Below, piece by piece: positions 1 through 9,211 of a stretch of 9,211 nucleotides of DNA. How positions within the stretch are numbered: the first letter of the stretch is position 1; each line of letters opens with the position of its first letter. Origin of the DNA: a virus (taxonomy: Duplodnaviria; Heunggongvirae; Uroviricota; Caudoviricetes); the IMG/VR virus record IMGVR_UViG_2609460356_000005, positions 1-9,211 of that record, one strand, 5' to 3'. Under the pieces are notes generated by a model that had not been told where the DNA came from, searched no databases, and was given only the letters and a program-made list of their open reading frames with translations. The position numbers were made by a program, and so were the translations under genes.

Positions 1-894
1 ATGGGGCTATTAGCAGACAAAACAAAATGGGTTCTTTTTTTGGCTTCCAGCAGTGAGCCGGAAGATCGGCATGTTTCTGATCTGGCCTTTGGGATTTACT
101 GCTTAGAAAATCGTGGAATTAATCCTGCTGATATTTTTATTTATATAGATGGAAACAACAGAGGAAATATACAAAAATTAATCTCAGTTGGCACTAACCA
201 TCAATATAATGTAAAAAGAAGCAGCGAATTTTTTTCGGATTGCGACGATAATACCCATGATAATATAGTTATATTTATAACGGGTCATGGAAGTATGCAT
301 GGATTGGACGCCCTCCCACCAATACCGCCCTATAGGTTACTTAATCGTATAAAAACAACGCCAGATTTAGATAGAGCGATAGTATATATGGGGCAGTGTT
401 ATGCTGGAATTTTCAATTACTTAGCAGCCGGAAGGCAGCGAAGGTCTGACGGAAAGATAGATCCTGAGGCGATTTTCATGGGGGCAACCAATCTCCATGA
501 AAGCATTAGCTCTTCTACCACAGAAAATATAAACGGCAACGATTACACTTGGGTCGCCAATCTTTTTTTGTTAAATACATTCAAGTGGATATCCAATCCT
601 TTCGATGTTGATGGCGATGGAAAAAACACGGTAATCGACTCATACAAATATGCCGGAACATCTTCAAATGTAATGAACATGAGTATAAAGATGAACTCCT
701 TTGTTCAATCAGTAATGCTTCACTCCCAATGGAGCACTGCAAAAACGGATTATGAATTGGATGATCAGAATCAAACAAAACTATTAATATACAGAGCATA
801 TGAGCAACAATATTTATCTGCTCTGAATATAAATTTTGTCCATCAAGAATGCTGGATTTTAAACTCCGTTCCGGCTCAGCAAGTCGAATATTAA
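1..894 (+). CDS. Clan CD cysteine peptidase, legumain (C13)/caspase-like, 297 aa, with C-terminal region carrying a calcium-loop-like DxDxDG motif
   Basis: ORF 1-894 (+). Ordered His-then-Cys dyad in the sequence context typical of clan CD peptidases: hydrophobic strand KWVLFLASSS, then IVIFITGHGS (His96, nt 286-288) and AIVYMGQCYAG (Cys133, nt 397-399). DVDGDGKNTVID (aa 202-213, nt 604-639) resembles a dockerin/EF-hand-type Ca-binding loop. AT-rich, unlike the adjacent phage genes. The window starts exactly on the ATG, so the true N-terminus cannot be verified. Confidence 0.5.
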   Translation: MGLLADKTKWVLFLASSSEPEDRHVSDLAFGIYCLENRGINPADIFIYIDGNNRGNIQKLISVGTNHQYNVKRSSEFFSDCDDNTHDNIVIFITGHGSMHGLDALPPIPPYRLLNRIKTTPDLDRAIVYMGQCYAGIFNYLAAGRQRRSDGKIDPEAIFMGATNLHESISSSTTENINGNDYTWVANLFLLNTFKWISNPFDVDGDGKNTVIDSYKYAGTSSNVMNMSIKMNSFVQSVMLHSQWSTAKTDYELDDQNQTKLLIYRAYEQQYLSALNINFVHQECWILNSVPAQQVEY

Positions 895-930
895 AGAATT
901 ACAGTGACAATTTGAAAAGTTCAAGCACTA

Positions 931-2592
931 TCAAAGCCCATTGAAATCAGCTAGCCGTTGTTTGTGACTGTCACTCATATCAAATGCAAAATCCTCGTGC
1001 TCAGCCTGGAAGGTGCCAAACGCCATTAACGCAGACACAGCCGGATCTATCTTGTTGGAGGATTTCTTTTTGTTGGGCTTGATGTTGGCATTGGCGTCGG
1101 ACTCCATCACCACGTTACCAATCGCCCAGGCCAGAACCGGATCACCGCGATGGCGCACTACCCTGCGGTTAACAAACACTTCAAAGGATTTCGCTACCGG
1201 ACTGAACCTGAGATAGGTTTGCGGGAATGGCTCAACATCAAGGCCCGCACCCTGTAGCTGGGTGCGCAGATGCGTAGCGTTCCACGTATCAAAGCCCACC
1301 AGCCGAATATTGAAGGTTTCAGCATCGCGCAGGATATCGTCACGAATGCGGTCATAGTCGATACAGTCGCCGGGTGTGGTGCGTATCCAGCCCGTTTTTA
1401 CCCACTGGCGATAGATGGCGCGGTTTTTGTTGGCGACGTTAAGCAGTTGCGCTTCCGGTAGATAGTGGCGGGTCAGAAGCCGGATCTCCCTGTCAAACGG
1501 GAAAGCGTAACTCACGCTGGTGATATCGCTGGTTGAGGACAGGTCAAACCCGGCATAACACTCCATTCCGACCAGCTCTTCTTCGTTATAGTCGAGTGCA
1601 CAGGCATCCCACGCGCCAGCCCCCATCCACGGCGTGGAGCCCTGACACCAGATATTGAAACGTTTGGTGAGCATTTCCACCCATTGCGACGGTACCCCCC
1701 GCGCTTTCTGGATGGTGGATTCCAGCTTCGCTGCGTCAACAGACACATGCAGGTTAGGGTTGGCCTTAATCCACATTTCCGGCTGCTCAACCTCAATTTC
1801 GTCGTCCAGCTCGTATATCAGGACAAACAGAGAATCGTTGCTCTCTTCCCCTGCCAGAATCTGGCAGCAGTAGTCATAATGCTGCTTACAGGCCGAGACT
1901 ACGTTACTCCCGGCGGTAGTGATGGCGAACAAAATTGCCTCAGGACGGGCGCCCATACCCAGCTCAAGCGCGGAATAAACGCCGTTATCCGGGTGAAGGT
2001 GGTACTCATCGACAATCGCCAGGCTGGGGTTAGTCCCTTCAATGGTGGCCGCTTTTGCCGCCAGCGGCTTTAACAGGCTGTTGCTCTTCGGGAAAATGAC
2101 CTTGTGTGCCTGAATACTGACGCGCTTTTTCAGCGGTTTTGACAGCAGGCACATCTGGCGGGCATCGTCGAACACGATTCGGGCCTGATCCCGGCTTACC
2201 GCCGCCGTGTAGATATCCTGCTGGCCCTTCTCCATCACCAGAAACCAGTTAGCCAGCATGGCGGCCACGGTGGATTTGGCATTCTTGCGCGGCACCTCAA
2301 TAAAGGCGCTGCTATACTTCCGGCGGCCTGACTCCCTGACTTTAAAGCCCAGCAGGTTAGCAAAGGCGAACTGCTGCCACGGCTCCAGCTCGATAGACTG
2401 CCCGCGCAACGGGCCTTTGACGTGAGGACAGAGCCGCGAGAACGCAATAAACCGCTCTACGGTCGCCGTATCGAACACATAACGGGGGTCATTCAGGTCT
2501 GAAAAGTACCTTTCCACGGCCTGTTTTACGCGCTTACAGGCCGGAATTTCGCCCGTTTTTATCGCGTTTGCGTACTCATTCCAGACGGTCAA
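931..2592 (-). CDS. terL: Phage terminase large subunit (TerL)
   Basis: 553-aa ORF. Deviant Walker A-like EVPRKNAKST and Walker B-like LAIVDEYH in the N-terminal ATPase half, with a C-terminal nuclease-type half. Lies directly downstream of a small terminase ORF that it overlaps by 17 nt (2576-2592). Overall resemblance to HK97-type large terminases is from memory. Confidence 0.9.
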   Translation of the reverse strand: MTVWNEYANAIKTGEIPACKRVKQAVERYFSDLNDPRYVFDTATVERFIAFSRLCPHVKGPLRGQSIELEPWQQFAFANLLGFKVRESGRRKYSSAFIEVPRKNAKSTVAAMLANWFLVMEKGQQDIYTAAVSRDQARIVFDDARQMCLLSKPLKKRVSIQAHKVIFPKSNSLLKPLAAKAATIEGTNPSLAIVDEYHLHPDNGVYSALELGMGARPEAILFAITTAGSNVVSACKQHYDYCCQILAGEESNDSLFVLIYELDDEIEVEQPEMWIKANPNLHVSVDAAKLESTIQKARGVPSQWVEMLTKRFNIWCQGSTPWMGAGAWDACALDYNEEELVGMECYAGFDLSSTSDITSVSYAFPFDREIRLLTRHYLPEAQLLNVANKNRAIYRQWVKTGWIRTTPGDCIDYDRIRDDILRDAETFNIRLVGFDTWNATHLRTQLQGAGLDVEPFPQTYLRFSPVAKSFEVFVNRRVVRHRGDPVLAWAIGNVVMESDANANIKPNKKKSSNKIDPAVSALMAFGTFQAEHEDFAFDMSDSHKQRLADFNGL

Positions 2593-2932
2593 GCTCGTCT
2601 TCCTCCTCCGTTTCCACCGGGTTCCGGCGGCGGCTTACCGGATCAAAGCCCAGCAGCGACGACATTTTAATCATGATTTTTTCAGCATCGGCCTTTGCGC
2701 TCAGCGCCGGATTTCGGCTCTCACCGCCCTGGCTGTTAACAATGCTGAACCCACGGCTGGCAAGGTCTTCCACGGCTTTGCGGTACATCGAATAGTTGAC
2801 GCAAAAAAGCTCAAGGTTGTTCCAGTCGGCGGGAGTCAAATCCCCGCGCTCCGCCAGTTGCTTCGCCTTCGCTTTCCACTGCTGCGCAGCTAACTCATCA
2901 AGGTAAGCTGGCGGTTTGGGTGGTCTTGCCAT
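2576..2932 (-). CDS. terS: Phage terminase small subunit (P27-family-like TerS), 118 aa
   Basis: Start placed at the internal ATG (2930-2932) giving MARPPKPPAYLDELAAQQWKAKAKQLAERGDLT..., a typical N-terminus for P27-type small terminases. Positioned between HNH and terL and overlapping terL. The longer ORF-track version (to 3100) adds a Gly-rich N-terminal extension that looks non-coding. Confidence 0.75.
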   Translation of the reverse strand: MARPPKPPAYLDELAAQQWKAKAKQLAERGDLTPADWNNLELFCVNYSMYRKAVEDLASRGFSIVNSQGGESRNPALSAKADAEKIMIKMSSLLGFDPVSRRRNPVETEEEDELDRLE

Positions 2933-3062
2933 AAAAATTTCTCGTTTCCGTCGCGTTTTATTTTCAAAAAAATCACCGTGCGTAAAAATTTGAGGGGGCG
3001 GGTGGTTCCTCGCTGAGAGGGGTTTGTCCTGAAAACCTCCCCCACCCCGTCCATTCGGCCTG

Positions 3063-3215
3063 TCAGCGGTTGCGAAAGCATTCCATAAGCTCCCGGTCAC
3101 GCTGGCTCATGCGCTTTGCTACGGGCTTCTTATGCGCTCTCTGTCTGGCTGGTTGCCATGACTCACGCTGCTTTATCAGCCCACTAATCAGCCGCTGCTG
3201 TTCCTGCTCAGTCAT
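3063..3215 (-). CDS. Small hypothetical protein (50 aa) between HNH and terS
   Basis: Not in the ORF track (below size cut-off). Hand translation from ATG at 3213-3215 gives MTEQEQQRLISGLIKQRESWQPARQRAHKKPVAKRMSQRDRELMECFRNR with stop at 3063-3065. A GAGG Shine-Dalgarno sits 6 nt upstream of the ATG, and the start overlaps the HNH stop in an ATGACTGA arrangement. Basic, helical-looking peptide of unknown function. Confidence 0.35.
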   Translation of the reverse strand: MTEQEQQRLISGLIKQRESWQPARQRAHKKPVAKRMSQRDRELMECFRNR

Positions 3216-3651
3216 TGTTTGCCTCATAGATCCAGTCGGTGCGATGACGTGCTGCTTCTTCCTGCTCGCGGAACTTACCGGCTTTACGCTGCTGCTTCGT
3301 CACCGGGTCTGTTGTGGTTGTCTTCCGTCCATGACAGGCAGCGCATAACGACTGGTGATTACTGGCGGGCCAGAACAGCACATCAGCTTCACCCTCGATA
3401 GGGATGATGTGATCGACGATAGTTGCCGATGCATAGACGCCAGCCTTGAGACAATGGACACACAGCGGATTAGCTTTTAGAAAATGACGACGGTATTCGC
3501 CCCAGCGGTTGGAGTAACCACGCTCTGTTCGCGTACCTCTTCGGCTGTCGCTTTGTCGGCGGGCATCCCGCTTATGCTCGTCACACTTGCCAGACTTCAC
3601 CCGTTTATTACATCCCGGCTCATTGCACCGGCGTAGTGGTTGCCACGGCAT
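3208..3651 (-). CDS. Phage HNH endonuclease (packaging-associated)
   Basis: 147-aa ORF with paired Cys motifs (CNEPGC...C, CVHC, CAAC) and an HNH core DHIIP...NHQSLCAACHGRKT. Located immediately upstream of terS/terL, the arrangement seen in HNH-dependent cos-packaging phages. Confidence 0.85.
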   Translation of the reverse strand: MPWQPLRRCNEPGCNKRVKSGKCDEHKRDARRQSDSRRGTRTERGYSNRWGEYRRHFLKANPLCVHCLKAGVYASATIVDHIIPIEGEADVLFWPASNHQSLCAACHGRKTTTTDPVTKQQRKAGKFREQEEAARHRTDWIYEANND

Positions 3652-3944
3652 CAGTACACCCCCACATCACGATAGACAGACCACAACGCAGAGACAGCCA
3701 TCGGTATCTCTTTGGCGTCGGTATCACCAATCATCGTGCGGTACTCGTACAGCTGAGATACGTACATCAGACAGCCAATCTTGATAGCTGGCGTAAACTC
3801 CAGCCCGTTATCAAACCGCTTGCCGATATGCTTCTGGCAAACCTCCAGCGCCGCATCGATGTACGCCTGTATCAACGTATCTTCGTAATCATCATCAATA
3901 CGGCAATGCAGCTTTGCTTCATCCAGGGTGATTTCTGCTGTCAT
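3651..3944 (-). CDS. gp6-like head-tail connector (adaptor) protein
   Basis: 97-aa ORF. The N-terminus MTAEITLDEAKLHCRIDDDYEDTLIQAYIDAALEVCQ matches the characteristic start of gp6/SPP1 gp15-type head-tail connector proteins (from memory). Its start overlaps the head-closure stop by 4 nt, and its stop overlaps the HNH start. Confidence 0.75.
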   Translation of the reverse strand: MTAEITLDEAKLHCRIDDDYEDTLIQAYIDAALEVCQKHIGKRFDNGLEFTPAIKIGCLMYVSQLYEYRTMIGDTDAKEIPMAVSALWSVYRDVGVY

Positions 3945-4279
3945 TTTTCCGTTCCTGTCTTGCAGAGAATTTCCAGCCGAGTACCTTCCGAATCAGGAAT
4001 AGGAGGCCCGATAATATTGAGAGTGCTGCCAGCAAACGGGCCAGTAAGCACTTTCAGACGGTTGGCTGCGGTAATATCACGGCGGAAACGCACCCAAACG
4101 CGGATCGTCGCTTCGGCAACCTCGGCACCTGACGCCATTAACTCTCGGCCACTGATCCCCTTAACCTCAGCCCATATGGTTTCCCCGTCTTCCCAGACCT
4201 GAACAACCTGACCGGACGGCTCCCTGTGGGTAGTGAATACCCGAATAGTGTCGCGGCTTCTCAGCCCCCCGGCTCTCAT
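3941..4279 (-). CDS. Phage head closure / head-tail joining protein
   Basis: 112-aa ORF. The pattern ...IRVFTTHREPSGQVVQVWEDGETIWAEVKGISGRELMASGAEVAEATIRVWVRFRRDI... resembles head-closure (SPP1 gp16-like) proteins. Translationally coupled to portal (4-nt overlap at 4276-4279). Confidence 0.7.
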   Translation of the reverse strand: MRAGGLRSRDTIRVFTTHREPSGQVVQVWEDGETIWAEVKGISGRELMASGAEVAEATIRVWVRFRRDITAANRLKVLTGPFAGSTLNIIGPPIPDSEGTRLEILCKTGTEK

Positions 4280-5511
4280 GCGTCACCTTCCTTGCCGTCT
4301 TTGCTGATCTTCACTTCCTGCTTCCATGCCTGGCTGAATTCGTCACCACCTTTACGCGGCGGCATCCCCTCGCGCTCACGGGCTTCGTTCGGGTTCATGA
4401 TCCCGTTCTTAATGCCTCGCTCATAAGTGGCGTAACGCTCGGTAGGTGTGGCACGGAGAAGGTCAGCAGAGTCAAACTCCACCTGATAGCGGGTTCCTGG
4501 AACCGGAGAGGCCACCAGCAAAGCAGATTTGATTTGTTGCTCGAAGTTCGCCAGCCACGGGCGCATGGTCATGGTGAGAAAGGCGCGGCTCGCTTCGCTG
4601 AAATTGCTGTAGGTGCTGTTGCTGTATTCCTGCAGGAAGATGGGCGACACATTGAACATGCGGGCAATGTCTTCAATGGAGAACCGGCGCGACGCCAGCC
4701 ATTCGGCATCCTGATTGCTCATGCCAAGCTGCTTGTAGTCCATGCCACCTTCAAGGATCGGCGTTTTCCCGGCATTTCTGGCACCTTTGTAGCGCTCCAG
4801 TGCGTCCAGAGCCTGCTTACCCTTCACGCTGTCGAGCCATTCAGCAGTAGTGACGACGCCCGCCGCCATCATGCCATCTTTCATAATGCTGGCACCGTGG
4901 CGCTGTTGGGCCAGACCTAACCCCAGCGCCTCACGGCACGTAGTAATAGGCGAACGCCCCAGAAAGCCATCATCGGTGGAGTAACGCAGGTGCAGAATCT
5001 CTTCCTGTAGATAGGTGCGCACAGCCCCGGTAAACGGCTCTGTAACGGTGTATTTGTACTTATGCTGGCCGATACGCTCAGGAACAACCGCCCCCGGCGC
5101 ATACGGGTGCAGGGATTGCGGCTGGCCGTCGCGGCCCCACTGGATCACCGCATAGGCGTTACCGTTCAGCAGACAATGGCGCATCATCGTGCGTTTAAAC
5201 TGATAAGGCGTCTGGCAGTCGTTCGGCTGCTCGTTCAGGAGAAAATCCACCGGGTGATTGCTCAGCCATTCTCGCGCCTCACGCCCGTTATCGTTGCGCA
5301 CGCGGTAGAGGTAGCAGGGCATTGTTGCCACCGCCTCACTGATAACTGACACGGCGTTCATGACCGCCGGCAGAGATTCCGCAGTACCCGCAGACACATA
5401 TTCGCCTGATCCGGTATTTGGAATCCCTGCCATCGCCAGAAACTCATCAATGGTCATGCTGCGCTGCTCAGAGGGTTCAGACTTACGGCCAAACGGCCAG
5501 ATATTCCACAT
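4276..5511 (-). CDS. Phage portal protein (HK97-family-like)
   Basis: 411-aa ORF of the size and composition of HK97-type portals, ending in a charged C-terminal tail (NPNEAREREGMPPRKGGDEF...). Sits between prohead protease and head-closure genes. An alternative start at Met19 (MTIDEFLAMAG) is possible. Confidence 0.85.
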   Translation of the reverse strand: MWNIWPFGRKSEPSEQRSMTIDEFLAMAGIPNTGSGEYVSAGTAESLPAVMNAVSVISEAVATMPCYLYRVRNDNGREAREWLSNHPVDFLLNEQPNDCQTPYQFKRTMMRHCLLNGNAYAVIQWGRDGQPQSLHPYAPGAVVPERIGQHKYKYTVTEPFTGAVRTYLQEEILHLRYSTDDGFLGRSPITTCREALGLGLAQQRHGASIMKDGMMAAGVVTTAEWLDSVKGKQALDALERYKGARNAGKTPILEGGMDYKQLGMSNQDAEWLASRRFSIEDIARMFNVSPIFLQEYSNSTYSNFSEASRAFLTMTMRPWLANFEQQIKSALLVASPVPGTRYQVEFDSADLLRATPTERYATYERGIKNGIMNPNEAREREGMPPRKGGDEFSQAWKQEVKISKDGKEGDA

Positions 5512-5512
5512 A

Positions 5513-6073
5513 TCAGAGCCCCGCTAATTCAGCCCAGCGGCGGCGGTTATCACCAGCCCGGCGCAGTTCAGGATATTGGGAGAAAAGCGAACGGTGCGCG
5601 ATTTCCACGCCAGACTCAGGATAAGCAGGCATAGAGGTAACGGTAATCTCCCGCAGTTCGGCAGCGGTAACAGTGCGCAGGTATGGAGACTGAGCAATAT
5701 CCCACGCCTCTTTCAGCGCCCGGAAACCAAAGCTCATGCCGGAGATATCCCCGCGCTCCACCAGCTCCAGCACATCGTTGCCAAGCTGGGTATTCGGCGG
5801 GGTCAGCTCGAAGCGCAGCCCGGTATCATCTTCTGACAGCACCAGCGTGCCGGATTTAGTGCGGCCCAGCAGCTGGGTATAGTTATGCTCGTACAGCGCA
5901 CGCACATCGCTACCGGATGCCAGGCTGTCTTTAAACGCTCCCGGCGCAAACTGCTCGCGGAACTCGTCCCAGATAATTTCAGAGAGACTGTTCCAGCGCA
6001 CGGCATAGCCCACCAGCTTTTTGTTGCTGGCGCTCACTTCGGAGGTACGGATTTCAAAATCGATTGTTTTCAT
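5513..6073 (-). CDS. Prohead (head maturation) protease, HK97 family
   Basis: 186-aa ORF immediately 5' of portal (stop 5513-5515, portal ATG 5509-5511). Contains an ISGMSFGF-type motif typical of HK97-family prohead proteases (from memory). GGAG Shine-Dalgarno 7 nt upstream of the ATG. Confidence 0.85.
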   Translation of the reverse strand: MKTIDFEIRTSEVSASNKKLVGYAVRWNSLSEIIWDEFREQFAPGAFKDSLASGSDVRALYEHNYTQLLGRTKSGTLVLSEDDTGLRFELTPPNTQLGNDVLELVERGDISGMSFGFRALKEAWDIAQSPYLRTVTAAELREITVTSMPAYPESGVEIAHRSLFSQYPELRRAGDNRRRWAELAGL

Positions 6074-6093
6074 TACTGGACTCCACAGAGGGC

Positions 6094-6116
6094 AAAAAGG
6101 GGCCGCAGCCCCTTAA
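6094..6116 (-). terminator. Putative intrinsic terminator/attenuator between capsid and protease genes
   Basis: Minus-strand reading AAGGGGC-TGCG-GCCCCTT followed by TTTGCCC: a GC-rich 5-7 bp stem with a 4-nt loop and a short T-run. Lies in the 51-nt gap between capsid stop (6125) and protease start (6073). Confidence 0.4.
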
Positions 6117-6124
6117 ACGTCAAA

Positions 6125-7291
6125 TCAGGAACCGGAGCCTGAAAGCTCAAGCACCTTGATGGCGTTGGAGTCCACCACACCACCGCCCAGGTATTTATCG
6201 GTATGCACCTTGTAGAAACCCGGCTCGGTGATGTTGTCAGGGCGGGTACGCACGCCAGTGGTGTGATCCACGATGAAATAGCCGCGCTTGAAGTCGCCTA
6301 CCGCGAGGAATGCTTTACCTGCCTCCGCATCCGGCATGGTTTCCAGATACTGAACAGGACGGCCCAGCAGCGTATCGGGAGAACCGGCAACCAGACGATC
6401 GCGCCAGATGTAATCCCCGTTGCCGTTTTTCAGCTTTTGCAGTTTGGCTGCGGTGTTGGAGTTCATCACCCATACGGCGTTTTTGCGGTATTTGGCTTTC
6501 AGCTTATACAGCAGGTCGATCAGGCCATCAGAGGAAACGTCAGCCGCTTCCATCTTCTCCAGCGTACCGAACGGACGGGTTTTGTCGGCAGTGGCCGCGC
6601 GAGGGTAAGACAGGAAGCCTTTGGATTTTTTATCACCGTCGCCGTTCACAAAGTCGCTTTCTTCGGTCGCGGTGAAGGTGTCGGCAATTTCAGAAGACAG
6701 CCAGCCCAAAATATCCACCTCGGAGAAGTCGAGAATCTCCTGAGTGGTTTTCGGGTAGGCGTAGATCGGGTTGAGTTTGATATCAACGCGCTCCATCTTC
6801 GGCGTACTGGTTTCGGTACGTGCCTCACCTTCGGTACCACGATTAACGGTAGTGCCGCCCACAGATACCAGCTTCTGGTATTCGTTGGTTTTGGTGGTCT
6901 TCACCGTTGCGATGGAGCGCATCACGCTATCATCCTGCAACTGGCGCATAATCTCTTTGTCCAGCTCAGGGATAACGGTATAGCCGCCATCAGCCTGCAC
7001 CAGCGTGGAGAGAGAACGGGTATCACCTGTCATGATGTAGTGGCGCAGCTCGTCGTTGCTTACTGGCTCACCTTCAACGGAAGTACCAGGCAGATTGCGC
7101 TGATCGTCGGCGACGGCTTCTAGACGGGTGATTTCAACTTCAAGCGCATCAGCCTGGGCGCGGAGTTCATCGAACTTTTTGCCCTCTTCTTCGTTCAGGC
7201 TGCGCTTTTCGGTGTCGGCTTTGTCCAGCATGGAACGCATCTGTGTTTTGAGTGCGGCTTTCTGCTGGCGTAATTCGAGTAGTTTCTTCAT
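6125..7291 (-). CDS. Major capsid protein, HK97 fold, with N-terminal delta/scaffold domain
   Basis: 388-aa ORF. The N-terminal ~100 aa is a charged coiled-coil-like region (MKKLLELRQQKAALKTQMRSMLDKADTEKRSLNEEEGKKFDELRAQADALEVEITRLEA) typical of the HK97 delta domain. The remainder has the size and character of HK97-type capsid proteins. Confidence 0.9.
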   Translation of the reverse strand: MKKLLELRQQKAALKTQMRSMLDKADTEKRSLNEEEGKKFDELRAQADALEVEITRLEAVADDQRNLPGTSVEGEPVSNDELRHYIMTGDTRSLSTLVQADGGYTVIPELDKEIMRQLQDDSVMRSIATVKTTKTNEYQKLVSVGGTTVNRGTEGEARTETSTPKMERVDIKLNPIYAYPKTTQEILDFSEVDILGWLSSEIADTFTATEESDFVNGDGDKKSKGFLSYPRAATADKTRPFGTLEKMEAADVSSDGLIDLLYKLKAKYRKNAVWVMNSNTAAKLQKLKNGNGDYIWRDRLVAGSPDTLLGRPVQYLETMPDAEAGKAFLAVGDFKRGYFIVDHTTGVRTRPDNITEPGFYKVHTDKYLGGGVVDSNAIKVLELSGSGS

Positions 7292-7448
7292 GGAGTGGTT
7301 TCCGTAACAATTAATGTTAAGACGTGAAACCAGCGCTTAGGGGGGAGGCCGTTAAATCTTTTTCTGCCTCTCGCAGGCTGTACTCGCTACAGCTTGACTT
7401 AACGGCCAGTGGCGGCTCACGTCTGAGTGCCACTTCTCAACATATACA

Positions 7449-7485
7449 TGAAAATAATAAAGAAAAGCCCGAATTTAATCGGGCT
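7449..7485 (-). terminator. Rho-independent terminator downstream of the AT-rich two-gene operon
   Basis: Minus strand reads AGCCCGA-TTAAAT-TCGGGCT followed by TTTCTTTATTATTTTCA (7-bp stem, 6-nt loop, U-rich tail). Located 39 nt after the stop of the 281-aa ORF (7524). Confidence 0.5.
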
Positions 7486-7523
7486 AAGCACTAATAAGCG
7501 CGAGGACAAATAATTTACACTTG

Positions 7524-8369
7524 TTAGTCGTAATACCCTTCCCACCAGCTTGAAGTATCTGCATGGAATGCCCCTTCATCACACTCTAAACTTTCAGGGG
7601 CATACACTGGACTTCTCACCTCGCAGGTAAATGGGAATGTCTCACTACCTACAGCACCAATATCATTTCGCAAATCGGAATTAGATCCCCATTGCAACCC
7701 GACACCTACAGAACCAATAACAGAGAAAACTATTTCAGTATCATTTATTTCTACTATTTTAACATCATCAACATACACTTCATCAACCGAACTGTGTGTC
7801 GATAAAATATCAATTGATGTTACAGTTTCAGTTATCGAACTATGAATCGCGGCCTCACTAACGGCTTCATATAGCTTATTAATTATCTCCTTATGACACT
7901 CATCAAGCTTGGTGAAAAGAGCGCTGATACAGCCTTCAACCTCTCCGACCATTTGGAGGCCAGCATCATCATTAATTGGGAAAATATTTTCGCTGATGTG
8001 AGTAAATTTATTTAATGAATTGAATGCGTCACGTAACCTCGGAAAAACCCCAGCAACATTTACATCAAGCTCTTCCCTGACATATTCATCACTTAACCCA
8101 CCCTGGATTATATATTTGTAAGAGTCTTTTCTTGAGACCTGCTCTCTTTCATTCAAGCCAGGGAACCAATCACATGACTGAACATTTTTATCAGGTGCCA
8201 TGCGTTTTATGACGTGTAAAAATAGTTCTCTAAGTGCATAGGCATAATTACTGAAGCGAAGTTGATTATTTACATCTAAAAGATTGTAGATCGCAGAGTC
8301 AAACAATTGCCGTTCAAACTCTCCTTCCAGATGTTTATTGATCATCTGTAAATTATCGTTAGTTCGCAT
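7524..8369 (-). CDS. Hypothetical protein, 281 aa, AT-rich cargo gene (second gene of two-gene operon)
   Basis: ORF with ATG at 8367-8369 preceded by a GAGGAAG Shine-Dalgarno; 23-bp gap from the upstream small ORF. No family recognised. Contains an R-x4-H motif (RELFLH, aa 47-52) that could be, but need not be, a HEPN-type signature. AT-rich composition contrasts with the capsid module. Confidence 0.6.
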   Translation of the reverse strand: MRTNDNLQMINKHLEGEFERQLFDSAIYNLLDVNNQLRFSNYAYALRELFLHVIKRMAPDKNVQSCDWFPGLNEREQVSRKDSYKYIIQGGLSDEYVREELDVNVAGVFPRLRDAFNSLNKFTHISENIFPINDDAGLQMVGEVEGCISALFTKLDECHKEIINKLYEAVSEAAIHSSITETVTSIDILSTHSSVDEVYVDDVKIVEINDTEIVFSVIGSVGVGLQWGSNSDLRNDIGAVGSETFPFTCEVRSPVYAPESLECDEGAFHADTSSWWEGYYD

Positions 8370-8392
8370 TAACTCTTCCTCTGTAGACTTTA

Positions 8393-8737
8393 TTATCTTT
8401 CGACATTAAGCCAGTGAGACACAGCGTTTCCGCTGGATATTCTCGCATCATAAATGATTGACCTCAAATCTCCATTTGAACGTGCTGGATTGGACAGTTG
8501 TGCAGCAACATCATTGAGAAGTTCAATGTAAGAACGCAGTTCATCTGGTAAGTCAGCATATGGTGCATCCATAGCGTCAATGTAATCCTGATTTTCCCTT
8601 CGCTCAGCCAGAACAAAAGCCCTTAAAGCCAGATAGTCTGTCAGCGTTACTCCAGTTTTCTCATTCAGTTCTTCGATTGCACTATGCAGAAATTGGATAC
8701 CCTGAAACTTGTCTTTATGATTACCTAAAATTTCCAT
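8393..8737 (-). CDS. Hypothetical small protein, 114 aa (first gene of two-gene operon)
   Basis: ORF track starts at a TTG (8749). The ATG at 8735-8737 (MEILGNHKDKF...) with GAGG 6 nt upstream is preferred. Acidic, helical-looking protein with no recognised family. Stop TAA at 8393-8395. Confidence 0.55.
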   Translation of the reverse strand: MEILGNHKDKFQGIQFLHSAIEELNEKTGVTLTDYLALRAFVLAERRENQDYIDAMDAPYADLPDELRSYIELLNDVAAQLSNPARSNGDLRSIIYDARISSGNAVSHWLNVER

Positions 8738-8757
8738 CTGTAGCCTCAAAAAATAGA

Positions 8758-8785
8758 AATATACGTTTAAGTGTTCACCTGTTCA
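8758..8785 (-). promoter_or_regulatory. Putative sigma70-type promoter of the two-gene operon
   Basis: Minus strand: -35-like TGAACA (plus 8780-8785), 16-nt spacer, -10-like TATATT (plus 8758-8763), about 20 nt upstream of the GAGG/ATG of the small ORF. The -35 overlaps the tandem AGGTGAAC repeats. Prediction by eye only. Confidence 0.3.
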
Positions 8786-8878
8786 CCTTTGCATTTTTCC
8801 TATTTAAATTCATTGGGTTACAGGGTGAAGACTATAATTTTAAGTATTCACTAGTATTCACCCTAACCCTTCACCTTT
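8773..8878. repeat. Cluster of short direct and inverted GTTCACC-type repeats in the operon upstream region
   Basis: Exact tandem GTTCACCT x2 (8773-8780, 8781-8788). Exact AGTATTCAC x2 with 10-bp periodicity (8843-8851, 8853-8861). TTCACCTTT at 8782-8790 and 8870-8878. Inverted copy GGGTGAAG at 8823-8830. Confidence 0.55.
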
Positions 8879-8880
8879 TA

Positions 8881-9211
8881 GGTGATGCTGCCAACTTACT
8901 GATTTAGTGTATGATGGTGTTTTTGAGGTGCTCCAGTGGCTTCTGTTTCTATCAGCTGTCCCTCCTGTTCAGCTACTGACGGGGTGGTGCGTAATGGCAA
9001 AAGCACCGCCGGACATCAGCGCTATCTCTGCTCTCACTGCCGTAAAACATGGCAACTGCAGTTCACTTACACCGCTTCTCAACCCGGTACGCACCAGAAA
9101 ATCATTGATATGGCCATGAATGGCGTTGGATGCCGGGCAACAGCCCGCATTATGGGCGTTGGCCTCAACACGATTTTACGTCACTTAAAAAACTCAGGCC
9201 GCAGTCGGTAA
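8881..9211 (+). mobile_element. IS1 insertion sequence, left end and insA (element continues beyond window)
   Basis: Sequence from 8881 (GGTGATGCTGCCAACTTACTGATTTAGTGTATGATGGTG...) matches the IS1 left terminal inverted repeat and leader as remembered. It is followed by the InsA reading frame. A full IS1 is about 768 bp, so it would extend to about 9648. Confidence 0.9.
8936..9211 (+). CDS. insA: IS1 InsA (transposition regulator / N-terminal part of InsAB' transposase)
   Basis: 91-aa [94 protein letters not shown], recognised as IS1 InsA (zinc-finger CPSC...CSHC plus helix-turn-helix). Stop TAA at 9209-9211. Confidence 0.9.

Follow-up and report, generated by a model that had tools for sequence, protein, structure and literature searches.

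Do head and packaging genes that run in an order foreign to HK97-like phages mark the remnant of a prophage, or a satellite that makes its own capsids? The window, i.e. the whole stretch of 9,211 nucleotides of viral DNA that was analysed, raises this question, as the earlier note had read in it a permuted minus-strand order with the capsid gene first and the terminase genes last, and had proposed an element resembling phage-inducible chromosomal islands of the capsid-forming kind (cf-PICIs). Such islands produce their own small capsids and borrow tails from other phages (10.1101/2022.09.08.507074; 10.1101/2025.02.11.637232). We conclude, with a probability of about 0.93, that positions 931–7291 comprise the complete packaging operon of a cf-PICI that has inserted into the E. 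coli chromosome at the 3’ end of fis.

Gene order and homology of the packaging operon

Along the minus strand (7291 to 931), ORF calling and Pfam searches located genes for the capsid, an S78 protease, the portal, a head-completion protein, a gp6-like connector, an HNH endonuclease, a 54-aa ORF, TerS and TerL (Table 1), i.e. the permuted order described in the earlier note. Pfam E-values across the packaging genes ranged from 1e-7 to 1e-96, the small ORF remaining without a Pfam match. The eight items of the cf-PICI gene criterion are all present in the window and all intact. The published order in proteobacterial cf-PICIs is capsid-protease-portal-connectors followed by hnh-terS-terL; the operon in the window runs in the same order, and its nine genes are all collinear with those of the prototype EcCIEDL933. 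According to the cf-PICI paper, packaging proteins across the family are 50–90% similar to those of EcCIEDL933 and distant from phage proteins (<40%; 10.1101/2022.09.08.507074). The proteins of the window lie within both limits, sharing 50–81% aa identity with EcCIEDL933 and at most 36% with true phages; TerL and the capsid reach 81% and 65% with the prototype and no more than ~36% with true phages (TerL ≤35%). The proposed kinship with cf-PICIs was thereby corroborated, and no evidence against membership in this family arose in the analysis.

Table 1. Features of the window. Coordinates count from its first nucleotide; identities are to the EcCIEDL933 counterpart.
Feature	Coordinates	Strand	Evidence and remarks	Identity (%)
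297-aa cargo protein, island 3’ end	1..894	+	predicted caspase/legumain-like (clan CD) fold	
Large terminase TerL, 553 aa	931..2592	-	Pfam TerL_ATPase 6e-29, TerL_nuclease 3e-52; last operon gene	81
Small terminase TerS, P27 family, 118 aa	2576..2932	-	Pfam Terminase_4 9e-25	81
Non-coding spacer, small ORF to terS	2933..3062	-	conserved blocks	
Small conserved ORF, 54 aa (50 aa from ATG at 3215)	3063..3227	-	phrog_3173 5e-17	50
HNH endonuclease, 147 aa	3208..3651	-	Pfam HNH 7.5e-7	62
gp6-like head-tail connector, 97 aa	3651..3944	-	Pfam Phage_connect_1 1e-11	63
Head-completion protein, 112 aa	3941..4279	-	Pfam Phage_HCP 2e-20	53
Portal protein, 411 aa	4276..5511	-	Pfam Phage_portal 2e-96	80
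Prohead serine protease (S78), 186 aa	5513..6073	-	Pfam Peptidase_S78 7e-48	62
GC hairpin and T-run right after capsid stop codon	6094..6114	-	sequence, fold, conservation	
Major capsid protein, 388 aa	6125..7291	-	Pfam Phage_capsid 8e-69, residues 102–382; first operon gene	65
Conserved leader upstream of capsid gene	7292..7465	-	homology limit	
Intrinsic-terminator-like hairpin closing upstream cargo cassette	7466..7485	-	terminator scan	
Cargo nuclease, Argonaute-associated type, 281 aa	7524..8369	-	Pfam pP_pnuc_1 5e-32, pP_pnuc_2 1e-36	
Nuclease partner ORF, 114 aa (118 aa from TTG at 8749)	8393..8737	-	phrog_7232 5e-14; 114 aa in relatives	
Half iteron cluster (GGTGAA/TTCACC)	8758..8880	.	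5 motif copies at 8774–8875	
IS1 left end: inverted repeat and insA	8881..9211	+	Pfam Zn_ribbon_InsA 1e-21, HTH_Tnp_IS1 5e-31	

The contrast that had been drawn with the HK97-like order, in which HNH lies at the opposite end, is seen in Shigella phage SfIV, which by its capsid (35.5% identity) ranks with the closest true phages and is arranged TerS-TerL-portal-protease-capsid-adaptor-closure-tail...lysis with HNH far to the right. The source of the window is a draft contig ending in an IS, which might suggest that the unusual order arose during assembly. However, closed chromosomes (ABW_S38, EDL933 and hundreds of others) show this order too, as do independent assemblies 100% identical to the window, leaving a negligible chance for an artefact.

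The capsid protein adopts the HK97 fold, and ~100 aa at its N-terminus form a coiled-coil (delta/scaffold-like) region. Among solved structures it matches 9gyi best (“Major head protein”, 385 aa, E 5e-161), and the exact capsid protein is recorded in 1267 blocks of the assembly collection. The portal has homologues among the portals in the PDB. The terminator-like hairpin noted earlier directly behind the capsid gene is real: the minus strand from 6114 to 6094 reads AAGGGGC-TGCG-GCCCCTT followed by TTT, with a 7-bp stem in the fold. Its stem (GGGGC/GCCCC) is constant and its loop variable in all relatives, including EcCIEDL933, where it occupies the same position within intergenic sequence otherwise unrelated to that of the window. 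The consensus terminator scan did not flag this hairpin, and the z-score of the 54-nt fold was only -1.6. It may act as a partial terminator or as an mRNA-stabilising element setting the ratio of capsid to downstream proteins.

The most variable product of the module is the head-completion protein, which appears to be what the cf-PICI papers call the “head-tail adaptor”. It is 42% identical to its counterpart in the induced element “Escherichia phage vB_KppS-Ant” (LR881103.1, 16.5 kb) and 53% to that of EcCIEDL933, while its neighbours are 87–98% and 63–81% identical, respectively. Nucleotide homology of the window to two related islands (L005 and L007) is interrupted at 3926–4269. As adaptor and connector govern tail specificity (10.1101/2025.02.11.637232), the head-completion protein likely determines which phage tail can attach.

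HNH proteins are packaging cofactors of terminase in HK97-type cos systems, as discussed in the cf-PICI paper. The small ORF behind hnh aligns with a 60-aa ORF at the equivalent position in EcCIEDL933, has a conserved C-terminus (RDRE..ECFRNR) and a dN/dS of 0.2–0.5; it may be “hypothetical gene 1792” of that paper. The adjoining spacer contains the blocks GACGGGGTGGGGG.GTTTTCAGGACAAACCC and CCTCAAATTTTTA.GCACGG, which are common to the window and EcCIEDL933 even though the flanking ORF is merely 50% identical. Both the start and the end of the linear vB_KppS-Ant record fall in this spacer, and a location beside HNH and terS agrees with HK97-type phages. The fold of the spacer was no more stable than that of shuffled sequence. 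The conserved blocks, the ends of the vB_KppS-Ant record and the location suggest that the spacer holds the cos or terminase recognition site of the island. Mechanical ORF calling had started terS further upstream (174 aa, 2576–3100), which is too long, as the ATG at 2932 is annotated in every relative; terS overlaps the start of terL by 17 nt.

The complete island and its relatives

An E. coli draft contig matches the window with 100% identity at its end; it stops 14 nt beyond the window, inside IS1 and thus before any int-alpA-pri half, which is known from identical relatives. Over 1–8880, the window is matched at 100% by a twin island (L015). In this complete element of 16.6 kb, int, alpA and a D5-type primase are followed by cargo, by the packaging operon and by further cargo. 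A 16-bp direct repeat (ATTAGTTCATGCCGTA), whose copies lie 16,582 bp apart, is found at the fis stop codon; for cf-PICIs, ~10–18 kb between att sites is expected. Between these att-like repeats there are no tail or lysis genes, and no gene in the left half of the island falls into the PHROG tail or lysis categories. Integrase, AlpA and primase are also encoded in L001, L014, L016, L017 and L019. Ten further islands with an identical capsid protein, ~15–17 kb each, occupy several chromosomal sites, and 0/10 carry a tail module or lysis genes; thus, neither lysis genes nor a complete tail module are present in the window, the twin or these ten islands. The packaging module occurs in 538/5426 complete E. 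coli genomes, always on the chromosome. Judged from dN/dS values of 0.01–0.08 for capsid, portal, TerS and TerL, the module is under strong purifying selection.

These data bear on the idea that the module is what remains of an ordinary HK97-like prophage after deletion of its tail, lysis and replication genes. All of its proteins do belong to phage head and packaging families, and an IS adjoins. However, the gene order is unlike that of HK97-type phages, identity to true phages is low (≤36%), and the compact 15–17-kb int-alpA-pri architecture recurs at several attachment sites with its genes intact. Strong purifying selection speaks against a remnant, and an identical twin bounded by att repeats leaves no room for lost prophage modules, making this origin very improbable. 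A complete HK97-like temperate prophage was rejected because the order differs from that in SfIV and because the 16.6-kb twin is devoid of tail and lysis genes between its repeats.

The gene transfer agent (GTA) of Rhodobacter capsulatus provides the next closest solved capsids after the cf-PICI capsid, and also some of the portals, and a domesticated head module packaging host DNA might therefore be considered. Yet linkage to integrase, AlpA, primase and att repeats at variable chromosomal sites denotes a mobile island, the cos-type packaging set of HNH, TerS and TerL counts against a GTA, and the prototype EcCIEDL933 packages only itself (10.1101/2022.09.08.507074), so that we regard a GTA as barely conceivable.

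For the cf-PICI, a life cycle can be proposed by homology with EcCIEDL933. Helper induction, formation of own small (T=4) capsids that take up island DNA exclusively, and dependence on nothing of the helper but its tails were reported for EcCIEDL933, EcCIGN02175 and KpCIDSM30104 (10.1101/2022.09.08.507074; 10.1101/2025.02.11.637232). A helper phage would trigger AlpA-dependent induction, upon which the island would excise and replicate from its primase-linked origin, and the packaging operon would then be transcribed as a single unit. The HK97-fold capsid protein, its N-terminal domain cut off by the S78 protease, would assemble on the portal to a small T=4 head holding ~16 kb. TerS, TerL and HNH would recognise and cut cos, probably in the spacer upstream of terS, such that island DNA alone is packaged. 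Finally, the head-completion protein (adaptor) and the gp6-like connector would close the head and form the dock for the tail of another phage.

Cargo cassettes and the IS1 insertion

The flanks of the operon had been described as cargo or IS rather than tail and lysis genes. Indeed, low-GC cargo (~0.36–0.44 vs ~0.52–0.58 in the packaging module) is present on both sides, followed by IS1 from 8881. In most islands with an identical capsid, nucleotide homology to the window ends at 7470, with different cargo upstream of this point. The scan called no promoter-like site in the conserved leader (7292–7465), which may nevertheless represent the promoter and control region of the operon. The adjacent hairpin at 7466–7485 folds with -14.4 kcal/mol (z -3.9; 0/200 shuffles as stable).

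The 281-aa nuclease of the upstream cassette matches PADLOC Aga_Nuclease (1e-84). It is of the long-B pAgo-associated type, with a 114-aa protein in place of Argonaute; a pAgo gene was absent from every full island examined. At the other end, the 297-aa protein is paired in full islands with a 100-aa ORF lying beyond the window. It had no match in Pfam, NCBIfam or PDB sequences, and its sole PADLOC match was a marginal Cas10 (E 0.02). H96 and C133 are invariant in 30 homologues, and the AF2 model (pLDDT 76) has metacaspase, caspase-9, GPI transamidase and legumains as top Foldseek matches, by which the protein is predicted to have a caspase/legumain-like fold. In Pseudomonas, the conserved pair (93–100-aa and ~296-aa proteins) also lies beside genes with SIR2 and PLD domains; a Serratia island carries it as well.

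Both cassettes sit in published PICI immunity hot spots, bracketing the packaging operon, and neither matches a complete described defence system; their genes, a caspase-like peptidase pair and the nuclease without Argonaute, resemble defence genes of an uncharacterised kind. That both are uncharacterised anti-phage systems and that, in addition, IS1 immobilises this copy by splitting its origin is a combined reading that we consider rather unlikely.

All relatives lacking this IS1 cease to match the window at 8880. In the twin, the iteron cluster is intact (L015:9361–9633) and contains 11 motif copies vs 0.19 expected. The cluster follows the D5-type primase in five other islands and is absent after two other primase types; it is likely the replication origin of the island. 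The insertion point of IS1 corresponds exactly to the AT-rich centre that separates the two iteron sets in the twin. The mobility of this copy is therefore uncertain, and it may be immobilised, as IS1 within the putative origin could abolish replication. If the insertion is simple, the 16.6-kb genome, which has to be accommodated in a small head, would grow by ~0.77 kb, and this copy would measure ~17.3 kb.

The module could accordingly be cf-PICI-derived and yet belong to a dead or immobilised copy, a stranded remnant in which IS1 either split the origin or mediated a rearrangement removing the int-alpA-pri half. The exact position of IS1, the end of the contig within it and the decay of other relatives point in this direction: deletions affect the primase and capsid-portal of L018, and in L009 an IS replaces the primase. 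The IS1 junction was found in 0 complete E. coli genomes, indicating a rare, recent event. However, none of the nine packaging ORFs is disrupted, and each is identical to its counterpart in the IS1-free twin, so any inactivation must be very recent. Moreover, a simple insertion normally leaves a draft contig that breaks off in the IS, so that no deletion needs to be assumed, and the role of the iteron cluster as origin is something we infer. A dead copy thus appears a serious possibility, though with somewhat less than an even chance, and it would leave the cf-PICI origin of the operon untouched.

Relation to known satellites and phages

Classical Gram-negative PICIs of the EcCICFT073 type likewise carry int, alpA and pri-rep with an adjacent origin in their left half, have hot spots for cargo beside pri and at the 3’ end, and depend on helper phages. 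In contrast, they use capsid proteins and TerL of the helper and carry neither portal nor connector genes nor terL; the PICI model of SatelliteFinder treats these as “forbidden” components. The portal, both connector genes and terL in the window rule out a classical PICI.

HK97-type cos phages (e.g. HK97, HK106, Shigella phage SfIV) share the head and HNH-assisted cos packaging families, including an HK97-fold capsid with an N-terminal domain removed by protease. They differ by the order given above for SfIV, by low identity and by a size of ~40 kb with tail, lysis and lysogeny modules. Close matches to capsid and TerL in the phage collection were restricted to satellite-sized records of 10–17 kb, a 3.8-kb fragment and the record of a 106-kb Klebsiella phage; vB_KppS-Ant, Pmp7 and Pmp8 are such satellite-sized “phage” records (10.7–16.5 kb).

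Likeness to the EcCIGN02175/KpCIDSM30104 type was measured on vB_KppS-Ant, which shares 98% identity with the window in the capsid, 92% in TerL and 96% in portal and protease, and which has the same primase type and iteron cluster. In contrast, adaptor (42%), HNH (61%) and small ORF (43%) are dissimilar, indicating mosaic recombination, and terL is followed by a tape-measure-like gene instead of the peptidase cassette. Its label “induced prophage” suggests that relatives of the island are packaged. The variation in cargo on either side of the operon, in the gene that follows alpA and in the adaptor and connector genes agrees with the published variable regions (10.1101/2025.02.11.637232).

EcCIEDL933 of E. 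coli O157:H7 EDL933 was described by Alqurainy et al. (10.1101/2022.09.08.507074), and the structure of its T=4 capsid by He et al. (10.1101/2025.02.11.637232). Its nine packaging-operon genes correspond to those of the window, are arranged identically on a single strand and include the small ORF that separates hnh from terS. The hairpin behind the capsid gene is shared as well, tail and lysis genes are missing from both, and the plan of int, regulator, primase, cargo, packaging operon and cargo is common to the two. The two islands differ in attachment site (fis 3’ end vs roxA-phoQ interval), replication protein (D5_N type with GGTGAA iterons vs DUF927 type) and cargo genes, and IS1 belongs to the copy in the window. 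With merely 53% identity between the adaptors, a different tail preference is likely. cf-PICIs are phage satellites already known from E. coli, where they are common, and the element is an ordinary example; what may be novel is its cargo and the state of this copy.

Identification of the packaging operon as part of a capsid-forming satellite

The core of the window (roughly 1000–7300) has a GC content of ~0.52–0.58, compared with ~0.36–0.44 in the flanks, and comprises nine tightly packed or overlapping ORFs on the minus strand, all of full length (9/9) and eight of them assigned by Pfam. ORF calling and Pfam thereby bear out the set and order of head and packaging genes that the earlier note had read from the sequence. 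The mechanical ORF call for TerS was over-extended relative to the start shared by all annotated relatives and was discarded. Neither an RNA family (Rfam, gathering thresholds) nor a tRNA (ARAGORN) was detected in the window.

Coordinates of features in the window and in related islands
Feature	Sequence	Position	Strand	Details
3'-end cargo protein	window	1-894	plus	297 aa; paired with 100-aa ORF outside the window
TerL	window	931-2592	minus	Pfam
TerS, P27-type	window	ATG start at 2932	minus	118 aa; Pfam; start as in all annotated relatives
Putative cos spacer	window	2933-3062		130 bp, before terS
54-aa ORF	window	3063-3227	minus	phrog_3173 at 5e-17, phage family of unknown function
HNH	window	3208-3651	minus	Pfam
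gp6-like connector	window	3651-3944	minus	Pfam
Head-completion protein (adaptor)	window	3941-4279	minus	Pfam
Portal	window	4276-5511	minus	Pfam
S78 prohead protease	window	5513-6073	minus	Pfam
Hairpin and T-run	window	6114-6094		3' of capsid gene
Capsid	window	6125-7291	minus	Pfam
pri-side nuclease	window	7524-8369	minus	281 aa; both 'pPIWI-associating nuclease' domains (pP_pnuc_1+2); PADLOC Aga_Nuclease 1e-84
Partner ORF of nuclease	window	8393-8737	minus	114 aa, unknown protein
Retained half of iteron array	window	8774-8875
IS1	window	begins at 8881
Iteron-bearing spacer	L015	9361-9633		273 bp, after primase gene
20-bp direct repeat	L015	2676-2695; 19026-19045
Partner ORF of ~296-aa protein	L001	14675-14977
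Tail-like cargo	L008	16373-19693
Tail-like cargo	L021 (vB_KppS-Ant)	2036-4333
Tail-like cargo	L003	16371-16985
Tail-like cargo	L005	16371-16970
Decayed relative	L018	7958-12055		truncated primase; deletion fusing capsid region to portal gene
Decayed relative	L009	8651-9631		IS (DDE_Tnp_1) replaces primase region

We located EcCIEDL933, the prototype capsid-forming phage-inducible chromosomal island (cf-PICI), in the EDL933 chromosome, where it provides collinear homologues for all nine window proteins at 50–81% identity. These values fall inside the range published for cf-PICIs, 50–90% to EcCIEDL933. Among solved structures, the window capsid is best matched by 9gyi (E 5e-161), a 'Major head protein' of 385 aa, whose length is that of the EcCIEDL933 capsid gene. 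Together with the full island found in an identical twin, this collinearity supports the proposal of the earlier note that the module belongs to a cf-PICI. This family has already been defined experimentally and catalogued at scale, and the element is therefore already known; the remaining uncertainty concerns the integrity of the window's copy, not its identity.

By homology to EcCIEDL933 and two relatives, on which the experiments were done, a helper phage would activate alpA, upon which the island would excise and replicate. The capsid protein made from the operon would have the HK97 fold and lose its N-terminal domain to the protease, giving a T=4 head of ~47 nm, sized for ~15–16 kb. TerS, TerL and HNH would package island DNA only, and the tail-less heads would be completed with tails of the helper or of an unrelated phage.

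The complete island and the site of the IS1 insertion

From end to end, the window matches the terminal part of an E. coli draft contig (JNNC01000089.1, assembly GCA_000700585.1) at 100% identity. This contig stops inside IS1, 14 nt beyond the window, and its chromosomal flank matches E. coli ABW_S38 at 100%. The complete element is seen in a twin (L015) that lacks IS1 and is 100% identical over window positions 1–8880. Starting from chromosomal yhdJ, L015 carries genes for an integrase, a 216-aa protein, AlpA, 230-aa and 286-aa proteins and small ORFs, followed by a D5_N-type primase, the 114-aa ORF, the nuclease and the operon of nine genes; between this operon and chromosomal fis lie the genes for the 297-aa and 100-aa proteins, on the opposite strand. 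It is bounded by a 16-bp direct repeat, ATTAGTTCATGCCGTA, with copies 16,582 bp apart, one of which is the 3' end of fis. The att site is thus the fis 3' end, which is not a tRNA gene and lies beyond the window. Integrase, alpA, primase and att site, which the earlier note proposed to look for, are all present in L015 and favour its satellite reading; they are seen in the identical twin, the window's own contig ending in IS1 before integrase, alpA and primase. A second exact direct repeat of 20 bp, TGTATAAACATTTGTATAAA, is located just inside both L015 ends, and its copies may be arm-type binding sites of the integrase.

Ten further islands with an identical capsid protein occupy several chromosomal sites, measure ~15–17 kb and differ in primase type and cargo; no tail module or lysis genes were found in any of these ten, in agreement with the tail-less element proposed earlier. 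Of 5426 complete E. coli genomes, 538 (~10%) carry the module, always on the chromosome; this is in line with the SatelliteFinder figure of 13% for Enterobacteriaceae genomes with cf-PICIs (PMC10085698). Two relatives (L018 and L009) are decayed.

In L015, the spacer after the primase gene contains 11 copies of GGTGAA/TTCACC (0.19 expected), arranged in two opposed sets flanking an AT-rich centre. Five other islands with this primase type have the same cluster (10–11 copies) behind the primase gene, and two other primase types are followed by no copies. Iteron origins are placed next to pri in other PICIs, including SaPIs, and by analogy the primase-tracking cluster is probably the replication origin of the island. 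The IS1 insertion point is the AT-rich centre of the cluster (retained cluster half and IS1 together, window 8758–9211), so the window retains only half of the array, and this copy may be unable to replicate. IS1 in a presumed origin would be one way in which such islands could decay. Exact searches for the island/IS1 junction gave no match in one genome per species and in 0/5426 complete E. coli genomes.

Variation within the operon, non-coding elements and cargo

For capsid, portal, TerS and TerL, dN/dS between the window and relatives is 0.01–0.08. Divergence is patchy: compared with ABW_S38, dS is 0.13–0.22 from capsid to portal, while head closure to TerL are nearly identical, and the pattern is the opposite in comparison with L010, another relative. 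The adaptor is the outlier, with 42% identity to vB_KppS-Ant, versus 98% for the capsid. These patterns are evidence of recombination, with breakpoints, within the packaging operon; its focus is the adaptor gene. Published work describes adaptor and connector as a variable region of the module that determines which phage tails can be attached (10.1101/2025.02.11.637232); the adaptor divergence observed here fits that finding. Across the operon (931–7291 compared with L001, L010 and L021), the adaptor, HNH and small-ORF genes show 42–61% amino acid identity beside neighbours at 92–98%, and appear to have been swapped as a block.

The hairpin noted earlier right after the capsid gene (AAGGGGC-TGCG-GCCCCTT, then a T-run) is present by eye, by folding and by conservation. 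It occupies the same position in every relative and in the distant EcCIEDL933, where the remaining spacer is unrelated. A consensus terminator scan did not flag it, and there is no stem covariation among relatives because the stem is invariant. It is probably a partial terminator or mRNA stabiliser, a role that would allow the capsid protein, of which a T=4 head would require a couple of hundred copies, to outnumber portal, protease and terminase.

Judging from position and conservation only, the cos site probably lies in the spacer before terS. Two blocks of this spacer are conserved with EcCIEDL933, while the adjoining ORF is just 50% identical; its predicted folding is no more stable than that of shuffled sequence (z +0.3). 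Both ends of the linear vB_KppS-Ant record fall within the terS-side spacer, but ~70 bp of the window's sequence is absent between them, which rules out reading these ends as mapped cohesive ends.

Two low-GC cassettes sit in the accessory regions of PICIs, which are the 3' end and the position next to pri (PMC11364771). No Argonaute gene accompanies the pri-side nuclease in any copy of the island, and the nuclease has no PDB sequence match. The 297-aa protein at the 3' end gave no significant match in Pfam, NCBIfam or PDB sequences and just a marginal Cas10 match in PADLOC (E 0.02). Its family is widespread in proteobacteria, with His96 and Cys133 invariant; both residues are placed right after beta-strands in an AlphaFold model (pLDDT 76). 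Metacaspase, caspase-9, GPI transamidase and legumains are the best structural matches of this model, at weak TM-scores of 0.3–0.38, and a predicted caspase/legumain-like fold is accordingly a lead. The cassette consists of a 93–100-aa and a ~296-aa protein; the pairing with a small upstream ORF is kept both in a Serratia island and, in Pseudomonas, beside SIR2- and PLD-domain genes, making the cassette a candidate defence system. Both cargo cassettes are candidate defence cassettes in known hot spots, to be taken as leads, not findings.

In sister cf-PICIs whose capsid is identical or nearly so, terL is directly followed by tail-like cargo: either a tape-measure-like protein of 765–1106 aa or one of ~200 aa that weakly matches Lambda_tail_I. 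In a satellite with no tail of its own, a lone tail-type gene could act as a decoy, in defence or in tail adaptation.

Relation to phages

The outcome is annotation rather than discovery: a block called 'phage' genes by pipelines is relabelled as part of a tail-pirating satellite. The label bears on how prophages are counted, how the potential for horizontal transfer is read and how defence cargo is found; cf-PICIs are frequent and cross genera via borrowed tails. IS1 in the presumed origin, the adaptor-centred recombination and the two candidate defence cassettes are small additions.

When capsid and TerL were compared with 50,697 phage records, close matches were limited to five, mostly satellite-sized: vB_KppS-Ant (16.5 kb, labelled 'induced prophage'), the Pasteurella 'phages' Pmp7 and Pmp8 (10.7 and 15.3 kb), a Salmonella fragment (3.8 kb) and a 106-kb Klebsiella phage record, known from its search match alone. 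All remaining records reached at most ~43% over partial alignments and ~36% or less over full length. After that of the cf-PICI, the solved capsid closest to the window's comes from a gene transfer agent, that of Rhodobacter capsulatus (E ~1e-50), whose portal is also among the structural-database matches of the window portal.

Shigella phage SfIV, whose capsid (35.5% identity) places it among the closest true phages, bears out the contrast with canonical phages drawn in the earlier note. Its TerS and TerL are followed by portal, protease, capsid, adaptor and head closure, and these by the tail, lysogeny and lysis genes. Two blocks of the window, portal-protease-capsid and adaptor-closure, run in the opposite order without a change of strand; circular permutation alone does not turn the phage order into that of the window. 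The HNH gene adjoins cos at the far right end of SfIV, whereas in the window it stands directly before TerS.

Follow-up and report, generated by a model that had tools for sequence, protein, structure and literature searches.

The nested inverted repeats that lie upstream of the capsid gene in this viral DNA are very probably the DNA image of a functional, conserved, cis-acting 5' leader RNA belonging to the capsid/packaging operon. The window discussed here is the whole stretch of 9,211 nucleotides (positions 1 to 9,211 of IMG/VR virus record IMGVR_UViG_2609460356_000005). As to how the leader would act, we lean, with modest confidence, towards a translational switch in which three helices named P1, P3 and P4 compete with one another, with an operon-wide effect exerted through polarity.

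The capsid-forming islands to which this DNA belongs, the cf-PICIs, make small capsids themselves and obtain nothing but the tails from phages. On its minus strand the window is a complete cf-PICI packaging module, preceded by the terminator of upstream accessory genes. The genes from the protease onward were assigned by a Pfam search of the window:

7466..7485, minus strand: intrinsic terminator hairpin of the upstream accessory genes, AGCCCGA-TTAAAT-TCGGGCT, with a T-run (terminator prediction)
7289..7291, minus strand: capsid start codon (open reading frame call and Pfam assignment)
7291..6125, minus strand: major capsid gene (PF05065, E = 8e-69), the first gene of the packaging operon
6073..5513, minus strand: prohead protease
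5511..4276, minus strand: portal
4279..3941, minus strand: head completion
3944..3651, minus strand: connector
3651..3208, minus strand: HNH
3100..2576, minus strand: TerS
2592..931, minus strand: TerL

Complete E. coli genomes carry this module inside islands of about 15 kb with an integrase, an AlpA-like helix-turn-helix regulator and a primase, located at fis/yhdJ and hpt/gcd, and tail genes are absent from these islands. The criteria applied were capsid, protease, portal, head-tail adaptors, HNH, TerS and TerL, no tail or lysis genes, and the presence of integrase, AlpA and primase; the module together with the full E. coli islands matches the published cf-PICI definition (bioRxiv 10.1101/2022.09.08.507074). 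Two accessory genes lie upstream of the packaging operon in the window, one of them encoding an Argonaute-associated-nuclease-like protein. A cos-like region of G-tract and C-tract is found in the HNH-TerS gap, and a breakpoint of homology to a variable region is found at about 7519, upstream of the terminator and outside the repeats. From the terminator to the capsid ATG runs a non-coding stretch of 174 nt, which is the leader region.

A first-pass annotation had described three concentric inverted repeats between the operon terminator and the capsid start, and all three are present in that position (terminator 7485..7466, capsid start 7291). The outer pair (7320-7327, AGACGTGA, and 7417-7424, TCACGTCT) matches at 8 of 8 positions; the middle pair (7347-7355 and 7399-7407) is a perfect 9 bp and extends to 12 nt at 92% (7347-7358 and 7396-7407); the inner pair (7374-7382 and 7388-7396) matches over 9 nt at 89% around a 5-nt loop. 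Such nesting goes beyond chance: among 2000 dinucleotide-preserving shuffles of 7320-7424, 95.5% held no perfect inverted repeat of at least 8 nt and 4.5% held one, and two nested repeats of this kind appeared in none of the 2000 shuffles of the 105-nt region. Folding of the minus-strand transcript, which the annotation had proposed as a check, likewise came out in favour of structure, with the capsid-sense RNA of 7292-7465 reaching -59.9 kcal/mol (z = -4.9; as good in 0 of 200 shuffles) and the plus-strand fold of the same region being weaker (z = -2.8). The concentric arrangement, however, holds only for the two inner repeats. The middle and inner pairs both form in the minimum free energy (MFE) fold, whereas the arms of the outer pair do not enclose them and are each taken up in a separate local hairpin with which the outer pairing competes; in this fold AGACGUGA makes up the loop and 3' arm of P1, and UCACGUCU belongs to the 5' strand of P4.

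Relatives of the leader were gathered from two sources. A capsid-protein scan with one genome per species gave 80 loci from Enterobacterales and Orbales, 30 of which carry a recognisable copy of the leader, and a pattern scan of IMG/VR added 119 further contigs, mostly of 14-18 kb and thus of cf-PICI size. Over genomes and IMG/VR together, 146 of 150 occurrences of the motif lie directly upstream of the MKKL[LI]ELR capsid gene at a fixed distance, and the remaining four are at contig ends or have no open reading frame called. The leader occupies this place in more than 100 distinct homologues from Enterobacterales. Each element holds a single copy, the motif starts about 115-145 nt upstream of the ATG in the genome loci, and the total length of the leader ranges from 122 to 152 nt across homologues. 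The 112 distinct leaders were reduced to 82 representatives of less than 95% identity, whose alignment (A2) yielded a covariance model (R1) that matches the window exactly once and finds no match in 49 related capsid loci with other leaders. Islands of Escherichia, Citrobacter, Serratia and Proteus have leaders identical over 25+11 nt despite capsid proteins that are just 68-72% identical, and the Xenorhabdus leader is nearly identical over the same 25+11 nt.

The leader appears to be new. A phage collection gave leader-wide matches in three records only, all of them cf-PICI-like and one described as a 16.5-kb 'induced prophage'; beyond these three, complementarity to phage genomes was limited to short matches at chance level (E = 7). 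A cmscan of the whole window against Rfam 15 (E<=1) returned nothing at 7289-7465 and two chance-level matches at 7960-8027 and 4160-4299. A full-text literature search for the P1 sequence string retrieved no paper, and the cf-PICI literature that was compared (including bioRxiv 10.1101/2022.09.08.507074) describes the operon and no promoter, leader or expression control.

Directly in front of the leader lies a block with the features of a promoter:

7439..7466, minus strand: promoter-like block, consisting of a -35-like TTTTCT (7466..7461), a 16-nt A/T-rich spacer and a -10-like TATGTT (7444..7439)

The -10-like hexamer ends 5 nt upstream of the first base of P1, which places the putative transcription start at or next to the P1 base. 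Numbered from that base in the 82 representatives, T-11, A-10 and T-6 are invariant, T-7 is present in 98%, and the TTT at -33..-31 is conserved in 98-100%. The consensus of the homologues is a -35 of TTTACT or TTTTCT, 16 nt, and a -10 of TATcTT (TATGTT in the window), and two homologues have TAAATT in place of the block at the same distance. Positions 1, 2 and 6 of the hexamer are the most conserved, as expected of a sigma-70 -10 element; spacing and the T/A/T pattern conform to sigma-70, with a weak match of 7-8/12 that lies below the scanner threshold. Judged from these sequence features, a weak sigma-70-type promoter probably starts the transcript at or within 1-2 nt of the P1 base. The U-tract of the terminator (7465..7456) overlaps the -35-like hexamer, and an equivalent G-rich stem with T-run occupies the same place in many homologues. 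The promoter-like block is common to all capsid-first cf-PICI operons examined, including its spacer TTATTATTTTTCATG, whose unusual conservation suggests that a DNA-binding regulator of the promoter probably exists. Two other readings of this neighbourhood were rejected. P1 contains the TGGCAC of a sigma-54 promoter (TGGCAC-N5-TTGC), but with TG instead of GC 10 nt downstream, and the variant class, which has TGACAC, loses the GG; CATGTATAT, read as a LexA box, is a half-site only.

Downstream of the putative start, the leader is composed of the following elements:

7409..7433, minus strand: P1, the 5'-proximal hairpin of 25 nt, GUGGC-A-CUCA-GACG-UGAG-CC-GCCAC (covariation, conservation)
7347..7407, minus strand: P2, the variable middle domain, closed by the 12-bp stem GGCCGUUAAGUC/GAUUUAACGGCC, the outer 9 bp of which form the middle inverted repeat
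7377..7393, minus strand: P2a, apical hairpin GCUGUA-GCGAG-UACAGC, the core of the inner inverted repeat, found in one P2 class
7364..7376, minus strand: P2b, second apical hairpin CUGC-GAGAG-GCAG, in the same P2 class as P2a
7333..7346, minus strand: C/U-rich single-stranded linker, UCCCCCCUAAGCGC (alignment, predicted folds)
7320..7332, minus strand: the box (segment 3), UGGUUUCACGUCU, which is the P4 5' strand and the complement of the P1 3' half, and holds the outer-pair arm 7327..7320
7296..7332, minus strand: P4, the hairpin adjoining the ribosome-binding site, UGGUUUC-A-CGU ... ACG-GAAACCA (RNAalifold de novo, pairing)

RNAalifold finds P1, P2 and P4 unguided. None of 500 column shuffles reaches the covariation score observed for the whole structure, and when the 3' partners are slid by 1-3 columns as a control, pairing falls to 34-45%. 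P1 is paired in 100% of 81 distinct sequences, with both partners replaced in three pairs (two from G-C to A-U and one from A-U to C-G), and is identical in 98 of 109 distinct leaders; its variants, GUGAC/GUCAC, CUCC/GGAG and AUGGC/GCCAU, are all fully compensated and no others occur. The IMG/VR pattern had permitted 32 combinations at five P1 positions, of which three were encountered, all of them compensated. A metagenome scan with the P1 loop left unconstrained gave mostly chance matches and two new single-base variants, both wobble-compatible. The closing stem of P2, which follows P1 after a gap of 1-4 nt, is of a different character: all 12 of its pairs have changed on both sides, with up to five pair types per position and 90.5% of cells paired, and its interior falls into 29 unrelated sequence classes of 40-75 nt. 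The inner repeat noted at first is restricted to one P2 class, within which P2a appears as GCUGU/ACAGC, GCUGC/GCAGC and GCUGC/GUAGC and P2b covaries as CUGC/GCAG, CUGA/UCAG, CUGU/GCAG and CGGA/UCCG. The linker is pyrimidine-rich in nearly all homologues and unpaired in each predicted fold. A riboswitch was rejected because P2, the sole sizeable domain, falls into 29 unrelated classes and leaves no conserved ligand core, and Rfam gave no match; a plus-strand open reading frame of 56 aa (7324..7494) was set aside as non-coding, since the indels among homologues are not multiples of three.

When the helices are read on the capsid-sense strand, G.U pairs number 79 against 23 A.C, an excess which indicates that the functional strand is the capsid-sense RNA and which speaks against both a DNA palindrome and an antisense transcript. 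The structured RNA leader that had been suggested from the window is strongly supported by this excess, by the promoter-like block upstream and by covariation in more than 80 non-redundant homologues, the paired positions of P1 and P2 being conserved or covarying in relatives as the proposed comparative alignment was meant to reveal. The other two suggestions, a binding site for a dimeric late-gene regulator and a recombination or packaging site, fared worse. Read as DNA, the outer and middle palindromes would be operators for a dimeric or looping regulator, a cruciform, or a packaging or recombination site, and both the presence of perfect inverted repeats near a promoter and the unusually conserved spacer would fit such a reading. 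However, the repeats, the outer arms included, lie downstream of the putative start, the distance between arms varies among homologues, and the sequence of the middle palindrome has been fully replaced while complementarity was kept and G.U pairs were used, which is unlike a protein operator. Nor is a packaging or recombination site supported: the cos-like region and the breakpoint near 7519 both lie outside the repeats. We therefore regard a DNA-level site as very improbable and take the leader to act as RNA.

Two adjacent stem-loops directly behind a promoter, in a mobile element related to HK97/HK022-type phages, also call to mind the put sites of HK022, in which putL comprises about 70 nt with two stem-loops just downstream of PL (PMC9378689). 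On that model P1 and P2 would act on RNA polymerase or on Rho/Nus and make the 6.4-kb operon resistant to termination, in the manner of put or nut. The 1-4 nt spacing of the two hairpins immediately after the promoter, an invariant P1, as might be expected if it met a conserved host partner such as RNA polymerase, and a C-rich unstructured linker that could load Rho all speak for it. Yet P2 is hypervariable, far too much so for polymerase docking. The put RNA acts on the beta' zinc-binding domain of RNA polymerase, which then reads through downstream terminators, and there is little in the operon to override: no convincing intrinsic terminator is predicted inside it on the minus strand, the whole window giving 8 weak sites where 10.3 are expected. 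At E<=10 the leader covariance model matches nothing in the complete HK022 genome, nor is there an Rfam match, and the proposal leaves the box, P4 and their linkage to P1 unaccounted for, the conserved elements connected to the ribosome-binding site being additional to anything in put. An elongation element is thus improbable. A lambda-type nut site was rejected as well, from the sequence and the alignments, as no boxA (of the CGCUCUUA kind) is visible on the sense strand and GCGCTTAG occurs on the opposite strand only and is not conserved.

What such a model omits is the 3' part of the leader. The 3' strand of P4 covers the weak Shine-Dalgarno GGA (7303..7301, minus strand), and segment 4, ACGGAAACCA, includes it. 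GGA or GAG is the sole Shine-Dalgarno-like triplet, at an effective spacing of 7 nt, and P4 ends 4 nt before the AUG; the mean unpaired probability at -14..-9 is 0.10. P4 is 94% paired, its changes are one-sided and lead to wobble pairs (U-A to U.G, G-C to G.U), and no double compensatory change was seen. A CsrA site at ACGGA was dismissed, GAG replacing GGA in more than 13 homologues. The box, which forms the 5' side of P4, hardly varies: GGUUUCACGUC is invariant save for an A-to-C change that accompanies the P1 variant and a U-to-C change outside the P1-pairing core (L156), and when IMG/VR was scanned for substitutions at four further box positions, the bases after UUUC, no genuine element emerged, all 20 matches being unrelated.

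The same box is complementary to P1. Segment 2, the 3' half of P1 (7424..7413, AGACGUGAGCCG), holds the other arm of the outer repeat, 7424..7417, and the outer pair is, in the modelled folds, an alternative long-range helix, P3, in which the 3' half of P1 is predicted to pair with the 5' strand of P4 and which lies outside the ground-state fold. P3 can be extended to 12 bp, since the CC that is bulged in P1 and the G next to it pair with the invariant UGG of the box; pairing of this CC with the GG of the box would explain why it is invariant in P1. The variant P1 with CUCC...GGAG always occurs with UUUCCCGUC in the box instead of UUUCACGUC. Comparing P1 type with box type gives 98 standard/standard and 10 variant/variant leaders and none that is mixed, with the variants spanning three P2 classes, so that the two types are perfectly linked across the 29 middle domains. 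The only variant lineage changes A10 to C, U15 to G and the box A to C together, by which P1 and P3 are both left intact; the varying box position is a bulge in P4, and thus P4 does not account for the change. Single changes in the P1 loop also retain P3 through G.U pairs (A12 to G in two lineages, C13 to U once). These substitutions suggest that the complementarity of P3 is selected. The support for P3 consists of one compensatory event, shared by 9 of 81 distinct sequences that probably make up one lineage, and three wobble-compatible transitions. More generally, bases common to two helices are invariant, and bases that belong to one helix (P2, and P1 pairs 1:25 and 4:22) drift by simple compensation. 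Frozen two-helix bases beside drifting single-helix bases are, as far as sequence comparison goes, the pattern to be expected of a switch.

In the switch that we favour, four segments would compete: segment 1 (the 5' arm of P1), segment 2 (its 3' half), segment 3 (the box) and segment 4 (with the Shine-Dalgarno), the freely evolving P2 hairpin domain and the C-rich linker separating segment 2 from segment 3. The stable state would pair 1:2 (P1) and 3:4 (P4) and bury the ribosome-binding site, giving low translation of the capsid gene; Rho-dependent polarity could then reduce expression of the whole operon. Were segment 1 to be occupied or P1 opened, 2:3 (P3) would form, P4 would be blocked and the ribosome-binding site would open. 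The parts of this scheme that we infer are the site at which transcription starts, the identity of the 'on' state, the involvement of Rho, and whether a trigger exists and what it is.

Energy calculations give the scheme a direction. For essentially all 82 homologues the predicted minimum is state A (P1+P2+P4), which lies on average 6.1 kcal/mol below the best fold that contains P3. When the first 10 nt are forced to be single-stranded, the mean probability of P3 rises from 0.02 to 0.50, exceeding 0.5 in 40 of the 82 homologues, and the Shine-Dalgarno region becomes more accessible (0.33 instead of 0.10). These predictions, which are only moderately decisive, are consistent with a leader that would be closed by default and would open on occupancy of segment 1. 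Against a switch, state A forms first during transcription and the leader would not leave one state unless something triggered it, P3 dominates in only about half of the homologues with segment 1 blocked, and the Shine-Dalgarno is weak (GGA or GAG). Within the window, the search for an antisense or trans partner of segment 1 or the box gave chance-level matches only. Nor did a leader peptide qualify as the trigger: its only candidate is a 10-codon open reading frame (ATGTATATGTTGAGAAGTGGCACTCAGACGTGA) from CATG, which is upstream of both the putative start and the -10-like hexamer, has no Shine-Dalgarno, lacks the ATG in about a quarter of cases (G at -14 in 61 of 82) and loses its stop in the variant class.

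The stability of state A can also be read as that of a leader which does not switch at all. P1 would then be a 5'-terminal stabiliser that shields the long late mRNA against 5'-end-dependent decay, P4 would fix a low rate of initiation, conservation would reflect the binding of a protein, and P3 would go unused; the binder could come from the host or the cf-PICI, possibly as autogenous control by a product of the capsid operon. Several observations suit this arrangement. The -10-like hexamer puts P1 at the 5' end; in cf-PICIs with a short leader, too, a hairpin immediately follows the shared promoter block; state A clearly has the lowest energy, by a mean of 6 kcal/mol; and the unpaired A6, C19 and C20 and the P1 loop, all invariant, fit contact with a protein. 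Segment 1 and the box, moreover, share UC[A/C] and change together, and could be two copies of a protein-binding motif. The likeness to 5' stabilisers of the ompA type extends to a stable hairpin predicted within 1-2 nt of the mRNA 5' end of a highly expressed gene, but the leader keeps 25 nt unchanged from genus to genus, and these are complementary to a second conserved box; we know of no requirement for sequence conservation in 5' stabiliser hairpins, and a generic one would drift in sequence like P2. A static leader would, furthermore, need an additional cause for the uninterrupted run of 9-12 bases over which P1 and the box are complementary, and for their exact co-substitution, and the conservation of C19/C20 is already accounted for by pairing with the invariant GG of the box. 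For these reasons we consider it unlikely and retain the switch as the preferred reading.

Parts of the proposed switch have counterparts in known systems. With attenuators of the trp type the leader shares the mutually exclusive 1:2, 2:3 and 3:4 pairings and a first hairpin that sequesters the segment able to disrupt the last one. It differs from them in that there is no leader peptide, segment 1 is at the 5' end, a variable domain of 40-75 nt separates segments 2 and 3, and the 3:4 hairpin lacks a U-tract and covers the Shine-Dalgarno, so that the output would be translational; no terminator was called at P4, which is followed by CACUCCAUG with no U-run. The hok mRNA of hok/sok loci, with its tac, ucb and fbi elements, is in concept the nearest precedent for three-way covariation that reveals alternative folds. 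It offers another likeness, namely a 5'-terminal element whose alternative local and long-range pairings gate access to the ribosome-binding site, and Gultyaev, Franch and Gerdes reportedly inferred those alternatives in 1997 from coupled three-way covariations. In contrast to hok, the leader has its long-range partner within itself and has no known antisense RNA partner and no evident processing of a 3' end, and the two are not related in sequence or family.

A comparison is also afforded by the cf-PICIs themselves, in which at least three leader types stand behind the shared promoter block. The short type, of about 40 nt, has the 5' hairpin only and an open, A/C-rich ribosome-binding region; the existence of related cf-PICIs with such a leader indicates that the folded leader is an add-on and is not essential for the operon. 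A 'type 2' leader of about 140 nt in Xenorhabdus and Photorhabdus has a predicted minimum with a long-range helix, GCUG..CAUGUAGG / CCUGCAUG..CAGC, that encloses a stable middle hairpin and a C-rich tract and is predicted to compete with a hairpin adjacent to the Shine-Dalgarno. By analogy, this architecture, built from unrelated sequence, supports the view that long-range pairing between the 5' end and the ribosome-binding site is functional.

The leader is apparently a new RNA family whose general kind is already known. No other strongly conserved non-coding feature was found at the start of the packaging operon, and the leader provides a 145-nt target for experiments on the timing of capsid production, a candidate for an Rfam family, and a marker sequence by which this cf-PICI lineage may be recognised in genomes and metagenomes. 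A bolder possibility, which we put forward only tentatively, is that the leader is a three-state RNA switch serving as a late-gene checkpoint, in which a protein or RNA signal supplied by the helper phage, the island or the host would open the 5' hairpin or occupy it, whereupon P3 would license translation of the capsid gene and expression of the operon. If this were true, the checkpoint would be a riboregulator of a new class and would supply the missing link in the timing of capsid production by cf-PICIs.

Conservation of the leader, the RNA directly upstream of the capsid ATG, can be followed beyond this island. Against some E. coli islands the window shows 98% identity over the end of the protease gene, the capsid gene, the leader and the terminator, and this identity ends sharply at ~7519 (7519/7520), the edge of the accessory-gene hotspot. 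Since the shared segment spans both leader and terminator before it breaks, the two travel with the packaging module. The features on either side that matter here are as follows.

2576-3100, minus strand: TerS, mechanical ORF of 174 aa with a GTG start
~2940-3075, minus strand, HNH-TerS intergenic: G-tract GGACGGGGTGGGGGAGG and matching C-tract CCACCCGCCCCCTC, then an A/T-rich stretch
7524-8369, minus strand: predicted nuclease, 281 aa (PADLOC Aga_Nuclease, E = 1e-84; Pfam pP_pnuc_1 and pP_pnuc_2)
8393-8749: unannotated ORF of 118 aa, neighbouring the nuclease gene

The nuclease gene is located in the variable accessory hotspot, immediately upstream of the packaging operon. By family match its product is a predicted pPIWI/Argonaute-associated nuclease; within the window there is no Argonaute gene next to it.

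The first-pass annotation had considered a packaging-related site among the possible roles of the inverted repeats in the leader. Judged from its sequence, the G-tract/C-tract region is likely the cos site of the island, which counts against that role for the repeats. The TerS homologue in RefSeq (P27-family TerS) is 118 aa long, versus 174 aa for the mechanical ORF, and a shorter TerS start would free space upstream for the cos-like region.

Other cf-PICIs carry different leaders. In those of Xenorhabdus and Photorhabdus (L032, L038, L041, L052, L056, L059 and L077), a second long leader ('type 2'), unrelated to the one studied here, precedes the capsid ATG by about 140 nt. This leader, which may be another new RNA motif, combines an analogous long-range helix with a stable middle hairpin, a C-rich tract and a Shine-Dalgarno-adjacent hairpin. 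Xenorhabdus kozodoii (L035) has a tandem pair of capsid genes (1441-2640; 3218-4516), the first with a short leader and the second (3362..4516) with a full copy of the leader under study upstream and the protease downstream.

Across leader types, the hexamer UCAGAC is repeated in the apical loops of otherwise unrelated hairpins: the P1 loop (window 7426..7420), the P2 loops of L005, L023, L114 and L187, and the middle hairpin of L041, L052 and L059. Leaders of the variant P1 class, with its CUCC/GGAG helix, lack this hexamer in P1. Some leader variants (L016, L021, L104, L135, L177 and L197) have GAGAUGCAGAAAAAG in the P2b region. Its ATG shares the reading frame of the capsid gene, so that a mechanical first-ATG ORF call adds ~26 spurious capsid residues (MQKK...).

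The promoter-like block at ~7439-7466 (minus strand), including its spacer TTATTATTTTTCATG, is kept upstream of the capsid gene across cf-PICIs with wholly different leaders (L028-L077). Spacer conservation is unusual for sigma-70 promoters, and its occurrence here suggests a putative DNA-binding regulator of the late operon.

Follow-up and report, generated by a model that had tools for sequence, protein, structure and literature searches.

The window (the whole 9,211-nucleotide stretch of DNA analysed here) carries two adjacent genes on its minus strand, encoding proteins of 281 and 114 amino acids (aa), which lie between a terminator hairpin and a field of short repeats bordered by an insertion sequence. 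The features of the locus are as follows.

7456–7485, minus strand: intrinsic terminator (stem AGCCCGA/TCGGGCT and T-run; terminator scan)
7524–8369, minus strand: 281-aa cargo gene, encoding a pP_pnuc_1 + pP_pnuc_2 protein (ORF listing)
8393–8737, minus strand: 114-aa gene with ATG start, which opens the variable slot
8758–8785, minus strand: candidate sigma-70-like promoter (–35 TGAACA, 16-nt spacer, –10 TATATT; consensus scan)
8750–8880, no strand assigned: right-hand remnant of an iteron field, with GGTGAAY and degenerate copies in both orientations (alignment to intact islands)
8881–9211, plus strand: left end of IS1A (inverted repeat and insA), 99.7% identical to annotated IS1A copies

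A sequence-only reading of this region had described two co-directional minus-strand genes 23 bp apart, each preceded by a Shine-Dalgarno sequence, and these coordinates were confirmed: GAGG at 8744–8747 is followed after 6 nt by the ATG of the 114-aa gene, and GAGGA at 8377–8381 is followed after 7 nt by that of the 281-aa gene. In the automated ORF listing the small ORF starts further upstream, with a TTG at 8749 (118 aa); the RefSeq annotation of its homologue in island L001 agrees with the ATG start (8393–8737, 114 aa). The adjoining IS element and the AT-rich composition noted in the same reading are likewise borne out, with a GC content of 38.8% at 7524–8880 against 55.4% in the capsid-to-TerL module (931–7291). 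Because dN/dS relative to an Escherichia coli copy 85–90% identical is 0.14 for the 281-aa ORF and 0.11 for the 114-aa ORF, both are real coding genes under purifying selection.

Its gene content identifies the window as a capsid-forming PICI (cf-PICI). Elements of this kind, ~15 kb in length, possess an integrase, an AlpA-type regulator and a primase/replicase with an iteron origin, together with their own capsid, protease, portal, head–tail connectors, HNH, TerS and TerL, and lack tail genes; this gene set is present in the annotated intact relatives L001 and L084–L089. The order in intact relatives, which are located between fis and yhdJ, is int, AlpA, Icd, primase, the 114-aa gene, the 281-aa gene, capsid, protease and portal, and then head closure, connector, HNH, TerS and TerL. 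Positions 2393–8880 of the window, which extend to the IS1 junction, are 100% identical to the intact islands L086 and L087. The IS1A copy parts the cargo genes from the primase, and it cuts off the integrase-to-primase part in the window.

Alignment of related islands places the two genes in a cargo slot adjoining the primase gene, the contents of which vary. In L083 the slot holds one 87-aa gene only; in L082 it holds an 86-aa gene and the PADLOC candidate system PDC-M18A/B (2e-71 and 8e-23); and in L090 and L098 a homologue of the 114-aa gene is accompanied by a gene of 157–159 aa on the opposite strand. For the cargo genes that sister islands carry instead, a Pfam search returned no match. 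The accessory slot of PICIs adjoining pri has been described as an immune hotspot (PMC11364771). The cf-PICI preprint does not mention accessory genes. Relative to L001 and L082, the 114- and 281-aa genes constitute one recombination cassette, and they diverge in parallel, with nucleotide identities of 85% and 90% versus 95–99.9% in the flanks. The earlier proposal of horizontally acquired cargo in the accessory slot of a phage satellite is supported.

The sequence-only reading had further regarded the pair as a self-contained unit, with its own repeat-rich promoter region and its own clean terminator. The repeats are instead the origin iterons of the island, and the iteron field is 94% identical in a sister island with different cargo. 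In L084, 9 of 12 GGTGAAY copies fall within 226 bp downstream of the primase, and 12 copies were attained in none of 200 shuffles; across six island types, the iteron sequence differs by replicase type. The iteron field downstream of the island primase is thus a putative replication origin, truncated here by IS1A, which sits among the iterons 144 bp upstream of the ATG of the 114-aa gene. The candidate promoter and the last two GGTGAAC iterons overlap, and the transcript of the two genes probably begins at this promoter. Regarding the terminator, a hairpin and T-run are indeed present (the single match of the terminator scan, with its stem at 7466–7485), but a hairpin is also found at the equivalent backbone position in L001, L082 and L083, with stems that differ in sequence in the latter two, and the flanking backbone is also common to L090. 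Backbone homology to L082 stops at 7519, which puts the edge of the variable cassette at ~7519/7520 and the terminator just outside it. Because it is also present in sister islands that have different cargo or lack cargo, the terminator, judged by its position, belongs to the island backbone. The signals are those of the island, and the notion of a self-contained unit falls with them. An Rfam scan of the window identified no family.

The two cargo-slot genes are flanked by the replication origin and the capsid operon, and a conserved structured leader follows immediately downstream of them; this position gives some weight to a role in the life cycle of the satellite. Specifically, the 281-aa protein, by itself or together with the 114-aa protein, could act on helper phage or island DNA, for example to interfere with the helper, to process replication intermediates or to control the capsid operon; the overlap of the candidate promoter with the origin iterons, and the occurrence of a 281-aa-type gene in the replicase-to-capsid position of three different satellite types, are consistent with such a role. 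However, the 281-aa gene is dispensable for the island, because L082 lacks it despite a 99% identical primase and the slot of L083 is empty of it. In addition, a Cronobacter island retains the gene intact (98% aa identity) although two large deletions in its morphogenesis module leave it unable to build capsids, and most family members reside at ordinary chromosomal sites that are not part of a satellite. We consequently consider a life-cycle role improbable.

Although neither protein had been assigned to a known family from the sequence alone, profile searches recognize the 281-aa protein over its full length. It matches Pfam PF18165 (pP_pnuc_1; 5e-32, 110.7 bits against a gathering cut-off of 26.3) and PF18166 (pP_pnuc_2; 1e-36, 126.2 bits against a gathering cut-off of 25), the PADLOC model Aga_Nuclease (E = 1.2e-84, positions 3–267 of 267) and phrog_29508. 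These matches identify a full-length "predicted pPIWI-associating nuclease", and the protein is, by the same profiles, a newly found member of a family that is already known and uncharacterised; no solved structure, biochemistry or experiment on the family was found in the literature or databases. NCBIfam matched neither the 281-aa nor the 114-aa protein, and a sequence-profile search of the PDB gave no match. A possible origin of the family name is the triad described by Burroughs in 2013 (an REase with zinc ribbon, a DinG helicase and pPIWI-RE); it was rejected as an account of the 281-aa protein, the zinc ribbon, the REase fold and a DinG or PIWI-RE neighbour all being absent.

The 281-aa protein is acidic (pI 4.5), and its confident AF2 model (pLDDT 88.8) comprises an N-terminal helical HEPN-like domain, a long linker helix and a C-terminal NTF2/cystatin-like domain. 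The HEPN-like character of the N-terminal domain is a weak structural resemblance, and a Foldseek search against the PDB yielded no match below E = 0.02. All residues invariant in the family are present. In the N-terminal domain, R47 (189 of 189 family sequences) and H52 (168 of 189, or 89%) together form an R47-x4-H52 motif, located in the second long helix, unlike the motif of canonical HEPN domains; H124, outside this motif, is invariant (100%). In the C-terminal region, H192 is invariant and D187, D232 and D271 are each conserved at 96%, and this D/H cluster could provide an alternative catalytic centre. A PD-(D/E)xK motif was not found, with E250 present in 96 of 189 sequences and position 252 variable, and structure comparison relates the C-terminal domain to NTF2/cystatin-like rather than REase folds. 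Nuclease activity is accordingly a prediction from the family label and weak fold similarity. HEPN nucleases of Abi and toxin systems (the C-terminal HEPN of AbiA, RnlA/LsoA and HEPN-MNT) showed no sequence-profile match to the 281-aa protein, which differs from them in the atypical position of its motif and in having no cognate MNT, RnlB or Dmd antitoxin.

To place the family in genomic context, neighbourhoods were compared for 75 species-level loci of pP_pnuc members from GTDB. In two of these (L054 and L059), the nuclease is the third gene, directly 3′ of a short pAgo + APAZ-effector operon, at distances of 129 bp and 5 bp, respectively, and it is this arrangement that explains the label of the family. 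Short pAgo + APAZ systems (SIR2-APAZ/pAgo and REase-APAZ/pAgo; SPARSA- and SPARDA-like) thus have a pP_pnuc gene in third place in these two loci. Both pAgo and APAZ are missing from the window; the same domains and invariant residues occur here, at full length, without a neighbouring Argonaute or PIWI gene. The link raises the question of whether the 281-aa protein depends on a short pAgo system, for example to generate guides or to serve as an additional effector, and is a functionless passenger here. Pfam and PADLOC both name and model the family as pAgo-associated, and a precedent exists in the AmAgo system, whose Agap-HEPN is a guide-generating HEPN RNase linked to a pAgo; it was recognised via predicted structure only, has an R-x4-H catalytic motif and is needed for defence (PMC11162769). 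Nevertheless, 73 of the 75 loci (~97%) have no pAgo link, a PIWI gene is absent from the window and from the 29.6 kb of annotated sequence that surround the E. coli copy, the PADLOC evidence consists of Aga_Nuclease HMM matches with no pAgo core gene, and solitary copies are under purifying selection in a family of very high conservation. An orphaned accessory of this kind is therefore highly improbable. Agap-HEPN and the 281-aa protein have R-x4-H in common, but the motif is C-terminal in the former (R262/H267), for which its authors report no BLAST homologues (PMC11162769), and N-terminal in the latter (R47/H52); the architectures differ, and membership of the same family was rejected. Likewise, bAgaN, the abortive-infection effector of long-B pAgo BPAN systems (PMC10620215), resembles the family in name (pAgo-associated nuclease), and was rejected as a member of it; the PD-(D/E)xK motif is missing from the 281-aa protein.

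No recurrent neighbour or conserved partner of the nuclease emerged across the 75 loci, which range from Bacteroidota to Gammaproteobacteria. Genes nearby include Gabija GajA/GajB, AbiEii, AbiL, LmuB (Lamassu), AriA and PtuA, as well as SIR2, nSTAND3+Mrr, MTase and IS66, and these neighbourhoods are, by gene content, typical of defence islands. The family is rare on mobile viral elements: IMG/VR yielded only 13 related loci and a tblastn search of 50,697 INPHARED phage records (E ≤ 1e-5) with the 281-aa protein found none. Among the closest known systems are the Tai (tail assembly inhibition) genes, single-gene immune cargo in the PICI region adjoining pri (PMC11364771), which share the kind of element and the slot downstream of pri with the 281-aa gene; homology to Tai was not detected by tblastn (E ≤ 1e-5) in phages including phi80 (JX871397), the carrier of TaiEcA, although a very distant relationship may exist. 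PDC-M18A/B, from the sister cf-PICI, occupies the identical slot, but differs in its unrelated proteins, opposite strand and two-gene composition. Taken together, the published pri-side hotspot (PMC11364771), the presence of PDC-M18A/B in a sister slot and the defence-rich neighbourhoods of the family favour defence, as the sequence-only reading had proposed, as the most likely role of the locus.

It had also been suggested that the small and large genes form a toxin–antitoxin or abortive-infection pair, and the corresponding explanation is a two-component system in which the 114-aa protein is an antitoxin, inhibitor or sensor controlling the 281-aa nuclease. The genes share a strand across the 23-bp gap, in which the terminator scan found no terminator; relatives of at least 79% identity always keep the 114-aa gene 23 bp upstream of the 281-aa gene; and the parallel divergence and single recombination cassette described above point the same way. 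Beyond these relatives, however, each family occurs without the other. Homologues of the 114-aa protein (36–45% identity) occupy the equivalent post-replicase position in nuclease-less cf-PICIs, with unrelated cargo behind, while the nuclease occurs with no small gene in Pantoea, where it stands alone on the chromosome, in a Buttiauxella satellite of unrelated type, where it lies between replicase and capsid genes, and in a Raoultella PICI, where it is next after the primase. On this distribution, the nuclease and the 114-aa gene are independent of each other and not a co-evolving pair. The nuclease-less sister islands L082 and L083 carry in first position the 86- and 87-aa genes, which BLAST does not relate to the 114-aa protein. 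The latter is acidic, with the predicted fold of a generic four-helix bundle and no antitoxin-like or DNA-binding match in fold comparison; judged from the islands compared, it belongs to a rare family and is the usual first slot gene in one cf-PICI group, whatever follows. Conserved co-occurrence, as would characterize a type II toxin–antitoxin or two-gene Abi system, was not observed across relatives. A two-component system is thus unlikely, although a lineage-specific functional link may exist between the two genes, because close relatives keep the pair and both genes diverge in parallel.

Overall, the explanation that we favour, with moderate confidence, is a cf-PICI slot containing a small gene and a lone 281-aa effector, a single-gene anti-phage gene of abortive-infection type. 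Because the small gene is slot-associated and the conserved nuclease mostly occurs alone beside anti-phage genes, the locus is a reasonable candidate for single-gene defence and not for a new two-gene system. In the mechanism that we envisage, the two genes would probably be co-transcribed from the sigma-70-like candidate promoter in the last origin iterons, with transcription ending at the island-backbone terminator. The 281-aa protein would most likely act without Argonaute and without the 114-aa protein, as a nucleic-acid-cleaving enzyme kept inactive until infection, and thereby as an abortive-infection-type effector to the benefit of both host and satellite. The N-terminal HEPN-like domain (R47, H124, R47-x4-H52) would supply catalysis, probably as a dimer, and the C-terminal NTF2-like cone (H192; D187, D232, D271) would serve as a sensing or regulatory module; the substrate is probably RNA, which is the weakest step of this proposal. 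Points that count against this explanation are the acidic pI of the protein, the atypical location of its R-x4-H motif, the alternative catalytic centre offered by the C-terminal D/H cluster, the constant pairing with the 114-aa gene in close relatives and the rarity of the family on mobile viral elements.

A broader and more tentative possibility is that pP_pnuc represents a widespread, self-sufficient single-gene anti-phage system, carried as satellite hotspot cargo and occasionally as the third component of short pAgo operons; it would have a new fold, in which a HEPN-like catalytic domain is fused to an NTF2-like sensor, a combination that, on the AF2 model, may have no PDB representative. 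The locus also illustrates a caution for annotation, in that a tidy unit of promoter, two genes and terminator can arise in a satellite from composite parts, namely the iterons of the origin, a terminator that belongs to the backbone, a small gene associated with it, and a single cargo gene. If the 281-aa protein does defend alone, a broad and conserved family would move from pAgo accessory to stand-alone immune gene, the PICI pri-side hotspot would gain a validated cargo, and the three-gene short-pAgo operons would merit re-examination.

Two co-directional minus-strand genes with Shine-Dalgarno sites and a 23-bp gap, more AT-rich than their phage neighbours and adjoining an IS element, had been proposed from the sequence-only reading, and all of these features were found in the window:

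7524-8369, minus strand: 281-aa ORF, GAGGA 7 nt upstream
8393-8737, minus strand: 114-aa ORF, ATG start, GAGG 6 nt 5′ of the ATG
8881-9211: IS1A left end, 99.7% identity to annotated copies

ORF calling extends the small ORF to a TTG at 8749 (118 aa), and GC content is 38.8% over 7524-8880 versus 55.4% in the capsid-to-TerL block. Measured against the E. coli copy (85-90% identical), dN/dS values of 0.14 (281-aa gene) and 0.11 (114-aa gene) indicate purifying selection on both ORFs. Because the ORFs, signals, GC contrast and IS1 were confirmed and both ORFs are under purifying selection, the physical observation is real.

The remainder of the window encodes, on the minus strand, capsid, prohead protease, portal, head closure, connector, HNH, TerS and TerL. 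The complete element, inserted between fis and yhdJ, is visible at an annotated E. coli locus (L001) and in six intact islands (L084-L089), in the order integrase, DUF6387 or a 216-aa gene, AlpA, antirepressor, Icd, small genes, D5-type primase, 114-aa gene, 281-aa gene and capsid-to-TerL; no tail genes occur in these copies. Judged by its gene set, the element is a capsid-forming phage-inducible chromosomal island (cf-PICI), which with its relatives bears out the suggested accessory slot of a phage or satellite. The window is 100% identical to two intact islands (L086 and L087) over 2393-8880; therefore, the IS1 insertion is the sole difference at the gene pair. Comparison across islands shows that the cargo at this slot varies.

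Slot contents from origin to backbone terminator
Window, L001, L002 (Cronobacter), L084-L089: 114-aa gene and 281-aa gene
L082 (sister E. coli cf-PICI): 86-aa gene and two opposite-strand genes, PADLOC PDC-M18A/B (2e-71, 8e-23)
L083 (cf-PICI): 87-aa gene alone
L090, L098 (cf-PICIs): homologue of the 114-aa gene (45%, 36% identity) and a 157-159-aa opposite-strand gene

The PDC-M18A/B genes of L082 (6287-7844) encode a 344-aa protein and a 173-aa hydrophobic protein that is probably membrane-embedded. The 157-159-aa genes (L090 6389-6868, L098 5388-5861) lie behind the 114-aa homologue beside differing replicases; the L090 copy had no Pfam or PADLOC match and, grouped by position and size, they may represent another recurrent cargo. 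He et al. 2024 (PMC11364771) report that this very stretch of PICIs, downstream of pri, houses accessory and immune genes, a role recognised only recently.

Nine exact GGTGAAY copies, in both orientations and accompanied by degenerate ones, occupy the 271 bp that separate the primase stop codon from the small-gene ATG of the intact island; across the entire locus there are 12, a count reached by 0 of 200 shuffles. The replicase-downstream position in five other satellite types carries a different repeated word, which varies with the replicase.

Repeats downstream of the replicase
L084 5730-6000: GGTGAAY iteron field, window's island type
L090 5724-6000: CCTATACCAC repeat, 555-aa primase
L098 4739-5000: AAGTGAGGAA repeat, AAA_25 replicase
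L083 6490-6890: GTAGGGATA repeat, 813-aa P4-type primase
L096 6786-7000: AGTGGGTA repeat
L006 7148-7450: GGGTAGACA repeat

This tracking of replicase family is consistent with replicase-specific origins. Several satellite types also have, in this region, a common central motif resembling GCC(A/G)TTACTGG(C/T)CTGA. L082, whose primase is 99% identical to that of L084, also carries this GGTGAAY field, at 94% identity across window 8748-8880. Since the word tracks the replicase, L082 shares the field, and SaPI and PICI origins typically have iterons downstream of the pri/rep gene, we interpret the window repeats as what IS1, inserted at 8880/8881, has left of the island origin, namely its right half. 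They had been taken as the operon's own repeat-rich promoter region, but belong to the island, the same field occurring in L082 with other cargo. Within the last two iterons, a sigma-70-like site (TGAACA, 16-nt spacer, TATATT, 8785-8758) is, as a consensus match only, a likely candidate for the cargo promoter. IS1A sits inside the iteron field, the part still joined to the cargo being the right-hand one, with three of the nine exact copies plus degenerate ones; this copy of the island has probably become replication-defective or been rearranged, with the promoter candidate kept.

A terminator scan returned one site, whose stem (7466-7485) precedes a T-run. The predicted clean intrinsic terminator thus exists, but is not the cassette's own: the hairpin lies within backbone sequence upstream of the capsid gene, conserved in L001, L082, L083 and L090 (same position but different stem sequence in L082 and L083), and homology of the window to L082 stops at 7519. 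Because these islands differ in slot content, the terminator is there whatever the slot holds. Between it and the capsid start codon, 7330-7440 (minus strand) is a strongly structured, conserved element (RNA fold z-score -5.36, MFE -59.9 kcal/mol; RNAalifold across seven cf-PICIs, 26 pairs, nine with compensatory changes) with no Rfam match; possible roles are those of a leader RNA, an antitermination RNA or a cos signal for packaging.

Contrary to the statement that neither protein matches a family, the 281-aa protein matches Pfam pP_pnuc_1 (5e-32) and pP_pnuc_2 (1e-36), phrog_29508 and, end to end, PADLOC Aga_Nuclease (1e-84). The family is extremely conserved: among 189 sequences R47, H124, G219 and G228 are invariant, with conservation of 99% at H192, 98% at R80, 96% each at D187, D232 and D271, and 89% at H52. 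We found no experimental work on it in the literature. Only 2 of 75 loci are pAgo-linked:

L054 (Bradyrhizobium) 3789-8053: SIR2-APAZ, short pAgo, then the pP_pnuc gene
L059 (Flavobacterium) 5131-8911: REase-APAZ, short pAgo, then the pP_pnuc gene, 5-bp gap

This minority explains the family name. These operons have three genes, whereas the studied SPARSA and SPARDA systems are, to our knowledge, two-gene. Neither the window nor the 29.6 kb of annotated sequence surrounding the E. coli copy contains a PIWI gene. Other neighbours include Gabija GajA/GajB, AbiEii, AbiL, LmuB, AriA, PtuA-like ATPases, SIR2, nSTAND3 with Mrr, a methylase with PRTase-CE and ORC-CDC6-like genes, SymE and IS66: defence-island company, as a plain listing rather than an enrichment against background.

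The 114-aa family is tiny (eight matches among 1.84 billion representative proteins; six by word-indexed search) and is found alongside three replicase types, whereas the nuclease family is large (198 matches in one search, 75 species-level loci in another). That the two genes work as a two-component system is unlikely in our estimate, but is retained because no member of the clade at ≥79% identity has one without the other and they have diverged in parallel (85% and 90% nucleotide identity, versus 95-99.9% in the flanks). Beyond that clade the expected co-occurrence breaks down: homologues P0127 and P0129 of the small protein hold the same post-replicase position in cf-PICIs without the nuclease, and the small gene is missing beside nuclease relatives of 54-68% identity:

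Pantoea agglomerans chromosome: nuclease gene alone
Buttiauxella satellite of a different type: nuclease between AAA_25 replicase and capsid genes
Raoultella PICI: nuclease after primase, M78 peptidase gene and 212-aa gene

Nor does the nuclease have a conserved partner; ORF-neighbour clustering of its loci gave no neighbour family common to more than five closely related loci, and Pfam scans of 50 operon-like neighbours no family seen more than once. On these distributions, the two genes are separable.

The AF2 model of the 281-aa protein, which is confident (pLDDT 88.8, pTM 0.83), starts with a helical domain (~residues 1-130), continues as a helix of 47 residues and closes with a C-terminal domain built on three long strands. 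R47-x4-H52 fits the HEPN consensus, but H52 is not invariant, the helix is unusual, and designed helical bundles score equally high, so that the protein is at most a possible member of the HEPN superfamily. Identity with bAgaN, a RecB-like DNase with a D-EVK motif, was rejected, as was identity with Agap-HEPN, whose motif is C-terminal (R262/H267). Most likely, the protein would be a stand-alone nuclease switched on by infection, probably an RNase and probably dimeric, with the C-terminal domain acting as sensor or regulator; the outcome would be abortive infection, to the benefit of the host population as well as of the satellite it carries. Context makes a defence role somewhat the better bet, while the RNase chemistry, a weaker inference, is put forward tentatively.

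The Cronobacter sakazakii island (L002/L003) has lost the equivalents of window 3328-5115 and 5826-6813 in the morphogenesis module, and shows a capsid-protease fusion, a portal remnant, a split TerL gene call and a truncated primase adjoining an efflux-pump gene. Both AT-rich cargo regions are intact with all four cargo genes, the nuclease being 98% identical. Because cargo is intact where the morphogenesis module decayed, this copy supports host benefit, and the pattern suggests domestication of cargo. The second cargo region (window 1-894, plus strand, 37.8% GC) lies at the other island end, convergent with TerL and adjoining fis. Its 297-aa product bears caspase-like His/Cys motifs (FITGHGSMHG, VYMGQCYAG); Pfam, NCBIfam and PHROGs returned nothing for it, a comparison with PDB sequences nothing significant, and PADLOC no more than a marginal hit (Cas10, E = 0.02). 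Its gene is paired with a 100-aa gene (L001 6379-6681) in E. coli and Cronobacter, both intact in the decayed island, and the region is another defence candidate, in a known 3′-end PICI hotspot.

Full-length and otherwise ordinary, the 281-aa gene belongs to a known, uncharacterised family; its hotspot is of a published type and its satellite of a known one. Less expected are that a "pPIWI-associating" family is overwhelmingly solitary, and that three unrelated satellite types carry it in their replicase-to-capsid slot.

Follow-up and report, generated by a model that had tools for sequence, protein, structure and literature searches.

A P4-type iteron array bordering an IS1 insertion as the probable distal module of a replication origin in a capsid-forming PICI

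What is the function of a dense cluster of short repeats that lies directly upstream of a two-gene cargo unit in a mobile island, and which protein might recognise it? This question is raised by the 9,211-nt stretch of DNA analysed here (hereafter the window), in which a first-pass annotation had described tandem copies of GTTCACCT (8773-8780 and 8781-8788), copies of AGTATTCAC spaced by 10 nt (8843-8851 and 8853-8861), further copies of TTCACCTTT (8782-8790 and 8870-8878) and one inverted GGGTGAAG (8823-8830), and had proposed either an operator or an iteron array for a sequence-specific DNA-binding protein. All of these copies are present, and we find that they resolve into six sites, each of them the 8-mer TGTTCACC or a near variant, within positions 8772-8875 (Table 1). 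As detailed below, the second of the two proposals is the one that agrees with our results: both the iteron sequence and the layout are those of phage P4, and in intact relatives the array adjoins a P4-alpha-like gene whose product carries an origin-binding winged-helix domain. From sequence comparison, we consider it likely that the array is the distal six-iteron module (module B) of a P4-type replication origin in a phage-inducible chromosomal island (PICI) of the capsid-forming type (cf-PICI).

The sites in the window are the same words as the type 1 repeats annotated in P4. The P4 GenBank record lists 16 'ori type 1 repeats', distributed over ori and crr (the 'cis required region for replication'), and on extraction these comprise 11 copies of TGTTCACC, with TGTTCACA, TATTCACC and TCTTCACC accounting for the others. 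A weight matrix built from these 16 P4 repeats only recovers five sites in the window, four of which fall within 8772-8862, and the two remaining sites of the array are one-base variants of the P4 type 1 word. The two abutting iterons nearest to the cargo gene are unchanged in seven aligned loci and are the counterpart of the terminal pair found in P4 ori and in each P4 crr unit, while the three iterons at the other end of the array have start-to-start spacings of 10 and 13 nt.

Table 1. Positions of the repeat array and of neighbouring features in the window
Feature	Position	Strand	Basis or remark
Iterons 1 and 2, TGTTCACC TGTTCACC, abutting	8772-8779, 8780-8787	+	Pair nearest the cargo gene
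Spacer of 36 nt between iteron sets; candidate melting region	8788..8823	.	Counterpart by alignment: spacer in the 120-nt crr unit of P4
Single inverted iteron TCTTCACC	8824..8831	-	8-mer reading
Three iterons, TATTCACT (8845-8852), TATTCACC (8855-8862) and CCTTCACC (8868-8875)	8845..8875	+	
Module B (six iterons and 36-nt spacer), surviving part of the intergenic region between replication gene and cargo	8738..8880	-	Identical to L004-L009
IS1 left end, terminal repeat GGTGATGCTGCC...; insA ORF 8936-9211	8881..9211	+	Colinearity break relative to L004; Pfam
114-aa cargo gene, directly downstream of the array, ATG at 8737	8393..8737	-	
281-aa cargo gene, predicted Argonaute-associated-type nuclease	7524..8369	-	pP_pnuc_1 and pP_pnuc_2
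Sigma-70-like match, possible cargo operon promoter: TGAACA (8785-8780), 16 nt, TATATT (8763-8758)	8758..8785	-	9/12 consensus

Only part of the region survives in the window, and its complete form can be seen in close relatives. An exact look-up of the 281-aa protein retrieved six intact-island loci (L004-L009), in which the stop codon of a gene annotated as 'DNA primase family protein' and the start codon (ATG) of the 114-aa gene are 271 nt apart. Of this intergenic region, the final 143 nt are identical to the segment that the window retains, and the first 128 nt, which are absent from the window, carry six further sites. The 12 sites are arranged as two mirror-image six-site modules, with the map, in gene orientation, >0 >10 <53 >74 >85 >93 for module A, followed by <124 <137 <147 >168 <212 <220 for module B (> and < denote site orientation and the numbers are starts relative to the first site). 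Each module consists of two sites, an AT-rich spacer of 34-36 nt, one inverted site and then three sites, and the whole of module A aligns with module B once the latter is reverse-complemented (z=10.5; the score was reached in 0/2000 shuffles). Two features of PICI origins are thereby recovered, namely iteron sets on either side of a low-GC spacer, in both modules (GC of about 0.30-0.35 over the spacers, measured in 40-nt windows in the intact locus L004), and a first iteron placed 9-31 nt past the stop codon of the replication gene, as observed in 10 loci.

The agreement with P4 extends from the words to the arrangement of the sites, with six type 1 iterons per unit in the same order and orientation and at near-identical spacing to those of P4 ori. 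The site map of P4 ori (>0 >10 <53 >75 >86 >96) can be laid directly onto that of module A, and module B taken alone (<0 <13 <23 >44 <88 <96) matches the other strand of P4 ori (<0 <10 <21 >43 <86 <96). At the sequence level, module A and P4 ori can be aligned end to end (z=16; 0/2000 shuffles reach the score). The island spacer sequence resembles that of the P4 crr unit, and module B aligned with the second P4 crr unit over the spacer and the terminal iteron pair with a local score of 59 (mean of the shuffles, 16.6; z=15.9), which again was reached in 0/2000 shuffles. In P4, crr is directly 3' of the alpha gene, just as the island array is directly 3' of the replication gene. The large-scale organisation differs, however: ori and crr of P4 are 4.5 kb apart, whereas the two island modules abut in inverted orientation within 271 nt; P4 crr consists of two 120-nt direct-repeat units of six sites each, whereas the island has one crr-like unit; and the 'type 2' repeats of P4 have no counterpart in the island origin. 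The element itself is a PICI with its own capsid genes and not a P4-like satellite, as it lacks sid, psu and delta.

The gene that adjoins the array in the intact relatives encodes a 589-aa protein (7592-9361 on the plus strand of L004, 13612-15381 on the minus strand of L001) which is homologous to the helicase and the winged-helix origin-binding domain of P4 alpha. WP_000786269 is an example of the replication protein from an intact relative. The two proteins share 51% identity over 449 residues (P4 alpha residues 327-775; E=4e-163), a stretch that spans the D5_N region, the superfamily-3 helicase and the C-terminus of P4 alpha. Residues 479-575 of the island protein match PDB 1KA8, the origin-binding domain of P4 alpha (E=5e-26), and a comparison of six proteins found this domain to be about 50% identical to that of P4 in the island proteins of five loci, with 45 invariant positions. 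According to a secondary summary (PMC4234260), P4 alpha binds the origin repeats through its winged-helix domain. The amino-terminal parts of the proteins are different: Pfam detects a zinc ribbon and a Toprim primase part in P4 alpha and neither of them in the island proteins, so priming may differ from that of P4. The first ~133 residues of the 589-aa protein have no Pfam match and fall only into phrog_2850, a family of unassigned function.

Both the array and its position next to the replication gene are widely conserved. A sensitive DNA search identified homologues of the 271-nt region in 667/5426 complete E. coli genomes (12%), most of them with 70-73% identity over about 240 nt. In 10/10 loci inspected the array directly follows the stop codon of the alpha-like gene, and the site map is common to all ten, apart from a few in which a site has been lost or gained, while the genes downstream vary. 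The array is followed by the 114-aa gene and the nuclease gene in L001 and L004, by an unrelated small gene in L002, by a small gene and SSB in L011, L013 and L017, by SSB, ProQ and PerC in L012 and L018, which are classical PICIs without capsid genes, by a convergent HEPN gene in L014, and by ~340 nt of non-coding DNA and then the capsid gene in L015. In an alignment of seven loci, 85% of iteron columns are invariant compared with 42% of spacer columns (Fisher p=9e-12, a value that overstates independence as the loci are related). The first-pass annotation had named a lack of conservation in homologous loci, together with the absence of protein binding or regulatory effect, as the outcome that would speak against its reading, and as regards conservation we find the opposite, with the sites kept across loci that are only 70% identical. 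For the window itself, the linkage of the array to a replication gene is inferred from the relatives that share the identical 281-aa protein and the identical 143-nt segment. L012 and L018, which are O145:H28 and O157:H7 chromosomes, carry the same alpha-like gene and origin layout, and hence this replication module is common to classical and capsid-forming PICIs. A decayed copy of the island is found in L008 (7958-12055; Logan ERR4165458), in which the origin array and both cargo genes are intact, the integrase side and the capsid-to-portal region are deleted, and the replication gene, cut to 467 aa, abuts acrF.

In the window the array ends at 8880 because IS1 starts at the next nucleotide, which is also where colinearity with the intact locus L004 stops (8880/8881). 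The left 331 nt of IS1 are present, and Pfam recognises Zn_ribbon_InsA and HTH_Tnp_IS1 in the insA product (contig L010). The element has inserted into the 23-nt linker that joins modules A and B, and 5 nt separate it from the first iteron of the latter. The exact look-up of the 281-aa protein also returned L010 (GCA_000700585.1, JNNC01000089.1), a contig with the same sequence as the window that breaks off within IS1; the exact junction of module B and IS1 had no match in the genome collection searched, probably because this collection holds one genome per species. By analogy with the intact relatives, the partner module A and the replication gene would lie beyond IS1, outside the window. At least an IS1 would thus part the capsid and cargo half of the island, together with module B, from the replication gene and module A, and the island in this strain is probably crippled. 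Since P4 tolerates 4.5 kb between ori and crr, this separation need not abolish replication. IS1 would also interrupt read-through transcription from the upstream promoters of the island. In L016 (NZ_CP095155.1, 1369-2500), an independent IS903B lies in module A, directly after the second iteron, and is flanked by a 9-bp duplication, TTCACCCCG. The two insertions suggest that this type of origin is a recurrent IS target.

The remainder of the window encodes a capsid module. Reading down the minus strand from 8737, the 114-aa protein and the 281-aa nuclease are followed by an HK97-type capsid protein, a prohead protease and a portal, and then by a head completion protein, a head-tail connector, an HNH endonuclease and the small and large terminase subunits (Pfam); tail genes are absent from the window. 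In complete E. coli genomes the whole element is an island of 15-16 kb between fis and yhdJ (L001, L004), in the order integrase, AlpA-type regulator, small genes and 'DNA primase family protein', after which come the genes that the window contains. The island thus combines an integrase, AlpA, a replication gene, capsid, protease, portal, connectors, HNH, TerS and TerL with the absence of tail genes, which is the gene set of the cf-PICIs (10.1101/2022.09.08.507074). At the fis-proximal end, a 297-aa ORF (window 1-894, plus strand) lies on the strand opposite to all other island genes; it has no match in Pfam, PADLOC or PHROGs, and in relatives it is followed by a 100-aa ORF. L015 (LR881103.1, deposited as 'Escherichia phage vB_KppS-Ant' and described as an 'induced prophage') is a packaged cf-PICI of 16.5 kb with the same origin; it has no cargo gene after the origin and, in the place that the 297-aa ORF occupies in the window, encodes after terL a 765-aa protein annotated as tape measure.

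The two cargo genes lie between origin and capsid gene, in a slot whose content varies (7524-8737, minus strand). The 281-aa protein matches pP_pnuc_1 and pP_pnuc_2 ('pPIWI-associating nuclease') in Pfam (E=1e-36 and 5e-32) and Aga_Nuclease in PADLOC (E=1.2e-84). No Argonaute or PIWI gene is found anywhere in the island. The pair may act on its own as an anti-phage module. For the 114-aa protein, neither Pfam nor PADLOC gives a match, and its single PHROG family, phrog_7232, is of unassigned function. Its family is very rare, with eight representatives among 1.8 billion, and two homology searches returned six and eight relatives, too few for a useful alignment; a single-sequence AlphaFold model reached a mean pLDDT of 48. 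A structured RNA at the array was considered as well and was rejected, as a scan of 8300-9211 gave no Rfam match.

Several other explanations of the repeats have to be weighed. A core of only 5-8 nt in an AT-rich region invites the suspicion that a short word has clustered by chance in intergenic DNA, but the counts leave practically no room for this reading, which we regard as already refuted. Of the 19 copies of the core TTCAC/GTGAA in the whole window, six fall in 8770-8880, and not one of 1000 dinucleotide-preserving shuffles of the whole window placed six cores in a 110-nt stretch (the maximum was four), nor did any of 5000 shuffles of the local 141 nt yield six; the conservation of the sites between loci of 70% identity argues in the same direction. 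When the motif is sought elsewhere, as the first-pass annotation had recommended, strict matches outside the array are at chance level, and 9 or 10 of the 10-14 matches per locus fall inside it. It is also highly implausible that the repeats form a packaging site (cos or pac) recognised by the island's small terminase. Repeated sites are a common target of small terminase subunits, and the island has an HNH endonuclease, TerS and TerL of its own; however, the packaged genome LR881103 has its ends 22 nt upstream of terS, at a distance of ~5 kb from the array, and the same array is present in classical PICIs that have no terminase.

The remaining alternatives concern the start of the cargo operon, where the tandem iterons contain the first hexamer of the sigma-70-like match, which is oriented toward the 114-aa gene and is followed by GAGG and the ATG. 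The overlap between the tandem sites and a promoter element that had been noted from the outset is therefore real as far as this hexamer is concerned, while the promoter itself amounts to a 9/12 consensus match. If the array were an operator, the 114-aa protein or another regulator would bind the repeats and control its own promoter, and the two proximal sites, overlapping a hexamer correctly placed upstream of the gene, with no intrinsic terminator in the region to intervene, are what one would expect to see. The distribution of the array makes this very unlikely, however, and autoregulation by the product of the first gene, as had been suggested, is at odds with it: the array is found without the 114-aa gene in L002, L011-L015, L017 and L018 with its layout kept, including where the next gene is convergent (L014) or where no gene is adjacent (L015), and it occurs in 12% of E. 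coli genomes, compared with a protein family of eight representatives. Moreover, the motif is the site of a different and identified protein family, that of P4 alpha. That the 114-aa protein shows no recognisable DNA-binding domain counts for little, as no usable structural model of it was obtained. A combination of functions deserves more consideration, in which module B serves as part of the origin while its two proximal iterons double as a cargo promoter that is occluded by the replication protein, such that cargo expression would be tied to the replication state of the island. The orientation of the match and the GAGG and ATG behind it are consistent with such dual use, cargo that is active while the island is uninduced must have a promoter of its own, and in the window IS1 blocks read-through from upstream. 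Yet the promoter is a consensus match only, comparable matches in the intact locus region are little more frequent than in shuffled sequence (three in L004 9300-9700 versus 1.7 expected; the window has six in 8300-9000 versus 1.8 expected), and the TATATT hexamer is lost in the more distant, 70%-identical islands, and we therefore view this dual use as possible but rather unlikely.

Taking the array, as we favour, to be the distal module of a P4-type origin, we propose that after induction the replication protein would bind the sites via its winged-helix domain, and that one hexamer would assemble on each six-site module, a number of sites that would suit a hexameric helicase. The inverted pair of modules would then load two helicases pointing away from each other, the AT-rich spacers would melt first, and the island would replicate. 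The model for these steps is P4 alpha acting at ori together with the cis-required crr.

How does such an origin compare with those of other satellites? Fillol-Salom et al. (2018; PMC6092414) place the origins of Gram-negative PICIs directly 3' of the replication gene, describe an AT-rich region between two sets of iterons, and report that a segment of EcCICFT073 comprising gene and origin drives plasmid replication. The island follows this scheme, both in the position of the origin and its flanking iterons and in its PICI gene order. The same study describes PICI Pri-Rep alleles as different in sequence from P4 alpha; the island allele, in contrast, shows 51% identity to P4 alpha over 449 residues and is paired with the iteron of P4. 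According to the same study, the SaPI origins of Staphylococcus aureus likewise have iterons 3' of rep that flank an AT-rich region; their iteron sequence and initiator are unrelated to those of the island, and the host clade is different. The supplements of PMC6092414 contain no iteron sequences, and a full-text search of the literature with the iteron word returned unrelated primer sequences only.

Two parts of this picture are already known, namely that PICI origins lie 3' of the replication gene and the P4 iteron, which has been familiar for decades. In the literature searched we did not find a widespread PICI replication allele that is close to P4 alpha and has P4-type iterons, nor the fusion of ori and crr into a palindromic unit. 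One may go further and read all of the observations jointly: P4 ori and crr would have been fused into a compact, self-contained and palindromic site for loading a double hexamer, the cargo-proximal iterons would be a promoter that is shut by the replication protein, and the IS hits would be a route to domestication. We consider it improbable that this joint reading holds in full. If it did, the expression of variable and possibly anti-phage cargo would be coupled to the replication state of the island, and insertions such as IS1 here and IS903B in L016 would let hosts domesticate islands by disabling replication while the cargo is kept.

Our analysis leaves the general picture of satellite origin function unchanged, and at the same time it assigns a concrete probable function to an unannotated repeat region that roughly one complete E. 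coli genome in eight carries. It further indicates that a widespread group of PICIs, classical as well as capsid-forming, uses the origin-recognition module of P4, although P4-like and PICI satellites had been described as unrelated in their replication proteins. We would predict from this that the replication proteins of P4-like and PICI satellites sharing a cell recognise each other's origins, and cross-activation or incompatibility between these satellites could follow.
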